A DNA stretch of 64,000 nt from an uncultured Acidimicrobiales bacterium (GCA_963695075.1 CAVOFR010000007.1:1616904-1680903); one strand, 5' to 3'. Counted from the first letter of the stretch, positions 1-64,000 are shown. Numbers and translations: made by a program. Notes: generated from the letters alone by a model not told the origin.

Positions 1-544
1 AGCGGCGACACAGCATCCACATCTCGCGCGCCCGCTTCGCACCGACCACCTTGGTCAGGTAGGGGACGAAGAAGCCATCGGCGGGACTCGACACCTTCGG
101 CCCGGCCTGGCCGAACTTGGCATCGTCGGAGGCGATCGTGAAGTCGCAGCAGTAGGCCATGTGGTTGTGGCCTCCGAGGCAGTAGCCCTGAACGGCGGCG
201 ATCACCGGTTTGCGCGACAGCCGGATCAGGCGGTTGTGGGGATAGCGATTGTAGAAGGCCTCGCGTAGGCCCCACTTCTCCCAGTCCACGTTCCCGCCGG
301 CACCGAAGTTGCGGCCACTGCCCGCGACGACGATCGCGCCGATCGACGTGTCGTGGTTGGCGTCGTAGAAGGCGCGGAACATCTCGTCGACGGTCGCGAG
401 GGTCATCGTGTTGTACTCGTCGGGCTTGTCGATCGTGACCCGTGCCATGCCGCCTTCGAGGTCGGTGTGGAACCGTTTCTCGTAGCGGATCTCGTCGAAA
501 TCGAAACCCTCGCCGTCCACCTGTTCCCAAGCATCCCATGCCAT
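1..544 (-). CDS. MenB/BadI-like crotonase-fold enzyme (enoyl-CoA hydratase superfamily); C-terminal part cut by the window edge
   Basis: Not in the ORF track because it runs off the window. My own minus-strand translation from the ATG at 544 gives MAWDAWEQVDGEGFDFDEIRYEKRF..GMARVTIDKPDEYNTMT..VVAGSGRNFGAGGN..KPVIAAVQGYCLGGHNHMAYCCDFTIASDDAKFGQAGPKVSSPADGF..GAKRAREMWMLCRR. This resembles the MenB/BadI signature (FGQTGPKVGSFD..KKAREIWFLCR). Confidence 0.75.
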   Translation of the reverse strand, partial: MAWDAWEQVDGEGFDFDEIRYEKRFHTDLEGGMARVTIDKPDEYNTMTLATVDEMFRAFYDANHDTSIGAIVVAGSGRNFGAGGNVDWEKWGLREAFYNRYPHNRLIRLSRKPVIAAVQGYCLGGHNHMAYCCDFTIASDDAKFGQAGPKVSSPADGFFVPYLTKVVGAKRAREMWMLCRR

Positions 545-667
545 TGCGTTCACGTGTCCTTTGCGATTCGGTCGGCCGGTGGTGGACTATCGTCGAGCGA
601 GTCTAGACATCACTCAGAGGAGGGGACCGGGTCCGGTGGTGAGATACACGTTGATCCGGGCGGCGAG

Positions 668-1831
668 ATGAGCAGACCGGGACGCGACGGCTTCGTCGCC
701 TCCGAGGAGGCCTTCCACGCGAAGGCTCGAGAGGTCGCGGGGCTCGACGATTTCGGGGATTCGAGCTACAGAACGGGGCTCGGGATGCTTCTCGAGTCGC
801 TCGACCGCGACGCCGATCTCAGCGCCACCGGCAAGGCGATCTTCGAGGCTCAGATCGTCGCCGTCCTGGCGACGCGGCTGCGCGTGGAGCAGCGGCTCGA
901 TGACCAGGCCGCGGCGTCGATGCACGAGATCTCGCGCCCGATCGTGATCACCGGTCTGGTCCGCACGGGGAGCACGGCGCTGCACTACCTGATGGGACAG
1001 GATCCCGACCTGCAGAAGCTGGAGTACTGGCTCGCCGCCCATCCCCAACCCCGCCCTCCGAGGCAGGACTGGGACAGCCACCCGGACTTCCGGAGCTCCG
1101 CGGCGGAGCTGGCTCTTCTCTACGAGAACGCTCCGTCGCTCATGGCGGTGCACGAGATGCGAGCGGATTGGCCGGAGGAGTGCCGCCACATCCTGGAGCA
1201 GAGCTTCACCGATGACCGTTTCGAGGCTGCCGCCACGCTCCCGACCTACGCCGAGTGGTATCGCAACACGTCGCATGACGAAACGTATCGACGCCACAGG
1301 AGGCTGATCCAGCTCATCGGCTCCACCGACCCCGACCGCCGCTGGCTGCTGAAGTATCCCGTGCACCTGCGCCAGCTGCCGGCCCTCCTCGCGACGTACC
1401 CGGATGCATGCGTCGTCCAGACCCACCGGGACCCGTGTGCGGTCATCGCCTCATACACGAGCTTCGTGTCGAAGATCCGCGCCCTCCACGAGAACAGGGT
1501 CGACACACGAGCACTCGCCCGAGAGCTGGTCGAGAGCTGGGCCCATGCCGCCGAGGAAGGAATGGCAGCTCGTGACGAGCACGACCGCGACCGGTTCTTC
1601 GACCTGCACTTCTCCGGCTTCAGGTCCGACCCGATCGGCTCGGTGAGGAAGATCTACGACCACTTCGGTCAGGAGATGAGCCCGGAGGGCGAACGCAGGC
1701 TGGAGGCCTGGCAGGCCGATCACCCCGAAGGCGAACACGGACGACACGAGTACGCCAAGCGCGACATCGGTATCGGCGAAGACGAGATCCGGGATCGATT
1801 CTCGGAGTACATCGACCGCTTCGGTCTCTAG
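668..1831 (+). CDS. Sulfotransferase-family protein
   Basis: Internal ATG at 668 of track ORF 353..1831; the upstream part overlaps the divergent crotonase gene. It has a PAPS-loop-like PIVITGLVRTGSTALHYLM and the typical WLLKYPVHL / THRDP region. Third-codon-position GC is high. Confidence 0.65.
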   Translation: MSRPGRDGFVASEEAFHAKAREVAGLDDFGDSSYRTGLGMLLESLDRDADLSATGKAIFEAQIVAVLATRLRVEQRLDDQAAASMHEISRPIVITGLVRTGSTALHYLMGQDPDLQKLEYWLAAHPQPRPPRQDWDSHPDFRSSAAELALLYENAPSLMAVHEMRADWPEECRHILEQSFTDDRFEAAATLPTYAEWYRNTSHDETYRRHRRLIQLIGSTDPDRRWLLKYPVHLRQLPALLATYPDACVVQTHRDPCAVIASYTSFVSKIRALHENRVDTRALARELVESWAHAAEEGMAARDEHDRDRFFDLHFSGFRSDPIGSVRKIYDHFGQEMSPEGERRLEAWQADHPEGEHGRHEYAKRDIGIGEDEIRDRFSEYIDRFGL

Positions 1832-1849
1832 TTGCCTCCGCCGGCCGAG

Positions 1850-3157
1850 ATGCATCGTCTCCAGCGCAAGCGTCGGACCGACTACGAGCAGCGCCTGATC
1901 GACAGCGCGGCGACGCTCCTCCCGGCGTGCGCGCTCACGCCGACCATGTCGCTCGATTCCGCGATGGTCATCGAGCGCGCGCAGGGTTCGAGGATCGTCG
2001 ACATGAGCGGCAACGAGTACATCGACTACCTGCTCGGGTCGGGACCGATGCTGCTCGGGCACGCCCATCCGGCCGTCGTCGCCGCCGTCCGGGACCAGGT
2101 CGGCCGGGGCAGCAGCTATCTACTGCCCAACGAGCCGTCCATCCTGTTGGCGGAGGAGCTCGTCGCGGCCGTGCCGTGTGCCGAACGGATCGCCTACTGC
2201 AGCACCGGCTCCGACAGCGTCTTCTTCGCCCTGCGCCTCGCCCGTGCCCATCGGAACAGGAGCATGATCCTGAAGTTCGAGGGCGGCTATCACGGCCAGG
2301 CCGACCATGTCTCGATGAGCAACCAGTGGACTCGGGCACCCCAGCCGTTCCCGACGCCGGTGCCCAACTCCGAGGGCATTCCCGGATCGGTCGAGAGCGA
2401 AGTGCTGATCGCCCCCTTCAACGACCTCGAGACCTCGTCGGCGATCATCGACCGATTCTCCGACCAGCTCGCGGCGGTCGTCGTCGAGCCGATGCAGAGG
2501 ACGATCCCACCGGCGCCCGGCTTTCTCGAGGGCATCCGCCGGACGACGGCCGAGCACGGCATCCCCCTTGTCTTCGACGAAGTCGTGACCGGTTTCCGCC
2601 TGGGCTACGGCGGCGCTCAGCGCTACTACGGCGTGGTCCCCGATCTGTGTGCCCTGGGCAAGAGCCTGTCCGGTGGGCATCCCATCGGGGTGATCTGCGG
2701 CTCGAACGAGATCATGCAGCATGCCGAGGGAGTCCGACGGTTGACGGGTGGCTACGTGGCGATGACGGGGACCTTCAGCGGCAATCCGGTCTCGTGTGCG
2801 GCAGCGCTGGCCGTGCTGAAGGAGCTGCGGGCCGAGGGCACCTACGATCGGCTCTTCGCGAGGGGCCGCCGGCTCATGTCCGCGTTGGAGGCCGCCTGCG
2901 ACGACGCCGGGGTTCCCGTCCGGGTCACCGGCGAGCCACCGGCGTTCGAACCCTGGTTCACCGATGAGGAGGTCACCGACTTCCGGTCATCGCAGACGGC
3001 GGACTCGAGGTCGCGTTTCCGCTTCTCCCAGTCGTTGCTCGACCTCGGTGTCGTCAAGGGGCATGAGAAGTTCTTCGTGTCGACTGCGCACACCGACGCG
3101 GACATCGACTTCACCATCGACGTCATCACCGAGGCGGTCGCCCGGCTCGAAGCGTGA
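1850..3157 (+). CDS. Class-III (PLP) aminotransferase, glutamate-1-semialdehyde-aminomutase-like
   Basis: ORF 1832..3157. Motifs seen: YIDYLLGSGPMLLGHAHP, FEGGYHG, PLVFDEVVTGFR and ALGKSLSGG (PLP Lys). The start was placed at ATG 1850 and is uncertain. Confidence 0.8.
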   Translation: MHRLQRKRRTDYEQRLIDSAATLLPACALTPTMSLDSAMVIERAQGSRIVDMSGNEYIDYLLGSGPMLLGHAHPAVVAAVRDQVGRGSSYLLPNEPSILLAEELVAAVPCAERIAYCSTGSDSVFFALRLARAHRNRSMILKFEGGYHGQADHVSMSNQWTRAPQPFPTPVPNSEGIPGSVESEVLIAPFNDLETSSAIIDRFSDQLAAVVVEPMQRTIPPAPGFLEGIRRTTAEHGIPLVFDEVVTGFRLGYGGAQRYYGVVPDLCALGKSLSGGHPIGVICGSNEIMQHAEGVRRLTGGYVAMTGTFSGNPVSCAAALAVLKELRAEGTYDRLFARGRRLMSALEAACDDAGVPVRVTGEPPAFEPWFTDEEVTDFRSSQTADSRSRFRFSQSLLDLGVVKGHEKFFVSTAHTDADIDFTIDVITEAVARLEA

Positions 3158-3288
3158 TCCGGATCGCGCTGCGACTTGAGTTCACCGCTGGTTTTGCGAT
3201 AGACGAAGTAGTCTTCACCGTTTGGTAGCAAAACATAACCACAACGTTCAATCGGGTTCGGCCCGGGAGTCAGCGGGAAGGTGATGAC

Positions 3289-4101
3289 ATGCGAATCGTT
3301 GTCTGCATCAAAGAGGTCCTCGATCCCGACGCCGTGAACTCGTACGCCCTCGCCGGAGGTCTGGTGATCGGCGAGGACGGCAAGACGCTCACCCAGACCA
3401 CGATCCCGAGGCTGATGAACGGCTACGACGAACAGGCGATCGAAGCGGCCCTTCGGCTGCGCGACACCGGAACCGAAGCCACGATCTGTGCCGTCTCGGT
3501 CGGCTCCGATCCAACGGTCCCGTTGCGCCACGCCATGTCACTGGGGGTCGACGAGATCGTCGCCATCGAGCCTCCGCCCGACACCGACGACCACCATGTC
3601 GTGGCCGCCCTCCTGGCCGGATATGTCCGTTCCAGCGGAGGGGCCGATCTGGTGCTGTGCGGCCGCCAGGCGTCTGATGACGACCAGGGGGTGATCCCGG
3701 CGTTGATCGGTGAGACGCTCGGGATGACCACGGTGACCGTCGCCCGCAGCGTCGAGGTGTCGGGTCCCCCCGAAGCACCTGTGGTCAGGGTCACGAGGGT
3801 CACGCCCGAGGGAGACGAGCTCACCGAAGCGACGTGTCCGGCCGTGGTGACGATCAGCAACGAATTGGGTGAACCTCGGTATCCGACGATGCCGATGAAG
3901 ATGGCGGCACGGAAGGTGAAGCCCACCGTCGTCCGGTTCGGGGATCTCCCGGTCGATCCCGGGGACCTGGAGCCTCGGGTGGTGCTGGCCCGACAGTTCG
4001 TACCCGCGGTCCACGGCGATTGTGAGCTCATCTCCGGAGACGAGCCGGCCGAGCTCGCGGATGCGCTCGTCGCCAAGCTCGTCGGGGACAAGGTCCTTTG
4101 A
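3289..4101 (+). CDS. etfB: Electron transfer flavoprotein, beta subunit
   Basis: MRIVVCIKEVLDP.. N-terminus, 270 aa, immediately followed by the ETF alpha gene. Confidence 0.85.
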   Translation: MRIVVCIKEVLDPDAVNSYALAGGLVIGEDGKTLTQTTIPRLMNGYDEQAIEAALRLRDTGTEATICAVSVGSDPTVPLRHAMSLGVDEIVAIEPPPDTDDHHVVAALLAGYVRSSGGADLVLCGRQASDDDQGVIPALIGETLGMTTVTVARSVEVSGPPEAPVVRVTRVTPEGDELTEATCPAVVTISNELGEPRYPTMPMKMAARKVKPTVVRFGDLPVDPGDLEPRVVLARQFVPAVHGDCELISGDEPAELADALVAKLVGDKVL

Positions 4102-4159
4102 GACCGGTGCGAGTGGCCATCGGTTCCTCGAACGGGACTACGGAGAGGCAGGCGAGGTC

Positions 4160-5143
4160 ATGACGGCACCTGTGGTCGTGTGCAGTTGGCGCGGCGTTCG
4201 CGAGGAACCCGTCGAGGAGACCGAGGCGGCGCTCACGCTCGGGCGCGAGGTGAGCCGCGCTCTCGAGGTCGAGCTGCATTGGCTCGTGTTGGGACCGGCC
4301 CCGGATCATCTTCTCGAGACCGCAGCCGGATACGGCGTCGGAGCCGTCGACCGGATCGAGGACGCGAAGCTCGAGACCGGCCGGCCCGACGCCCTCGTCG
4401 AGGCGTTCGCGCAGTATTGCGCGGACCGTCCGGCCCGGCTGTTGTTGGTCAACCAGAACTTCGCGTCCCGTCTCGTCGCGCCTCGCGTCGCGGGGAGGTT
4501 GGGTTGCGCCGTCGTGATGAACGGTCTCGAGATCGCGGTCGAGGGCGATCGCCTCGATGTGACGGCCGCGGCGTACGGAGGCGATACCAGGGCTCTCTAC
4601 GAGGTAGCGGGCGGGAGTCCCTGTGTCGTCGCGTTGTTGGCGAACGCGGTCGCGCCCGAGCCCCTCGAAGGGCCGGTCCCCACGGTGAGCGACGTCGAGG
4701 TAGATCTCTCCGGTGTCGAGGAGCGGATCCGAATACTCGAGCCGGCGCGTACCGAGGGCCCCCGACTCGAGGATGCCGAGGTCATCGTCGCCGGGGGTCG
4801 AGGGCTCGGTTCGGAGGAGAACTTCGCCCTGGTCGAGGAGCTCGCCTCGGCCTTGGGCGGGATGGCTGCCGCTTCGCGGCCGCTCGTCGACGACGGTTGG
4901 ATCGATTCGTCCCGTCAGGTGGGGCTCACCGGCAAGATCACGCGACCCGGCCTCTACGTCGCGGCCGGGATATCCGGCGCGACGCAGCACATGGTCGGAT
5001 GCTCCGCCGCCAAGACGATCGTGGCGATCAACACCGACCCCGATGCGGCGATCTTCCGCCACGCCCGCTACGGGATCGTCGGGGACTGCTCGGAGGTCCT
5101 CCCGGAATTGATCCGGGCCGTGAACCAGAGAGGTGACTCCTGA
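4160..5143 (+). CDS. etfA: Electron transfer flavoprotein, alpha subunit
   Basis: Internal ATG at 4160 of ORF 4022..5143. C-terminal FAD-binding signature GRGLGSEENF..GLTGKITRPGLYVAAGISGATQHMVG..IVAINTDPDAPIF-like. Confidence 0.85.
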   Translation: MTAPVVVCSWRGVREEPVEETEAALTLGREVSRALEVELHWLVLGPAPDHLLETAAGYGVGAVDRIEDAKLETGRPDALVEAFAQYCADRPARLLLVNQNFASRLVAPRVAGRLGCAVVMNGLEIAVEGDRLDVTAAAYGGDTRALYEVAGGSPCVVALLANAVAPEPLEGPVPTVSDVEVDLSGVEERIRILEPARTEGPRLEDAEVIVAGGRGLGSEENFALVEELASALGGMAAASRPLVDDGWIDSSRQVGLTGKITRPGLYVAAGISGATQHMVGCSAAKTIVAINTDPDAAIFRHARYGIVGDCSEVLPELIRAVNQRGDS

Positions 5144-5580
5144 TGCCGACCGAACGCACCCCTGTCGTCGAGGGGCTGTTCAGTGATACCGCCGAGGGAC
5201 CGCGTCTGTTGGGATCGCGGTGTGGCGCCTGCGACGTGCCCTACTTCCCGAAGTCTGCTCTGTGCCACAACCCGGACTGCACGACCTCTGACATGAATGA
5301 CGCCGGTTTCGGTCCCTTGGGAACGGTGTGGAGCTACTCGATCCAGAACTACCCGCCTCCGCCGCCGGCCCGCTTCGACGAGCCCTACCGACCGTACGCG
5401 CTGGCCGTGGTCGATCTGGCCGACGGGCTGAGGGTCGTGGGCCGGATGGCCGTCGAGGACCCCGAGAGCGTGTCGGTCGGCGACCGGGTGGAGCTCGTGT
5501 TGGCGCCCATCTGCCGTGAAGAGGACGGGACCGAGCCGATCAGTTGGATGTTCCAGCCGATTCCGAGCCCGCAGACCTAG
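5143..5580 (+). CDS. DUF35 (Zn-ribbon + OB-fold, acyl-CoA-associated) protein
   Basis: CGACDVPYFPKSALCHNPDC zinc-ribbon followed by an OB-fold region. The ATG overlaps the etfA TGA (ATGA). It is followed by a thiolase-like gene. Confidence 0.8.
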   Translation: MPTERTPVVEGLFSDTAEGPRLLGSRCGACDVPYFPKSALCHNPDCTTSDMNDAGFGPLGTVWSYSIQNYPPPPPARFDEPYRPYALAVVDLADGLRVVGRMAVEDPESVSVGDRVELVLAPICREEDGTEPISWMFQPIPSPQT

Positions 5581-5601
5581 GCCGAACAGGGAGTGACGAC
5601 C

Positions 5602-6780
5602 ATGAGAGACGTAGCGGTCCTGGGAGTGGGTATGCACCCCTGGGGGAAGTTCCCGGACATCTCGATCACCGAGCTGTGCCGCCACGCCGTCGTGGAGGCG
5701 TTGGACGACGCCGGGGTGTCGTGGAACGAGATCGAGGCCGTGGCCGCGGCCAGTTCCCGGTTCTCGGGGGGCAAGGGCTGGGGTCTCAACGGCAACGACG
5801 TCGTCGAGGACATGGGTTCGACCGGGATCCCGGTCTACAACATGTCGGCCGGCTGTGCGGCGGGGGGAAACGCCTTCAATGTCGGCTACTCCCTGGTGGC
5901 CGGCGGCATCCATGACACGGTTCTCGTCTTCGGCGGCGAGAAGATGCCCAAGGGCTTCATCCAGACGTCGGGTGTCGAGGACGAGACCGACCCGGAGTTC
6001 CTCCGCCAGCGTTGTGTCGGCATGCCGGGCCCGGCGTTCTGGGCCCTGTTGTGTCGGAGGCGCATGGCCGAGCTGGGGACCACCGAGGAGCAGCTGGCCA
6101 AGGTCGCCGTGAAGGCGCATGAGATCGGGAAGCACAACGAGAACGCGCGTTTTCGTCAGGAGTTCACCCTGGAACAGGTGCTCGAATCCAGCATGGTGAG
6201 CGACCCGCTCCGCCTCTACGAGATCTGCCCCGTGAGCGACGGAGCGGCGGCGACGATCATCTGCTCCGCGGAAAAGGCCCGTCAGATCACGACGAACCCG
6301 GTCTGGGTCGCGGGCAGCGCCGTGGCCACAGCCCGGTTCGACGACGGCCTCCCGCGGGGCCTCGCCGGGATGGTCCCTCCGGGCGCCAGCTATCACAGTG
6401 AGGCCGCGCTCGCCGTCGAGAAGGCCCTCGCTCAGGCCGGTGCGGTGCCGGGCGACCTCGATTTCGTCGAGCTCCAGGACAACACCGTCTACTACGAGCT
6501 CGCCTTCCCCGAGGACTGGGGCCTCTGCGAGCCCGGTGAGGCCGAGCACCTTCTGGAGAGCGGCGAGACGCTGCCGACCGGCAAGATGCCGATCAACCCG
6601 AGCGGCGGCTTCCTCTGCTTCGGCGAGGCGACGACCGCAATGGGGGTTTTCCAGATCTGCGAGCTGACGTGGCAGCTGCGCGGCGACGCGGGAGCCCGAC
6701 AAGTGCCCGGGGCGAAGCTCGGTCTCGCTCAGACCCTGGGGTTGGGCGGCAACGGAACCGCGGTCGTGTTGAAACGTTAG
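5602..6780 (+). CDS. SCP-x-type thiolase-like protein (nucleophilic Cys present)
   Basis: ORF 5593..6780. I prefer ATG 5602 because GGGAG lies 9 nt upstream. Motifs: VLGVGMHPWGKF, NMSAGCAAGGNAF, C-terminal GLGGNG. Confidence 0.8.
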   Translation: MRDVAVLGVGMHPWGKFPDISITELCRHAVVEALDDAGVSWNEIEAVAAASSRFSGGKGWGLNGNDVVEDMGSTGIPVYNMSAGCAAGGNAFNVGYSLVAGGIHDTVLVFGGEKMPKGFIQTSGVEDETDPEFLRQRCVGMPGPAFWALLCRRRMAELGTTEEQLAKVAVKAHEIGKHNENARFRQEFTLEQVLESSMVSDPLRLYEICPVSDGAAATIICSAEKARQITTNPVWVAGSAVATARFDDGLPRGLAGMVPPGASYHSEAALAVEKALAQAGAVPGDLDFVELQDNTVYYELAFPEDWGLCEPGEAEHLLESGETLPTGKMPINPSGGFLCFGEATTAMGVFQICELTWQLRGDAGARQVPGAKLGLAQTLGLGGNGTAVVLKR

Positions 6781-6847
6781 ATATCATATCGATGAGAGGG
6801 GGCGTGGCCTTCTCTCGACGCCAATAACCAAGGTGGGAGTAGTGCAG

Positions 6848-8329
6848 ATGAGCGACCAGGAATACGAAGTCATCGTCATCGGGAGCGGCCCCGGCGGCCT
6901 GGCGTGTGCCGCACTCCTCCAGAAGCGCGGTACGCGAACCCTGCTCGTCGAGAAGAACAACGTGCTCGGCGGCAAGATGATGAGCATCGACGCCGACGGC
7001 TGGGCCTACGACCTCTTCCCCCACGGGCAGGTACCGATGCGGGGCTCGGCTTTCGAAACCGTCTTCGCCGAGCTCGGCGTTGCCGACGAGTTCGAGCCTG
7101 CGCTCGAGCCCGATGACGGGCGCGACGTCATCACGCTCGCCTACCGGCGGCACGACTGGGACGAGTACAAGACCGTCACCCAGAAACAGGCCATGGCCGA
7201 TCCCCAACCGTTCTTCGAGCTGTGGGGAGCGACCGAGGACGAGCAGGCGAGGGCCCTCGAGATCATGACCGAGATGGCCACGATCACCGACGAAGGGCTC
7301 GCCGAGCTCGACGAGGTGACGATGGAGGAGTGGCTGCTCGAGCGCGACGCGCCGGCACCGCTGTACAACTACATGGGATTCCACGCGAACGCGTCGCTGG
7401 CCGAGCCCTTGGACCTCGTGGCCGCCTCCGAACAGATGCTGATCATGAGACAGATCATGCTCCAGGGCGGGGGCGGTCAGTACAAGGGCGGCTTCGGCAA
7501 TCTCACCACGGTGATGGCACGCGAGTTCGAGAAGAACGGCGGGACCATCGTCAAGGGCGCCAGGGTCGAGAAGATCACGGTCGACAACGGTGCCGTGACG
7601 GGCGTGGAGACAGAGGCCGGCAGCTTCTCCGCACCTGTCGTCGTGAGCTCGGCCGGCATTCAGCCGACCGTTCTCAAGCTCGTCGGCGAGGAGTACTTCG
7701 ACCGGAGCTATGTCGATTACGTCAAGGGCCTGGTGCCGGGGTGGGCGTTCACGAGCGTCCGCTACTTCCTCTCCCGGCCGGTCATGGACACGGCGATGTA
7801 CGCGGTCTGGTCGGATGACAGCTGGCTCGACACCGAGCGCTTCCGCAAGCAGAAGGAGGGCGTCGAGCCCGACGAGGTGATCCTCTTCATGGTCAATCAC
7901 TCGTTCTACGACGAGCACGCCGCCCCGTCGGGCAAGCAGGTGCTCGTCTCGGGGACCGTCTGCTCGGCGGATCCGGATGCCACCGAGATCAAGGGCCTCT
8001 GGAGCCGCATGGACAAGCAGATGCAGGAGCTGTTCCCCGACATCTGGGATGCCACCGAACGCAAGGAGTACAACGGCCCGAAGGAGATCTCGTCGCTCAC
8101 CCGCGACGCGGTGCTGCCCGGGCAGGGCGGGGAGTGTGTCGGCCTCGCCCAGATCGTCGGCCAGTGCGGGTCGTTGAAGCCCAAGTCGGAGACGTCCATT
8201 CGTGGGCTGTACCTGGCGGGCGCCGACGCCGGTGCCGCCGGCATGGGTACACATCAGGCGTCCCTGTCCGGCATCGAAGTCGCCCGCCTCGCTCAACACT
8301 GTCTCAAGAAGATGTACAAGGCCCAGTAG
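6848..8329 (+). CDS. FAD-dependent oxidoreductase, phytoene-desaturase (CrtI) family (paralog A)
   Basis: YEVIVIGSGPGGLACAALLQKRGTRTLLVEKNNVLGGK dinucleotide-binding fold. ATG 6848 lies after AAGGTGGGAG. Confidence 0.8.
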   Translation: MSDQEYEVIVIGSGPGGLACAALLQKRGTRTLLVEKNNVLGGKMMSIDADGWAYDLFPHGQVPMRGSAFETVFAELGVADEFEPALEPDDGRDVITLAYRRHDWDEYKTVTQKQAMADPQPFFELWGATEDEQARALEIMTEMATITDEGLAELDEVTMEEWLLERDAPAPLYNYMGFHANASLAEPLDLVAASEQMLIMRQIMLQGGGGQYKGGFGNLTTVMAREFEKNGGTIVKGARVEKITVDNGAVTGVETEAGSFSAPVVVSSAGIQPTVLKLVGEEYFDRSYVDYVKGLVPGWAFTSVRYFLSRPVMDTAMYAVWSDDSWLDTERFRKQKEGVEPDEVILFMVNHSFYDEHAAPSGKQVLVSGTVCSADPDATEIKGLWSRMDKQMQELFPDIWDATERKEYNGPKEISSLTRDAVLPGQGGECVGLAQIVGQCGSLKPKSETSIRGLYLAGADAGAAGMGTHQASLSGIEVARLAQHCLKKMYKAQ

Positions 8330-8339
8330 GGGGCCGTTC

Positions 8340-9662
8340 ATGGACCTCGCCGTCGACGTGGCGGTCATCGGTGGCGGCCTGGCCGGTCTGGCCGCGGCCG
8401 AGCGGCTGCAACGGGAAGGGCGGGAGCCCGTCGTGTTCGAGGCGACCGATCGCGTCGGGGGCCGCCAGCGCACCACGAAGCTGGCCGGCGAGGTGCTCGA
8501 AGAGGGCGCGGTCTTCTTCGGCAGCAATTACCCGGTGCTCCAGGATTGCCTGCGCCGGACGGGACTCAGCGACCAGCTGAAGACCTTCGACCCCCTCGAG
8601 CGGCCGCCGCTGCCCGTCGGGGAGGCGATCAACGAGCCTGGGAGGAGGGGGCGAGCGTCGCCGACCGCGCTGATGCGCTCGCGTCGGATCCCCTGGAACG
8701 AGGCACTGAAGCTCGCGCCGTTCGGCGCCACCCTGCGGCTGCAGGGCCGTGAGATCCGCGACTCGCTCGGAAACCCCGAAAGCACGGCCTTGGCCCGCCG
8801 ACTCGACGGGGTCGACGCCGAGGACTACCTGCGCCGGCGGGTCGGGCCGGCCTTCGTCGAGTGGTTCGCCAGCCCGTTCCTCGAGGCACTGGGATTCGCG
8901 CCGGCGCGGGACTGGTCGGCGCTCGGCGCGCTCCAGATCCTGGTGTTCGCCGGCATGGCCCAGCTCTACGGAATCGAGGCCGGCAACGACGAGCTCGCCC
9001 GCCGGCTGGCCACCGACCTGGAGGTCAGGTTCGAGGCGCTCGCCACGGCGCTGGCCCCTGCGCCGGCCGGTGTCGAGCTCGAGATCGCCGACGCCGAGGG
9101 TTCGCAGACCATCGGATGCCGAGATGTGGTGTTGGCCATCCCCGCTCCCGCAACCCGCCGGCTGCTCTCGGGCGCGCTGCGCGAAGCCGTCGGGCGGTTC
9201 CGGTACAGCTCGTCGGTGGTGATCGCCGTCGGACTCGAGGATCTCGCCATCGAACTGCCAGCGTCGTCGGTATTCGGGGGGCCGGACGGCTACGGGCGCA
9301 TCAGCGGGATGGTGGCCGAGCGATCCCGGCCCGGAGCGCCGGTGATCGCCTACGGCGCACTGCGCCATCCGTGGCAGTACGAGATGTTCGAAGCCACCGA
9401 CGACGAGGTCGTCCCCCTCCTCACCGACGTTCTCGACGAGGCCAACGGGTCTCCCGTCCAGGTACTGGAGGAGCGGGTCGTGCGCTGGAAGCACTCGGTA
9501 CCGGTCACCGCTCCCGGCTCGATCGGGTTGCGCCGCGCCGCCCTCGCCCTGGCCGCTGAGCAGCCTCACCTCTTCCTCGCCGGGGACTGGATCGTCTCAC
9601 CCAGCCAGGAGGGTGCGCTCGTCTCGGGTCTGCTCGCCGCCGATTCCTTGCTGGACGGTTGA
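8340..9662 (+). CDS. FAD-dependent oxidoreductase, amine-oxidase/protoporphyrinogen-oxidase-like (paralog B)
   Basis: Internal ATG at 8340 of ORF 8202..9662. N-terminus VAVIGGGLAGLAAAERLQREGREPVVFEATDRVGGR. Confidence 0.75.
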   Translation: MDLAVDVAVIGGGLAGLAAAERLQREGREPVVFEATDRVGGRQRTTKLAGEVLEEGAVFFGSNYPVLQDCLRRTGLSDQLKTFDPLERPPLPVGEAINEPGRRGRASPTALMRSRRIPWNEALKLAPFGATLRLQGREIRDSLGNPESTALARRLDGVDAEDYLRRRVGPAFVEWFASPFLEALGFAPARDWSALGALQILVFAGMAQLYGIEAGNDELARRLATDLEVRFEALATALAPAPAGVELEIADAEGSQTIGCRDVVLAIPAPATRRLLSGALREAVGRFRYSSSVVIAVGLEDLAIELPASSVFGGPDGYGRISGMVAERSRPGAPVIAYGALRHPWQYEMFEATDDEVVPLLTDVLDEANGSPVQVLEERVVRWKHSVPVTAPGSIGLRRAALALAAEQPHLFLAGDWIVSPSQEGALVSGLLAADSLLDG

Positions 9663-9699
9663 GGCGTGGAGACCACCGCCAGCAGATGGAGGAGTGCAC

Positions 9700-11277
9700 A
9701 TGGGTGTTGAATTCGATGACGGCGATGTCGACGTCGTCGTCGTCGGCGCCGGTCTCGGTGGTCTCACCGCAGCGGCCCACCTGTGCGCGATCGGTCGACG
9801 GGTCGTCGTGGTCGACCGCCACGACGTCGCCGGCGGGAACGCCACGGTCTTCTGCCACGAGGACTTCGAGTTCGACGTCGGCGTCCATTACCTCGGGGAC
9901 TGCGGACCGCAAGGCCCGATACCGACCATCCTGGGTCGTCTGGGCATCGATGTGACCTTCCGCGAGCTCGATCCGGACGGCTTCGACACGGTCGTGCTCC
10001 ACGACGGAACGACATTGCGCATACCGCGTGACGTCGAGTTGTTCCGGTCGCGTGTTCTCGAGGCCTTCGACCGCGAAGCCAGTGCGGTGAACAGCTATGT
10101 CGACACGATCATCGCCATGGACCGGGAGCTGACCGGCCGGGCCGTTCCCGAGGTCGTGATCCGCTGGATGGACGCCACCCTCGCGGACTTCTACGACGAG
10201 GTCGGTGCCTCACCGCGGTTGCGTTCGGTTCTGGGAGCCCAGCACATCGCCTATGCCCTCCCGCCGTCGAAGGCGTCGATGTTGGTGCATGCCGGTCTGG
10301 CGATGCACTACTTCAAGGGCGCCTTCTACCCCGAGGGCGGCGGGCAGATCATCGCGGACCGGTTGGTCGAGTTCATCTCGGCCCACGGCGGTGAGGTGAT
10401 CCTGCGCTCGACGGTGGAGCGGATCCTCGTGGAGGACGGTAGGGCGTGTGGGATCCGGCTACGGCCACCCTCGCCGGAACGGGCCAGAGGCGTTCCCAGC
10501 GAGATCCGCGCGCCGGTCGTCGTGTCGAACGCCGATCTGAAGCACACCGTCGAGGATCTGGTCGGGCCGCAGTCGTTCCCCGATGAGTTCGTAGCCAAGG
10601 TGCGGGGCTACGAGATGGCACCGCCCATGTTCGTGCACTACCTCGTCATCGACCGGGACCTGACGGCCGAGGGGTTCGCCAACTCCAACATCTACGTAGT
10701 TCCCCACGACGACGTCGAAGGCGACTACGAGCGTCTCGAGGTCGGAGAGATGCCCGAGTGGCCGTCCGTGCTCATGACGTTCACCAGTATCAAGGACCCG
10801 GGCAACCAACGGCTGTGCCGACCCGGGCAGACCAACCTGCAGGTGATGACCCCCTGTCCGAGCGACTACGCGTTCTGGGGGCTCGAGAAAGGGCCGGCAC
10901 GAGGCGAGCGATACCGGACGAACGAGACGTACCTGGCCCGCAAGAAGGAGATCCGGGACCGGCTGTTGGCGGTGGCCGAGATCGCCGTGCCCGGCATCGG
11001 CCGGTCGATCGTCTACGAGGACACGGCAACGGCGATCACTCACGAGCGCTTCACGCGCTCCACCGGCGGGACGTCCTATGGCATCGCCGCGACGCCGGGC
11101 CAGAGCGCCCTGAACCGACCTGCACTGGGATCGCCCATCGAGGGCCTGTTCTTCGTAGGTGCCAACGTCATGCCGGCCCACGGCATCATGCCGGTGATGA
11201 CCGGTGGCGAGAACTGCGCCGGTCTCGTCGAAGGCCGGCCCATCGACGAGCTCGTGGCCGAGATCAGCACTCACTGA
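9700..11277 (+). CDS. FAD-dependent oxidoreductase, phytoene-desaturase (CrtI) family (paralog C)
   Basis: Internal ATG at 9700 of ORF 9613..11277. N-terminus VDVVVVGAGLGGLTAAAHLCAIGRRVVVVDRHDVAGG; length and C-terminal region are CrtI-like. Confidence 0.8.
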   Translation: MGVEFDDGDVDVVVVGAGLGGLTAAAHLCAIGRRVVVVDRHDVAGGNATVFCHEDFEFDVGVHYLGDCGPQGPIPTILGRLGIDVTFRELDPDGFDTVVLHDGTTLRIPRDVELFRSRVLEAFDREASAVNSYVDTIIAMDRELTGRAVPEVVIRWMDATLADFYDEVGASPRLRSVLGAQHIAYALPPSKASMLVHAGLAMHYFKGAFYPEGGGQIIADRLVEFISAHGGEVILRSTVERILVEDGRACGIRLRPPSPERARGVPSEIRAPVVVSNADLKHTVEDLVGPQSFPDEFVAKVRGYEMAPPMFVHYLVIDRDLTAEGFANSNIYVVPHDDVEGDYERLEVGEMPEWPSVLMTFTSIKDPGNQRLCRPGQTNLQVMTPCPSDYAFWGLEKGPARGERYRTNETYLARKKEIRDRLLAVAEIAVPGIGRSIVYEDTATAITHERFTRSTGGTSYGIAATPGQSALNRPALGSPIEGLFFVGANVMPAHGIMPVMTGGENCAGLVEGRPIDELVAEISTH

Positions 11278-11322
11278 GCTGACGGGAGAGTGGCTGTCAT
11301 ACCCCCTGCGTAGTGTTGGAGC

Positions 11323-12672
11323 ATGGAGTCGGGCCGAAAGAGGAGAGAAGCAACCGAAGCCGTCGACCGGCTCGGTGATCTGACCGTGCGGCTCGACGGG
11401 GTGCTGTCGGAGTTGGCCGGGTTGGATCTGGAAGCTGCGACCGATCCGGAGTTGTTGGACGCGGTTCCGGTGTTGGTGGCTGCGTCCCGTCGGTTGGGTT
11501 CGGTCGAGGCCAGGGTGTTGGATCGGGTCGATCGCACCGGCGCGTACAGGCCTGATGGGCACATGTCGGCCAAGGTCATGATCCGCCACCTGGGCCGTCT
11601 CTCGGGTGCCGAAGCGAACCGGCGCCACAAGCGGGTTCGGATGCTACGCGACCTGCCCGCGGTCTCGGCCGCGTTTTCGGCGGGCGAGGTCGGGTCCTGT
11701 CAGGTCGACGCCCTGGCCCGCACCCACGCCAACCCCAGGGTGGCCGAGTTCATGCCCGCGGCCGAAGAACTGCTGCTCGAAGACGCTCGGACCCATTCGT
11801 TCAGAGAGTTCACCGGGTTGCTGGGGTCCTGGGAGCGTCATGTCGACGCCGACGGCGCCGCCCAGAAAGCCAAGGCCGCCCACGACGGGCGCGACGTCCG
11901 GATCACGAAGGACTTCGATGGCGGTTGGCACCTGGAGGGCCGGTTCGGGTCGACTCAGGGGTCGATCATCAAACACATCCTGGGCGGCTTCACCCGAGCC
12001 GAAACCGCGGTCGACTGGGACAAAGCCAAGGCCGAACACGGCGACCGGGCCACCCAAGCCAACCTGGCCCGCACCGCAGCCCAACGCAGGGCTGACGGGT
12101 TCTGGGAGCTCTGCCGCCGCGCCGTGACCCAACCCGCCGACGGGACCACCCCCGAACCGTTGGTCAACATCGTCATCGACCACCAGACCGCCCTCGAACA
12201 AGCCGCAGGCACACGGCCTGACCCGGTGACCGACCCGGCCGGGTACCGCACCCGCCGGTGCTCCACGCTGGCCGGCGACCCCATCGAACCATCCGACGCC
12301 TTCGCGGCGATCCTGACCGGACAACTCCGAAGGGTCGTGTTCGACACCCGCAGCGTCGTCACCGACCTCGGACGCAAATCACGGTTCTTCACCGGATCAG
12401 CCCGACAAGCCGCAAGACTGGCCCGAGCGATCTGTGCCTGGACCGGCTGCGAGATCCCCTCCGAACACTGCGAAATCGACCACGCCACCGAATGGCAAGC
12501 AAACGGCGAATCCAACCAAGCCAACGGGCCCCCACTCTGCAAATACCACAACCTCTTCAAACACAACCACCACTTCACCATCACCCTCCAAGACGACGGC
12601 ACCGCAGCGGATTATCGATGCGGCCAGGCACGCTGGCACATCTACCGCCCCGACGGCACCGAGCTGGCGTGA
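11323..12672 (+). CDS. DUF222 / HNH-endonuclease protein (REP13E12-type actinobacterial family)
   Basis: N-terminal DUF222-like region (..DPELLDAVPVLVAASRRLGSVEARVL..). C-terminal HNH motif CEIDHATEW..NGPPLCKYHNLFKH. Confidence 0.8.
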   Translation: MESGRKRREATEAVDRLGDLTVRLDGVLSELAGLDLEAATDPELLDAVPVLVAASRRLGSVEARVLDRVDRTGAYRPDGHMSAKVMIRHLGRLSGAEANRRHKRVRMLRDLPAVSAAFSAGEVGSCQVDALARTHANPRVAEFMPAAEELLLEDARTHSFREFTGLLGSWERHVDADGAAQKAKAAHDGRDVRITKDFDGGWHLEGRFGSTQGSIIKHILGGFTRAETAVDWDKAKAEHGDRATQANLARTAAQRRADGFWELCRRAVTQPADGTTPEPLVNIVIDHQTALEQAAGTRPDPVTDPAGYRTRRCSTLAGDPIEPSDAFAAILTGQLRRVVFDTRSVVTDLGRKSRFFTGSARQAARLARAICAWTGCEIPSEHCEIDHATEWQANGESNQANGPPLCKYHNLFKHNHHFTITLQDDGTAADYRCGQARWHIYRPDGTELA

Positions 12673-13080
12673 GCCAGGCTTGGTTGATGGCCATCGACGG
12701 TGATGGGAGGTTGGCCAGGCCGGTGTCTTTGGCGTCGCAGATCCGTCGTTCGACTCGGCCCCGTTCCCGGTAGAGCGCATCGAAGTAGGCCACGTCGTAT
12801 GTCTTCGAGGTCGGTGACCAGATCTGGAAGCGGTGGGCGTCGTAGTCGGTGAAGGTGAGCTGGGCGCCGACATGGGTGTGCTCGCGGCGGGCGATCATTC
12901 GGGTCCCGTCGGGCCAGCCCGAAAGTCAACGTGCTCGGTGATCTCGACGACTTGGGCCCAGGTCCGCTCTTCGGTTCCATCCGCGGAGATCGCCGTCTGC
13001 CACGCCGCCTCGGATGTGTCGACGCCACCTCGTCGAACAGCTTCGGCTGGTCGAACGACACCGACGAGGGAACCAAGCCG
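12671..13080 (-). pseudogene. IS1380-family transposase relic (internal fragment, frameshifted)
   Basis: Two minus-strand frames carry consecutive pieces: ..AAWQTAISADGTEERTWAQVVEITEHVDF.. and, after a frame change near 12915-12925, WPDGTRMIARREHTHVGAQLTFTDYDAHRF..LYRERGRVERRICDAKDTGLANLPSPSMAINQAWL. Both transposase ends are missing. Confidence 0.65.
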
Positions 13081-13082
13081 GG

Positions 13083-13904
13083 CTAGTGGCCCTTGAACTC
13101 CGGCGGGCGCTTCTCCACGAAGGCACTGGTGCCCTCGCGGGCGTCGTCGGTGTGGGCGGACATGGTGGAGGCCACCGCTTCGTAGTCGAGCATCTCGTCG
13201 AGCGTCGACGTCAGCGACTTGTGGATGAAGCGGCGAGCCAGATCGACTGCGACGCTGGGCCCGGTCGCCAGTTCCTTCGCGTAGCGCAGCGCGGCGGGTA
13301 GGGCTTCGCCTTCCTCGACGAGCTCGTCGATCAGGCCCTCGCGGGCACATTCGTCGGCCTCGAGGATTCTCCCTGTCTCCACCATCATCAGGGCGGTCGA
13401 GAGGCTCGTGATGCGCGGCAGGAAGTAGGTGATACCGCAGTCGGGAGCGAAACCGAGGCGTACCATGGCTGCGCTCATCCTCGTCGTGGAGTCGGCGATG
13501 CGCCGGTCGCAGGCCAGCGCGAAAGCGAGACCTGCGCCCATCGCCGGGCCGTGGACGGCGGCGATCACCGGCTTGTCCACATCCACGATCATGCGAGCGA
13601 ACTCGGCGACGGGTCCCGCCGGGGTCTTTCGTTGGTAGCGCTCGAGGGGGGCGTCGGAGAGCCCCGGCATGCCCCGCTCATCGGAGCCGCTGAGCCAGTC
13701 GGCGTCGCCGCCCGAGCAGAAACCGCGGCCGGCTCCGGTCAGTACGATCACGCGGACCTCGTCGCGCTGGCGAAGGTCGCGGAACAGTTCGATCAGATCG
13801 CGCGACAGGTCCCACGTGATCGCATTGAGGCGTTCGGGGCGGTTCAGCGTCACGACACCCACCCCCTCGTCGATCTCGAAGAGATACTCCTCCTCAGATG
13901 CCAT
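13083..13904 (-). CDS. Enoyl-CoA hydratase/isomerase (crotonase)
   Basis: VGVVTLNRPERLNAI, LTGAGRGFCSGGD, KPVIAAVHGPAMGAGLAFALACD, C-terminal EGTSAFVEKRPPEF. Confidence 0.85.
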   Translation of the reverse strand: MASEEEYLFEIDEGVGVVTLNRPERLNAITWDLSRDLIELFRDLRQRDEVRVIVLTGAGRGFCSGGDADWLSGSDERGMPGLSDAPLERYQRKTPAGPVAEFARMIVDVDKPVIAAVHGPAMGAGLAFALACDRRIADSTTRMSAAMVRLGFAPDCGITYFLPRITSLSTALMMVETGRILEADECAREGLIDELVEEGEALPAALRYAKELATGPSVAVDLARRFIHKSLTSTLDEMLDYEAVASTMSAHTDDAREGTSAFVEKRPPEFKGH

Positions 13905-13919
13905 GGTGTGTCCCTTCGT

Positions 13920-14999
13920 TCATCTCGGCTGCCCTTCCTGCTGAAGGGCAGACACCGTTTCCCCCACCCAGTCGTGGTCCTTGCGCAGCGCCGGCGGAAT
14001 GTCGAGAAGAACCGTCGAATAGAGGTCGCCGCAGCGTTGCCCGAGCATCGCGGCGAGGTCGTCGCGGGTACCGCTGATCGCCCATTCGTCGAGCATCTCG
14101 TCGCCGATGAGCTCGGGCATCTCCTTCCATCTGCCCTCCTTGGACATCCGGTGGAGCTCCAGGCCGATGTCGATCCAGCCGTGGAACTCGAGCACCGCGT
14201 GGTAGGTCCTGGTGGAGCAGTAGAAGGCGATGTGCTGTTTCAGCATCTGCCTGACCTTCGCGACCCCCTCCTCGTCCTCGGCGATCGCGAGGAAGGGTGC
14301 GCCGATCACGTCGATGTCGTCGATGGAGCGCCCGGCGGCCGCGGCACCCGCCTCGACCGCGGGCCGAACGACTTCTCGGATGTAGCGGAATGTCGCGACC
14401 GGGTGGATGCGTAGACCGTCGCACAGCTCTCCCGACAAGCGCGCCATGTAGGGGTTGACAGCGGCGAGCTGGATCGGGACGTGCGGGTGTTCGATGGGCC
14501 CCGGGTTGAAGAAGGGGTTCATCAGGGTGAAGCGGTAGTGCTCCCCGTCGAAGGCGGGGGTGTCGCCCTCTTGGAAGGTCTCGAACATCGCTTTGAGACA
14601 GAGGACGTATTCGCGTAGGCGCGGCCCGGGCGGTCCATCCCAGGTGGATGCGTAGCGTCGCTCCACGTGCCCCCGGACCTGTGTGCCCAGACCCAACTGG
14701 AACCGGCCGCCGGAGAGCTGTTGCAGGTCCCACGCCAGCTGGGCGGTCACCATCGGGCTTCGGGGAAAGGCGATCGCGACGTTGGTGCCCAGCGCGATGT
14801 GCGTCGTGTGCTCCGCGGCGATGACGAGCTGGAGGAAGGGGTCGTGGCCGGCCTCGGGAGCCGTCACGCCGTCGAAGCCGAGCTCCTCGGCGCTGCGGGC
14901 TGCGGCCGCGATGGTGGCGAGGTCGGCCGTCGTCTGGCCCTCCCCGGCGTACTGGCTCGTGTCGGGAGCCATCATCACCGTCTGGACCTGAAACGCCAT
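13920..14999 (-). CDS. Luciferase-like (LLM class) flavin/F420-dependent oxidoreductase
   Basis: Internal ATG at 14999 of ORF 13920..15065. Motifs: GFDGVTAPEAGHDPF, GRFQLGLGTQV..ERRY. The cofactor cannot be decided from sequence alone. Confidence 0.7.
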   Translation of the reverse strand: MAFQVQTVMMAPDTSQYAGEGQTTADLATIAAAARSAEELGFDGVTAPEAGHDPFLQLVIAAEHTTHIALGTNVAIAFPRSPMVTAQLAWDLQQLSGGRFQLGLGTQVRGHVERRYASTWDGPPGPRLREYVLCLKAMFETFQEGDTPAFDGEHYRFTLMNPFFNPGPIEHPHVPIQLAAVNPYMARLSGELCDGLRIHPVATFRYIREVVRPAVEAGAAAAGRSIDDIDVIGAPFLAIAEDEEGVAKVRQMLKQHIAFYCSTRTYHAVLEFHGWIDIGLELHRMSKEGRWKEMPELIGDEMLDEWAISGTRDDLAAMLGQRCGDLYSTVLLDIPPALRKDHDWVGETVSALQQEGQPR

Positions 15000-15035
15000 T
15001 CCATACCCCCTCCGGGAGCCCCTCTGAGCCCGAGT

Positions 15036-15064
15036 TTCCACCACCCTAGCCAAGTGGTTATACA
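15036..15064 (+). promoter_or_regulatory. Candidate promoter (TTCCAC-17 nt-TATACA) in the AT-richer divergent intergenic region
   Basis: This is the only AT-rich patch between the divergent LLM and DUF35/thiolase operons. The hexamers were read by eye and the match is weak. Confidence 0.3.
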
Positions 15065-15153
15065 TTACTACCAGGTGGTGAAAGGGCCCCCCATGTCGAT
15101 AGAGTCCCCGACGTGACCATGGGAGACCGCGAGCATGCCCCGGGGAGGGTGTC

Positions 15154-15585
15154 GTGACCGTTGAATCCGATCCTGAGCGTCCGACGCCGCATCCTGCGCT
15201 GTGGGGGGTGCTCTACCGGAGCAGCGCCCCTTTCTGGGATGCGATCAAGCGCCACGAGCTGGAGCTGCAGCGCTGCAGCGACTGCCACCGCTGGCTGGTA
15301 CCGCCCCGACCGATGTGCCCGAACTGCCAGTCGGCCGACTCGGAGTGGGTGGCGGTGTCGGGCAACGGCACGATCTACAGCTGGGTCACCTACACGGAGT
15401 CGCCCCACGAGGGATTCGACTCACCCCACACCGTCGTCCTCGTCGAGCTCGACGAAGGTCCTCGCCTGATCAGCGTGCCGGTCGGCATCCCCACCGAGGA
15501 GCTCGAGATCGGGATGCGCGTCAGCGCGGTGTACGAGGACATCGACGACGACCTGACCCTGTTCAAGTTCGAAAGGGCGGCGTAG
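15154..15585 (+). CDS. DUF35 (Zn-ribbon + OB-fold) protein
   Basis: CSDCHRWLVPPRPMCPNCQS ribbon. GTG start after GGGGAGGG. Paralog of 16855..17286, with the same C-terminus DDLTLFKF. Confidence 0.8.
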   Translation: MTVESDPERPTPHPALWGVLYRSSAPFWDAIKRHELELQRCSDCHRWLVPPRPMCPNCQSADSEWVAVSGNGTIYSWVTYTESPHEGFDSPHTVVLVELDEGPRLISVPVGIPTEELEIGMRVSAVYEDIDDDLTLFKFERAA

Positions 15586-15623
15586 CCGGACCCGCGTCCC
15601 GCAACCGCAAGAAGGAGCCCCAG

Positions 15624-16853
15624 GTGCTACAGGACTACATCGAACGAAGCTTCCGGCGGGATCTGCGCCCGAGCGTCGAGTCGAACACCATCAAGGACAA
15701 CGCCGCGATCGTGGGCGTCGGGCAGACCGAGTACACCCGGAACTCCGGGCGCGACGAGCTCGACATGGCTTGTGAAGCGATCAAGGCCGCCGTCGATGAT
15801 GCCGGGTTGACCATGGCCGACATCGACGGCCTCGAGGCCTTCACCCTCGAGCGCACGTCGATGCCGACGCTGGTCGGTTCGCTCGGCATACCCAACCTGC
15901 GGTTCGCGAGCGCGATCAGCTACGGAGGCGGTGCCAGCTGCGCCAACATCATGCAGGCGGCCGCAGCGGTCACCACCGGTGCGGCCAACTACGTGGTCTG
16001 CTACCGCTCGCTCAACGAGGCATCCGGCCACCGCTACGGCCGGGGCGACGGGTACGCCACCTACCTCAGCGAGGCGCCCACCCTGCACTACGGCTACTAC
16101 TTCCCCTTCGGCCTGCTCACGCCGCTGTCGTGGGCGAGCATGTACGGCCGGCGTTGGATGCACGAGTACGAGATCGATCCCGACCAGCTCGGCTGGTACT
16201 CGGTGGTGCTGCGCGAGAACGCGGTACGCAACCCGAAGGCGATATTCCACGACAAGCCGGTCACCCATCAGGACTACCTGGAGTCCCAGATGATCGTCGA
16301 ACCTCTCCGCCTGCTCGACTGCTGCGTCGACACCGACGGCGCCGCGGCGGTCATCGTCACCACCGCGGAGCGGGCCAAGGACCTCAAACAGACCCCGGCC
16401 TACGTGCTCGCCGCCGCACAGGCAGCGACACCCGTGTCGGAGATCCAGACCTCCTACAACCGCACGCCGATGTCGGGCCTACCCGACACCTGGCACGTGG
16501 GCCAGGAGCTGTATCGGATCGCAGGGGTGGGTCCGGCGGACATCGACGTGGCCCAGTTCTACGACCCGTTCAGCATGGCCGCACTTCTGCAGCTCGAGGA
16601 GCTCGGCTTCTGCGGGCGCGGTGAGAGCGCTTCGTTCTGCGAGGGCGGCGATCGCATCCGCCCCGGCGGGGAGATACCGCTCAACACCTCGGGCGGCCTG
16701 CTGTCCGAGGCCTACATCCACGGCTACAACCTGATCATCGAGGCGGTGCGCCAGATCCGGGGCACCTCCACGAGCCAGGTCGACGACGTGGAGCTGTCGA
16801 TGGTCACCGGCGGCCCAGGGCTGCCCACGAGCGGGATGATCCTGAGGAAGTGA
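15624..16853 (+). CDS. SCP-x-type thiolase-like protein (nucleophilic Cys present)
   Basis: GTG 15624 after GAAGGAG; the 5' extension of track ORF 15201 overlaps the DUF35 gene out of frame. Motifs: IVGVGQTEYTR, GGGASCANIMQAA. Confidence 0.8.
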   Translation: MLQDYIERSFRRDLRPSVESNTIKDNAAIVGVGQTEYTRNSGRDELDMACEAIKAAVDDAGLTMADIDGLEAFTLERTSMPTLVGSLGIPNLRFASAISYGGGASCANIMQAAAAVTTGAANYVVCYRSLNEASGHRYGRGDGYATYLSEAPTLHYGYYFPFGLLTPLSWASMYGRRWMHEYEIDPDQLGWYSVVLRENAVRNPKAIFHDKPVTHQDYLESQMIVEPLRLLDCCVDTDGAAAVIVTTAERAKDLKQTPAYVLAAAQAATPVSEIQTSYNRTPMSGLPDTWHVGQELYRIAGVGPADIDVAQFYDPFSMAALLQLEELGFCGRGESASFCEGGDRIRPGGEIPLNTSGGLLSEAYIHGYNLIIEAVRQIRGTSTSQVDDVELSMVTGGPGLPTSGMILRK

Positions 16854-16854
16854 G

Positions 16855-17286
16855 ATGACCATGGAGTACGTCCCGGGGATCCCGATCCTCAAGGCCTCCC
16901 TCGATGACGACAACCGCCCCTTCTGGGATGCGGTGTCGCGCCACGAGCTCGTGCTGCAACGTTGCGGCGCGTGTGACCTCTACCTCCAACCCCCGCGACC
17001 GATGTGCCCGGAGTGCCGCTCGATGGACACCCTCGAATGGGTGGAGTCACCCGGCCGGGGGGAGATCTACTCCTATGTGAACTTCACCACCGACCGGATG
17101 GCGTATCCGGCCATGAAGGTGCCCTACTCGGTGGTCCTGGTGGAGCTCGAGGAGGGAGTGAGGCTCGTGTCCAACATGATCGACCTCGAACCCGACGAGG
17201 TCGAGATCGGCACACCGGTCGAGGTCGTCTTCGACGACATCTCCGACGACCTGACCCTGTTCAAGTTCAAGGTCCGGGAAGCCTGA
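16855..17286 (+). CDS. DUF35 (Zn-ribbon + OB-fold) protein
   Basis: CGACDLYLQPPRPMCPECRS ribbon. The gene starts 2 nt after the previous stop. Confidence 0.8.
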   Translation: MTMEYVPGIPILKASLDDDNRPFWDAVSRHELVLQRCGACDLYLQPPRPMCPECRSMDTLEWVESPGRGEIYSYVNFTTDRMAYPAMKVPYSVVLVELEEGVRLVSNMIDLEPDEVEIGTPVEVVFDDISDDLTLFKFKVREA

Positions 17287-17298
17287 GGGAGCGACGGC

Positions 17299-18462
17299 AT
17301 GCAGAGCATCAAGGACACAACCGCCATCGTCGGTGTCGCCACGACCGGGTTCTCCACCGACTCCGGCCGCACCGAGTACTCCCTCGCATGTGAGGTGATC
17401 AAGGCTGCGGTCGACGACGCCGGACTCCGTCTCGAGGAGATCGACGGCATCGTGAAGGACGTCGTCGACGGCATCGACGCGATGTACGTGCAGAAGGCCC
17501 TGGGCATGGAGACGCTCAGCTACTCCAGCGACTCCTACTGGGGCACGAGCCCGATGATGAACGCCGTCACCGCGATCGCATCGGGGACCGCCAACCACGT
17601 CGTCTACTACCGCTCCGCCAACAACGGGTCGGGAAAGCGGGCCGGGTCCGACTTCCGGGCTGCCAAGGAGACCAAGGACAACTCCCTGGACATGATCGGC
17701 TACGACTTCTACGCCCCCTTCGGGCTGCTCACCCCTGCCGGCTCGATCGGCATGGCGGTTCGTCGCTACTACGACGACTACGGCACCACACCCGAACAGG
17801 TCGGATGGGTGCCGGTCGTGTGCAGCGAGCACGCCGCGGCGAACCCCCATGCCATCTTCTTCGACGCACCCGTCGAGATCGGTGACTACCTCGCGTCGGA
17901 CATCGTGGTCGACCCGCTGCGTCGCCTCGATTGCGCGCCCGAGGTCGACGGCGCGATGGCCATCGTGATCACCTCGGCCGAGCGCGCCCCCGATCTGGCC
18001 AACGCCCCGGCATACGTGATGTCGGCGGCGGTGGGCACTTCCAGCGAGGGCGAGAACCTGTCCAGCTACAACCGCACGACGCTCTCGACGTTGCCCGAGA
18101 TGGCGCTCATGGGCCGGGAACTGTTCCGTGTGGCGGGAATCGGCCCCGACGACATCGATGTGGCTCAGCTCGACGACCGTTTCGCCCCGCTGGTGCCGAT
18201 GCAGCTGGAGGCACTCGGGTTCTGCGGCGAGGGCGATGGAGCCGCGTTCTGCGAGGGCGGTGACAACCTGCGAAACGGCGGTCGTCTCGCCATGAACACC
18301 AACGGTGGCTTCCTCGGCGAGGGGTTCGCCCACGGGGCAAATGTCATCGAGGCGGTCCGCCAGATCCGGGGGACATCCTCCAACCAGGTGAGCGGAGCCG
18401 AGCTCGTCCTCGTCGCCAGCGGAGCGGGCGGGCCGGCCGATGGTCTCGTTCTCAGAGCGTAG
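17299..18462 (+). CDS. Thiolase-fold protein lacking the nucleophilic Cys (Ltp2-like retro-aldolase candidate)
   Basis: Aligns with 15624..16853 throughout. At GGGASCANIMQAA of the paralog it reads SYWGTSPMMNAVT (Cys to Thr by my manual alignment). Confidence 0.7.
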   Translation: MQSIKDTTAIVGVATTGFSTDSGRTEYSLACEVIKAAVDDAGLRLEEIDGIVKDVVDGIDAMYVQKALGMETLSYSSDSYWGTSPMMNAVTAIASGTANHVVYYRSANNGSGKRAGSDFRAAKETKDNSLDMIGYDFYAPFGLLTPAGSIGMAVRRYYDDYGTTPEQVGWVPVVCSEHAAANPHAIFFDAPVEIGDYLASDIVVDPLRRLDCAPEVDGAMAIVITSAERAPDLANAPAYVMSAAVGTSSEGENLSSYNRTTLSTLPEMALMGRELFRVAGIGPDDIDVAQLDDRFAPLVPMQLEALGFCGEGDGAAFCEGGDNLRNGGRLAMNTNGGFLGEGFAHGANVIEAVRQIRGTSSNQVSGAELVLVASGAGGPADGLVLRA

Positions 18463-18471
18463 GGAGCCGAA

Positions 18472-19944
18472 GTGAGCAATGACGCCTACATAGCCGGTCA
18501 CGGCGCATATGTTCCGCCCCGGCGGCTGCAGCGCTCCGAGATGGCCTCACTGTGGGGCGGGCCCGCCGTACCCGGCGTGCGGGCCGTGGCCGGTCGTGAC
18601 GAGGACACCCTGACCATGGCGGTGGAGGCCGCACACGACTGCCTCGAGGCGGGCCCCGCCCCCGGTGACATCGACGCGGTCTTCTTCGCGAGCACCACGC
18701 CCCCGTACGCCGAGAAACATGCGGCGGCCACCCTGGCGGCGGTGCTGGGCCTGCGCCGTGACGTCTTCACCGCCGACATCACCGACACGCTGCGGGCGGG
18801 TACGTCGGCATTGCGACTCGCGATCGAGGCCGTGCGGGCCGGGTCGGCGGCGAACGCCCTCGTCGTAGCTTCGGAGGCGCGGCTGGGCGAACCTGATTCG
18901 ATCACCGAGCAGATGTTGGGAGACGCCGCGGGCGCTGTCCTCGTGTCCAGCGCCGGCCCCGTGCGGGTCGCCGAGGCGATCGCGATCGCCGATGAGTTCA
19001 CCGGCCCGTGGCGACGAACCGGGGACACGGCGATTCGCTCCTTCCAAGGCAAGTTCGAGACCGAGTACGGCTGCCGACGGATTCTCGTCGAAGCGGCCGA
19101 GGCCGTGTTGGCTCGCGCCGAGCTGGCGCCCGGGGACGTCTCGAAGATGATCCTGGCCGCCCCCGACCCGCGCACCGCCCGTGGTGCGGCCGCTCCCTTC
19201 GGTTTCGACGGTGGCGAACCTCACGACGATCTGTTCATGGAGATGGGCTATTCCGGAGCGGCCTATCCCTTGATCTGCCTCGGGGCCATCCTGGAAGGGA
19301 CCGAGAGCGGAGAGCGGCTCCTTCTGGCGGCCCACGGCGAGGGAGCCGACGGGTTCTTGTTCGACGTCGAAGCCACGCCGTCACGACCGGAATCCTGGCG
19401 GGGTGTCGCAGGGGCTCTGGCCCACCGGCTCGGCGATGCCAGCTACGGCGACTACCTCGCGTCGCGAGAGCTCGTGGCGCGAGAGCGGGTCGAGATGCGT
19501 TCGTCGCCGGTGCTCTATCAGCGTGATCTGTCCCGGGAACTGGACCTGTCCGCCGGACGCTGCACCGAATGCGGCCTGGTGCAGTATCCGGGAGGCCGTG
19601 TCTGCGACGGTTGCGGCGGCTATCGGACCCTCGAGGACGTCCGGCTCTCCCGGACCGGCACGGTCTTCACCAACACGCTCGATCACATCGATCAGAACTG
19701 CTACCTGACCGAGCCGATCCCCCGGGCGGTGGTCGACCTGGATGGTGGCGGCCGCATCTTCCTCGACGTGACCGACTGCGAGTCCGGCGACGTCCATCCG
19801 GGGCTTTCGGTCGAGCTGACCTTCCGACGCATTCACGCTGGGGGCGGGTACAACAACTACTACTGGAAGTGCCGACCGGCCAGGAGCTCGGGGGACGACA
19901 CGTCCGATGGTGGTGGACCCCGGACCGACAACGGGAGGGCCTGA
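18472..19944 (+). CDS. HMG-CoA-synthase/KAS-III-like domain fused to a C-terminal DUF35 Zn-ribbon/OB-fold domain
   Basis: N-terminal condensing-enzyme-like region (..FFASTTPPYAEKHAAAT..ITDTLRAGTSALRLA..). C-terminal CTECGLVQYPGGRVCDGCGG plus an OB-fold. GTG start after AGGGAG. Confidence 0.7.
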   Translation: MSNDAYIAGHGAYVPPRRLQRSEMASLWGGPAVPGVRAVAGRDEDTLTMAVEAAHDCLEAGPAPGDIDAVFFASTTPPYAEKHAAATLAAVLGLRRDVFTADITDTLRAGTSALRLAIEAVRAGSAANALVVASEARLGEPDSITEQMLGDAAGAVLVSSAGPVRVAEAIAIADEFTGPWRRTGDTAIRSFQGKFETEYGCRRILVEAAEAVLARAELAPGDVSKMILAAPDPRTARGAAAPFGFDGGEPHDDLFMEMGYSGAAYPLICLGAILEGTESGERLLLAAHGEGADGFLFDVEATPSRPESWRGVAGALAHRLGDASYGDYLASRELVARERVEMRSSPVLYQRDLSRELDLSAGRCTECGLVQYPGGRVCDGCGGYRTLEDVRLSRTGTVFTNTLDHIDQNCYLTEPIPRAVVDLDGGGRIFLDVTDCESGDVHPGLSVELTFRRIHAGGGYNNYYWKCRPARSSGDDTSDGGGPRTDNGRA

Positions 19945-19947
19945 CCC

Positions 19948-21129
19948 ATGACGCAGGGAATCCGTGACCGAGCAGCCATCGCCGGCGTGGGCTGCACACC
20001 CTTCGGTGAGCACTGGGAAGCCGGGACCTCCGACATGCTCGCCGACGCGTGCTTCCAGGCATTCGAGGACGCCGGTATCGAACCGGCGGACGTCGATGCC
20101 ATCTGGGTGGGATCTCTCTACCCGTTCACCGGTCTGTCCGGGGCCATGGCGGCCGACGCGCTCAAGCTGTACGGCAAGCCGGTCACCCACGTCGAGAACT
20201 TCTGTGCCTCCGGCCTCGACGCGTTCCGCAACGCCTGCTACGCGGTCGCCGCCGGCATCTGTGACGTCGCCCTGGCCTGCGGGGTCGAGAAGATCCTCGA
20301 CCAGTCGGCGTCGGGCCTGCCCCTCGACGTGCTCGGGGGTCACCCGGTCATGGGCTCGGTGTCGGCCCCCGCGGTCTTCGCGTTGGCCGCGACGCGGGCG
20401 ATGAACGAATGGGGCTGGACCCGCGAAGACCTGGCCGCCGTGGCGGTCAAGAACCACGACAACGGCTCGGACCATCCCCTCGCCCACTTTCGCCGGCAGG
20501 TGACCGTCGACCAGGTTCTGGGCTCTCCCTGCCTGGCCGCGCCGCTGGGTCGGCTCGACGCCTGTGGTGTGTCCGACGGGGCGGCCGCCGTGGTCATCAC
20601 CCGGCCCGAGATAGCCCGCGAGCTCGCCCACAAGGACGACTTCCCCTGGGTCAAGGCCGTTCAGTTGTCGGTCCACACCGGGTGGCCCGTGTACAAGTCC
20701 GACTTCGACTACCTCGGGTTCCCGGCCACGCGCCAGGCCGCGACCCAGGCATACGAGGAAGCCGGCATCACCAACCCCCGGGCCGATATCGGTCTCGCCG
20801 AGGTCCACGACTGCTTCACGATCACCGAACTGCTGAACATCGGGGATCTCGGACTCTGTGAGCAGTCCGAAGCAGCAGCGTTCGTCAACGCCGGGCACGC
20901 GGACCACGACGGTCGGATACCGATCAACCCTTCCGGCGGCCTGAAGAGCTTCGGGCATCCCATCGGAGCGACGGGATGTCGGATGATCTACGAGATCACA
21001 CGCCAGATCCAAGGGCGTGCCGACGGTCGGCAGGTGAAGGACGCCTCCTTCGGACTAGCCCACAATCTCGGCGGTCAAGGCTCCGCTGTCGCCGTCGCGG
21101 TCCTCGGAGCGAACGACACCGGCCCCTGA
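19948..21129 (+). CDS. SCP-x-type thiolase-like protein (nucleophilic Cys present)
   Basis: AIAGVGCTPFGEHW, ENFCASGLDAFRNA, NPSGGLKSFGHPIGATG, C-terminal NLGG. Confidence 0.8.
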   Translation: MTQGIRDRAAIAGVGCTPFGEHWEAGTSDMLADACFQAFEDAGIEPADVDAIWVGSLYPFTGLSGAMAADALKLYGKPVTHVENFCASGLDAFRNACYAVAAGICDVALACGVEKILDQSASGLPLDVLGGHPVMGSVSAPAVFALAATRAMNEWGWTREDLAAVAVKNHDNGSDHPLAHFRRQVTVDQVLGSPCLAAPLGRLDACGVSDGAAAVVITRPEIARELAHKDDFPWVKAVQLSVHTGWPVYKSDFDYLGFPATRQAATQAYEEAGITNPRADIGLAEVHDCFTITELLNIGDLGLCEQSEAAAFVNAGHADHDGRIPINPSGGLKSFGHPIGATGCRMIYEITRQIQGRADGRQVKDASFGLAHNLGGQGSAVAVAVLGANDTGP

Positions 21130-21579
21130 GGTCGACCCGGCACCTTTCATCGGCGTTCGTTTCCCGTCGAGCGTCGGGGAGACAGGGCCGCAGGCGAGGG
21201 TCGCCGCCCTTCGGACCTTGGGACAGATGACCTTGCGGCCGTGGTCGCAGCGCACGCAGAGCCAGCCGTCGACGCCGGGTTCCTTCCACAGCGAGTTGCC
21301 GCACCCGGGGCACCGCCGTCGACCCTCGGCGCAGGTCCACCCCTCGAACCGATTCGACGAGAGGGGACAACCGCGGCCCCAGCACACCGCCCAGGCCGGG
21401 TCCGGGGCGATGGCGCCGGTGGGACAAACGACCACACACTTGCCGCAGTCGTTGCAGTCGAGGGCGGTGATCGCCACCGGGGCCGGGTCCCGCCGGGGGA
21501 CCGCACGTATGGCCCCGATCGGGCAGGCTCGCAGGCAGATGCCACAGTCGATGCACCCGTCGCCGACCCCGTAGCTCAT
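21055..21579 (-). CDS. 2x[4Fe-4S] ferredoxin domain protein with a Cys-rich (zinc-ribbon-like) C-terminal extension
   Basis: Internal ATG at 21579 of ORF 21055..21606. Motifs: CIDCGICLRACPIGAI and CNDCGKCVVVCPTGAI, then CAEGRRRCPGCG..CVRCDHG. The last 75 nt overlap the convergent thiolase gene, so the 3' end is uncertain. Confidence 0.65.
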   Translation of the reverse strand: MSYGVGDGCIDCGICLRACPIGAIRAVPRRDPAPVAITALDCNDCGKCVVVCPTGAIAPDPAWAVCWGRGCPLSSNRFEGWTCAEGRRRCPGCGNSLWKEPGVDGWLCVRCDHGRKVICPKVRRAATLACGPVSPTLDGKRTPMKGAGSTSGAGVVRSEDRDGDSGALTAEIVG

Positions 21580-21676
21580 CCGGCCCCTTTCGGTGGTTCG
21601 CCCCACTCTACCGGCCGGACCGGGGCGGCCCGAAGGGGACCGTCCGGGGGGCCGCCCGGCGGTCGAATGTCACATG

Positions 21677-21705
21677 TTGACATTACTAGCTCGAATACCT
21701 AGAGT
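21677..21705 (+). promoter_or_regulatory. Candidate housekeeping-type promoter TTGACA-17 nt-TAGAGT upstream of Mo-enzyme alpha-1
   Basis: Consensus -35 hexamer at 21677-21682, a 17-nt spacer, and a TANNNT-type -10 at 21700-21705, inside the only AT-rich patch of the 182-nt intergenic region. Confidence 0.5.
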
Positions 21706-21761
21706 TCGGCCGCGTGCCCCCATCACGAGGCCCTGCTGGCGATGAAACCGACTGAGCATCG

Positions 21762-24545
21762 ATGAGTGCCTCGACGGGTCAGGCCGGCACCGAGGCGTCC
21801 TACAGCCGTCGATGGACCTGGGACCGGGTCGCCTGGGGGACCCACTGCCTCAACTGCCTGGCCACCTGTCCCTACCGCGTCTTCGTACGCGACGGGTCGG
21901 TCGCCTTCGAAGAGGTGGGTGGCACGCTCCCCGTCGTCGAAGCGGGCGTGCCGGACATGAACCCCCTCGGGTGCCAGAAGGGGGCCGCCTGGAGCACCCA
22001 GCTCGACAGCGAAGACCGCATCCTGCACCCGATGCGCCGGGTGGGGGAGCGGGGTTCGGGTCGATGGGAGACGATCAGCTGGGACGAGGCCCTCGAAGAG
22101 GTCGCCGAGGCGCTCGTCGAGGCCATCGACCTCGAGGGACCGGAATCGATCATCTTCGAGGAGACGGTCGAGGGCGGGCTCATGACCCAGGCGCCCTTCC
22201 TGCGCTTCGCCGGCCTGCTGGGTGCCGTCACGCTCGACGCCAACGGCTTGGTCAACGACTTTCCCGTCGGCCAGCACATGACGTTCGGGAAGTTCTCCAG
22301 CGCGAGCAGCGTCGACGACAACTTCCACACCGAGTTGATGCTGTTGTGGCATTCGAACCCCGGCTACACATGGATCCCGTATCACCACTACCTGACCGAG
22401 GCCCGCTATCACGGGGCGCATCTCGTCACCATCGCGCCCGACTACAACGCGACCGCGGTCAGCTCCGACCAGTTCGTGCCCGTCGAGCCCGCCACCGACG
22501 CCGCTCTGGCCCTGGCGATGTGTGCAACGGTGATCGAGGAGGATCTGGCCGACCTGGCGTTCGTCCGGTCCCAGACGGATCTTCCCCTCCTCGTACTGAC
22601 CGAGAACGGCCGGTTCCTCCGGGGTCCCGACGTCGAGGCCGGGCTGGTCGAGGATCAGTTCTACACATGGCATCCCGAGGACGGGCTGACCAGGGCCGAC
22701 CGGGGCAGCCTGCTGTTGGATCACGAACCGGCGCTCGACGGCACCTGGTCGGTCACCCTCGACGACGGTACCGAGGTCGAGGTGACCACGGTGTGGGCGC
22801 TGATGCGGGAGCGTCTCGCGGACTACACGCCAGAACTGGCTTCGGAGATCTGCGGGGTGAACGCCGAGGTGATCCGGGATCTGGCACGCCGGGTGGCGCG
22901 GCAGCGCACCAAGATCCTCGAAGGCTTCAACGCTCCCAAGTACTACCACGGCGACCTCATGGAACGGTCCATGATCCTGTTGCTGGCGCTGACGGGGAAC
23001 TGGGGTCGACCGGGCACCGGTATCCAGGGGCTGGCCCTCGCGGGCCTCGACGGTTACATGCTGTTCTCCATGAAGTCCGCCGCGGGTGTCGATGAGACGG
23101 CTCGGTTGCTCGACGGCATCGACGGGGCGGTCGAGGACCTGCGCGGACGCGATCCCGACCAGTCCGAGGAGATCATCGGCAACCAGCTCCTGCAGATGGC
23201 CGTGGTGTCGGGCACGTCGACACCACCGGTCTTCTTCAACTACCACCACTGCGGGTACGACGACGCGTGGAACCGGGCCGAGTGGTCCGATCCGCACATG
23301 GAGAAGACCTTCGGCGAGTACATGGCCGAGGCGGTCCAGCGCGGTTGGTGGGGAGGCCTGACGCGGCCCGGCCAGGCGACCGATCCCCAGGTGCTGGTCG
23401 TCGTCGGCACCAATCCCCTGCGGCGGGCGCGTGGCGGGCGTACCAAGATGCTGGAGAACCTGTGGCCGAAGCTCGAGAAGGTCGTCGTCGTCGACTTTCG
23501 GATGTCGACCACAGCGCTTCACGCCGACATCGTCCTGCCCGCCGCCATGCACTACGAACGGCCGAACCTCCAGTACGCCATCACCCACACCTTCCGGCTG
23601 ACCTTCGCCGACGAGGTCGTCGAACCACCTGGCGAGGCGCGCACCGAGTGGCAGATCTTCCGGGCCCTGTCAGAGGCGGTGGAGGTGGCTGCAGAGCAAG
23701 CCGGCGTGACCGAGTATCTCGACGGGCGCCGCCAGACCCGCCGCCTCGATGCCGTCGTCGACGGCTTCACCTCCGGTGGCGTGTTCGAGACCGAGGAAGC
23801 CGTGATCGACGAGTGGGTTCGTGACTCCGTCGAGGCCGGAACCCTTCCCCCGGGGACCTCGATCGACAGCTTGCGGGAGGACGGGAGCGTCCGCTTCATC
23901 GGGCTCGGGAACTTCGCGCCCGGTCTCTCGGTCGCCGCTGATGTGGAACCGGACAAGGTCCTCACCTCCTACAAGTGGCACGCCGAGGACGGGATCCCGT
24001 TTCCGACCCTCACGCGGCGGGCGCAGTTCAACATCGATCACCCGTGGTTCCAGGCCGCCGACGAGGCGCTCCCGCGCCACAAGGCGCCGCCGAAGGTGGG
24101 CGGCGAGTACCCGTTCCTGGTCACCAGTGGCCACTCCCGCTGGACCGTGCACTCAATCGCGATGGGCAACCGTGCCGTCCTGGAGACCCACCGCGGGAGG
24201 CCGCTCGTGATCGTGAACACGGGCGAGGCCGCCGATCGCGACATCGCCGACGGAGATTGCGTGCGCGTGTGGAACGACCACGGGGACTACGAGGCGATGG
24301 CAAGGATCAGCGAGCGGGTCCGACCCGGCCAGATGATCGTGTACAACGGGTTCGAACCGCACATGTTCGCCGGGTGGCGAGGGGCCAACGAGGTGGAGCC
24401 GGGCATGGTCAAATGGCTGCACCTGGTCAGCCGGTACGGGCATCTCCGATACTTGCCGTTCGGGTGGCAACCAATTCCGGCTGATCGTGCCGTCTTCGTG
24501 GAAATCGAGAGGGTCCCGGAAGCCGGCCGGCAAGGAGGGGACTGA
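21762..24545 (+). CDS. Molybdopterin oxidoreductase catalytic subunit, type II DMSO-reductase family (EBDH/S25DH-like), alpha-1; no Tat signal
   Basis: 927 aa. FS0 motif THCLNCLATC..NPLGCQKG begins about 27 residues from the N-terminus. Candidate Mo-ligand Asp166 in GLVNDFPVGQHMTFG. Paralogous to three other genes in the window. Confidence 0.85.
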   Translation: MSASTGQAGTEASYSRRWTWDRVAWGTHCLNCLATCPYRVFVRDGSVAFEEVGGTLPVVEAGVPDMNPLGCQKGAAWSTQLDSEDRILHPMRRVGERGSGRWETISWDEALEEVAEALVEAIDLEGPESIIFEETVEGGLMTQAPFLRFAGLLGAVTLDANGLVNDFPVGQHMTFGKFSSASSVDDNFHTELMLLWHSNPGYTWIPYHHYLTEARYHGAHLVTIAPDYNATAVSSDQFVPVEPATDAALALAMCATVIEEDLADLAFVRSQTDLPLLVLTENGRFLRGPDVEAGLVEDQFYTWHPEDGLTRADRGSLLLDHEPALDGTWSVTLDDGTEVEVTTVWALMRERLADYTPELASEICGVNAEVIRDLARRVARQRTKILEGFNAPKYYHGDLMERSMILLLALTGNWGRPGTGIQGLALAGLDGYMLFSMKSAAGVDETARLLDGIDGAVEDLRGRDPDQSEEIIGNQLLQMAVVSGTSTPPVFFNYHHCGYDDAWNRAEWSDPHMEKTFGEYMAEAVQRGWWGGLTRPGQATDPQVLVVVGTNPLRRARGGRTKMLENLWPKLEKVVVVDFRMSTTALHADIVLPAAMHYERPNLQYAITHTFRLTFADEVVEPPGEARTEWQIFRALSEAVEVAAEQAGVTEYLDGRRQTRRLDAVVDGFTSGGVFETEEAVIDEWVRDSVEAGTLPPGTSIDSLREDGSVRFIGLGNFAPGLSVAADVEPDKVLTSYKWHAEDGIPFPTLTRRAQFNIDHPWFQAADEALPRHKAPPKVGGEYPFLVTSGHSRWTVHSIAMGNRAVLETHRGRPLVIVNTGEAADRDIADGDCVRVWNDHGDYEAMARISERVRPGQMIVYNGFEPHMFAGWRGANEVEPGMVKWLHLVSRYGHLRYLPFGWQPIPADRAVFVEIERVPEAGRQGGD

Positions 24546-26026
24546 TGCCCGATCTGGAGTTCACGTCTGCGTCGCGGCCCGAGCCGACGCCGCTCCCTCT
24601 CAGTGCGGACGAGCAGGCGGCGATCGCCCGGGCGTTCGAGGGCCCCTCGTCGCTCTTCTCCAACCTGAGCACCCTGCGGACGCGCCGGGTCGGCCTCGGT
24701 TACCAGATCGAGACCGGCGAGCCCGAGACGTTCGAGTGGTCGAGCGGCCAGACCGTCACCCAGGCGGTCGGTCCGTTGGCCTACGCGTCGCCCTCCGACC
24801 CGGTACCGCTGTCGGAGGTCGAAGAAGCGCTACTGGCCTGGGCGGCTCTGGGCCCCAACGGCGTCGCACTCGCCGACATCCCGGTCCAGGGCGGCCTGTC
24901 GGGAATGCTGTCGTGGGCGGGGCGCACGATCCCCGCTTCGTCGAATGACCTCTCCGTCGACCTTTTCGTCATCAACGACGAGGGCGTGTGGCGGTACCGG
25001 CCCGACCCCGAGCGGCTCGCACCCGTCGAGATAGCCGGGCCGGACGACTACTGGAAGATCCTCCACTGGTATCGCGAGAACCGCGTGAAGGTCGCCGATG
25101 CTCGTCCTGATGTCGGCTGGTTCAGCGCTCCCGAGGGCACGCACAGTGTCAACGCCATGGGACCGGGGCAGTACAACCTCAACCGTCCGGGTAGCACGTG
25201 GTTCCTCCCCGTCGGCGACCTCGGGCTCGAGTGGTACAACATGTTGCTCAGCTCCTATGAGTGGTCGGGCTTCTACCTGATGGATCCCGACACCCAGAAG
25301 GCGGCGGGCGTCGAGGAGTACATCCGGCCGGGCTTCCTGGAGGTCGGGTTCCCGATCCCGGTGTTCGACGACCTGGTCCGGCTTCTTCACGCCAGCCAGG
25401 TCGGGTGCGCGGTCCAGAATCTCCGGCTGGCGGCCGAGGCGCTCGGCCTGGGCGCCTGGCCGATGGGCTCGTACGCCGACGACCTGGTTCTCGGTGCCTA
25501 CCCGGATGTGGCCACCGGGCTCGGTTTCGATTTCCTCGAGCGTGACCCGGACCGGAACCCCGCGTTCACCACCACCTGTCTCGGCAAGCCCGGTGTGAAG
25601 GAGCCGGTCGTCGTACCCTCGCCTCAGTTCCCGACCGCGGCGGATGCGGTCACCTACGTCAAGTCGCTGCGGTACGGGCCCGGCGGTCATCTGAGTCGGG
25701 AGGCGAACTGGGCCGAACGGAACGAGGGTCCCTACCGACCCGAGGTCATGCGGGACATCCTCGAGCACCCGAAGAGCCACATCTCCGAGTGGGTCGAAAA
25801 GGCGGCCGTCGCCACCGTCGAGCACATCGTCGAGAAGTACGGATGCTGCCCGGCCTGGATCGACCCGGTGCGGGCCAAGTTCTCGGTCCAGGTACACCAC
25901 GTAGACGTGGAGTGGTACCGGCGGTTCACGGTGGGCGACGATCGACCGTACGCGGTCACCAAGGCCATTGCCGAGCACTTCGCGGACTGGCACCCCGACC
26001 GGCCCGATCCCACGGGAGGGGCGTGA
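24545..26026 (+). CDS. Large nitroreductase-superfamily-like protein (function unknown)
   Basis: 493 aa. The ATG overlaps the alpha-1 TGA. Nitroreductase-like segments LSEVEEALLAWAALGPNG and VGCAVQNLRLAAEALGLGAWPMG. Assignment is by motif only. Confidence 0.5.
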   Translation: MPDLEFTSASRPEPTPLPLSADEQAAIARAFEGPSSLFSNLSTLRTRRVGLGYQIETGEPETFEWSSGQTVTQAVGPLAYASPSDPVPLSEVEEALLAWAALGPNGVALADIPVQGGLSGMLSWAGRTIPASSNDLSVDLFVINDEGVWRYRPDPERLAPVEIAGPDDYWKILHWYRENRVKVADARPDVGWFSAPEGTHSVNAMGPGQYNLNRPGSTWFLPVGDLGLEWYNMLLSSYEWSGFYLMDPDTQKAAGVEEYIRPGFLEVGFPIPVFDDLVRLLHASQVGCAVQNLRLAAEALGLGAWPMGSYADDLVLGAYPDVATGLGFDFLERDPDRNPAFTTTCLGKPGVKEPVVVPSPQFPTAADAVTYVKSLRYGPGGHLSREANWAERNEGPYRPEVMRDILEHPKSHISEWVEKAAVATVEHIVEKYGCCPAWIDPVRAKFSVQVHHVDVEWYRRFTVGDDRPYAVTKAIAEHFADWHPDRPDPTGGA

Positions 26027-26556
26027 TGGAGACCGAGCTCGTGCGGGTGTTGGCCGCGTGGCTGCACGCCCTCGGCGTGGCGACCTACGTGGGAGGGGCG
26101 ATCATCATGGAGTTCGTCGTCGGCCCGGCCCAGAAGGCCATCCCGCCCGCCCAGGCGCAGGTCATGGGCAAGAAGGCGGCGGACCGGTTTCTCTGGTTCG
26201 CATGGGGATCGTTGGGTCTGATCGCCGTCTCGGGTCTACTGCGCCTGTTCTCCACCAACGCCGAGAAGCTGTTGTTCGGCTCCGCGGCGTTTGACGTCTC
26301 GCTCGGACGGACCTATCTCGTGAAGTCCGTCCTGTGGTTGGTGCTGGTGGTGAACGGCCTGATCATCACATTCGTGCTCAGGCCGAAGCTGTCGGCGCGG
26401 TCCGGGTCGGGTACGTCGGCCACCCAGGCTCAGTCCCATCAGCAGGACCAGGTCCGCGCCGCGAACCGGATACTGTGGCTGACCCGAGTCGACCTGGCGG
26501 TCGCCGTCGTGTTGGTGCTGCTCGGTTCGTCACTCGGGTTCGGTGGATTCCTCTGA
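26026..26556 (+). CDS. 4-TM integral membrane protein (DUF4149/CopD-like topology), paralog 1
   Basis: Internal ATG at 26026 of ORF 25789..26556, overlapping the previous TGA. Four hydrophobic stretches. N-terminus LAAWLHALGVATYVGGAIIMEFVVGPAQ matches the next gene. Confidence 0.6.
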   Translation: METELVRVLAAWLHALGVATYVGGAIIMEFVVGPAQKAIPPAQAQVMGKKAADRFLWFAWGSLGLIAVSGLLRLFSTNAEKLLFGSAAFDVSLGRTYLVKSVLWLVLVVNGLIITFVLRPKLSARSGSGTSATQAQSHQQDQVRAANRILWLTRVDLAVAVVLVLLGSSLGFGGFL

Positions 26557-26574
26557 GCGGGGACGAGGTTCCTC

Positions 26575-27111
26575 TTGGACGCTTGGGCATCGGTACTGGC
26601 CGGATTCCACGGCCTCTGCTGGGCGACGTATGTCGGCGGCGCGCTCGTGATGGAGTTCGTCTGGCGTCCCGCACAACAGGACCTTCCCGGGGCGCAGACG
26701 GCCGTGGCCTGTCAGAGGATGGGCTTGCGCTATCGCTGGATCGCCCTGGCGTCGCTCCTCGGCGTCGCGGTGAGTGGGGTCGGGCTGCTGTTCGAGGCCG
26801 GCCACCTCGCTACCTCGGCACCCGTCGTGCGCGAATCGTTGTCGTTGTCGGCCGGCTACGGTCGCACGATGGCGGCGCTCGGTGTGGTCTGGGTCGCTCT
26901 GATGGCCAACCTGGCGTTGCTGACCTTCATCGCTCACCCCGGGCTCCACGTCCGCATGACGACCGATCTCACCGAGTCCGAGATGCGTCGGGCACGCGAA
27001 AAGGTCGGCCGGGCGATCCGCCGGATGGATCGGGTGCTGCGATTCGACCTGGGTCTCGCTCTGCTGGCCATGTTGTTGGGGGCATCGCTACCGTCGGGTG
27101 GCCTGCTGTGA
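26575..27111 (+). CDS. 4-TM integral membrane protein, paralog 2 (tandem duplicate of 26026..26556)
   Basis: LAGFHGLCWATYVGGALVMEFVWRPAQ aligns with paralog 1. TTG start after GACGAGG. Confidence 0.6.
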   Translation: MDAWASVLAGFHGLCWATYVGGALVMEFVWRPAQQDLPGAQTAVACQRMGLRYRWIALASLLGVAVSGVGLLFEAGHLATSAPVVRESLSLSAGYGRTMAALGVVWVALMANLALLTFIAHPGLHVRMTTDLTESEMRRAREKVGRAIRRMDRVLRFDLGLALLAMLLGASLPSGGLL

Positions 27112-27150
27112 GCGCGTGTCGCGCTCGTTCGACCGGGAGGACGTGAGCCG

Positions 27151-28347
27151 ATGCCGAAGACCATCGCCATCACACCGTCGTGGTACTGGCCGACCGGCTG
27201 TCCGCGCGTGACCGGCGTGCCGCCGTTCCGACTCGACGAGATACTGGTCGAGAGGTGGGCGCGTCACCGGCCCGATGAGCCGGCGGTCGTCGACGAGCAT
27301 CAGCGCCTGTCTTTCTCGGAGCTGCTCGCCGTTGTCGACGAGGCGGCGGGGGCGTTGAGGGACCGGGCCGGCGAAGGCCCGGTGGCCTTCTGCGCCGGTC
27401 CGAGCGTCGAAGGGGCGGTGCTCCTGTTGGCCCTGGCGCGCTCCGGTGTGCGCGCCCACTTCCTCGATCCTTCGCTTCCGGCGAGCGCGATACCGGGAGC
27501 GACGATGGCCTGCGCGGACGAGGTCGGGTCGGCGACAGCAGCGGCCGCCGGGCTAGCGGTGTCACGGCTGGCTGACCTGTCGGGATCCGCGTCGACCGGA
27601 GCGTCGTCCCAGCCGGGCACCGGCCTGAACGACCCGGTCGTCGCCGTGGCCGGCGGCGATGACCTCGTGTGGCACTCCAACCGGTCGCTGCTCGCGGGTG
27701 CGGTGTCGCTCGGAACCTTCCTCGGAACCGGGTCCGGCAGGCCATGGCTCAGCACGGCCGCTCCATCCACGTGGGAGGGGATCTACGGTCTGGCCGTGCC
27801 GCTGGCCTCCGGTGTGACAGCGGTCCTGGCGCCACCGGGGGAGGCAGCGCTGGATCTCATGTCGCGCGAAGGAGTCGGCGCTTCCTGTTGGACACTCGAG
27901 GACGCCTTCGCGGCGACTCGCGAGGCCAAGAGGCAGGTCAAGGCGCTCAGGGGGGTTCAGGACTTCATGGTGCTCACCACCGGACGCCTGTTCGACCCCG
28001 ATCAGCGGCGACGGGTGGGGAAGCTGTTCGACACCGCGGCTCTGACCGTGTTCGGCCAGGCCGAGACGGGGCCGATCTTCGCTTCCCATGCCTCCTGGTA
28101 TCTCGACGAATCGGTGGGTATCCCGCTCTCGAACGCGTGGGTCGTCCCGGTCGATCCGCGATCGGGCAACCCGATCCCGACGCTGTGGGAGCTCGTCGAG
28201 TCGGCCATGGTCACCGTGTGGTCCCCTTCCCTGTTCGTCGGCTACGGGGGTGAGGCTCATCCGGAGCGGTTCCGCGACGGCAGGTTCTCGACGGGGATCA
28301 TCGCCAGCTCCGACGCCAACGGCATGATCTACCTGCTGCCCGACTGA
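27151..28347 (+). CDS. Adenylate-forming (ANL/acyl-CoA-synthetase) homolog, degenerate and lacking the C-terminal subdomain
   Basis: 398 aa. ANL-like HRPDEPAVVDEHQRLSFSELL, FGQAETGP (YGxTE-like) and FSTGIIASSDANGMIYLLPD, then a stop. No SGTTGxPKG P-loop; the corresponding stretch reads VAVAGGDDLVWHSN. Confidence 0.55.
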   Translation: MPKTIAITPSWYWPTGCPRVTGVPPFRLDEILVERWARHRPDEPAVVDEHQRLSFSELLAVVDEAAGALRDRAGEGPVAFCAGPSVEGAVLLLALARSGVRAHFLDPSLPASAIPGATMACADEVGSATAAAAGLAVSRLADLSGSASTGASSQPGTGLNDPVVAVAGGDDLVWHSNRSLLAGAVSLGTFLGTGSGRPWLSTAAPSTWEGIYGLAVPLASGVTAVLAPPGEAALDLMSREGVGASCWTLEDAFAATREAKRQVKALRGVQDFMVLTTGRLFDPDQRRRVGKLFDTAALTVFGQAETGPIFASHASWYLDESVGIPLSNAWVVPVDPRSGNPIPTLWELVESAMVTVWSPSLFVGYGGEAHPERFRDGRFSTGIIASSDANGMIYLLPD

Positions 28348-28360
28348 GCCAGGTGGCGAT

Positions 28361-28975
28361 TCAGCCCGCCTGCGGTCGAGCGGTCCCGCCGTGATACGAA
28401 AAGCGGGCCTCGAGCGCCTCCCACTGGGCCGTGGTGATGGGATGGCGCGGCGGGTAGTGGCGGCGGGTGAGCTCGTCGAGCAGTGGCCCGTCGGTGGGGA
28501 CGAGCTCGCTGGACGACCACCTCACGAGAGCGAGCACGAAGGCGGCGAAACGCTGTTCGGGAGCCGGCTCCCGGGAGAGCAGCGGCTCGCAGAGATCCAC
28601 CGCTCGCTCGAGGCTGGCCTGGTGGGCCACCCAGAGGGACCGCTGGGGGTCTTCGGACCCACCGGCGAACCGGGCCCAGGCCGCGACGATGCCCGACGAT
28701 CGCTCGTCGACGTCGCAGACCGATGCCGCCTCGATGTCGGCCACCATGAGCCCGTTGACCGCGGACCACCATCGCGAGCCGGGCACCCGCCCCGAGTCGA
28801 TCTCCCAGTCCTGGAACTCGATCAGGGCCCGGCCGAGGCCGGGGGCCCGGCGTCCCGTCCCGGGGAACCGGCCGAAGAACCTCGTCATGGCGTCGCGCCG
28901 ACGCTCTGCGGGCAGCGCGGCGGCATCCTCGACCGCACGACAGGTGCCGCTCCGGCTGGTATCGTTCGGCTTCAT
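28361..28975 (-). CDS. Hypothetical protein (no recognisable domain)
   Basis: 204-aa ORF with strong third-position GC bias, divergent from the Rrf2 gene. I recognised no motif. Confidence 0.5.
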   Translation of the reverse strand: MKPNDTSRSGTCRAVEDAAALPAERRRDAMTRFFGRFPGTGRRAPGLGRALIEFQDWEIDSGRVPGSRWWSAVNGLMVADIEAASVCDVDERSSGIVAAWARFAGGSEDPQRSLWVAHQASLERAVDLCEPLLSREPAPEQRFAAFVLALVRWSSSELVPTDGPLLDELTRRHYPPRHPITTAQWEALEARFSYHGGTARPQAG

Positions 28976-29049
28976 ATCGAGGGAAATCCTATCGTCGAGT
29001 TGCGGCGGGGGTTCGCCTCGGGCCGAGCAAGCACGAGATCGGGTTCGAT

Positions 29050-29484
29050 TTGCGGCTGACCCTTACCAGACGGGGCGAGTACGGGGTCCGGCTCGTCCTG
29101 CACCTGGCGGCGCAGCCTCCCGGCACTCGTATGACAGCGGCCGCGATAGGGCGAGCATGTGAGATCCCCGCGGGAAACGTGCCCACGATCGTGAACGTTC
29201 TGTCGCGTGCGGGGATCCTGTCGTGCAACCCGGGGCGCAAGGGGGGCTGCACGCTGGCGCGTGAACCCGCCCAGATCACGATCCTGGACGTCGTCGAGGC
29301 GCTCGAGGGCTCGTTCGACGCCCCCAACTGCCTGCTCGATTCCCGGCGGTGCCACGACCACGACCCCGAGTGCGCCGTGCACGTGGCGTGGTCCGAGGGT
29401 CGCAGCGCTGCACTCGCCGCGTTGGCCGACACTTCGCTGGCCGACGCAGTCGAGCGCGAACGTGAGATCGCCGCCCGGGGCTGA
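29050..29484 (+). CDS. Rrf2-family (IscR/NsrR-like) transcriptional regulator with three clustered Cys
   Basis: LTRRGEYGVRLVLHLA..MTAAAIGRACEIPAGNVPTIVNVLSRAGIL winged-helix region. CLLDSRRCHDHDPEC (C-x6-C-x6-C). TTG start. Confidence 0.8.
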   Translation: MRLTLTRRGEYGVRLVLHLAAQPPGTRMTAAAIGRACEIPAGNVPTIVNVLSRAGILSCNPGRKGGCTLAREPAQITILDVVEALEGSFDAPNCLLDSRRCHDHDPECAVHVAWSEGRSAALAALADTSLADAVEREREIAARG

Positions 29485-29547
29485 GCCCCTCGTCGCCGGT
29501 GGGACGGTCCCCGGGTCGTGGCCCGTTCCCCGTGTGACAAATGCCCG

Positions 29548-29576
29548 TTGCCCTGGCATGCAACCATCGTTATGAT
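29548..29576 (+). promoter_or_regulatory. Candidate promoter TTGCCC-17 nt-TATGAT upstream of alpha-2, overlapped by inverted repeat ATCGT-N10-ACGAT (29566..29585)
   Basis: Hexamers and spacing read directly. The repeat straddles the -10 element, and the site is 40 nt upstream of the GTG start at 29616. Confidence 0.45.
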
Positions 29577-29615
29577 CGCTACGATTTCTCATCTTGTCGA
29601 TGGAAGGGGCCCGTC

Positions 29616-32444
29616 GTGAGTGTGGCACCAACGTCCGCGCAGGAGACGCGTAGCGGCGAGCAGACGTACCGGTCGCGTTGGACGTGGGATTCGGTTGCGT
29701 ACGGAACCCATTGCGTGGACTGCTACCCCGGCAATTGCTCTTACAAGGTCTACGTGCGCGACGGCCGGGTCCTGCGCGAGGAGCCGGCGGCCCGTTTCGG
29801 AACTCTCGAGGAGGGTGTGCCCGACTTCAATCCGATGGGGTGCAACAAGGGTGCGGCGTGGAGCCAGCAGCTCTACGACGGGGATCGCCTGCTCCATCCG
29901 TTGCGCCGAGTGGGGGAGCGGGGCTCGGGCGAGTGGGAGCAGATCAGCTGGGACGAGGCCTGTACCGAGATCGCCGATGCAATGCTCGACGCCATCGAGG
30001 CCGGCGGCCCCGAGGACATCGCCCGGGAAGGTACGCCCGAGATCGCCACCGTGGTTCCGACGGACCGTTTCTTCAACGTCTTCGGCGGCCGGGCCATGGA
30101 CCTGCACGCCTCCTTCAACGACTTCTCCATCGGGCTGCACGAGACCTTCGGCAAGTTCTGTCCCGTGTCGTCGGCCGACGACTGGTTCAAGTCCGAGCTC
30201 ATCCTCATCTGGCACATGAATCCCGCGTACACGCGGATCCCGATCTACCACTTCATGAACGAAGCGCGGTACCACGGCGCCGAGGTCGTCTCGATCTCCC
30301 CGGACCTGAACGCGTCGCACATGCACGCCGACATCCACGTTCCGATGACGTCGGGCAACGACGTCCCGTTCGCGTTGGCCATGGTGCAGGTCATCCTCGA
30401 AGAGGGGATCGCGGACGAGACGTTCATGCGTGAGCAGACCGACCTGCCCCTGCTGGTACGCACCGACACGGCGCGCTATCTCCGCCAGACCGACGTCGAG
30501 GGCGAGGGAGGCGGCGCCCTCGAGGACCAGCTCTACCAGTGGGACCCCGATGCCGGCCTGATGAAGGCCGACCGGGGCGACCTCCACCTGCACGGCCGTG
30601 CGGTGGCCCTGGACGGCAAGTACGAAGTGACGCTGCACGACGGGACACAGGCCGAGGTGGAGCCGGTCCTGGCCCGCCTCCGTCGGATGATCGACGCCGA
30701 CTACACGCCGGAGAAACAGCAGGCGATCACCTCGGTGCATCCGGACGTGGTTCGCCGCATAGCTCGGAAAGCGGCCACCAGTCGCACCAACATCATGTTG
30801 GGCTGGAACTCGTGCAAGTACTTCCACGGGGACCTGATCGAGCGATCGATGTGTCTGCTTCTGGCGGTGATCGGCAGCTGGGGCAAGCACGGCACGGGGA
30901 TCCGGTCCTGGACCGCCGGGATGATGGACGGTCAGGGCATGATCATGATGAAGGAGGCGCCCGGGCTGGAGGGCACCGAGCAGATCGTCAGCGCGCGCGA
31001 CACCGCCGTCGAGGCGATGCAGGCCATGGACCCGACCCTCACCGAGGAATTGGCGTCGCGAGCTATGGGCCGAGCTCTCATCCAGGCCACCGAGGGCGCC
31101 GCCGGAGGGTTCGGCGGCCCTGCCAGCGGTTCCGAGCCGTCGGTCGAGGCCTTCTGGTGGTACAACCACGCCGGTTTCGCCGAACGATGGAACACCCCGG
31201 GTTGGGGTGACGATTCGCTGCCCCGGAGCTTCGACGACTACTACAACGAAGCCATCGAGAGCGGGTGGTGGACCGGGCTCGACGGCCCCAAGCCCGAGCA
31301 TCCGCCCAAGGTGCTGATCGAATGCGGCGGCAACATGATCCGTCGTACCCGCGGGGGCAGGACGATCCTGTTGGACAGCTTGTGGCCCAAGCTCGACCTG
31401 ATCGTCTCGATCGATTTCCGGATCAGCGGCACCGGGCTGCACTCCGACATCCTCCTGCCCGCGGCGCAGCACTACGAGAAACTCGGCTACCACATCCCGA
31501 CGCCGCACCAGATGGTGTTGACGTTCTCGGACAAGGCGGCCGAGCCGGCGGGCGAGGCTCTGTCCGAGTGGGAGATCTATCAGCGGATCCTGAAGAAGCT
31601 CTCCGAACGTGCCGCAGACCGCGGGATCGAGGAGTACAAGAGCCGCAACGGACAGAAGTTCAAGACGGCTGACCTGTGGGAGCGCTACACGCTCGACGGA
31701 TACATGGCCGACGAGGAGGCGATGGCCGACGAGCTGGTTCGGGACGCGGCGTACATCGGTGTCGTCGACGAGACCACGTCGCTCGAGACCATGCGCGAAG
31801 AGGGTCAGGTGCGTCTCACCGGCTGGGGCATGTCGTCCTTCGCTCTGGCGCAGGCGTCACCGTTGGAGAAGGACCGTACCCACGTGCCGTTCCGCAACCA
31901 CGTCGAGCTGGGGCACCCGTTCCCGACCTACTCGCGGCGGGCCCAGTTCTACATCGACCATCCGTGGTGGCTCGAAGCCGGGGAGGAACTGCCGGTTCAC
32001 AAACCGAACCCGAAGGCCGGGGGAGATCACCCCCTGCGGATGACCTCGGGCCACAACCGGTGGAGCATCCACGCCATGAATCAGGCGAACCCGGTGATCC
32101 TCCAGACCCATCGGGGTGAGCCGTTGGTCGAGATCAGTCCGGGTGACGCCCAGGCCCGAGGGGTCGCTGACAACGACATGATCCGGATCTGGAACGACAT
32201 CGCCGAGTTCCGGTGCCGAGCCAAGGTGATGCCGAGCGTCATGCCCGGCCAGATCATCTCCTACAACGGCTGGGACCCGCATCAGTACCAGAACTGGGAT
32301 GGAGCCAACGAGATCGAGGCGGGGATGGTCAAGTGGATCGCCTTTGCCGGCGGCTACGGGCACATCAGCTACTCGCAGGCCGAGTGGCAGCCGATCCCCA
32401 CAGATCGCGGGGTCCCGTGCGACTTCGAGAGAGTTGAGGGATGA
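29616..32444 (+). CDS. Molybdopterin oxidoreductase catalytic subunit, EBDH/S25DH-like, alpha-2; no Tat signal
   Basis: GTG 29616 after GGAAGGGG, within ORF 29541..32444. Motifs: THCVDCYPGNC..NPMGCNKG. Candidate Mo-ligand Asp169 in ASFNDFSIGLHETFG. 942 aa. Confidence 0.85.
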   Translation: MSVAPTSAQETRSGEQTYRSRWTWDSVAYGTHCVDCYPGNCSYKVYVRDGRVLREEPAARFGTLEEGVPDFNPMGCNKGAAWSQQLYDGDRLLHPLRRVGERGSGEWEQISWDEACTEIADAMLDAIEAGGPEDIAREGTPEIATVVPTDRFFNVFGGRAMDLHASFNDFSIGLHETFGKFCPVSSADDWFKSELILIWHMNPAYTRIPIYHFMNEARYHGAEVVSISPDLNASHMHADIHVPMTSGNDVPFALAMVQVILEEGIADETFMREQTDLPLLVRTDTARYLRQTDVEGEGGGALEDQLYQWDPDAGLMKADRGDLHLHGRAVALDGKYEVTLHDGTQAEVEPVLARLRRMIDADYTPEKQQAITSVHPDVVRRIARKAATSRTNIMLGWNSCKYFHGDLIERSMCLLLAVIGSWGKHGTGIRSWTAGMMDGQGMIMMKEAPGLEGTEQIVSARDTAVEAMQAMDPTLTEELASRAMGRALIQATEGAAGGFGGPASGSEPSVEAFWWYNHAGFAERWNTPGWGDDSLPRSFDDYYNEAIESGWWTGLDGPKPEHPPKVLIECGGNMIRRTRGGRTILLDSLWPKLDLIVSIDFRISGTGLHSDILLPAAQHYEKLGYHIPTPHQMVLTFSDKAAEPAGEALSEWEIYQRILKKLSERAADRGIEEYKSRNGQKFKTADLWERYTLDGYMADEEAMADELVRDAAYIGVVDETTSLETMREEGQVRLTGWGMSSFALAQASPLEKDRTHVPFRNHVELGHPFPTYSRRAQFYIDHPWWLEAGEELPVHKPNPKAGGDHPLRMTSGHNRWSIHAMNQANPVILQTHRGEPLVEISPGDAQARGVADNDMIRIWNDIAEFRCRAKVMPSVMPGQIISYNGWDPHQYQNWDGANEIEAGMVKWIAFAGGYGHISYSQAEWQPIPTDRGVPCDFERVEG

Positions 32445-32445
32445 C

Positions 32446-33027
32446 ATGGAGCTGAAGCAATCCGATGGCGATCTCACATCGCCCGACGGCGACGGATGGT
32501 CCGAGGTGGAGGCCAGCGAGGTGACGTTGGCGCCGATACCCCTCGACGCCCAGCCCACCGAGTACATAAGGAACGCGTGGGCCGACCGTGGTTACGGGAC
32601 CGTCGGCCGGGCTTCGGTCGCGACAGCGCGCGCCGGCGATCAGGCTTTCGTGCGGATCGCCTGGGACGATCCGAGCGACGAGCACACCGAGTTCCATGAC
32701 GCGGCCGGCGTGTATTTCGGGGAGTCCGATTCCCCGGCCGCGACCATCGGAAGCGAATCGGCTCCGGTCGATCTGTGGTACTGGCAGGCGAACCTCGATG
32801 ACCCGAAGGGCCTGGTGGCCACCGGGCCGGGACGCTTCCGACCCAGCGAGTCCGAGGTCGGGGCGTCGGCGTCGCTGGAAGGCGGCCGCTGGACGGTCGT
32901 GTTGAGCGGCAGCCTCGATGGCCTCGGCTCCAACCTGGGTGTGGCCGTCTGGAACGGAACGAACGAGGAACGGGCGGGTATCGGCGCGGCGACCGCCGAC
33001 TGGGTCTCGCTGGAAATCGACCGATGA
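32446..33027 (+). CDS. EB_dh-type gamma subunit homolog (normally heme b binding); no signal peptide and no internal Met
   Basis: Internal ATG at 32446 of ORF 32299..33027. Family-typical VDLWYWQAN and VAVWNGTNEER. The position between alpha and beta supports the call. Confidence 0.65.
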   Translation: MELKQSDGDLTSPDGDGWSEVEASEVTLAPIPLDAQPTEYIRNAWADRGYGTVGRASVATARAGDQAFVRIAWDDPSDEHTEFHDAAGVYFGESDSPAATIGSESAPVDLWYWQANLDDPKGLVATGPGRFRPSESEVGASASLEGGRWTVVLSGSLDGLGSNLGVAVWNGTNEERAGIGAATADWVSLEIDR

Positions 33028-33040
33028 GGGAGGGCTCGAA

Positions 33041-34126
33041 ATGACCACGAGTGTGATGAAGCCGGAGTCGGGACCGATGCGACAGATCGCAATGGTGTTC
33101 GACCTGAACAAGTGCATGGGTTGCCAGGCGTGTTCGGTCGGTTGCAAGGTGCTGTGGACCCAGGAAGAGGGTGAAGAGCACCAGTGGTGGATGACCGTCA
33201 ACACCAAGCCCGGTCTGGGCACACCGAAGGGCTGGGAGGAGATGGGTGGCGGTGTCCACGGAGGCGAGCCGGTGCCGGGCCACCAGCCGACCCGTGCGGA
33301 GTTCGGCGGCGGCTGGGACTTCAACTATCAAGAGGTGTTCTACGGGGGCAAGGGCAACTCGGTACATCTCAAGCCCGAGGACAAGGGTGACGGAACGACC
33401 GAGTGGGGCATGAACTGGGACGAGGATCAAGGCGGCGGTGAGTACCCCAACGCCTACTACTTCTATCTTCCCCGCCTCTGCAACCACTGCACCCGGCCCG
33501 TGTGCGCCGAGGCGTGCCCCACGGGGGCCATGTACAAGCGCAGGGAGGACGGCATCGTCCTGCGCAACGAGGACGTGTGCCAGGGATCCCGGTTCTGCAT
33601 GGAGGCGTGCCCGTACAAGAAGATCTACTTCAACTACGCGCGGAACGTCGCCCAGCACTGCATCATGTGTTTCCCACGGCTCGAAGAGGGAGTCGCTCCG
33701 GTATGCGCCCGGCAGTGTCCGGGACGTCTCGCGTTCGTCGGGTACCTCGACGACGAGGAAGGGCCGATCCACAAGCTCGTGAACGAGTGGGGCGTGGCCC
33801 TGCCTCTCCACTCCGAGCACGGAACCGGTCCCAACATCTTCTACGTGCCACCGCTGGCGCCGCACCGGCTGAACGAGGACATGTCGATCGACTACGAGAC
33901 CCCGCGGATTCCGCCGGAGTACCTCGAGTCGCTCTTCGGGCCGAAGGTCCACACCGCCCTCGAGACGATCCAGTCCGAGCTCGAGACGGTACGCGGCGGC
34001 GGCTCTTCGGAGATCCTCGATACGCTCATCGTCTACCAATGGCAGGACCTGTTCGGGCCCTTCACGAACGATCCGGCTGATCTGGACCGGCCGCCGTCGA
34101 GCGTCCCGGTCGAGTTGAGGAGCTGA
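33041..34126 (+). CDS. Fe-S beta subunit (NarH/EbdB-like, four cluster motifs)
   Basis: CMGCQACSVGCK; CNHCTRPVCAEACP; CQGSRFCMEACPYKK; CIMCFPRLEEGVAPVCARQCPGR. At 361 aa it is EbdB/DdhB/SerB-sized rather than NarH-sized. Confidence 0.85.
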   Translation: MTTSVMKPESGPMRQIAMVFDLNKCMGCQACSVGCKVLWTQEEGEEHQWWMTVNTKPGLGTPKGWEEMGGGVHGGEPVPGHQPTRAEFGGGWDFNYQEVFYGGKGNSVHLKPEDKGDGTTEWGMNWDEDQGGGEYPNAYYFYLPRLCNHCTRPVCAEACPTGAMYKRREDGIVLRNEDVCQGSRFCMEACPYKKIYFNYARNVAQHCIMCFPRLEEGVAPVCARQCPGRLAFVGYLDDEEGPIHKLVNEWGVALPLHSEHGTGPNIFYVPPLAPHRLNEDMSIDYETPRIPPEYLESLFGPKVHTALETIQSELETVRGGGSSEILDTLIVYQWQDLFGPFTNDPADLDRPPSSVPVELRS

Positions 34127-34135
34127 GGTACCGAC

Positions 34136-34795
34136 ATGTTCGCCTATTCCCTGAGCGGCCTCGAGATCTCCGACGACGCCGGCGGCGTCACCGAGGTCGA
34201 GGAGAACGAGATCACAGCCCGCAGCGCCGTCTACCAGGTGCTGGGCCGGATCTTCACCGCGCCCGACACCGAGCACTACGAGATGGCCGGCAACGGGCAG
34301 TGGGTCAAGGAGCTCACCGAGGCGGCGGCTCTGCTCGACTTCGAGTGGGACATCGGTGAGTTCGCGCTGCCCGACGAGGCCGACAAGGCGGCCCACGTCG
34401 CCGAGTACGACCGGCTCTTCCTGGTGGCGAGTGGCGATGGAAAGCGCATCTGGGGCGGTGCGCGGGCCGATGACCGCGATCAGATGTTGACCGAGCTGGG
34501 CCGTTCCTATGAGTACTACGGCCTCGGTGGGGCCGGCGAGGACGTGCCGCTCGACCATCTCACCGCCGAGCTCGACTTCATGCAGTTCCTGACGTTCAAG
34601 GAGGCCGCTGCTTCGTCGCCCCGACTCGGCCGATCGTTCCGGCGGGCGCAGGTCGACTTCCTGGCCAAGCAGCTCGATTGGGTGACGGCGCTCGCCGCCG
34701 AGGCCAGGGACGACGACCCGTCGGTCTTCTGGGCGTGGGCCCTCGATCGGCTCGAGTCATTCCTCGAAGCGGACACCGAGGCCGCCGCCGGGTAG
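34136..34795 (+). CDS. TorD/NarJ-family maturation chaperone (delta subunit)
   Basis: 219 aa, acidic. SAVYQVLGRIFTAPD..EYDRLF..DHLTAELDFMQFL is typical of the family. It is the last gene of the alpha-gamma-beta-delta operon. Confidence 0.7.
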   Translation: MFAYSLSGLEISDDAGGVTEVEENEITARSAVYQVLGRIFTAPDTEHYEMAGNGQWVKELTEAAALLDFEWDIGEFALPDEADKAAHVAEYDRLFLVASGDGKRIWGGARADDRDQMLTELGRSYEYYGLGGAGEDVPLDHLTAELDFMQFLTFKEAAASSPRLGRSFRRAQVDFLAKQLDWVTALAAEARDDDPSVFWAWALDRLESFLEADTEAAAG

Positions 34796-34824
34796 GTGAA
34801 ACAGGGGTCGGCTCGACGTCTCGA

Positions 34825-34841
34825 CGAGCTCGGAGAGCTCG
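34825..34841. terminator. Possible bidirectional stem-loop (CGAGCTC-GGA-GAGCTCG) between convergent genes
   Basis: Perfect 7-bp stem with a 3-nt loop in the 50-nt gap between the stops at 34795 and 34846. No U-tract. Confidence 0.3.
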
Positions 34842-34845
34842 CCGG

Positions 34846-36108
34846 TCAGGATCGACCGTGGCAGTGCTTGAGCTTGCGGCCGCTGCCGCAGGGGCACGGG
34901 TCGTTTCGGCCGGCTCGGGCGAAGGACCGCCGCTTCTCGTCTTCGAGCATTCCGGTCACCTCGGTCACCGGCGCTCCTCGGTGCAACAGGTCCGCCATCA
35001 GCTCCATCGGATGGCGCACATGGGAGAAGAACGCCTCATAGCTCGGGCAGAGGTAGTTCAGCGGACGACCTTCGTCGCCGGTGGCCACGAAACGGTTCTT
35101 GGGACAGCCGCCCGCGCACGCGATGCGGACCGAGCAGTCGAGACAGTCCTGGGGAAGCGTGTCGCGCTTGTCGAGCCCGAAGCGGGTCTGCGCAGGTGAC
35201 CGAGCCAACTCCGCCATCGGTGTCACGGTGATGTTCCCCAGCAGATTCGAGGGACCGACGAAGTGGTCGCACGAGTAGAGATCGCCGTTGTGCTCGAGCG
35301 CCATCGCCGTTCCGCAGGTCTCGCTGAACGAACAGAGGGGTGAGGGTAGACCGGCGTAGGCGGCGAGCGCGACGTCGAAGATCTGCACGAAGACCTTCCC
35401 GACGTCTTCGCGGACCCACTCGTCGAACACCGCGATGAGGAAGTCGCCGTACTGGCGCGACCCCACGGAGCTCCCCGTCACGGTCGCCTCGGCGTCCTCG
35501 CCGCGCTCGACGATGGGGATGAACTGGATGTATTCGACACCCGCTTCGTCCCGGAGGAAGTGGTACACCTCGAGAGGGTGATCGCCCGTGACGTCGTTCA
35601 CGGTCGCGAGGACGTTGAACTCGGTGCCGTGCTGCTGGAGCAGACCCAGAGCATTCATGACCCGGTCGAAGCTGGGCCGACCGCGCTTGTCGACCCGGTG
35701 GGCGTCATGGAGCTCGCGAGGTCCGTCCAGACTGAGCCCGACGAGGAAGTCGTGCTCGACCAGGAACCGACACCAGTCGTCGTCGAGGAGGACACCGTTG
35801 GTCTGGATCCCATTCGTGAATTCGGTGCCCGGCGGGCAGTGCTTCTCCTGCAACTCGACGACCCGTTCGAAGAACGGGAGTCCCATCAGGGTGGGTTCGC
35901 CGCCTTGCCATGCGAACTCGGCGAGGCCCCCGCGCGCCGACTCGAAGCGCTGCCGAACGTACACCTCCGACGTCTCATCGGACATGCGGAACCCGGTCCC
36001 CTCGTAGAGGGCGACCTTGTCCTGGTAGAAGCAGTACCGGCAGTCGAGGTTGCAGATCGCCCCGCGGGGCTTCGCCATCACGTGGAAACGTCTGGCCACT
36101 CTCCGCAC
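34846..36108 (-). CDS. Radical-SAM/SPASM maturase of the anaerobic-sulfatase-maturating-enzyme (anSME) type with a C-terminal SEC-C motif
   Basis: FHVMAKPRGAICNLDCRYCFY (CxxxCxxC), GGEPTL, SPASM-like Cys clusters (CSFSETCG..YSCDHF..CLDCSVRIACAGGCPKNR), and the tail NDPCPCGSGRKLKHCHG. Confidence 0.8.
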   Translation of the reverse strand: MRRVARRFHVMAKPRGAICNLDCRYCFYQDKVALYEGTGFRMSDETSEVYVRQRFESARGGLAEFAWQGGEPTLMGLPFFERVVELQEKHCPPGTEFTNGIQTNGVLLDDDWCRFLVEHDFLVGLSLDGPRELHDAHRVDKRGRPSFDRVMNALGLLQQHGTEFNVLATVNDVTGDHPLEVYHFLRDEAGVEYIQFIPIVERGEDAEATVTGSSVGSRQYGDFLIAVFDEWVREDVGKVFVQIFDVALAAYAGLPSPLCSFSETCGTAMALEHNGDLYSCDHFVGPSNLLGNITVTPMAELARSPAQTRFGLDKRDTLPQDCLDCSVRIACAGGCPKNRFVATGDEGRPLNYLCPSYEAFFSHVRHPMELMADLLHRGAPVTEVTGMLEDEKRRSFARAGRNDPCPCGSGRKLKHCHGRS

Positions 36109-36157
36109 ACTCCCTCTGCACCCGGGTCCGAAGGCCCTGCCACCCCGAAGACCGATT

Positions 36158-38887
36158 CTACCGGTGTGTCGTCGGCTCGACCTCCACGCGGAACAGGCGG
36201 TCGGACTGCTGGGGCTGCCATTGGAGGTCGGAGTAGGCGAGGTGACCGTATCCCCCGGCGAAGTGCAGCGACTTCACCATGCCGGGTTCGACCCAGGTCA
36301 CATCCTTCCACTCGGGGTACAGGTACTGCTCCCATGACCCGTAGAGGATCACCTGGCCGGGCCGGACCGACGACGTCAGCCGAGCGCGCACCGCCAGCTC
36401 GCCGACGTCGTTGAAGACCCGGACCGTGTCGCCATCGGCGACCTGGCGGGCGTCGGCATCGTCGGTGTTGAGGTGGATCGTCGGCCCGCCCCGGGTCGTT
36501 TCGAGCATCATCCGGCTCGAGGTGTTGGTGGCGTGGATGCTCCAGCGGGGATGACCGCCGGTGAGCTGGAGTGGGTAGTCGCCGCCGGCCGGCGGTGGGT
36601 CCTTGTGGACGGGCAGGTGCTCGTCGGCTTCGAAGAACCACGGGTGGTCGAGGTAGAACTGAGCGCGGCCGGTCAGCGTCGGGAAGGGCATGCCTTCCAG
36701 GTGGTGTCGATAGGCGACGAACGGTCCGTCGTCGTCGAGGTCACCGGCACAGACGCCGGCCATGATGCGGGGGAGCTCGGTGGGTCGCACCCAGCCGGTC
36801 TCGCGCAAGCTGCTCACCGATGTCCCCGGCGGCACGCTCCCGGCCAGAGCGCTGTCACGCAGCACCTCGTCGATGGCCGCCTCCTCGGTTCGGACGGCGC
36901 CGCCCATCGTGACGGTGTCGAACACCCCGGAGTAGCTGCGCTTGCCGCCCCGGGAGTCGTCGAAGGTGTCGAGCCCACGCTCTGCCGCGCGCCGGGTGAT
37001 CGCCTCGGCCAGCCCCAGGAAGATCTGCCAGTCCGATCGCGATTCGCCCTCGGGCTCGACCGCCTTGTCGGCGAGCATCCGTTCCCACGAGTGCGAGTTG
37101 GCGGCGTGGAGGTCCAACCGCTCGTGCTCGCAGGCGACCGGCAGCACCAGGTCCGCGTACAGGCCGACCGTGCTCATCTTCCAGTCGAGTACGGCGATCA
37201 TGTCGAGCTTGGGCCACAAGTGGCGGAGCAGTTGGCGCTGGCCGCCCCGGGTTCGGCGCAGTGTGTTCGTACCGGCCTGGAGCAGCACGCGAGGGGTCAT
37301 CTGCGGCTTGGGGCGCACCAACCCGCTCCACCAGCCGCGGGACTGCGATTCGCGGATGTACTCGTCGTAGGGGCGGGGGCTGTCGCCCCAGCCTTCGTGG
37401 TCCCAGATCTCGTCGAAGCCGCAGTGGTACCAGAAGAAGAAGGCGGGTGGGGTCGAGGGCATGTTCGGCGCGTTGGCCTGCATCATCTGGAGCACGGCGC
37501 GACCGTCGGTCATGGCCGGGTCCGACGCCTTCATGGCATCGAGGTAGGCGTCGAGGCCGGCGACGGCGGCCTCGGCCGACTCGATTCCCGCGCCGCCCTT
37601 CAGCAGTCCCAGCACCTCCCCGTCGAGAAGGGCGATGATGTAGGTGTCGAGCCCACGGCCGGCCTGTCCCCAGTTGCCGGTGAGTGCGAGCACCAGGTCC
37701 ATGGCGCGTTCCATCAGGTCACCGTGATGGTGCTTGCAGCTGCCCAGCCCGTTGTACAGCTTGGTTCGGCCCGAGGAGACCATCCGGGCCAGCTCGCGGA
37801 TCGTGGCCGGCGCCACGTCGCAGATCTGCGACGCGTCCTCGGGCGAGTAGCCGGCCAGGCGCTCGCGCAGCAGTTCGAACACGGGTGTGACCTCGACCCG
37901 GGTGCCGTCCAGGAGCGACACCTCCCACCGGCCCTCCAACGCGACGTCGGACGGCGCCTTCGGATCATCGAGCCGGGTCTGATCGGAGGGAGTCAGGGAC
38001 CCGCCCCGCCAAACGTAGAACCGGTCGGCGCGCCCGTCCGGCTCGACGTCCTCGGAGCGGAGGAACCGCCGGGTGTCGGTACGCACCAGGAGTGGAAGGT
38101 CGGTCTGGGATCGGACGAAGTCGAGGTCGGCCAGGCCCTCGTCGACGATCACCCGGCACATCGAGAGCGAGAGGGCGGCGTCGGAGCCCGGCCGGACCGG
38201 CACGTGCATGTCGGTGTGCATGGCCGACGGGCTGTAGTCGGGGGCGATCAACACGACCTTGGCGCCGTGGTAGCGGGCTTCGGGCAGGTAGTGGAAGTAG
38301 GGGATGCGCGTGAAGGCGGGGTTGCAGTTCCACACGAGGATCACATCGGCTCGGAACGTGTCGTCGGCGCTCGAACCGCCCAGCAGGCTGCCGAACGTCA
38401 TCCAGTGCCCGAGGTGCACGTCGCTCACCGTCGAGTTGCTGTCGAACGTCACCGAGTCGAGTGCCGCGCCGAGACGGGCCCGGCCCAGGCCACCCGCCAC
38501 GCCCGACTCGGGCCCGGGGTCCATGATGATCGAGTGCGCTCCCTCGCCCTCGAGTCCGTCGATGACCGCGTCCGCGAGGCTGTCGAGAGCATCTTCCCAG
38601 CCGATGCGTTCCCACTCACCCGAGCCCCGCTCACCCACCCGCCGCAACGGATGGAGTAGCCGCTCGTCGCCCTGGGCCTGTGTGTGCCATGCACCGCCCT
38701 TCTGACAACCGAGCGGGTTCATGTCGGGCACACCGTCGTAGGACGGCAGACCCCCCGACTGTTCCTGGTAGACGACCTTCCCGTCCGCCGCGAAGAGGCG
38801 GTACGAGCAGTTGGCGATGCAGTTGCCGCAATGCGACGCCCAGGTCACTTGATCCCAGGTCCAGCGGTCCGCTGGGGTGGTGGTCAT
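36158..38887 (-). CDS. Molybdopterin oxidoreductase catalytic subunit, EBDH/S25DH-like, alpha-3; no Tat signal
   Basis: ATG 38887 preceded by GAGGAG, within ORF 36158..39010. Motifs: SHCGNCIANC..NPLGCQKG. Candidate Mo-ligand Asp156 in STVSDVHLGHWMTFG. 909 aa. Confidence 0.85.
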   Translation of the reverse strand: MTTTPADRWTWDQVTWASHCGNCIANCSYRLFAADGKVVYQEQSGGLPSYDGVPDMNPLGCQKGGAWHTQAQGDERLLHPLRRVGERGSGEWERIGWEDALDSLADAVIDGLEGEGAHSIIMDPGPESGVAGGLGRARLGAALDSVTFDSNSTVSDVHLGHWMTFGSLLGGSSADDTFRADVILVWNCNPAFTRIPYFHYLPEARYHGAKVVLIAPDYSPSAMHTDMHVPVRPGSDAALSLSMCRVIVDEGLADLDFVRSQTDLPLLVRTDTRRFLRSEDVEPDGRADRFYVWRGGSLTPSDQTRLDDPKAPSDVALEGRWEVSLLDGTRVEVTPVFELLRERLAGYSPEDASQICDVAPATIRELARMVSSGRTKLYNGLGSCKHHHGDLMERAMDLVLALTGNWGQAGRGLDTYIIALLDGEVLGLLKGGAGIESAEAAVAGLDAYLDAMKASDPAMTDGRAVLQMMQANAPNMPSTPPAFFFWYHCGFDEIWDHEGWGDSPRPYDEYIRESQSRGWWSGLVRPKPQMTPRVLLQAGTNTLRRTRGGQRQLLRHLWPKLDMIAVLDWKMSTVGLYADLVLPVACEHERLDLHAANSHSWERMLADKAVEPEGESRSDWQIFLGLAEAITRRAAERGLDTFDDSRGGKRSYSGVFDTVTMGGAVRTEEAAIDEVLRDSALAGSVPPGTSVSSLRETGWVRPTELPRIMAGVCAGDLDDDGPFVAYRHHLEGMPFPTLTGRAQFYLDHPWFFEADEHLPVHKDPPPAGGDYPLQLTGGHPRWSIHATNTSSRMMLETTRGGPTIHLNTDDADARQVADGDTVRVFNDVGELAVRARLTSSVRPGQVILYGSWEQYLYPEWKDVTWVEPGMVKSLHFAGGYGHLAYSDLQWQPQQSDRLFRVEVEPTTHR

Positions 38888-38952
38888 CGCGCTTCTCCTC
38901 GGTCGGGTGACGGTTGGCAGGGCCATGTCAGGGACTGCAATATGATCGGTCC

Positions 38953-39936
38953 GTGAGAGCTGTGGTGACGGGTGCGTACGGCCATGTGGGTGCCAACCTC
39001 GTGCGCGCACTGTTGGCGGCCGACTGGGAGGTGCGGGCGGCCGACCGACGGAGGACCGACGCGCTCGTCGGGCTCGACGTCGAACATGTCGATGTCGATG
39101 TGCTCGATCCGGGGAGTCTTCGCGCCGCGTTCGCAGATGCCGACGTGGTGTTCCACCTGGCCGCGGTCATCTCGATCGTCGGCGATCCAACGGGCGTCGT
39201 CTGGCGGGTGAACGTCGAGGGTCCGGGTAATGCGGCCGAGGCCGCACTCGCCTGCGATGTCGGCCGCTTCGTGCACTGCAGCTCGGTCCACGCGTTCGAC
39301 CTGGAGAAGTGCGGTCCGTCGATCGACGAAACCGCGGCGAGGGCGGTCGGGGATCACGCGCCGGCCTACGATCGTTCGAAGAACGCGGGGGAGAGCTCGG
39401 TACGCAGGGTCATCGAGAAGGGCCTCGACGCTGTCATCGTCAATCCGACCGGCGTGATCGGCCCTCACGACTACGGCCCGTCGCGTATGGGCGAAACGCT
39501 CGTTCGACTGGCCGAGCGCAAGATCCCGGTGAATGTGCCCGGTGGGTTCGACTTCGTCGATGTACGCGATCTCGTCACGGGAATGGTCTCCGCCGCCGAG
39601 CGGGGCAGAACCGGCGAGAACTACCTCCTGTCGGGCACACGGCTCTCGATCAAGGAGCTCGGTCGCCTCGTCGCCGACTCCACCGGCGTGCGGCCACCGC
39701 GAATCGATCTGCCGATGAGGCTGGTGGCGCCGCTCGCCCCCCTCGTGCTCAGGCTCACCCCCGACGATCGGACACCCCTGTTCACGCCCGACGCCATGCA
39801 CGCCTTGCGCTATTCCCCCGACGCCAGTCACCACCTGGCGGCCAGGGAGCTCGGCTACGTCGCCCGCCCGATCCACGAGACCGTGGCCGACACGCTCTCC
39901 TGGTTCGATGAGAGGGCTCTGTCGGGCCGCGGTTGA
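38953..39936 (+). CDS. NAD-dependent epimerase/dehydratase-family (extended SDR) protein
   Basis: GTG 38953 within ORF 38914..39936. VRAVVTGAYGHVGANLVRALL Rossmann motif and PAYDRSK (YxxxK). Confidence 0.75.
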   Translation: MRAVVTGAYGHVGANLVRALLAADWEVRAADRRRTDALVGLDVEHVDVDVLDPGSLRAAFADADVVFHLAAVISIVGDPTGVVWRVNVEGPGNAAEAALACDVGRFVHCSSVHAFDLEKCGPSIDETAARAVGDHAPAYDRSKNAGESSVRRVIEKGLDAVIVNPTGVIGPHDYGPSRMGETLVRLAERKIPVNVPGGFDFVDVRDLVTGMVSAAERGRTGENYLLSGTRLSIKELGRLVADSTGVRPPRIDLPMRLVAPLAPLVLRLTPDDRTPLFTPDAMHALRYSPDASHHLAARELGYVARPIHETVADTLSWFDERALSGRG

Positions 39937-40004
39937 ATCCGGATCCGGATGGGCCGACGCCACCCGGCCGGTCGACGACCGGCGCCGAGCCGGTGGTCCA
40001 CCGG

Positions 40005-40370
40005 TCAGGAGCTCGCCCTCGGCCTCGGCCCGCCCGGCGCGGGCGGAGCGCCCGTCCTGGTCCGGGGACGGGTGGTGTCGCACAGATACGACACCGACGG
40101 CCCGAGGAGCAGTGCGACGACCAGGGCCGGGATGATGTCGGAGCTGGCGGTGGAGTCGATGGTGAACGTCGCCACGACCACGAATACGCCGATGGACACC
40201 GATGGGGCGAGCGACCACCAGGTCAGCGGGTCGGTCGCGGAGCGGCTCGTCCGGTCGGGGTTCGCGGTGGATGAAGGTTCGTCGGGCACGGCGGTCCAAA
40301 CTCCCGGTATCCCTCGCGATGATATCTGTCTTTGGGCATCCCCCCGAACCCGGGTAGCGTCCTCGATCAC
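40005..40370 (-). CDS. Small hypothetical membrane protein (2 predicted TM segments)
   Basis: High third-position GC in this frame. Hydrophobic stretches WWSLAPSVSIGVFVVVATFTI and IIPALVVALLLGPSV. No homology recognised. Confidence 0.4.
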   Translation of the reverse strand: MIEDATRVRGDAQRQISSRGIPGVWTAVPDEPSSTANPDRTSRSATDPLTWWSLAPSVSIGVFVVVATFTIDSTASSDIIPALVVALLLGPSVSYLCDTTRPRTRTGAPPAPGGPRPRASS

Positions 40371-40411
40371 GAGGTACCGCTGATCGAGACACCGGAAGCC
40401 TGGTCAAACCC

Positions 40412-41989
40412 ATGACGACCACTCGCACTCACGAGCGGCCAGAGGTCCGGGTGGGGCAGCGCACCTACCCGGTCCTGCTCCCCAAGCTTGCCGACCCTCG
40501 CTTCAAGATCGCCGCCACGGTCGTCTCGGTTCACATCCTGGGCCAGGTCGGCCTCGATTTCCGGGTCTCGATAGCGCAGATCCTCGTCGCGGTGATCACC
40601 TGCGCGGTGATCGAGGTCATCGTGCTCTTCTGGCGGAAACGGGCGTTCGAGTGGCCGGCGAGCGCACTGCTGACCGGTGCGGGGGTGGCGCTCATCCTGC
40701 GAGTCGTCGGGACCGAGCACGGCGACTGGTGGAGCATGAAGGGCTGGTACATCTTCGCCGGGGTCGGCGCGGTCTCACTCCTGTCGAAGTACGTCATCCG
40801 TCCCCACGACACCCAGATCTTCAATCCCAACAACCTCGGCCTCACGCTCGGCTTCCTCGTGTTGGGAAGCACTCTCGTCGAGCCTCTCGACTTCTGGTGG
40901 GGGCCGATGTCCCCGGCGCTGGCGGTCGCGGTCATCATCATCATGACCGGCGGGATCTCCGTCACCTCGCAGGTTCGCATGCTGGCCATGCCCGTGGCGT
41001 TCTGGATCACGTTCGCGACGTTTCTGGCGATACTCGCCGCGAGTGGCCACTGCTTCACCGCCCGGTGGTCGCTCGAACCGGTGTGTGACGAATCGTTCTG
41101 GTGGGTCGTCGTCACCTCACCCGAGCTCCTCATCTTCCTGTTCTTCATGATCACCGACCCCAAGGCGATTCCCCGGGGTGATGTCGCGAGAGTGGCGCTC
41201 GCGGTGGTGGTCGCCATGTTGGCCGTGCTCTTCATGGCTCCCCAGCAGACCGAGTTCGGCGCCAAGGTGGCCCTGCTCGGCTCTCTCACCGTCTTCTGCG
41301 CCGTCCACAAGTACATCGAGCGGTTCTTCCCGGCAGCGCGGTCCGAGGAGGACCACCTCGGCGTGTGGGTGAGGAAGGTGACTCCGATACGGGGCGTCCT
41401 CGTGGCGGGGAGCGTCGGGGTCTTCGTCGTCGCCGTCCTCGTCGTCGGGGGGGCGGCGCGATCTCCGGCGTCGGGACCGGTGCCGGACACCGCCGCCAGT
41501 GGGCGTCCGGACGAGCCGATCGACCCGGCTTCGCTGCCACCGTTGGCGATCAGCGAGCAGGCGCGCCTCCTCGACGACGAGATCGGCGACCGACAGGCCG
41601 AGGCCATCGCCAGAGACCTCGTGGCCGACCTCGAGATCGAGGCGGATGCCCTGCGAAGCCGCGATCCGGTACTCGCCGAGACCGCCACCCGGGATTTCAG
41701 GCTCTCGAACACCAAGGAGCTGATCGCCGACGCAGAGCGGAGCGGCGAGATCGTCGTCGCGTCCTACTCATTCGATTCGATGGAGCTCATCGTGACCTAC
41801 CCTCTCGGACCCCAGGGCGGTCCGCGCCTGGGCATCGAAGCCCGCGGCAGGATCCATGAGGTGACCTACGGCGGGTCGGAGGGCACGACCGAGATGAGCG
41901 AGAACGAGTCTCGCTTCGAGTCGGTCTTCTCCATCGTCGAAACCCAGGATGGGCGCTACGTCATCGTCGACGAATTCCCGGTGTCCTGA
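40412..41989 (+). CDS. Polytopic membrane protein with NqrB/RnfD-like (UnbU-like) core and a soluble C-terminal domain
   Basis: About 9 hydrophobic segments in the first ~330 aa with an FFMITDPKAIP signature, then a ~190-aa hydrophilic tail. Confidence 0.5.
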   Translation: MTTTRTHERPEVRVGQRTYPVLLPKLADPRFKIAATVVSVHILGQVGLDFRVSIAQILVAVITCAVIEVIVLFWRKRAFEWPASALLTGAGVALILRVVGTEHGDWWSMKGWYIFAGVGAVSLLSKYVIRPHDTQIFNPNNLGLTLGFLVLGSTLVEPLDFWWGPMSPALAVAVIIIMTGGISVTSQVRMLAMPVAFWITFATFLAILAASGHCFTARWSLEPVCDESFWWVVVTSPELLIFLFFMITDPKAIPRGDVARVALAVVVAMLAVLFMAPQQTEFGAKVALLGSLTVFCAVHKYIERFFPAARSEEDHLGVWVRKVTPIRGVLVAGSVGVFVVAVLVVGGAARSPASGPVPDTAASGRPDEPIDPASLPPLAISEQARLLDDEIGDRQAEAIARDLVADLEIEADALRSRDPVLAETATRDFRLSNTKELIADAERSGEIVVASYSFDSMELIVTYPLGPQGGPRLGIEARGRIHEVTYGGSEGTTEMSENESRFESVFSIVETQDGRYVIVDEFPVS

Positions 41990-42003
41990 CGGCCGGGCGC
42001 AGG

Positions 42004-44736
42004 TCAGAGCTTGCGGACATCGACGCGATGGACGCGGTCGAACTGGACGGGCTGCCATTGCATCGGCATGAATCGCAGATGCCCCCAGCCGGTGGCCAGG
42101 TGAAGCCACTTGACCATCCCCGCCTCGATCTGCGTGCCGTCCCCCCAGCCGTCGAAACCGTAGGCCTCCCAGGCGGCGTACAGGATCACCTGGCCCGGCC
42201 GGGCGGCCGGCGAGAGGCGGACCCCGACGGTGAACCCGCCGATGTCGTTCTCCACCCGCACCAGCTCCTCCTCGGTGATGGCCCCGGCGGCGGCGTCAGC
42301 GGGGTTCATCACGAGCGTCGGGTGACCGCGGGTGGTCTGGAGAATGACGGGATTGGTGGCGTTGCAGGCGTGGATGCTCCAGCGGGGATGGCCGCCGGTG
42401 AGTACGAAGGGGTGGTTGCCGCCGATGGCCGGAGGCGACTTGTGCCGGGGGAGAGCTTCGTCGGCCTCGAGGAACCAGGGGTGATCGACGAAGAAGGTCG
42501 CCCGACCCGTCGTCGTCGAATAGGGCATGCCGTCCTCGACATGCCAGCGCAGGGCGCTGAAGGTCTCGTCGCCGCCGATCGGGCTGCCCATCCACCGTCC
42601 GATCGGCAGGCTCCCATTGCCCTCCACCCGCGCCCAACCGTGCTCGCGCATGCTCTCGAGCGACGTGCCGAGATCGAGCACGCCGGAAATGGCGGTGTCG
42701 CGAAGCAGCTCGTCGATCACGTCCTCGTCGTCGCGGAGGGCACCGTCGAAGTGGAACGCCGAGCCGACCTCGGCGAGGGGTCGCTCGCCTCCCCATCCGA
42801 CCATCCGGTCGCCCATTCCACGCTCGAGGGCTCGAGCGCCGATGGCGTCGGCGATATCGGCATAGATCTGCCAATCGGAGCGGGCCTCGCCGGCTGGTTC
42901 GACGGCCTGGTCCGAGAAGACCACTTCGAAGGAGTGCGAGATCGGATACTGGACGTTGACCCGCTCACCTTCGTGGGCCGCCGGGAGGACGATGTCGGCG
43001 TGGAGACCGGCCGAGTTGAATCTCTGGTCGATCGAGACGACCAGGTTCAGCTTGGGCCACAGGTTCTCGAGGAGCATTCGACCTCCACCGCGGGTGCGGC
43101 GCAGTGCGTTCGTGGCCCCTTCGATGAGGACGCGGGGCTCGATGTCGGGGCCGGGACGCCTGAACGGAGCCCATTCCGGCATGGCCTCCTCGAGGTACTC
43201 GCGAAATGGCCGGGGCGAGTCACCCCAGCTGACCTCGTCCCAGACCTCGCCATAGCCGCAGTGGTCGAGCCACAGGAAGAACGGCGGACTCGTGCTGCCG
43301 CTCATGGCGGCCATGCTCAGGAAGTCCCAGATGCCGGGCCGGGCCAGCGGCGGGGGCACACCCCCTTCCTCGTCGGCCTCGCCGAACGCCGCCCGCATGG
43401 CCGCCACCGCTCCCACGGCGAGCTCGACGCCGGTGCCGCCTTTCAGGTTCTGGAGATAGGTGCCGTCGAAAGGGAATGTCGAGTAGGTGTCGTGGCCGGC
43501 ACCCTTGCGCCCCCAGTTGCCCGTCAGGGCGAGGAGGAGATTCATCGACCGCTCCATGAGGTCGCCGTGGTAGTGCTTGGCGGTGTCGAACCCCTCGTGC
43601 AGTTTGGTGGCCCCGCCGGCCACCTTGCGAGCCAGCAGGCGGATGGTGTCGGGATGCACACCGCACACCTCGCCCGCCGCTTCGGGGCCGTAGTCGGCCA
43701 GCCGTTCGATGAGCAGATCGAAGACCGGTCGCACCTCGACCGAACTCCCGTCGGCCAGGGTCGCTTCGTATCGGCCGCGGAGCGCGGCGTCGCCCTCGAG
43801 GTGCAGGGTGTCCTCGGGTGCGACGGTGATGCCCCGGTCGGGGACCCACACGTGAAACCGCAGATCACCGCCACCCTCGACGACGTCGGCGCCGCGAAGC
43901 AGGCGTCCCGTGTCGGTTCTCACCAGCAACGCCATGTCGGTCTGCGTGCGGATGAAGGCTTCGTCGACCAGGCCCTCGTCCGCGATGACGTGACACATGC
44001 CGAGTGCGAGGGCGGCGTCGCTGCCCGGCACGACCGGCACGAAGTGGTCGGCGTGGACCGCGCTCGGGCTGTAGTCGGGGGCGATGAGGACGACCTCTGC
44101 ACCGCGGTATCGGGCTTCGGTGAGGTAGTGGAAGTACGGGATGCGGGTGTAAGCCGGATTGGCGTGCCAGATCAGAACGACGTCAGCGTGGAAGGTGTCG
44201 TCCGCGGTCGACCCGCCGACGATGTTGCCGAACGTCACATAGTGCCCGTGGGGGATGTCGTTGACGCTGGCGATCGCGTCCAGAGAAGTGGCCCCCAGGG
44301 TGTTGGCCAGACGTGACTGCCCGCCGATCGACAGAAGCCCACCCTCGGAGCTCTCGTCCACCAGGACCGCCATGGGTCCCGATTCCTCGACGGCGTCGCA
44401 GACCGCGTCGGCGATGTCGGTGAGGGCCTCGTCCCACGTGATCTGTTCCCACTGGCCACCGCCCCGCTCGCCGACCCGCCGCATGGGGTGCAGCAGGCGG
44501 TCACCGCCGTCGAGCTGGTGATGCCACGCGCCGCCCTTCTGGCAGCCCATGGGATTGCGATCGGGCACGCCTTGCTCGGTCGCGGGGAAGACGCCTGACT
44601 GCTCCTGGAACTCGATGGAACCGTCCGCGGTGTACACGCGATATGAACACGTCGAGAGGCAGTTGACGCAGTGCGTGCCCCAGGTGACACGCTCCCAGGC
44701 GAACCGGCTGCGATAGGAATTCTCCGTGGCGGTCAT
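42004..44736 (-). CDS. Molybdopterin oxidoreductase catalytic subunit, EBDH/S25DH-like, alpha-4 (orphan); no Tat signal
   Basis: ATG 44736 within ORF 42004..45366; the 210-aa upstream extension is low-complexity and overlaps the divergent ligase gene. Motifs: THCVNCLSTC..NPMGCQKG. Candidate Mo-ligand Asp160 in ASVNDIPHGHYVTFG. Confidence 0.85.
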   Translation of the reverse strand: MTATENSYRSRFAWERVTWGTHCVNCLSTCSYRVYTADGSIEFQEQSGVFPATEQGVPDRNPMGCQKGGAWHHQLDGGDRLLHPMRRVGERGGGQWEQITWDEALTDIADAVCDAVEESGPMAVLVDESSEGGLLSIGGQSRLANTLGATSLDAIASVNDIPHGHYVTFGNIVGGSTADDTFHADVVLIWHANPAYTRIPYFHYLTEARYRGAEVVLIAPDYSPSAVHADHFVPVVPGSDAALALGMCHVIADEGLVDEAFIRTQTDMALLVRTDTGRLLRGADVVEGGGDLRFHVWVPDRGITVAPEDTLHLEGDAALRGRYEATLADGSSVEVRPVFDLLIERLADYGPEAAGEVCGVHPDTIRLLARKVAGGATKLHEGFDTAKHYHGDLMERSMNLLLALTGNWGRKGAGHDTYSTFPFDGTYLQNLKGGTGVELAVGAVAAMRAAFGEADEEGGVPPPLARPGIWDFLSMAAMSGSTSPPFFLWLDHCGYGEVWDEVSWGDSPRPFREYLEEAMPEWAPFRRPGPDIEPRVLIEGATNALRRTRGGGRMLLENLWPKLNLVVSIDQRFNSAGLHADIVLPAAHEGERVNVQYPISHSFEVVFSDQAVEPAGEARSDWQIYADIADAIGARALERGMGDRMVGWGGERPLAEVGSAFHFDGALRDDEDVIDELLRDTAISGVLDLGTSLESMREHGWARVEGNGSLPIGRWMGSPIGGDETFSALRWHVEDGMPYSTTTGRATFFVDHPWFLEADEALPRHKSPPAIGGNHPFVLTGGHPRWSIHACNATNPVILQTTRGHPTLVMNPADAAAGAITEEELVRVENDIGGFTVGVRLSPAARPGQVILYAAWEAYGFDGWGDGTQIEAGMVKWLHLATGWGHLRFMPMQWQPVQFDRVHRVDVRKL

Positions 44737-44797
44737 GACGTGTCCCTTCCCGATCAGCTGCGATCGTAGGGCAGTTTCGAAGGTGCCACGGAAGGCT

Positions 44798-46414
44798 ATG
44801 GTCGGCGCGATGAACTGGCTCGAAATCCCCGATCCCGACGATCGGCTGCTCGGTCGTTGTCTGCGTCGACAGGCCGATGAGAACGGCGACACCGACTTCC
44901 TGATCGAGGACACGACCCATTTCACGTTCGCCCGAGCCAACGAGGTCGTCAACGGCTTCGCACGGGGTTTCGCCGAGTTGGGCGTATCGAAGGGCGATCC
45001 GGTCGCGTTCCTCATGGGGAGCGGCGCCGACGTCGTGTTCTCCGCTCTGGCGCTCAACAAGCTCGGAGCGATCTGGACCCCGGCCAATACCGAGTACAAG
45101 GGGGTCTGGCTGGAGGAGAACCTCCGAGCCGGCGGGGCGAAGCTCCTCGTGGCCGACGCCGACCTGCTGGCGAACGTGGCGGCGCTCGATTCCCTGCCGT
45201 TCGAACGAGTCCTCGTGCGCGGCGAGCCGCGGGTCGATCTCCCCGTTCCCGTCGAGCCGTTGGAGGCGTTCGCGGATCTGATCGGTGACGAACCGGACGA
45301 CAGCGACCTGCACAGCGGCGATCCCGCGTGCATCCAGTGGACCTCGGGAACGACTGGCCGCGCCAAGGGTGTGATCCAGAATCACAACGTGTGGATCCGA
45401 GCGGCGGACATCGGAGCGCGCACCGCCGGTCTACGCGAAGGTGACGTCATCCACAACTGCCTTCCGCTGTACCACTCCGGCGCCTGGGTGGCGAACATCT
45501 TCCGTGCGCTGGTCACCGGTGTCCCGTGTGGACTGGATCCGTCGTTCTCGGTGGGGGAGTTCTGGGATCGCACACGCCACTACGGGGCGACGATGGTGTT
45601 CACCCTCGGCGCGATGCACATGTTCCTGTGGAACCAGCCCGAACGCGACGACGACGCCGACAACCCCGTTCGTGTGGCCAGCTTCATCCCGCTGCCCGAA
45701 GACATGGTGCCCGGGTTCAAGGAGCGCTTCGGGATCGACGAGATCTTCCAGGGCTATGGCCAGAGCGAGTGCATGGCCTCGATCTCGCGGGTCCATGGCC
45801 GGACCTACAAGCCGAACTCGTTGGGCGAAGTGGTCGACGGTGTCGAGGTGGCATTGCTCGACGACCGTGATGTTCCCGTTGCCGTGGGCGAGACGGGCGA
45901 GCTGTGCATTCGCCCGACCGAGCCCGATGCCATCTTCAGCGGCTACTGGCAGAACCCTGCCGCCACCGTCGAAGCGTGGCGCAACCTGTGGTACCACAGC
46001 GGCGATCTGATGCGCTGCGACGCCGACGACGAGTACTTCTTCGTCGATCGCAAGCAGGACTTCATCCGCTACAAGGGTCGCAACATCTCCTCGTTCGCTG
46101 TCGAGGCGACGGTCAACGCGCACCCTGCTGTGGCCGAGTCGGCGGCGCACGGGGTGGTGTCCGCCGAGCTCGAAGCCGAAGCCGAGATGAAGGTCTGCGT
46201 GGTTCTCGTCGCCGGCGAGAGCCTGACCGCGGAGGAGCTGTGTCGGTTCGTCAATGACAACGCGCCCTACTTCTTCGTACCCCGCTATGTCGAGTTCATC
46301 GTCGAGCTGCCGCGAACCCCGACGGACCGGGTGCGCAAGTATCAGCTCAGGGAGCGCGGTGTCACCGCGGACACCTGGGACGGCATCGCGGCGGGATTCG
46401 AGATCAGGCGGTAG
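44798..46414 (+). CDS. Acyl-CoA synthetase (AMP-forming, full-length ANL enzyme)
   Basis: IQWTSGTTGRAKGV P-loop, GYGQSE, WYHSGDL..FFVDRKQDFIRYKGRNIS, C-terminal RVRKYQL. ATG 44798 after GAAGG; ATG 44810 is also possible. Confidence 0.85.
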   Translation: MVGAMNWLEIPDPDDRLLGRCLRRQADENGDTDFLIEDTTHFTFARANEVVNGFARGFAELGVSKGDPVAFLMGSGADVVFSALALNKLGAIWTPANTEYKGVWLEENLRAGGAKLLVADADLLANVAALDSLPFERVLVRGEPRVDLPVPVEPLEAFADLIGDEPDDSDLHSGDPACIQWTSGTTGRAKGVIQNHNVWIRAADIGARTAGLREGDVIHNCLPLYHSGAWVANIFRALVTGVPCGLDPSFSVGEFWDRTRHYGATMVFTLGAMHMFLWNQPERDDDADNPVRVASFIPLPEDMVPGFKERFGIDEIFQGYGQSECMASISRVHGRTYKPNSLGEVVDGVEVALLDDRDVPVAVGETGELCIRPTEPDAIFSGYWQNPAATVEAWRNLWYHSGDLMRCDADDEYFFVDRKQDFIRYKGRNISSFAVEATVNAHPAVAESAAHGVVSAELEAEAEMKVCVVLVAGESLTAEELCRFVNDNAPYFFVPRYVEFIVELPRTPTDRVRKYQLRERGVTADTWDGIAAGFEIRR

Positions 46415-48134
46415 TCCCGGGTTGGTCGGCCGCTCCCACCCCGAGGTTGAGCGGTACGTTTCCGAGGTTCTCGAGGAACCAATCGAGCGGTTGGGCCCGC
46501 CACCACGGGACATCCCGACATCCGAGATCCTCGGCGACCTCGACGGCGGTCAGATAGCCCGAGGCGAGATGCGTGGCGCCATAGGGGTGGATCGAGTTGG
46601 ACAGGTAGAGCCGTGGCAGGAAGCTGCGCGAAACCCCCCGGGTGATGATCCCGGGCAGCGGGCGGCTCTCGGCGTACTGCTCGGGGATCGCGCTGCCACC
46701 GATCATGTTGCCCCGGACCGCCGAGGGGTTGCCCATCTCCTGGTCGAGGGGGGTCATCACATGGCGTTCGACGATCTGGTTCGTGAACCCGGGTACGTAC
46801 TCCTCGAAGCGCGCCGTCACCGCGTCGGCCAGCGGCCCGGCGATACCCGGCCAGGCATCCCAACCGTCGAGGGCGGCGCCGCGCCACCGACGGGGGCAGG
46901 GCGGCACGCTGACCCAGAGGTAGGCGGTGTGGCACCCCACGGGGGCCTGGGTGGGGTCGGCGCGGGTCGGGATGAACCATCCGCCCATGAGCTCGTCGGG
47001 GATCAGGCCCTGTCCCAGCTGGGCGAAGCAGTGGCCCATCCCCGACAGTGTCTCACCGCCGAAATAGCCGACCCAGGAGCGCTGGACGCTGGCGTCATGA
47101 GCGGCGGAGGCGAAGACGGGGTCGCTGTCGAGGGCGTACATGACCGCGAACAGCTGCGGGTCGTCGTAGTTGAAGCGCTTCACGAGCCGGGAACGTTCCG
47201 CCCCGATGGTCTCCTCGCCGACCAGGTGGAGGAAGGTCGGGGCGAGCGTGAGGTTGGAGATGACCACGCGAGCGGTCACTCGTTCGCCGGGCCGTAGTGC
47301 ATCCGGCGCCAGTTCGACCCCGTAGGCCGAGTTGTCCTCCACGAGGATGCGCTCGACCGGGCAGGTACCCCAGATCTCACCGCCGTTGGCGACGACGCAC
47401 TTCACCAGGGAATGGGTCAGGGCATGGGAGCCACCCACCGCGGTGTGCACCGCCATCGGTTGCAGACCCGACAGGCTGAGGGCGAGCGGGCCCAGGCGCC
47501 GGTTGGTCGGCCACTGACCGGTGAACTCCCCGAGGGCTGCGGGAGTGGTGCGGACCTCCTCGGACTCGAAGAGCATCCCGAGCAGTTCCAGACCGCTCAT
47601 GCGCAGCACGTCGTCGCCGCTGAGGGGCAGCCCGAGACGATCCAACAGCCCGGCGTCGAAATCGGCCATGGCATCGAACACATCGGCGGTTGGCGGTCCG
47701 TAGAGCAGGCGGCGGTTCAGCGACAGGGTGTCGTCGAGGTGCTCGACCAGGTAGTCGGCGATCGTCGCCTGAACGCCGGCATCGTGGTCGGACGCCGCGG
47801 CGAGGCTCGCGGCGGTGATCTGGGGATCGAGGGCCTGCACCACGTTGCGTCCGGAGGAGAACGTCTTGGCGAACAGTACGTCGGTGCCCCGCAGGTGCAG
47901 TCCGGACGACTCGAGCTCGAGATCCGCCATGGCGGGGCTCATCGCGGGCACCAGCCACTGGGCATGGGTGTTGTGCAGGAAACCGGGCAGCCCCAGCTCG
48001 ACGGTGTCGCAATGCGCCCCGCACTGCCCCCTCGCCTCGAACACGGCCACGGCGAGTCCGGCCTTGGCCAGATAGGCGGCCGTCGTCAGTCCGTTGATTC
48101 CACCGCCGATGACGATGGCGTCATAGTCAGGCAA
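46404..48134 (-). CDS. FAD-dependent oxidoreductase, CrtI family (paralog F)
   Basis: YDAIVIGGGINGLTTAAYLAKAGLAVAVFEARGQCGA. C-terminal ..AEDLG..VPWW shared with paralogs D, E, G and H. Confidence 0.8.
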   Translation of the reverse strand: MPDYDAIVIGGGINGLTTAAYLAKAGLAVAVFEARGQCGAHCDTVELGLPGFLHNTHAQWLVPAMSPAMADLELESSGLHLRGTDVLFAKTFSSGRNVVQALDPQITAASLAAASDHDAGVQATIADYLVEHLDDTLSLNRRLLYGPPTADVFDAMADFDAGLLDRLGLPLSGDDVLRMSGLELLGMLFESEEVRTTPAALGEFTGQWPTNRRLGPLALSLSGLQPMAVHTAVGGSHALTHSLVKCVVANGGEIWGTCPVERILVEDNSAYGVELAPDALRPGERVTARVVISNLTLAPTFLHLVGEETIGAERSRLVKRFNYDDPQLFAVMYALDSDPVFASAAHDASVQRSWVGYFGGETLSGMGHCFAQLGQGLIPDELMGGWFIPTRADPTQAPVGCHTAYLWVSVPPCPRRWRGAALDGWDAWPGIAGPLADAVTARFEEYVPGFTNQIVERHVMTPLDQEMGNPSAVRGNMIGGSAIPEQYAESRPLPGIITRGVSRSFLPRLYLSNSIHPYGATHLASGYLTAVEVAEDLGCRDVPWWRAQPLDWFLENLGNVPLNLGVGAADQPGTTA

Positions 48135-49788
48135 GGTAGGTTCTCGTGTACTTGTCCATCTCGGGCGTGGGCTTCCACCAGCGCTCGACCCCGAGGTCGT
48201 CCGCGACCTTGTTGGCAGCCAGGTATCCCGGCCCGCCGATCACGAGCCCGCCGGGGTAGGTGGAGGCACCGCCGACGTACAGCCCCTCGATGGGCGTGTC
48301 GGTGCCCGAGCAGTCCTGGTTGGGTCGGTAGGCGCCCAGCTGCAGCGGGTTGTAGTCGCCGTGCTTGATCGATCCACGGCGCATGTTGGGCATGCGGATC
48401 TCGATGTCCTCCGGCGTCTCGGTCGCGGTCATCAAGATGTTGCCGGCTCCCATGTTCGGAGCCGCTCTGCGCCACTTCGCCAACATCGCCTCTTCGATCT
48501 CGGGCCGACGCGCCTCCCAGCCGCCGGCGATGTCGTAGGGCGCGTGCATCTGGAAGAACGACACGTGCTTGCCGGGCACGCGGCTGAGATGGGGATCGAA
48601 CTGCGTCTGCCAGGTGGTGTGGCCGCCGAAGGCGTCCATGTCGATCGCGCCCGCCTGGACCGCCTGCCAGTGGGCGAGCAGCTGGTCGGTGCTCTCGATA
48701 CCCACGATGGTCATGAAGCTGTCCCGAACCGAGGCGTCGCGGCAGTTGTACCCGGGGGGCTCGTCGGTGGCCACGTGCACCGTGGTGTAGCTCCACTTGT
48801 CGAGCTCCCAGCCCGATACGTCGTCCTCGAGATGCCCCGGCAGGTTCTCCGCGCCGACGAGATCGAGGAACGTCGTCTCTGGATCCAGGCTCGAGACGAC
48901 CACGTTGCTCGTGAGCGTGCGCCCCTCCCACAGCTCGACCCCTGTGACAGCACCGTCGTGGGTGGTGATCCGGTTGACCTGGGAGGAGTCGAGGATGCAG
49001 CCCCCGGCGCGGATGATCTCCTTGGCCAGCGACGAGGCCAGCTTGTGGGAGCCGCCCTGGCAGTAGGCCTTGTTCATGCCGCGGTCCAACAGGAGCGGCA
49101 CGAAGAACCCGACCCCGCTCTCGTCGGGGTCGAGACCCCACATGCACGTGGTGTACAGCAACAGGGCGCGTACCCTGTCGTCCTCGAAGTTCTCGGTGAT
49201 GATCTCGAGCGGGCTCTGTTCGCTGAGCTCGAGCAGAACTTCGCCGACCTCGGTGCGCTGCATGGCCTCGATCAGGTCCAGCGGTGCCATCGGTGGGATG
49301 TAGGTGGCAGGGGCGACGATCTCACGAGCGACCTTGCGCCAGGTCCGCATGATCTCGCCGAAGGCGACAGCGTCGCGCGTGGAGAACTTGTGGATCGAGT
49401 CGACCGTGTCCTCCAGCATGCGGGTGAGCTGCAGCGAGCTGCCGTCCTCGAAGACCATCGATGTCTGCTGGTTGGGTTTGATCCAGACGAGGCCGTGCTC
49501 GCTCAGCTCGAAGTCGCGCAGCACCGGCATGAAGTCGGTCATCATGTGGTAGACGGCGTGGATGTTGGAGTAGTACCCGGGAAAGAGGATCTCCTCGGTG
49601 GCCAGGCCACCACCTATCTCGTAGCGTCGTTCGACCAGCACCACCTTGAGGCCGGCTCGGGCCAGGTAGGCGGCGGTGATCAGGCCGTTGGGACCTGCAC
49701 CGATGACGACCACGTCCCACTCGCTCTCGATGGGGAACTCCGAGAAGAAGCTCTGGGGATGGGGTCGGCCGACCAGTTCCTTCGGCAT
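48127..49788 (-). CDS. FAD-dependent oxidoreductase, CrtI family (paralog E)
   Basis: The ATG at 49788 overlaps the stop of paralog D (ATGA). WDVVVIGAGPNGLITAAYLARAGLKVVLVERRYEIGGG. The stop overlaps the start of paralog F by 8 nt. Confidence 0.8.
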   Translation of the reverse strand: MPKELVGRPHPQSFFSEFPIESEWDVVVIGAGPNGLITAAYLARAGLKVVLVERRYEIGGGLATEEILFPGYYSNIHAVYHMMTDFMPVLRDFELSEHGLVWIKPNQQTSMVFEDGSSLQLTRMLEDTVDSIHKFSTRDAVAFGEIMRTWRKVAREIVAPATYIPPMAPLDLIEAMQRTEVGEVLLELSEQSPLEIITENFEDDRVRALLLYTTCMWGLDPDESGVGFFVPLLLDRGMNKAYCQGGSHKLASSLAKEIIRAGGCILDSSQVNRITTHDGAVTGVELWEGRTLTSNVVVSSLDPETTFLDLVGAENLPGHLEDDVSGWELDKWSYTTVHVATDEPPGYNCRDASVRDSFMTIVGIESTDQLLAHWQAVQAGAIDMDAFGGHTTWQTQFDPHLSRVPGKHVSFFQMHAPYDIAGGWEARRPEIEEAMLAKWRRAAPNMGAGNILMTATETPEDIEIRMPNMRRGSIKHGDYNPLQLGAYRPNQDCSGTDTPIEGLYVGGASTYPGGLVIGGPGYLAANKVADDLGVERWWKPTPEMDKYTRTYLA

Positions 49789-51533
49789 CAGCCCGCCACC
49801 GTCCATGCGTCGTTGGCGTTCGAACCGTGGGCGGAGCGCTTGCCCTCGGTCGGTATGTACCAGGGGGAGGCGTACCACCAGTCTCCCGGCTCGGCGACCT
49901 CGTCCTCGATGAGTATGTGCATCAGGTTGTAGGCGACCGCCATCAGGCAGAGGCCGCCGGGATGCGACGAGGACTGGTGGGCGAGGTACAACCCCTCGAT
50001 GCCCGGAACGCGGTTGCGGGAGAGCTCCGGAAGGGGTCGCTCGTTCCACCACTGGTCGCGGTCGCAACGGATGCCGTACCACGATCCGCCGAGCATGCCG
50101 GTGTTGCGCATCTCCTGCTCGTAGGGCGAGTCGGTGAACATGCGGATCAGATTGTCGTCATCCAGGTTCTCCACGATGCAGGCCAGGCTCGCCCGCATGA
50201 ACTCGGCCCAGCGCTTCTTCTCGTTCTCCTTGTCCATGGCATCCAGGCCGTCGACGTTGTACTCGGGCGTGGGGACCATCATCCACAGAGGTCCGTTGAT
50301 GTGTTGGCCCGGGCGGGTGCTCTGGGGGTTTGTGGGGTCGTACAGGGAGGCGGCCACCATGCCCCACATGGCCTCGTCGGGGGAGAGGGTGAGGTTCTCC
50401 TGGCGGCCGAGCACGTTCTCGACGTTCTTGAAGTAGATCTCGCGGGACTCCATGTTGAAGAAGGCGCCGGTGAACTGGTCGTTGGGAGGGGGTAGGCGGT
50501 ACTTCTCCCGGTAGCGGAACTCCTCATGGGTGAGGTAGTGCGACATGAAGAGGCTGCCGCCCTTGAGGCTGAGGTCGCGGATGCGCTGCAGGAATCCGGC
50601 GTCCAGGTGCCGGGGGCCGATCATGTCGAGGAACGTGTGCTTGATGTGGGCCGCGCTGATCACGGCCTTCCGGGCGTTGATGACCTTGGTTCCGAACGTG
50701 GAGTCGTCGCTGATGCGCACGCCGGTGGCACGGCCGTTGCTGATGATGATCTCCTCCACCGGGCAACAGGCGCGGAACACCGCGCCGTGGGCCGTCGCGC
50801 AGCGGAAGAGCGCATGGAAGTAGCCGTGCATGTTGCCCCGAGCGGCGACCGGCTTCGCGACCGCAGGGGGCATCACCGTGGCGGAACTGCACATGGCGGG
50901 GATGGCGACACCCTCCATGTGGCCGTGCGCTCCCGAGCTCAGAGCGATGTACGCCTGGGTCACCTTGAACGGCTCGGTGTCGAGGTACTCGTCCATGAGG
51001 TCGAACATGGTCATCTCGAGCAGTTCCGGAGTCCACACGTCGGGCTCGTACTGCTTGTAGACCTGCATGAACGGGATGTTGTACTCATCCAGTTCGACTT
51101 CGGCGGGGTGTGGGGGGCACCAGAAGGTGGCGCGCATGAGGTCGCGGAAGGCGTCGTCGCCCGCGAGCATGCAGGAGATCTTGGCCCAACCCATCATGTC
51201 CTTCTCGGTGACCTTGGAGAGCCCGTCACGGGTGAAGATGTAGCGGTCGGTGTTGAGCTCGACCTCGACGCGTGGGTCCCAGTCCATCCGGAAGCCGTAC
51301 TTCCAGAGCTCGAGCTGTTCCCATCCGGGAGCCGAGCCGCCGTAGTTGGCGATGGCGTGGGGCTGGATGCGCACCCCCGCGATGGGCTCGGTCGTCTCCT
51401 GGCCTCCACCGCACTCCGGGCGCTCCTCCAGCACGCAGACGCTGAGACCGGACTTCGCCAGGTAGGCGGCCGTGCTGGTGCCGTTGTGCCCGGCACCGAT
51501 GATCACCACATCGAAGGTCTCTTCCTTGGCCAT
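49788..51533 (-). CDS. FAD-dependent oxidoreductase, CrtI family (paralog D)
   Basis: ATG 51533 within ORF 49788..51665. FDVVIIGAGHNGTSTAAYLAKSGLSVCVLEERPECGGG. Confidence 0.8.
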   Translation of the reverse strand: MAKEETFDVVIIGAGHNGTSTAAYLAKSGLSVCVLEERPECGGGQETTEPIAGVRIQPHAIANYGGSAPGWEQLELWKYGFRMDWDPRVEVELNTDRYIFTRDGLSKVTEKDMMGWAKISCMLAGDDAFRDLMRATFWCPPHPAEVELDEYNIPFMQVYKQYEPDVWTPELLEMTMFDLMDEYLDTEPFKVTQAYIALSSGAHGHMEGVAIPAMCSSATVMPPAVAKPVAARGNMHGYFHALFRCATAHGAVFRACCPVEEIIISNGRATGVRISDDSTFGTKVINARKAVISAAHIKHTFLDMIGPRHLDAGFLQRIRDLSLKGGSLFMSHYLTHEEFRYREKYRLPPPNDQFTGAFFNMESREIYFKNVENVLGRQENLTLSPDEAMWGMVAASLYDPTNPQSTRPGQHINGPLWMMVPTPEYNVDGLDAMDKENEKKRWAEFMRASLACIVENLDDDNLIRMFTDSPYEQEMRNTGMLGGSWYGIRCDRDQWWNERPLPELSRNRVPGIEGLYLAHQSSSHPGGLCLMAVAYNLMHILIEDEVAEPGDWWYASPWYIPTEGKRSAHGSNANDAWTVAG

Positions 51534-51615
51534 CGTTGCCCCCTCGCCCGGAACCAGAGCTTGTATGGCTCCAGTATATGCGCCGAAAGCTTTCTGGGAA
51601 GGAACCTCGTCGGCC

Positions 51616-52161
51616 TCAGCGGCGGGTGCCGTCCTCGATGATGGTGAGCAGGCTCTGCACGGCATCGTTGATCGCCCCGAGGTCCGGGGCCGACTTGAGC
51701 AGTTCGTGGGTCCTGGTCAGGAAGGCCTGGAACGCCGCTTCCTCGACCTTCATACCTGCCGCCGTGAGACGAACGAGCTTGCTGCGCTTGTCGGAGGCGT
51801 TGGGTCCGCGCTCGACGAGCCCCACCGACTCCAGGCGCTTCAGCATCTTCGTCATGCCGCCCGAGGACCGCTCGAGGGCGGTGTAGAGCTCATTGGGAGC
51901 GAGTGTGTAGGGCGGTCCGACGCGGCGCAGCGCGGCGAGCACGGCATAGTCGCTCGGCATCAGGTCGAAGGGCTGGAGGGTGACCTGCTCGAACTCGTCC
52001 ATCAACTGGCTCAACCGCTCGAGGCGAGCGATCAGGAGCACGCCGGAGGTGTCCGCGGCATCGGGGTATTCCCGCGCCCACGCTTCGGTGAAGGCGTCAA
52101 CGCGCCGCGTCGTCGTCACGATCGTCTCACGCCGCGGACGATAGCCCTGAACCACGGGCAT
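51616..52161 (-). CDS. MarR-family transcriptional regulator
   Basis: PSDYAVLAALRRVGPPYTLAPNELYTALERSSGGMTKMLKRLESVGLVERGPNASDKRSKLVRLT. I chose ATG 52161 because the upstream part of track ORF ..52278 has AT-rich third positions and contains a palindrome. Confidence 0.75.
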   Translation of the reverse strand: MPVVQGYRPRRETIVTTTRRVDAFTEAWAREYPDAADTSGVLLIARLERLSQLMDEFEQVTLQPFDLMPSDYAVLAALRRVGPPYTLAPNELYTALERSSGGMTKMLKRLESVGLVERGPNASDKRSKLVRLTAAGMKVEEAAFQAFLTRTHELLKSAPDLGAINDAVQSLLTIIEDGTRR

Positions 52162-52241
52162 CGGCCATGTTCCGATGGTTGGATTCGCCGGGTCGGAATC
52201 ATCGTTTCCCTGGCTAGCGGCGCCAGCATTCAGCGGGTAGC

Positions 52242-52273
52242 CTCGAAAACTGGAACGCGTTTCAGTTTTCGAG
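52242..52273. promoter_or_regulatory. 32-bp near-perfect palindrome CTCGAAAACTGGAACGCGTTTCAGTTTTCGAG (candidate operator)
   Basis: 15 of 16 positions are self-complementary. It lies between the MarR gene and the SDR/ACAD operon, 8 nt upstream of the AGGAGGA ribosome-binding site of the SDR gene. Confidence 0.55.
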
Positions 52274-52292
52274 AACAAGCAGGAGGACGGCT

Positions 52293-53087
52293 ATGGAGAC
52301 ACCGAACGACGTGATCGTCGGCGGCGGGAAGGGCTCGGTGGGTCTCGAGGACCGGGTCGCGCTGGTGACGGGTGCCGCGTCGGGGATCGGCCGGGCGGCG
52401 GCAATCCGGATCGCCGGGGACGGCCTGCGGGTCGGCTGCTTCGATATCGACCGAGCCGGTACCGAGGAGACCGCGGCTGCGATATGCGATGCGGGCGGCG
52501 AGGCGCTCGCGATCACAGGGAGTGTGACCGACGAGATCGCCGCTAAGGCTGCTGTCGCGAGCACGGTGGAATGCTTCGGATCACTGGACGTGTTGGCGAA
52601 CGTGGCCGGGATCGGACATTACCGACACACGGCCGAGGAGTCACTCGAAGCCTGGAATCGTATTCTCGAGACGAACCTGACCGGCACCTTCCTCATGTGC
52701 CGAAGTGCGCTGCCCGAACTCCTCGACGGGGGTGGTGCCATCGTGAATGTGGGCTCGGTCGCCGGGGTGTCGGCTCACGCGTATGCCGCCGCCTACAGCG
52801 CGTCGAAGGGGGGCGTCATCGCACTGTCCAAGACGCTCGCGGCCGAGTACGCGATGCAGGGTGTTCGCGTGAACGTCGTGTGCCCGGGCGGGGTCCTCAC
52901 GCCGCTGCTCAGCAACTTCACGCCGCCCGACGGCGCCGACTCCGAGCTGGTGGCTCGGGCGGTTCCGCTGACGCGAACTCTTCTCGACCCCGACGAGGTC
53001 GCCAGCGCCATTGCGTTCTTCGCCCTGGGCTCCATGCCGAACACGACCGGGGCCGTGCTCCTCGTCGACGGCGGAACGGCCGCCTGA
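52293..53087 (+). CDS. Short-chain dehydrogenase/reductase (classical SDR)
   Basis: VALVTGAASGIGRAAA, NVAGI, YAAAYSASKGG (YxxxK), PGGVLTP. Confidence 0.85.
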   Translation: METPNDVIVGGGKGSVGLEDRVALVTGAASGIGRAAAIRIAGDGLRVGCFDIDRAGTEETAAAICDAGGEALAITGSVTDEIAAKAAVASTVECFGSLDVLANVAGIGHYRHTAEESLEAWNRILETNLTGTFLMCRSALPELLDGGGAIVNVGSVAGVSAHAYAAAYSASKGGVIALSKTLAAEYAMQGVRVNVVCPGGVLTPLLSNFTPPDGADSELVARAVPLTRTLLDPDEVASAIAFFALGSMPNTTGAVLLVDGGTAA

Positions 53088-53109
53088 CGGCGGCGGAAAC
53101 GAGACACGG

Positions 53110-54294
53110 ATGGATCTTTCCGACTCACCCGAGGAAGCGGCTTTCCGGTGCGAAGCGCGGACGTTCCTCGAGCGCCATGTTCATGCGACGCCGGAAGAGC
53201 TCGTCGACAGCTCCGGCGACTGGGAGGAGGCGCTCGCCGAGTCCAAGCGGTGGCAGCGGCTGCTCTTCGAGAACGGCTGGGCGGCGATCACCTGGCCAAA
53301 GGAGCACGGCGGGAGGGGAGGCAGCCCGGTCGAGCAGATCATCTGGAACCAGGAATGCGACCGTGCCCGTACCCCGTCGTCGGTCAACATCGTCGGCATT
53401 GGCATGGCCGGGCCGGCGCTCATCGGGCATGGCACCGATGAGCAGCGGGACCGTTACCTGTCGCGCATTCTGAGTGGCGAGGAGATCTGGTGTCAGCTGT
53501 TCAGCGAGCCGGATGCCGGCTCCGATCTGGCCGGGTTGACTACGCGGGCCGAGCGTGACGGCGACGAGTGGGTGGTGCACGGCCAGAAGGTGTGGTCTTC
53601 GGCAGCCCACTTCTCCCGCCGCGCCATTCTTCTCGCCCGCACCGACGCGAGTGTCGCCAAGCACAAGGGCATCACGTTCTTCGTCGTGGACATGGAGAGC
53701 CCCGGAGTGACGGTCCGGCCGTTGCAGCAGATGAACGGAGAGGTGCACTTCAACGAAGTGTTCCTCGACGGTGTACGGATTCCCGACGCTGACCGCGTGG
53801 ACGAGCCGGGCGAGGGCTGGCGGGTGGCCGTCACCACGATCATGCACGAGCGCATGGCGGTCGGGGGTTCACTCGGCCTGTTCCACATGGAGGAGCTGCT
53901 CGCGCTCGCCCGTGAGCAAGGGCACATGGGCCCGCACGATCGCGACATGATCGCCCGCGCCTACACCTACGACCGGTGTCTCGAGTTCCTGAACGCTCGG
54001 GTGATGTCGAAGCTCGCGGCCGGGGAAGTGCCCACCGCGGAAGGATCGATCGCCAAGCTCGCCGTGACCAGACTGCTTACCGCCGCGGCCGAGGCCGCGT
54101 TCGCCGTACTCGGTCCGCGAGCCGTGACCGAGCCCGGCCCGTGGCAGAACATATTCCTCATCGCCCCGGGTGTTCGCATCGGCGGCGGCACCGACGACAT
54201 CCAGCGGAACATGATCGCCGAGCGAGTGCTGGGCCTTCCTCGGGAGCCCGATGAGACCCGCAGCCTCCCCTTCAGCGAGGTCCGCCGAGCCTGA
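53110..54294 (+). CDS. Acyl-CoA dehydrogenase
   Basis: ATG 53110 within ORF 53011..54294. WCQLFSEPDAGSDLAGLTTRAERDGDEWVVHGQKVWSS and C-terminal GGTDDIQRNMIAERVLGLP. Confidence 0.85.
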   Translation: MDLSDSPEEAAFRCEARTFLERHVHATPEELVDSSGDWEEALAESKRWQRLLFENGWAAITWPKEHGGRGGSPVEQIIWNQECDRARTPSSVNIVGIGMAGPALIGHGTDEQRDRYLSRILSGEEIWCQLFSEPDAGSDLAGLTTRAERDGDEWVVHGQKVWSSAAHFSRRAILLARTDASVAKHKGITFFVVDMESPGVTVRPLQQMNGEVHFNEVFLDGVRIPDADRVDEPGEGWRVAVTTIMHERMAVGGSLGLFHMEELLALAREQGHMGPHDRDMIARAYTYDRCLEFLNARVMSKLAAGEVPTAEGSIAKLAVTRLLTAAAEAAFAVLGPRAVTEPGPWQNIFLIAPGVRIGGGTDDIQRNMIAERVLGLPREPDETRSLPFSEVRRA

Positions 54295-54321
54295 TCGTGG
54301 TGGCCGGGCTCGTCTCCGCGC

Positions 54322-54933
54322 TCAGGACACGTCTTCGGTGGTCTTCGCCCAGATTCCGACGCCCAGGAGGTCGTCGAGTGGCGGCCATGGGTAGTCGGGG
54401 TTGGAGATCATCAGCGATGTGAGACCGTGGATGCTCGCCCAGAGCGCGCACGAGATCGTGAAGGGATCACCCCCGGAGAACAGCCCGCTCGCGAGACATT
54501 CCTCGACCGCGGCCGTCAGGAGCCCGAAGGATTCGGCCGCCGACTGCGCCACGCCGCGGTTGGCTGTGGCGCCGGGCTGTTGCATGAACAGGATGCGATA
54601 TAGCTCGGGGTTCTCGAGCCCGTACTCCACGTAGGCTCGACCCCGGATCTTGAGGAGCTCGACGGGGTCGTCCTCGTCGGACCCCACGTCCTCGAGCGCG
54701 GCGACGAAGGTCCCGAAGTGTCGGGCGCAGACCTCGTACAGCAGGGCATCCTTGTCCGCGAAGTGCATGTAGATGGCCGGCGGGGTGCAGCCGACTCCGT
54801 CGGCGATGGTCTGGATGGATACGGCGGCCTCGCTGGCGGCCTCGAGGAGCAGCCGGTCGGCCACCTCCAGGATCTCGGCCCTCAGTTTGTCGCCTTCGCC
54901 GCGTTTGGCCCTCTTTCGGCGTACTTCGGCCAT
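54322..54933 (-). CDS. TetR-family transcriptional regulator
   Basis: N-terminal helix-turn-helix: ILEVADRLLLE..VSIQTIADGVGCTPPAIYMHFADKDALL. Confidence 0.85.
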   Translation of the reverse strand: MAEVRRKRAKRGEGDKLRAEILEVADRLLLEAASEAAVSIQTIADGVGCTPPAIYMHFADKDALLYEVCARHFGTFVAALEDVGSDEDDPVELLKIRGRAYVEYGLENPELYRILFMQQPGATANRGVAQSAAESFGLLTAAVEECLASGLFSGGDPFTISCALWASIHGLTSLMISNPDYPWPPLDDLLGVGIWAKTTEDVS

Positions 54934-55016
54934 CGGTCCTCCGTCGGTTCCGTCATTCGTGCACGCGTTCCACGAGTTTACTTATCGCGACTAACCCATG
55001 GCGAGGGCAGGGGTGA

Positions 55017-55748
55017 TCAGGTGTCCGGCGCGCCCAGATAGCTGGTCAGCAGCAGGTCGCGGCGGTTGCGCAGATCGGCGGCCGACCCCTCGATCGACAC
55101 TCGGCCCCGGCTCAACACGTAGGCGCGGTCGGCGACGCTGAGCGCGGCCGGAACGTGCTGTTCGACCAGCAGGACGCCGGCGCCCGTGTCGTCGGCTATG
55201 TCGCGCACGATCGGGAGCAGTTGCTGGACGATGACGGGTGCCAGCCCGAGGCTCATCTCGTCGATCATGAGCAGGCGTGGTCGGCGGGCGAGCGCTCGAG
55301 CCAGGGCCAGCATCTGCTGTTCGCCTCCCGACAGCAGTCCGGCTCGGCGGTGTCGGAGCGGCTCCAGTTGGGGAAACAGCCGCATGGCCGTTTCGACGGC
55401 CTCGTGGTCTGACCTGCGGGCCCCGAGCCGGAGGTTCTCGACGGTGGTCAGGTCGAAGAACAACGAGCGGTCCTCGGGCACGTGGCCCAGCCCCCGGTTG
55501 GCCAGCTTCGGGGTGGTTCTCCTGCCACCGCGCGAACGGCCTCGTTCCGACCGGCCCAGGACGGTGACGTCGCCGGCCAGGCGGGGGATGAGGCCCGAGA
55601 TCGTGCGCAGGATGGTGGTCTTCCCGGCCCCGTTGGGGCCGAGGAGGGCCACGACCTCGCCCTCCTCGACCGTCAGGTCCAGGTCGCGAACGACAGGTGT
55701 GCCGTCGTAGCCGGCATCGACTCCCTTCAGCGCCAGCAACGCGGTCAC
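55017..55748 (-). CDS. Branched-chain-amino-acid-type ABC transporter, ATP-binding protein (LivF-like)
   Basis: [28 protein letters not shown] overlap with the upstream gene. Confidence 0.85.
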
Positions 55749-56503
55749 AGCTGCTCCTCGGTACCGAGATAGGCCTCGACAACGGACGGTTCGGCCTTCA
55801 CCTCGTCAGGCGTGCCCGATGCGATCACGTGACCGAAGTCGAGCACGTGGATCTCCTGGCAGGTGCTGTGCACGAGGCTCATGTCGTGGTCGATCAGCAG
55901 GACCGAGATGCCGAGGCCCGGCAGCGAGCTGAGTTGCCGGGCCAGCGCCTCGCTCTCGAACGTGTCGAGTCCGGCGGCCGGTTCGTCGAGGAGCACGAGG
56001 CGGGGGCGAGAAGCCAGAGCCCGAGCGAGACCTGCGAGGCGTCGGTGGCCGTGGGTCAGCTCGCTGGGATAGTCATCGCCGCAGCCGTCGAGGCCGACCG
56101 CCTCGAGCGCCCAGTCGACATCGGCGCTTCCGTGCCGGCCCGACCAGATCGCGTGGAGGAACGGTGACCACCATTTGGTATCGGTCGCGGCGACGAGAAG
56201 ATTCTCGCGGATCGTCAGATCGTCGAACAGCTCCACGGACTGGAACGTACGGACCAGGCCGCTCTTCGCTCGCCGGTGGGGAGGCCAGTCTCCGATGTCT
56301 CTGCCTGCCAGCAGCACCCGGCCCGATGCCGCCGGAACGAACCCGCTGAGTGCATCGATGCAGGTCGTCTTACCGGCCCCGTTGGGTCCGATCAGACCGA
56401 CGACGGCGCCCTCCGGTACCGAGAAGGAGGCCTCGGACACGGCGTGGAGGCCACCGAAGGAGACGGTGAGGCCGATCACCTCGAGAAGCGGTGTAGGGCT
56501 CAT
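55745..56503 (-). CDS. Branched-chain-amino-acid-type ABC transporter, ATP-binding protein (LivG-like)
   Basis: [40 protein letters not shown]. Confidence 0.85.
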
Positions 56504-58533
56504 GTGACGGACCCGTGCTCTTCCGGTTTCAAGCCGGCTGCGGCGAGGTTCGTGTCGGCCGGTCTGCCGGGTTCAGGTGAGCGGTCGGTGAGGAGCGCGG
56601 CCAGTCCGGCCACCGCGCTGCGCAGGCCCCCGGAGATCCCCTCGCGGTACAGCACGGCGACGACGATGAGCGCGATGCCGCTGACCGCGAACGCGAAGTC
56701 GGACTGACTTCCGCTCTGGCCGCCCGCGAGGTGGGTGAAGACCCCTCCGCTGAAGAGGACGCCGGCGACGACCGCGCCGCTCAGGCTGGCGATGCCGCCC
56801 AGGTAGGTCAGAGCGAGGAAGGCCAGGGCGCCGAAGACCGTGAACGACTCGGGCGCCAGCGACCCTCGATAGGCCAGCAGCACTCCGCCGATGCCGGCGA
56901 TCATGGAAGAGACGGCGAAGGCCGACAGCTTGGCCACCGTGACGTTGACTCCGGCCGCGGCGGCGGCCCGCTCGTTGGCGCGAACGGCGAGCCATCGGAG
57001 TCCGGTGGGGCTTCGGCGCAGGTTCGCCACCGCGACGAAGCTGAGGGTCGCGATGATGAGCACGAAGATCCCGAATTCGGGGCGGAAGTTGTCGTCGCCG
57101 GTGGCGAAGAACCCGAGGTCGATGTCGAACAGGCCAGGCCGGGGTACACGCTGCTGGTTGAGGCCACCGAGCGCCTCCGACTTGAAGATGAGCTCCTCGA
57201 TCGCGAGCGCCGCTCCAGCGGTCACGACGGCCAGCGTCATGCCGCGGATGCGTACCGCGGGCAGGCCGACGAGGACGCCGACCCCCGTCGTGAGGGCGAT
57301 CGCGAGGAGGGGTGCCCAGGGGAACGGGATCCCGGCGGCGACGGTGAGCTTCGCGGTCGCGAATCCGGCGAGCCCGGCGAACGCGAGCTGAGCCAGGGAG
57401 ATCTGCCCCACGTAACCCGTCAACACGACGCTCGACAGAGCTATGAGTGCCGCGATCATCGAAACGACGATGGCGAGTCGCCACTGACTGTCCAGGGTGA
57501 TGAGCCCGATCGAGACGATGGCGAACGAGCCGAGGGTGGTGGCCAGGACATACCTGGGCCGCGGTGAGGTCGGCATGTTCGACTGGAGCGTCACGCTGCG
57601 CCCGGGCAGCTTCTCGCCGCGCAGTGTCAGGGCGATGATGATGAGGATGAACGGGAGGGCGGAGTTGATTCCGCCCTGGGGGATCCACGAGGGGATCCAA
57701 TCGGCTCGGGTGGTGAAGTTCAGGACCCCCGACTGGACCATGCCGATGGCGAGTCCCGCGAACGCCGTCAGGATGAACGATCGCAGACCGCCGAGGAGCA
57801 TCGCGGCGAGGGCCGGCACGACCAGGAGGCTCGTGGTCAGGGGGTCCAGTTGCTTGGTCACCGAGGCGATCAGGATCACCGAGCCTCCGGCGAGCACCGC
57901 GGCGATGGCCCAGTTCGTGGCTGCGAGGCGGTCGGGCACCTGTCCGATCAGCAGGGCGCCCTTCTCGTTCTCGGCCGCGGCGCGGGTTGCCAGACCGAAA
58001 CGGGTGAAGCGGAAGACCGCCGACAGCGCACCAGCGACGACGAGAGTGAACGCCGCGAGGACCACCCGGTTGTTCGGGACGATCACCCCGGAGATCTCGA
58101 AGCTGCCCTGGGGAAGTATGGAGCCTAGCGGCAGCTCGCCCGCGGTGAGCGGGAAGCGGAGCTTGGCGACGGCCAGGAGGTAGAGGAGCAGGCCGAGCGA
58201 CGCGACGACCCTGGCCAGCGGCGGCGCCGTCACGAGCCAGCGGAACACGGCGAAGTAGATGAGAAGTCCGAGCAGCGCGGCGAGGACGAGGGCCGCGGTG
58301 AACGCCGTGGCCACGGTCGGCGTATCGACCAGATGAATGCGGTCGGGAAGGCCGAGCAGTGGCAGGACGAGGTCGCCGGTGCTGCGGAGCTCGAAATAGA
58401 CGAACGCCACGTACATGCCGACCGCGGCATGGGCGAAGTTGACGACGCCCGAAGCTCGATGGGTGAGCACGAGCCCCAAGGCCAGGAGTGCGATGACCGC
58501 GCCGGTTCCGAGACCGGTGAGCGCGTACCCCAC
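56500..58533 (-). CDS. Fused LivH/LivM-type ABC permease
   Basis: 677 aa, hydrophobic throughout; two permease halves in one ORF. GTG start. Confidence 0.8.
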   Translation of the reverse strand: MGYALTGLGTGAVIALLALGLVLTHRASGVVNFAHAAVGMYVAFVYFELRSTGDLVLPLLGLPDRIHLVDTPTVATAFTAALVLAALLGLLIYFAVFRWLVTAPPLARVVASLGLLLYLLAVAKLRFPLTAGELPLGSILPQGSFEISGVIVPNNRVVLAAFTLVVAGALSAVFRFTRFGLATRAAAENEKGALLIGQVPDRLAATNWAIAAVLAGGSVILIASVTKQLDPLTTSLLVVPALAAMLLGGLRSFILTAFAGLAIGMVQSGVLNFTTRADWIPSWIPQGGINSALPFILIIIALTLRGEKLPGRSVTLQSNMPTSPRPRYVLATTLGSFAIVSIGLITLDSQWRLAIVVSMIAALIALSSVVLTGYVGQISLAQLAFAGLAGFATAKLTVAAGIPFPWAPLLAIALTTGVGVLVGLPAVRIRGMTLAVVTAGAALAIEELIFKSEALGGLNQQRVPRPGLFDIDLGFFATGDDNFRPEFGIFVLIIATLSFVAVANLRRSPTGLRWLAVRANERAAAAAGVNVTVAKLSAFAVSSMIAGIGGVLLAYRGSLAPESFTVFGALAFLALTYLGGIASLSGAVVAGVLFSGGVFTHLAGGQSGSQSDFAFAVSGIALIVVAVLYREGISGGLRSAVAGLAALLTDRSPEPGRPADTNLAAAGLKPEEHGSVT

Positions 58534-58554
58534 GTAGTCAGAGATCGGGGGCTC

Positions 58555-59931
58555 CTAGGTCGCCGGTTCGATGAGGTCGGCGACTTGGATCCAGTCGGTG
58601 ATGGCGACCAGTTCGCCGTCGACCATCTGGGCGAGGATCTGCTGAGGTGAGCAGATGGCCGGCAACTCGCCACCCATCTGCTGGCCGTCACAGGTATAGG
58701 GGTGGCCCAGGAAGCTCGGACGATCGACCGCTCCGGCGAGTTGCTCGACGATCGCCTCGGCCGAGATGTCGTCGGCACCGATCTCCCGCAGCTCGGCATA
58801 GAGATTCATCAACGAGGCGAACGAGACCGTGGCCACGCTGCCGGCGTCGAAGGTGTCGTTGCCGTACCGTTCGACGACCTCGTTGTAGAGGAGATTGTCG
58901 GGGTCGTCGACGTCGAGCGGGCTCTCGATGCCGTAGATGTTGCCCTCCACGTTCTCGGCCCCGATCGTGTCGACGATGGTCGGCTCGAGGCACGTCCCCG
59001 ACCAATAGGTCTGAGCGGTGATGCCGATTTCCTGAATCGCCTGGGCGGCGGCGGTGCAGGCCTGGCCTCCGACGAGAACGATGATGGCGTCCGGGTCGGG
59101 CTCGTTCGCGACGGTCAGGGGCGCGAGCACGTCCTCGGCGACGATCGGGATCGGAATCATGTGGATGTCGTCGTCCGAGAGGCCCTGTCCGATCAGAGAC
59201 CGTCGGGCCCATTCCGCTCCGTCGGCCACGGACCCGAAATCGCCGTAGATCATGGAGACGCTCTCGGCCTCGAGCACCTCGGTGATGTGATGTACGAGAC
59301 CGAGGTTCTGGCCCCACGACCCGCCGCTGAACTGGAACGAGATGGGGCTCTCGACCGAGGCAGCGCTGACCGGCACCCCGCCGACGAGCGGGATCCCGTT
59401 GTCCTCGAGGACCTGGATGCCGTCTCCGAAGACGTCGAGGCCTCCCAGCACCGCGACGACATCTTCTTCGACCATCTGCTGGCCACAGGACTGCGATCCC
59501 GTAGGGGAGAACGCGACGTCGCACGCGACCAGCTCGATGGGTCGACCGTCGACGCCGCCCATCTCTTCGTTGAGCCACCGCACTCCTGCCTCGGTTCCGA
59601 GCGTGAGCTCGGGAAACGCGGTGGCCGCTCCGGTGTCGGTGTTCATCATGCCGATCCTGATCGGCTCTCCCTCGGCGGTGACGGGCGCTTCGGGGATCAG
59701 GTCGTCGATCGCCGTTCCGTCGGGCGCGCACGCGACGATCGACTCGTCGACGCACTCGGGGATCGATGTCGAACCGGCCGGGCCGGTCTCCTCCGAGCCG
59801 GTCTCGCCACCGGCCGCGTCGTCACTGCTGCTCTGTTCGCTGCACGCCGCCGCGACGAGAACCAGGGCCGCCAGGAGGGCGATCCATGCATGGCGCGGCA
59901 ACCAGGGCCTGGTCATCCCGGGTCGTGACAT
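58555..59931 (-). CDS. Liv-type periplasmic/extracellular substrate-binding lipoprotein
   Basis: Signal peptide with lipobox LVLVAAAC-SEQ followed by a type-I PBP-like body. Start chosen at 59931; 59916 and 59979 are also possible. Confidence 0.75.
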   Translation of the reverse strand: MSRPGMTRPWLPRHAWIALLAALVLVAAACSEQSSSDDAAGGETGSEETGPAGSTSIPECVDESIVACAPDGTAIDDLIPEAPVTAEGEPIRIGMMNTDTGAATAFPELTLGTEAGVRWLNEEMGGVDGRPIELVACDVAFSPTGSQSCGQQMVEEDVVAVLGGLDVFGDGIQVLEDNGIPLVGGVPVSAASVESPISFQFSGGSWGQNLGLVHHITEVLEAESVSMIYGDFGSVADGAEWARRSLIGQGLSDDDIHMIPIPIVAEDVLAPLTVANEPDPDAIIVLVGGQACTAAAQAIQEIGITAQTYWSGTCLEPTIVDTIGAENVEGNIYGIESPLDVDDPDNLLYNEVVERYGNDTFDAGSVATVSFASLMNLYAELREIGADDISAEAIVEQLAGAVDRPSFLGHPYTCDGQQMGGELPAICSPQQILAQMVDGELVAITDWIQVADLIEPAT

Positions 59932-60020
59932 GGACTTGCTCCCTGGTCGGCTGGCTCCGTCCGGTGAGAATAGCCCCAACGGTCGCTTAGGACGAGTAAC
60001 TTAGCTATATTAAGTGAGCC

Positions 60021-60416
60021 ATGGATCTCTGGTCGAAGGGTCTCGGAAAGCGAGTGCTGAGCTTGGCGCTTCGCGAGCGTGACTCCACGAACATCATCGA
60101 CGACGAGCTCGTGATCGAGGGCGTCATGCATTCCCCGACGTTCTGGGACTACGCGGTCACCCTCGACCGCCGTGACGTCACCGAGTTCCTCGGGTTGCTC
60201 CAGGAGCCCGAGGCCGTGCGCTTCGTCGGCGAGGACGAGCATCGCACCGAGATCCTGAGGACGGCGTTGTCCAGTGCAGTAGTGTTCGCGGCGCGTACCC
60301 TGCGGATGCTCGTCATCGGGCCGCCGGCGCCCGAACCGGCGAGTGTCAACCCGAGCGATGACAGGGCGACCCACGACAACCCGATCGACAGGGAGCTGAC
60401 CGATGGCGGGACCTGA
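60021..60416 (+). CDS. Small conserved hypothetical protein (MDLWSKGLGKR.. family), copy 1
   Basis: 131 aa, high third-position GC. Clear paralog of the ORF starting at 63765. Overlaps the next gene by 14 nt. Confidence 0.6.
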   Translation: MDLWSKGLGKRVLSLALRERDSTNIIDDELVIEGVMHSPTFWDYAVTLDRRDVTEFLGLLQEPEAVRFVGEDEHRTEILRTALSSAVVFAARTLRMLVIGPPAPEPASVNPSDDRATHDNPIDRELTDGGT

Positions 60417-62115
60417 TTCCGAGTACGACGTCATCGTCGTCGGGGGTGGCATCAACGGTCTGACCGCGGCCACCTACCTCCAGAAGTCGGGTCTGAGTGT
60501 CGCGTGCTTCGAGCGGAAGCTGGAAGCGGGCGCCGGGGCATGTACCGAGGAAGTGATGCACCCTGGCGTCAAGGTCAACCTCTGCGCCTGCAACATGGTC
60601 ACGCTGTGGTCACCGGCCTACGGAGACCTCGAGCTCGAGAAGTTCGGCCTCGAGATGCTCACCTCCAGTGGATGGGGCATGTTCCACCCGTTCAAGGATC
60701 GCTCGGCGGTGATGTTCCACTCGTGGGACGCACAGAAGACCTACGAACAGTGGTCGACGATCAACAGCAACGACGCCGACATGTTCAAGACCGCCTACAA
60801 CGCCCTGGCGCCGATGATGGACGTCACGCTCCACTCGACCCAGTACGAGCAGGCGCTGCAAGGACCCGAGGAGGTGGCCGCTCCGGGAGGGATGGTGCAG
60901 ATGCTCCGGGCGCTGCTCCCCCAGATTCCCGAGAACGTCCACGAACTCAACGCCATCGACCTGGCCGAGGCTGTCTACGAGGACGAGAAGATCCGCACCG
61001 CGGTCCTCTCGGCCTGCGTCATGGCCGGCGCGCACCCCTGGGATCGCGGCATGACGACGCTCATGCCGATCATCTTCCCGATCCTCCAGTCCGTGCAGAG
61101 CGTGACGTGGACCTGTCGCGGTGGTAGCCACTCGTTGACCCACGCCCTCTGCTCCGCATTCGCGGCCCATGGCGGCCGACTGTTCACCGGCTGCCCGGTC
61201 GACCAGATCATCATGGACGGAGACGAGGCGAAGGGCATCGTCCTGTCGGAGCACGCTGCCTATCCCGAAGCCGAGGTGAGAGCCCGCCGAGCCGTAATCA
61301 GCAACCTCTCGTGCCACCCGACCTTCCTCGACCTCATCGGCGAGGAGAAGCTCCCCGACTGGGTCGCCGACGGGGTGCACGCCTACAAGAACGACGAGAC
61401 GGTGCTGTTCGCCAACTACTGGGTGCTCGACAAGCCGCCCAGTTGGGACGGCTATCCCGAAGGGCTCGACACCGCCTTCGGTTTCAACTACGGGCTCGAG
61501 ACCGTCGAGGACATCCGTCGGCTGGAGCACTGTCTCGAGAATGACGTCCTGCCCGACCCACCGATCGTCTCCGGCCTCTCGGTGCAGGGCTTCGCCCTGG
61601 CCGATCCCACCCAGGCACCCCCCGGGCAGTACACGATGATGTCGTGGGCCAACGTGCCGTACAAGCTCCCCGAGCACGGTGGTTCCGAGAACTGGGACGC
61701 GATCCGCGAGGGCTACGGCGACAAGGTCGACGCGCTCCTGGCCGAGTACAACCCGGGTCTGATGGACTCGGTGGTCGCCCGTTACTGCAACTCCCCGCTC
61801 GACTACTACCGCAAGAACCCCAGCCAGGTCATGGGGTCGACGACCAGCGGGGCCACGAGCCTCCAGTGGTTCGGCAACGCACGTCCCTTCCCGGGCTGCG
61901 GCGCGCCGCGCACCCCGTTCGGCAACCTCTACCTGTCGAATTCGATCTGGCCTTTCGGTACGACGACGTTGGGCGCCGGATACGTGGCCGCCACCATCGT
62001 CGCCGACGACCTCGGTGTCCGTGGGGGCCAGGAGTGGTGGCGCTATCGAGCCCTCGAGGCTGGAAAGGAGACCCTGGCCAGACGCGGCATCGAGACCGGT
62101 GCTCCGATCGTCTGA
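60403..62115 (+). CDS. FAD-dependent oxidoreductase, CrtI family (paralog G)
   Basis: YDVIVVGGGINGLTAATYLQKSGLSVACFERKLEAGAG. C-terminal ADDLGVRGGQEWW. Confidence 0.8.
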   Translation: MAGPDSEYDVIVVGGGINGLTAATYLQKSGLSVACFERKLEAGAGACTEEVMHPGVKVNLCACNMVTLWSPAYGDLELEKFGLEMLTSSGWGMFHPFKDRSAVMFHSWDAQKTYEQWSTINSNDADMFKTAYNALAPMMDVTLHSTQYEQALQGPEEVAAPGGMVQMLRALLPQIPENVHELNAIDLAEAVYEDEKIRTAVLSACVMAGAHPWDRGMTTLMPIIFPILQSVQSVTWTCRGGSHSLTHALCSAFAAHGGRLFTGCPVDQIIMDGDEAKGIVLSEHAAYPEAEVRARRAVISNLSCHPTFLDLIGEEKLPDWVADGVHAYKNDETVLFANYWVLDKPPSWDGYPEGLDTAFGFNYGLETVEDIRRLEHCLENDVLPDPPIVSGLSVQGFALADPTQAPPGQYTMMSWANVPYKLPEHGGSENWDAIREGYGDKVDALLAEYNPGLMDSVVARYCNSPLDYYRKNPSQVMGSTTSGATSLQWFGNARPFPGCGAPRTPFGNLYLSNSIWPFGTTTLGAGYVAATIVADDLGVRGGQEWWRYRALEAGKETLARRGIETGAPIV

Positions 62116-62136
62116 TCCCTCCGCCAGGAACAAGCC

Positions 62137-63765
62137 ATGGCCAATCTCGAGCGTGAGTACGACGTCATCATCGTCGGCGGTGGACCCAACGGGCTCGTCG
62201 CCGCCTCGTATCTCGGCCGGGCCGGGGCGAAGGTGCTGCTGTTGGAGCGGCACCACGAGCTCGGCGGGGGACTGATCACCGAGGAGTGGTCGGGCTTCCG
62301 TTTCAACACCCACGCCAAGCTCATGATGATGATGGACGTGGCCCCGGCCTACACCGATCTCGAGCTCGAGAGTTGGGGCTGCACGTACAAGAGGCCCGAC
62401 GCGGCGGCTGCCATCTTCACGCGCGACGGGCGGGCGCTGACCCTGTACTCCGACATCGAGCGCACCGCGGCATCGATCGCCCGATTCTCGCCGACCGACG
62501 CGGACACTTACGTCGAGGTCATGAACGAGTGGGATCTCATCGTCGACGAGGCGCTCGTCCCCGCGACATTCACGCTGCCGATGCCGATGCTCGACATGGT
62601 GGTCTCGTACCAGCAGACCGACATCGGCGAGGCCGTCAACGAGATGGCCGAGGAGACGTTCCTCGAGACACTCGACGCCGCCGGTTTCGAGAGCGAACTG
62701 CTCAAGACGGCCATCCTCTACCTCGGCACGATGTACGGCATGGATCCCGACGGCGGCCTGGGCTTCCTCCTCCCGCTGTTCTACAACCGCATCCTGCGAT
62801 CGAGCATCATCTCGAACGGCTCGCATCAGCTGGCAGGCTCGCTGGCGCGCTTCGCGAACAACAACGGAGTGACCCTCGAGAGGGCAGCACCGGTCGCCAG
62901 GATCCTCTGCGACGGGACCAAGGCCGTAGGCGTCCGGCTCGAGTCCGGCGACGAGGTCTTCGCCAAGAAGATCGTCACGACCACCGACCCGCAGATGACG
63001 TTCCTCGAGATGGTCGGCGAGGACGTGTGCAACCAGGCGTCTCCCACCCTGGTCGATCAGACCAAGGCGTGGGAGTGGGAGTCGACCAGCACGGTCAACG
63101 TGCACTACGCGCTCGATCGGCGGCCGGAGCACACCGCCGCCGCCTTCGATCCCGACGCCGACCGCGCCCTCGTCAAGATCATGGGCGTCGAGACGGTCGA
63201 GGAGCTCCTCGCTCACATCGACGGCGTCCGCGGCGGTCGGTTCGGCCTGGTGGGCGCCGGGATGACGCTGACCGACTTCGACCCCATGCAGGCGCCGATC
63301 GATGTGGAGCCGGGCTCGGCGGTCGCGTGCTGGGAGACGCTCGCCCCCTACGACAACGCGGACGGCGACTGGGACGATCTGGCCGAGGGCTACTCGAAGC
63401 AGATCCTCGACTCGTGGGCCGAATACGCGCCGAATCTGGCCGACGCGACGGTGGTCCGCAGTTACGTCAACCACCCTCGCTACATCGAGGCCAAACTGCC
63501 GAACATGAAGAGGGGCTCGATCAAGCACGGGGCGTACGTCACCACGCAGATGCTGTCCAACCGGCCCAACGTCGACTGCTCGAGTCATCGGACCCCGATC
63601 GAGAACCTCTACCTCGCCGGCGCGAGCGTCTGGCCGGGGGGAATGGTGCTGCTCGCGGGTGGGTACAACGCCGCTGGTGTCGTCGCCGACGACCTGGGAA
63701 TCGACCGTTGGTGGGACGAGCCCGACTTCGTCATCGCGGCCCGCGAGCAAGGGCTGGTGGGCTGA
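62137..63765 (+). CDS. FAD-dependent oxidoreductase, CrtI family (paralog H)
   Basis: YDVIIVGGGPNGLVAASYLGRAGAKVLLLERHHELGGG. C-terminal ADDLGIDRWW. Confidence 0.8.
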   Translation: MANLEREYDVIIVGGGPNGLVAASYLGRAGAKVLLLERHHELGGGLITEEWSGFRFNTHAKLMMMMDVAPAYTDLELESWGCTYKRPDAAAAIFTRDGRALTLYSDIERTAASIARFSPTDADTYVEVMNEWDLIVDEALVPATFTLPMPMLDMVVSYQQTDIGEAVNEMAEETFLETLDAAGFESELLKTAILYLGTMYGMDPDGGLGFLLPLFYNRILRSSIISNGSHQLAGSLARFANNNGVTLERAAPVARILCDGTKAVGVRLESGDEVFAKKIVTTTDPQMTFLEMVGEDVCNQASPTLVDQTKAWEWESTSTVNVHYALDRRPEHTAAAFDPDADRALVKIMGVETVEELLAHIDGVRGGRFGLVGAGMTLTDFDPMQAPIDVEPGSAVACWETLAPYDNADGDWDDLAEGYSKQILDSWAEYAPNLADATVVRSYVNHPRYIEAKLPNMKRGSIKHGAYVTTQMLSNRPNVDCSSHRTPIENLYLAGASVWPGGMVLLAGGYNAAGVVADDLGIDRWWDEPDFVIAAREQGLVG

Positions 63766-64000
63766 TGGACTTCTGGTCGAAGGGCCTCGGCAAGCGCACG
63801 GTCAGCCTGCGGTTGAGCGACGGTGAGGCCATCAAGAGCGGAGACCGGCTCTATGTCAGGGGGACGACCGAGGAGCCGGTCGTGTGGGACTACATCATGC
63901 CGTTGCAGGGCGACGACCTCGTCGAGGTCGTCGGTCTCCTGGGTGATCGGCGCGTCGTCGAGTACCTGTACCGGTCGCCGGATCGGTGGCGGCTCTACGG
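63765..64000 (+). CDS. Small conserved hypothetical protein (MDFWSKGLGKR.. family), copy 2; truncated by the window end
   Basis: My own translation: MDFWSKGLGKRTVSLRLSDGEAIKSGDRLYVRGTTEEPVVWDYIMPLQGDDLVEVVGLLGDRRVVEYLYRSPDRWRLY.. The ATG overlaps the TGA of paralog H. Confidence 0.6.
   Translation, partial: MDFWSKGLGKRTVSLRLSDGEAIKSGDRLYVRGTTEEPVVWDYIMPLQGDDLVEVVGLLGDRRVVEYLYRSPDRWRLY

What the first reader, a model, noticed from the sequence alone, without database searches (positions are those of the whole stretch)
60021..64000. A CrtI-like pair bracketed by two copies of a small uncharacterised protein (MD[LF]WSKGLGKR.. family)
Seen in the sequence:
- ORF 60021..60416 (131 aa) and the ORF starting at 63765 (cut by the window end) are clear paralogs: MDLWSKGLGKRVLSLAL..FWDYAVTLDRRDVTEFLGLL against MDFWSKGLGKRTVSLRL..VWDYIMPLQGDDLVEVVGLL.
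- Copy 1 overlaps paralog G by 14 nt. Copy 2 shares ATGA with the stop of paralog H.
- I recognise no domain in either copy.

Inference: a dedicated accessory subunit (chaperone, substrate-carrier or assembly factor) for this subclass of CrtI-like enzymes. A third oxidoreductase gene probably follows beyond the window.
Basis: partly seen in the sequence, partly recalled or inferred. Interest (0 to 1): 0.65.

Follow-up and report, generated by a model that had tools for sequence, protein, structure and literature searches.

The report
Unnoticed small partners of oxygen-free flavoenzymes
Two small related proteins of an undescribed family flank a two-subunit flavin enzyme of the limonene-dehydrogenase / sterol delta-24-desaturase type, and the family sits beside such enzyme pairs in about 50 loci from several phyla, including the published Sterolibacterium desaturase, so these enzymes probably have overlooked extra components.

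Summary
ORF 60021-60416 (131 aa) and the ORF starting at 63765 (152 aa in the full genome) are real paralogs (33% identity, E 6e-19) under purifying selection. They match no Pfam, NCBIfam, PDB sequence or PDB fold.

The genes between them are not carotenoid CrtI enzymes. They are an alpha/beta pair of the CtmAB (limonene dehydrogenase) / delta-24-steroid desaturase family.

The small family has about 220 clusters at 50% identity in 1.84 billion proteins. It lies next to such pairs in nearly every informative locus, in three layouts:
- small-alpha-beta-small, as here, in at least four phyla;
- alpha-beta-small-small, or a fused tandem;
- small-alpha-beta.

The third layout includes a 145-aa ORF 136 nt upstream of the characterised Sterolibacterium denitrificans desaturase genes, which the paper describing that enzyme does not mention.

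In 301 Acidimicrobiia genomes, the 10 that carry the family are exactly the 10 with close beta homologs.

My best reading is that these are dedicated non-catalytic partner subunits, one per flavoprotein. In this layout they would hold the complex at the membrane. The role is inferred, not shown.

The predicted third oxidoreductase does not follow. Homology to ctmC/ctmD could not be tested.

The parts
60021..60416 (+). small_A, 131 aa. Member of an undescribed small-protein family whose N-terminus starts with the near-invariant MxxWSKGLG motif.
   Evidence: ORF. 45 close homologs, all 'hypothetical'. Family profile finds 220 clusters at 50% identity in 1.84e9 proteins. No Pfam or NCBIfam hit. 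dN/dS about 0.2.
60021..60236 (+). Conserved N-terminal domain of small_A (residues 1-72): five beta-strands followed by two helices.
   Evidence: AF2 on the domain alone gives mean pLDDT 85.7. Invariant across the family: S5, G7, G9, G34, W42, with D52 invariant or nearly so. No PDB fold match; best Foldseek E is 0.22.
60243..60317 (+). Long moderately hydrophobic helix of small_A (residues 75-99, RTEILRTALSSAVVFAARTLRMLVI), followed by a poorly conserved disordered tail to 60413.
   Evidence: AF2 helix 75-99, pLDDT above 90. Best 19-residue Kyte-Doolittle mean is 1.51, with two Arg in the window. Tail dN/dS is 0.36-0.73.
60403..62115 (+). G, 570 aa: alpha-type subunit of a CtmAB / delta-24-steroid-desaturase-family flavoenzyme. 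Overlaps small_A by 14 nt.
   Evidence: 34% identical to Sterolibacterium denitrificans delta-24-SD alpha over 571 aligned positions. Falls in the alpha clade of the tree. 63% identical to its ortholog in a distant MAG.
60583..60585 (+). Cys61 codon of G, at the position of the FMN-bearing His57 of delta-24-SD alpha (GVKVNLCA in place of GFLFNTHA).
   Evidence: The Cys is conserved in all layout-I alpha orthologs, including those in other phyla. The flavinylation motif is taken from PMC11061730.
62137..63765 (+). H, 542 aa: beta-type subunit of the same enzyme.
   Evidence: 38% identical to delta-24-SD beta. Falls in the beta clade. Pfam Amino_oxidase, DAO and NAD_binding_8 hits.
62311..62313 (+). 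His59 codon of H, inside GFRFNTHA. This is an exact match to the published covalent-FMN motif.
   Evidence: Motif G-F-L/R-X-N/S-T/L-H-A and His58 of delta-24-SD beta are from PMC11061730.
63765..64000 (+). small_B, cut by the window end (full length 152 aa, to position 64223 in window numbering). Paralog of small_A. Its ATG shares one base with the stop codon of H (TGATG).
   Evidence: Its helix LVLGGARFLVLLLKYMIIG is more hydrophobic (19-residue Kyte-Doolittle mean 1.88). It is followed by a conserved EEPTIQVPPP motif and a basic tail.

Best explanation
What it is. The four genes form one translationally coupled cassette: small_A, alpha (G), beta (H), small_B. G and H are the two flavoprotein subunits of an enzyme of the CtmAB (limonene dehydrogenase) / delta-24-steroid desaturase family. 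This family oxidises allylic C-H bonds of terpene or sterol-like chains without oxygen.

small_A and small_B are ancient paralogs of an undescribed protein family. That family is encoded almost only beside such alpha/beta pairs.

How it most likely works (inferred, not shown):
- Each small protein binds one flavoprotein through its conserved N-terminal domain of about 70 residues. The result would be a pseudo-symmetric alpha-beta-A-B unit.
- In this layout, the hydrophobic helix and the basic, proline-rich tail after the domain would hold the complex at the cytoplasmic face of the membrane.
- That is where a greasy substrate would sit, and probably the electron acceptor too.

The small proteins carry no conserved Cys or His pattern for a redox cofactor, so they would be non-catalytic.

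Shown versus inferred. Shown: the paralogy, the family, its exclusive gene linkage, and the tandem fusions. Inferred: physical binding, stoichiometry and membrane tethering.
For: Gene linkage:
- Layout I (small-alpha-beta-small) occurs in every informative locus from the genome collection. These come from Acidimicrobiia, Myxococcota, Pseudomonadota and unclassified MAGs.
- Distant family members follow an alpha/beta pair as two genes (L023, L024, L025, L032) or as one fused tandem protein (L022, L033, P0201-P0204).
- The metagenome scan gave 16 of 16 informative adjacent cases and 2 exceptions.
- Sterolibacterium denitrificans has three members, each upstream of a Ctm-like cluster. One is a 145-aa ORF 136 nt upstream of the characterised delta-24-SD alpha gene.

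Genome-level co-occurrence:
- In 301 Acidimicrobiia genomes, the 10 with the family are exactly the 10 with beta homologs at E <= 1e-90.
- None of the 35 genomes with only distant COG1233 relatives has it.

Coupling and stoichiometry:
- 14-nt and 1-nt overlaps with the flavoprotein genes.
- Two small genes per two large genes.
- Natural fusions of the two small proteins.

Structure:
- Confident small beta-plus-helix domain, then a long helix.
- The helix reaches transmembrane-like hydrophobicity in 51% of B/s2-type and 37% of A/s1-type members.

Electron-transfer context:
- Some loci add membrane electron-transfer modules next to the cassette: Fer4_11 plus NrfD in L024, and a cytochrome b / Fer4 fusion in L032.
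Against: - No direct evidence of binding exists.
- The published delta-24-SD preparation showed only two major bands near 60 kDa. Its activity was entirely in the soluble fraction and worked with an artificial acceptor (PMC11061730). The small protein is therefore not needed for in-vitro turnover, or was lost, or was overlooked.
- The helix usually holds one or two Arg or Lys residues. In the s3 subtype, which includes the Sterolibacterium protein, it is not hydrophobic (median 1.09). Membrane tethering therefore cannot be the family's universal role.
- Other Ctm-like clusters in this genome have no detectable member: window 46404-51665, and the clusters on contigs C8, C2 and C3.
- One metagenome locus (L038) has a small-small pair with no flavoprotein gene within 1 to 2 kb.
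- No RNA or proteome data could be found for this stretch.
Confidence: 0.5

Rival explanations
1. Transient maturation factors. Each small protein would help one flavoprotein fold or attach its flavin covalently, in the manner of SdhE/SDHAF2 for SdhA, or of the small cytochrome subunit needed for flavinylation of p-cresol methylhydroxylase. It would then leave the mature enzyme.
For: - The purified, active delta-24-SD was reported as alpha plus beta only, although a family member is encoded 136 nt upstream.
- Both subunits of that enzyme carry covalent FMN.
- One small gene per flavoprotein gene in layouts I and II.
- The most conserved part is a compact domain with no cofactor motif.
Against: - There is no similarity to any known flavinylation factor.
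- Hydrophobic helices and long tails are not expected of a soluble chaperone.
- Layout III has one small gene for two flavinylated subunits.
- In layout I the alpha subunit has lost the flavinylated His, yet keeps its own small partner.
- Several Ctm-like pairs have no detectable member.
Confidence: 0.25
2. Substrate hand-off proteins. The small domain would bind the hydrophobic isoprenoid or sterol-like substrate, or pull it from the membrane, and deliver it to the active site. This would be the job proposed for SCP2 proteins in other Ctm-like operons.
For: - Substrates of the two characterised relatives are water-insoluble.
- Earlier notes of this scan describe SCP2 genes in other Ctm-like operons (unchecked leads).
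- Members have a membrane-affine helix.
Against: - There is no SCP2, START, lipocalin or other lipid-binding signature or fold match.
- A 70-residue domain is small for a sterol pocket.
- The invariant residues (S5, G7, G9, G34, W42, D52) look structural rather than pocket-lining.
Confidence: 0.12
3. Adaptor to the physiological electron acceptor. The small proteins would dock the flavoenzyme onto whichever partner the host uses: ETF, ferredoxin, or a membrane NrfD- or cytochrome b-type module. They would carry no cofactor themselves.
For: - The natural acceptor of delta-24-SD is unknown, and only half of its flavins are reduced by substrate without an acceptor.
- The electron-transfer genes next to the cassettes vary while the small genes stay: Fer4_11 plus NrfD, and a cytochrome b / Fer4 fusion.
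- An etfBA operon lies in the same window.
Against: - This overlaps largely with the best explanation and cannot be separated from it by sequence.
- A conserved adaptor for partners that are not conserved is hard to picture.
- No co-variation data are available.
Confidence: 0.1

Closest known systems
[quoted passage not shown]
   Same: - It has adjacent alpha/beta paralogs of about 60 kDa.
- G is 34% identical to alpha and H is 38% identical to beta over their full length.
- H keeps the exact covalent-FMN motif.
- The Sterolibacterium locus also encodes a member of the small-protein family, directly upstream of alpha: 145 aa, E 4e-15 against a profile built only from this window's subtype.
   Different: - The published enzyme is described as alpha4-beta4 with no third component.
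- Its locus has one small gene of the s3 subtype without a hydrophobic helix, not two.
- G carries Cys where alpha has the flavinylated His.
- The true delta-24-SD orthologs in this genome are other genes: window 46437-48134 (58% to alpha) and C7:1574773-1578065 (52% to alpha, 59% to beta).
- The substrate of G/H is unknown.
Limonene dehydrogenase CtmAB and the ctmABCDEFG cluster of Castellaniella defragrans (PMC4109377)
   Same: - It is a two-subunit flavoenzyme of the same family.
- ctmA and ctmB are followed by two orphan hypothetical genes, ctmC and ctmD. This is the gene order alpha-beta-small-small found here in layout II loci.
   Different: - Homology of CtmC and CtmD to this family was not tested, because their sequences could not be fetched.
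- They did not appear by name in the word-indexed profile search.
- CtmC and CtmD were not detected in that study's proteome.
- The Castellaniella cluster adds a ferredoxin and a ferredoxin reductase, which are absent here.
Small subunits of other heteromeric flavoenzymes: SoxD/SoxG of heterotetrameric sarcosine oxidase, and the SdhC/SdhD anchors of succinate dehydrogenase (own knowledge)
   Same: - These are small non-catalytic subunits encoded in the operon of a covalent-flavin enzyme.
- SdhC and SdhD are a paralogous pair that anchors the enzyme to the membrane.
   Different: - There is no sequence or fold similarity.
- SdhC and SdhD are polytopic and bind haem and quinone. The proteins here have at most one marginal hydrophobic helix and no cofactor motif.
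CrtI-type phytoene desaturases
   Same: - They share the Rossmann-type FAD fold and COG1233 membership.
   Different: - G and H score 49 and 75 bits against a crtI_fam cut-off of 238.
- No carotenoid genes are nearby.
- CrtI works as a single polypeptide with non-covalent FAD (PMC11061730).

Membership tests
CtmAB / delta-24-SD flavoenzyme family (for G and H) | Adjacent, co-directional alpha and beta paralogs of about 55-63 kDa | tested here: met
   G is 570 aa and H is 542 aa, 21 nt apart and 30% identical to each other. They fall in separate alpha and beta clades together with SD-alpha and SD-beta.
CtmAB / delta-24-SD flavoenzyme family (for G and H) | Full-length similarity to a characterised member | tested here: met
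   tblastn of SD-alpha against G: 34% over 571 aligned positions, E 5e-82. SD-beta against H: 38% over 525, E 4e-101.
CtmAB / delta-24-SD flavoenzyme family (for G and H) | Covalent-flavin motif G-F-L/R-X-N/S-T/L-H-A near the N-terminus of both subunits | tested here: inconclusive
   H has GFRFNTHA (His59), an exact match. G has GVKVNLCA, with Cys61 in place of the His. The Cys is conserved in all layout-I orthologs. So the motif is met in beta and not met in alpha.
CtmAB / delta-24-SD flavoenzyme family (for G and H) | Covalently bound FMN and oxygen-independent allylic oxidation activity | not testable with these tools
   This needs a purified enzyme.
CrtI / phytoene desaturase family (TIGR02734) | Score at or above the curated cut-off of the family model | tested here: not met
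   G scores 48.8 bits and H 74.6 bits against a cut-off of 238.1. The best NCBIfam hit, CrtO, scores 126 and 178 bits against a cut-off of 1000.
The new small-protein family (small_A, small_B) | N-terminal M-x-x-[WRK]-S-x-G-x-G starting at residue 1, plus G34, W42 and D52 in a domain of about 70 residues | tested here: met
   Both copies carry all of these residues. Profile E-values in the own genome are 1e-52, 4e-34 and, for the third copy, 5e-09.
The new small-protein family (small_A, small_B) | Encoded next to a Ctm-type alpha/beta pair | tested here: met
   Here the copies overlap or abut G and H. The same holds in about 45 informative loci elsewhere, with 2 exceptions.
CtmC / CtmD of Castellaniella defragrans | Sequence homology to CDM25288 and CDM25287 | not tested
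   The sequences could not be fetched, and the 2018 JBC paper is not held. Only the gene order matches.
SCP2 / other lipid-carrier folds | Pfam SCP2 or a related profile, or a fold match | tested here: not met
   No Pfam or NCBIfam hit at E <= 1. Best Foldseek E against PDB is 0.3 for the whole protein and 0.22 for the domain.
SdhE/SDHAF2-type flavinylation factors | Profile or fold similarity | tested here: not met
   No profile hit. The predicted fold is beta-rich, not a helix bundle.
Membrane-anchor subunits (functional class) | A hydrophobic segment long and apolar enough to span or dip into the membrane | tested here: inconclusive
   The best 19-residue Kyte-Doolittle mean is 1.51 in small_A and 1.88 in small_B, each with two charged residues. 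Family medians are 1.65 (B/s2), 1.45 (A/s1) and 1.09 (s3). The fused forms have a charged linker between the two domains, which argues against two membrane passes.

The most novel reading that the evidence does not exclude
The family would be a general, overlooked component of the whole CtmAB / delta-24-SD enzyme class. It would include CtmC and CtmD of limonene dehydrogenase and the 145-aa ORF in front of the Sterolibacterium desaturase genes. It would supply the missing link between the covalent-flavin subunits and their physiological electron acceptor or the membrane. That would bear on why the natural acceptor of both characterised enzymes is unknown, and why only half of the delta-24-SD flavins react in the purified alpha-beta preparation.
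Probability: 0.3. Interest if true: 0.75.

Novelty: new variant of a known kind. Interest (0 to 1): 0.62.

Why it matters
CtmAB and delta-24-SD are the only studied members of an enzyme class that functionalises terpene and sterol chains at allylic carbons without oxygen. Their subunit make-up, flavin chemistry and natural electron acceptor are still open questions.

A dedicated small-protein family that travels with these enzymes across phyla changes what should be expressed, purified and modelled. It sits unreported in front of the genes of the published desaturase.

It also gives a simple sequence marker, the N-terminal MxxWSKGLG motif. This marker picks out this enzyme class among the many look-alike 'phytoene dehydrogenase' annotations in sediment and soil metagenomes.

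Tried and rejected
- Pfam, NCBIfam and PDB sequence searches of the small proteins found nothing. Two Foldseek searches gave only noise (Sso7d, Pur-alpha, the PH lobe of FERM domains; E >= 0.2).
- A true transmembrane anchor is not supported as a family trait.
- The idea that small-bearing enzymes form one clade was rejected. Layout I is monophyletic in both the alpha and the beta tree. Layout II alphas and the L024 beta group with the delta-24-SD clade, so the partner is probably ancestral or was lost and gained several times.
- The search for Castellaniella ctmC/ctmD failed:
  - The named profile search returned only uncultured sources.
  - The Burkholderiales sample of 400 genomes held the family only in S. 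denitrificans.
  - The metagenome loci had no ferredoxin or reductase after the small genes.
  - The 2018 paper is not held.
- No RNA runs hold this stretch.
- The plasmid collection holds only one distant homolog of H.
- The 245-aa downstream gene could not be identified (D27-like_C at E 0.064 only; no PDB hit).
- I ran no further search on the natural fusion protein, because the tool returns no contact information.


Full report
**1. The observation**

The ORF list shows small_A at 60021..60416 (131 aa), G at 60403..62115 (570 aa), H at 62137..63765 (542 aa), and an open frame starting at 63765. The window is C7:1616904-1680903 of a 4.65-Mb assembly. In the full contig, small_B ends at window-equivalent position 64223 and has 152 aa.

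The two small proteins align at 33% identity over 118 residues, E 6e-19. small_A overlaps G by 14 nt.

Neither small protein hits Pfam or NCBIfam at E <= 1. Both look like genuine coding genes:
- GC3 of small_A is 0.86, the same as its neighbours.
- dN/dS over residues 1-100 is about 0.16-0.30 against three orthologs of each copy.
- The tail of small_A evolves much more freely, with dN/dS of 0.36-0.73.

**2. What lies between and after them**

G and H have the N-terminal dinucleotide fold. They fall far below the curated CrtI-family cut-off (49 and 75 bits against 238).

The literature search led to limonene dehydrogenase CtmAB (PMC4109377) and delta-24-steroid desaturase (PMC11061730). The desaturase sequences are printed in that paper's supplement.
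- G is 34% identical to the alpha subunit and H is 38% identical to the beta subunit, each over the full length.
- H carries GFRFNTHA, an exact match to the published covalent-FMN motif.
- G carries GVKVNLCA, with Cys61 where the flavin-bearing His sits. That Cys is conserved in all orthologs of this cassette, even in other phyla.

The closest delta-24-SD orthologs in this genome are other genes: window 46437-48134 (58% to alpha) and a pair 40 kb upstream of the window (52% and 59%).

After small_B comes a conserved 245-aa gene with no FAD motif, then a PNPOx-like gene and two SDR genes on the other strand. The predicted third oxidoreductase is not there.

**3. The small proteins form a family**

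A word-indexed search found 45 relatives of small_A. All are unnamed or annotated 'hypothetical', and most come from Acidimicrobiia-type metagenomes. A profile search of 1.84 billion representatives found 220 clusters at E <= 1e-3.
- The listed members are 60-309 aa long.
- In nearly all of them the match starts at residue 1.

Across a diverse alignment, S5, G7, G9, G34 and W42 are invariant. M1, L8, Y44 and D52 are nearly so.

AlphaFold2 predicts five short strands (residues 2-48), two helices (50-71) and a long helix (75-99), then disorder. The first 72 residues modelled alone reach pLDDT 85.7. Foldseek against the PDB gives nothing better than E 0.2 for either model. A PDB sequence-profile search gives nothing below E 0.09.

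**4. Gene linkage**

This is the main result. The family sits beside Ctm-type alpha/beta pairs in three layouts.

*Layout I: small-alpha-beta-small, as in this window.*
- The genome-collection scan returned 17 loci from Acidimicrobiia, Myxococcota, Pseudomonadota, a Spirochaetaceae bin and unclassified MAGs.
- Every locus with enough flank has layout I. One locus is masked, and one has a frameshift in small_A.
- The alpha subunit is 63% identical between this genome and an unclassified MAG, while small_A is only 37% identical.

*Layout II: alpha-beta-small-small.*
- Distant family members sit directly after an alpha/beta pair as two genes in L023, L024, L025 and L032.
- In L022, L033 and P0201-P0204 the two are fused into one tandem protein of 281-299 aa.

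*Layout III: small-alpha-beta.*
- The cluster holding the desaturase beta subunit led to the S. denitrificans genome itself.
- A 145-aa ORF without Pfam hits lies 136 nt upstream of the alpha gene.
- It scores E 4e-15 against the profile built only from this window's subtype, and 1e-30 against the wider profile.
- It belongs to the same subtype as the third copy in this genome.
- S. denitrificans has two more members, of a divergent subtype of about 83 aa. Each lies upstream of another Ctm-like cluster.

*Metagenome scan.* It gave 22 loci: 16 informative ones, all adjacent to a beta-like or alpha-like gene; 4 too short to judge; and 2 exceptions (L038 and L055).

**5. Co-occurrence at genome level**

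Among 301 evenly drawn Acidimicrobiia genomes, 10 hold the family. The same 10, and no others, have a homolog of H at E <= 1e-90. None of the 35 genomes with only weaker COG1233 hits has the family.

Nineteen of the 21 family matches lie within 4 kb of a listed beta-like match. The other two cannot be judged, because only four matches per genome were scored.

In 400 Burkholderiales genomes drawn around S. denitrificans, only S. denitrificans has the family. The family is therefore rare and follows the enzyme, not the taxon.

**6. What the family does not follow**

In this genome the profile finds only three members. Four other Ctm-like clusters have none: window 46404-51665, and the clusters on contigs C8, C2 and C3.

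In the flavoprotein tree, layout I is monophyletic in both the alpha and the beta half. Layout II alphas and the L024 beta group with the delta-24-SD clade. The partner is probably old in the family and has been lost, or has diverged beyond detection, several times.

**7. The mechanism**

The arguments for stable, stoichiometric partners, one per flavoprotein, are:
- translational coupling;
- the two-for-two gene count;
- the parallel paralogy (alpha/beta and A/B);
- the recurrent fusion of the two small proteins.

The segment after the domain is hydrophobic enough for membrane insertion in about half of the B/s2-type members and a third of the A/s1-type members. It is not hydrophobic in the s3 type. 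It usually holds one or two basic residues and is followed by basic, proline-rich tails. In the fused proteins the two domains are joined by a long charged linker, which does not fit two membrane passes.

I therefore read the helix as a peripheral or in-plane membrane tether in layouts I and II. The conserved function would lie in the N-terminal domain.

Some loci place NrfC/NrfD-type or cytochrome b / ferredoxin genes beside the cassette. This fits an enzyme that hands electrons to the membrane.

Against a stable subunit:
- The published desaturase preparation was soluble.
- It showed two bands near 60 kDa.
- It turned over with DCPIP.

A transient maturation role therefore stays a serious rival. 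Binding, stoichiometry and location are all inferred.

**8. Context**

The window is an island of oxygen-independent lipid-oxidation genes: EBDH/S25DH-type molybdoenzymes, etfBA, DUF35/thiolase pairs and acyl-CoA dehydrogenases (earlier notes).

Around layout-I cassettes in other genomes the recurring genes are a TetR regulator, family-III CoA-transferases or an acyl-CoA ligase, SDRs, an APH-type kinase, a FadL-type porin and an OYE-type reductase. The substrate is unknown. It is probably a hydrophobic acid or CoA ester with an allylic position.

**9. Limits**

- Homology of CtmC and CtmD to this family could not be tested.
- No transcript or peptide evidence was available.
- No multimer model could be made with the tools at hand.

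Noticed in passing
window 60583-60585 (Cys61 of G); same position in L001-L021 alpha orthologs: In every small-alpha-beta-small cassette the alpha subunit has Cys (NLCA[CS]N) where delta-24-SD alpha and CtmA have the FMN-bearing His. The beta subunit keeps the His. This could mean a cysteinyl-flavin link, or an alpha subunit without covalent flavin.
   Followed up: partly
genome C7:1569008-1578089 (48 to 39 kb upstream of the window start): A third family member (206 aa, long Ala/Lys-rich tail) heads an operon of five FAD genes. The last two are the best delta-24-SD alpha/beta orthologs of this genome (52% and 59%). What looks like a BadF/BcrA-type ATPase gene and further genes follow; these were judged by eye from their N-terminal sequences and not searched.
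   Followed up: partly
window 46404-48134 (-): Paralog F of the D-E-F trio is 58% identical to the S. denitrificans delta-24-SD alpha subunit. This is closer than G. No family member is detectable next to this trio; a MarR gene sits upstream instead.
   Followed up: partly
genome, window-equivalent 64278-65015 (+), just past the window end: A conserved 245-aa Cys-rich protein follows small_B here and in four other Acidimicrobiia-type loci (L001/L006, L007, L008, L009). Its only hint of identity is a sub-threshold match to the D27-like beta-carotene isomerase C-terminal domain (E 0.064). It has no PDB relative.
   Followed up: partly
L027:3680-4117 (S. denitrificans LT837803.1); also L029:1087-1335 and L030:4127-4375: S. 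denitrificans has three members of the family. Each lies upstream of a Ctm-like gene cluster. Two are a divergent subtype of about 83 aa beginning MLMRSTGLGK. None is mentioned in the paper on the desaturase.
   Followed up: yes
L024:4372-6671 and L032:710-2434: In two distant loci the cassette is flanked by membrane electron-transfer genes: an NrfC-like 4Fe-4S protein plus NrfD, and a cytochrome b fused to a ferredoxin domain.
   Followed up: no
L021:6001-6391: In one Actinomycetes MAG the small_A reading frame is broken and runs on into the alpha gene frame. This is either a frameshift pseudogene or an assembly error.
   Followed up: no
L038:1042-1830: One metagenome contig has two adjacent family genes with no flavoprotein gene in the 1 kb before or the 2.2 kb after them. 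It is the only clear exception to the linkage.
   Followed up: partly
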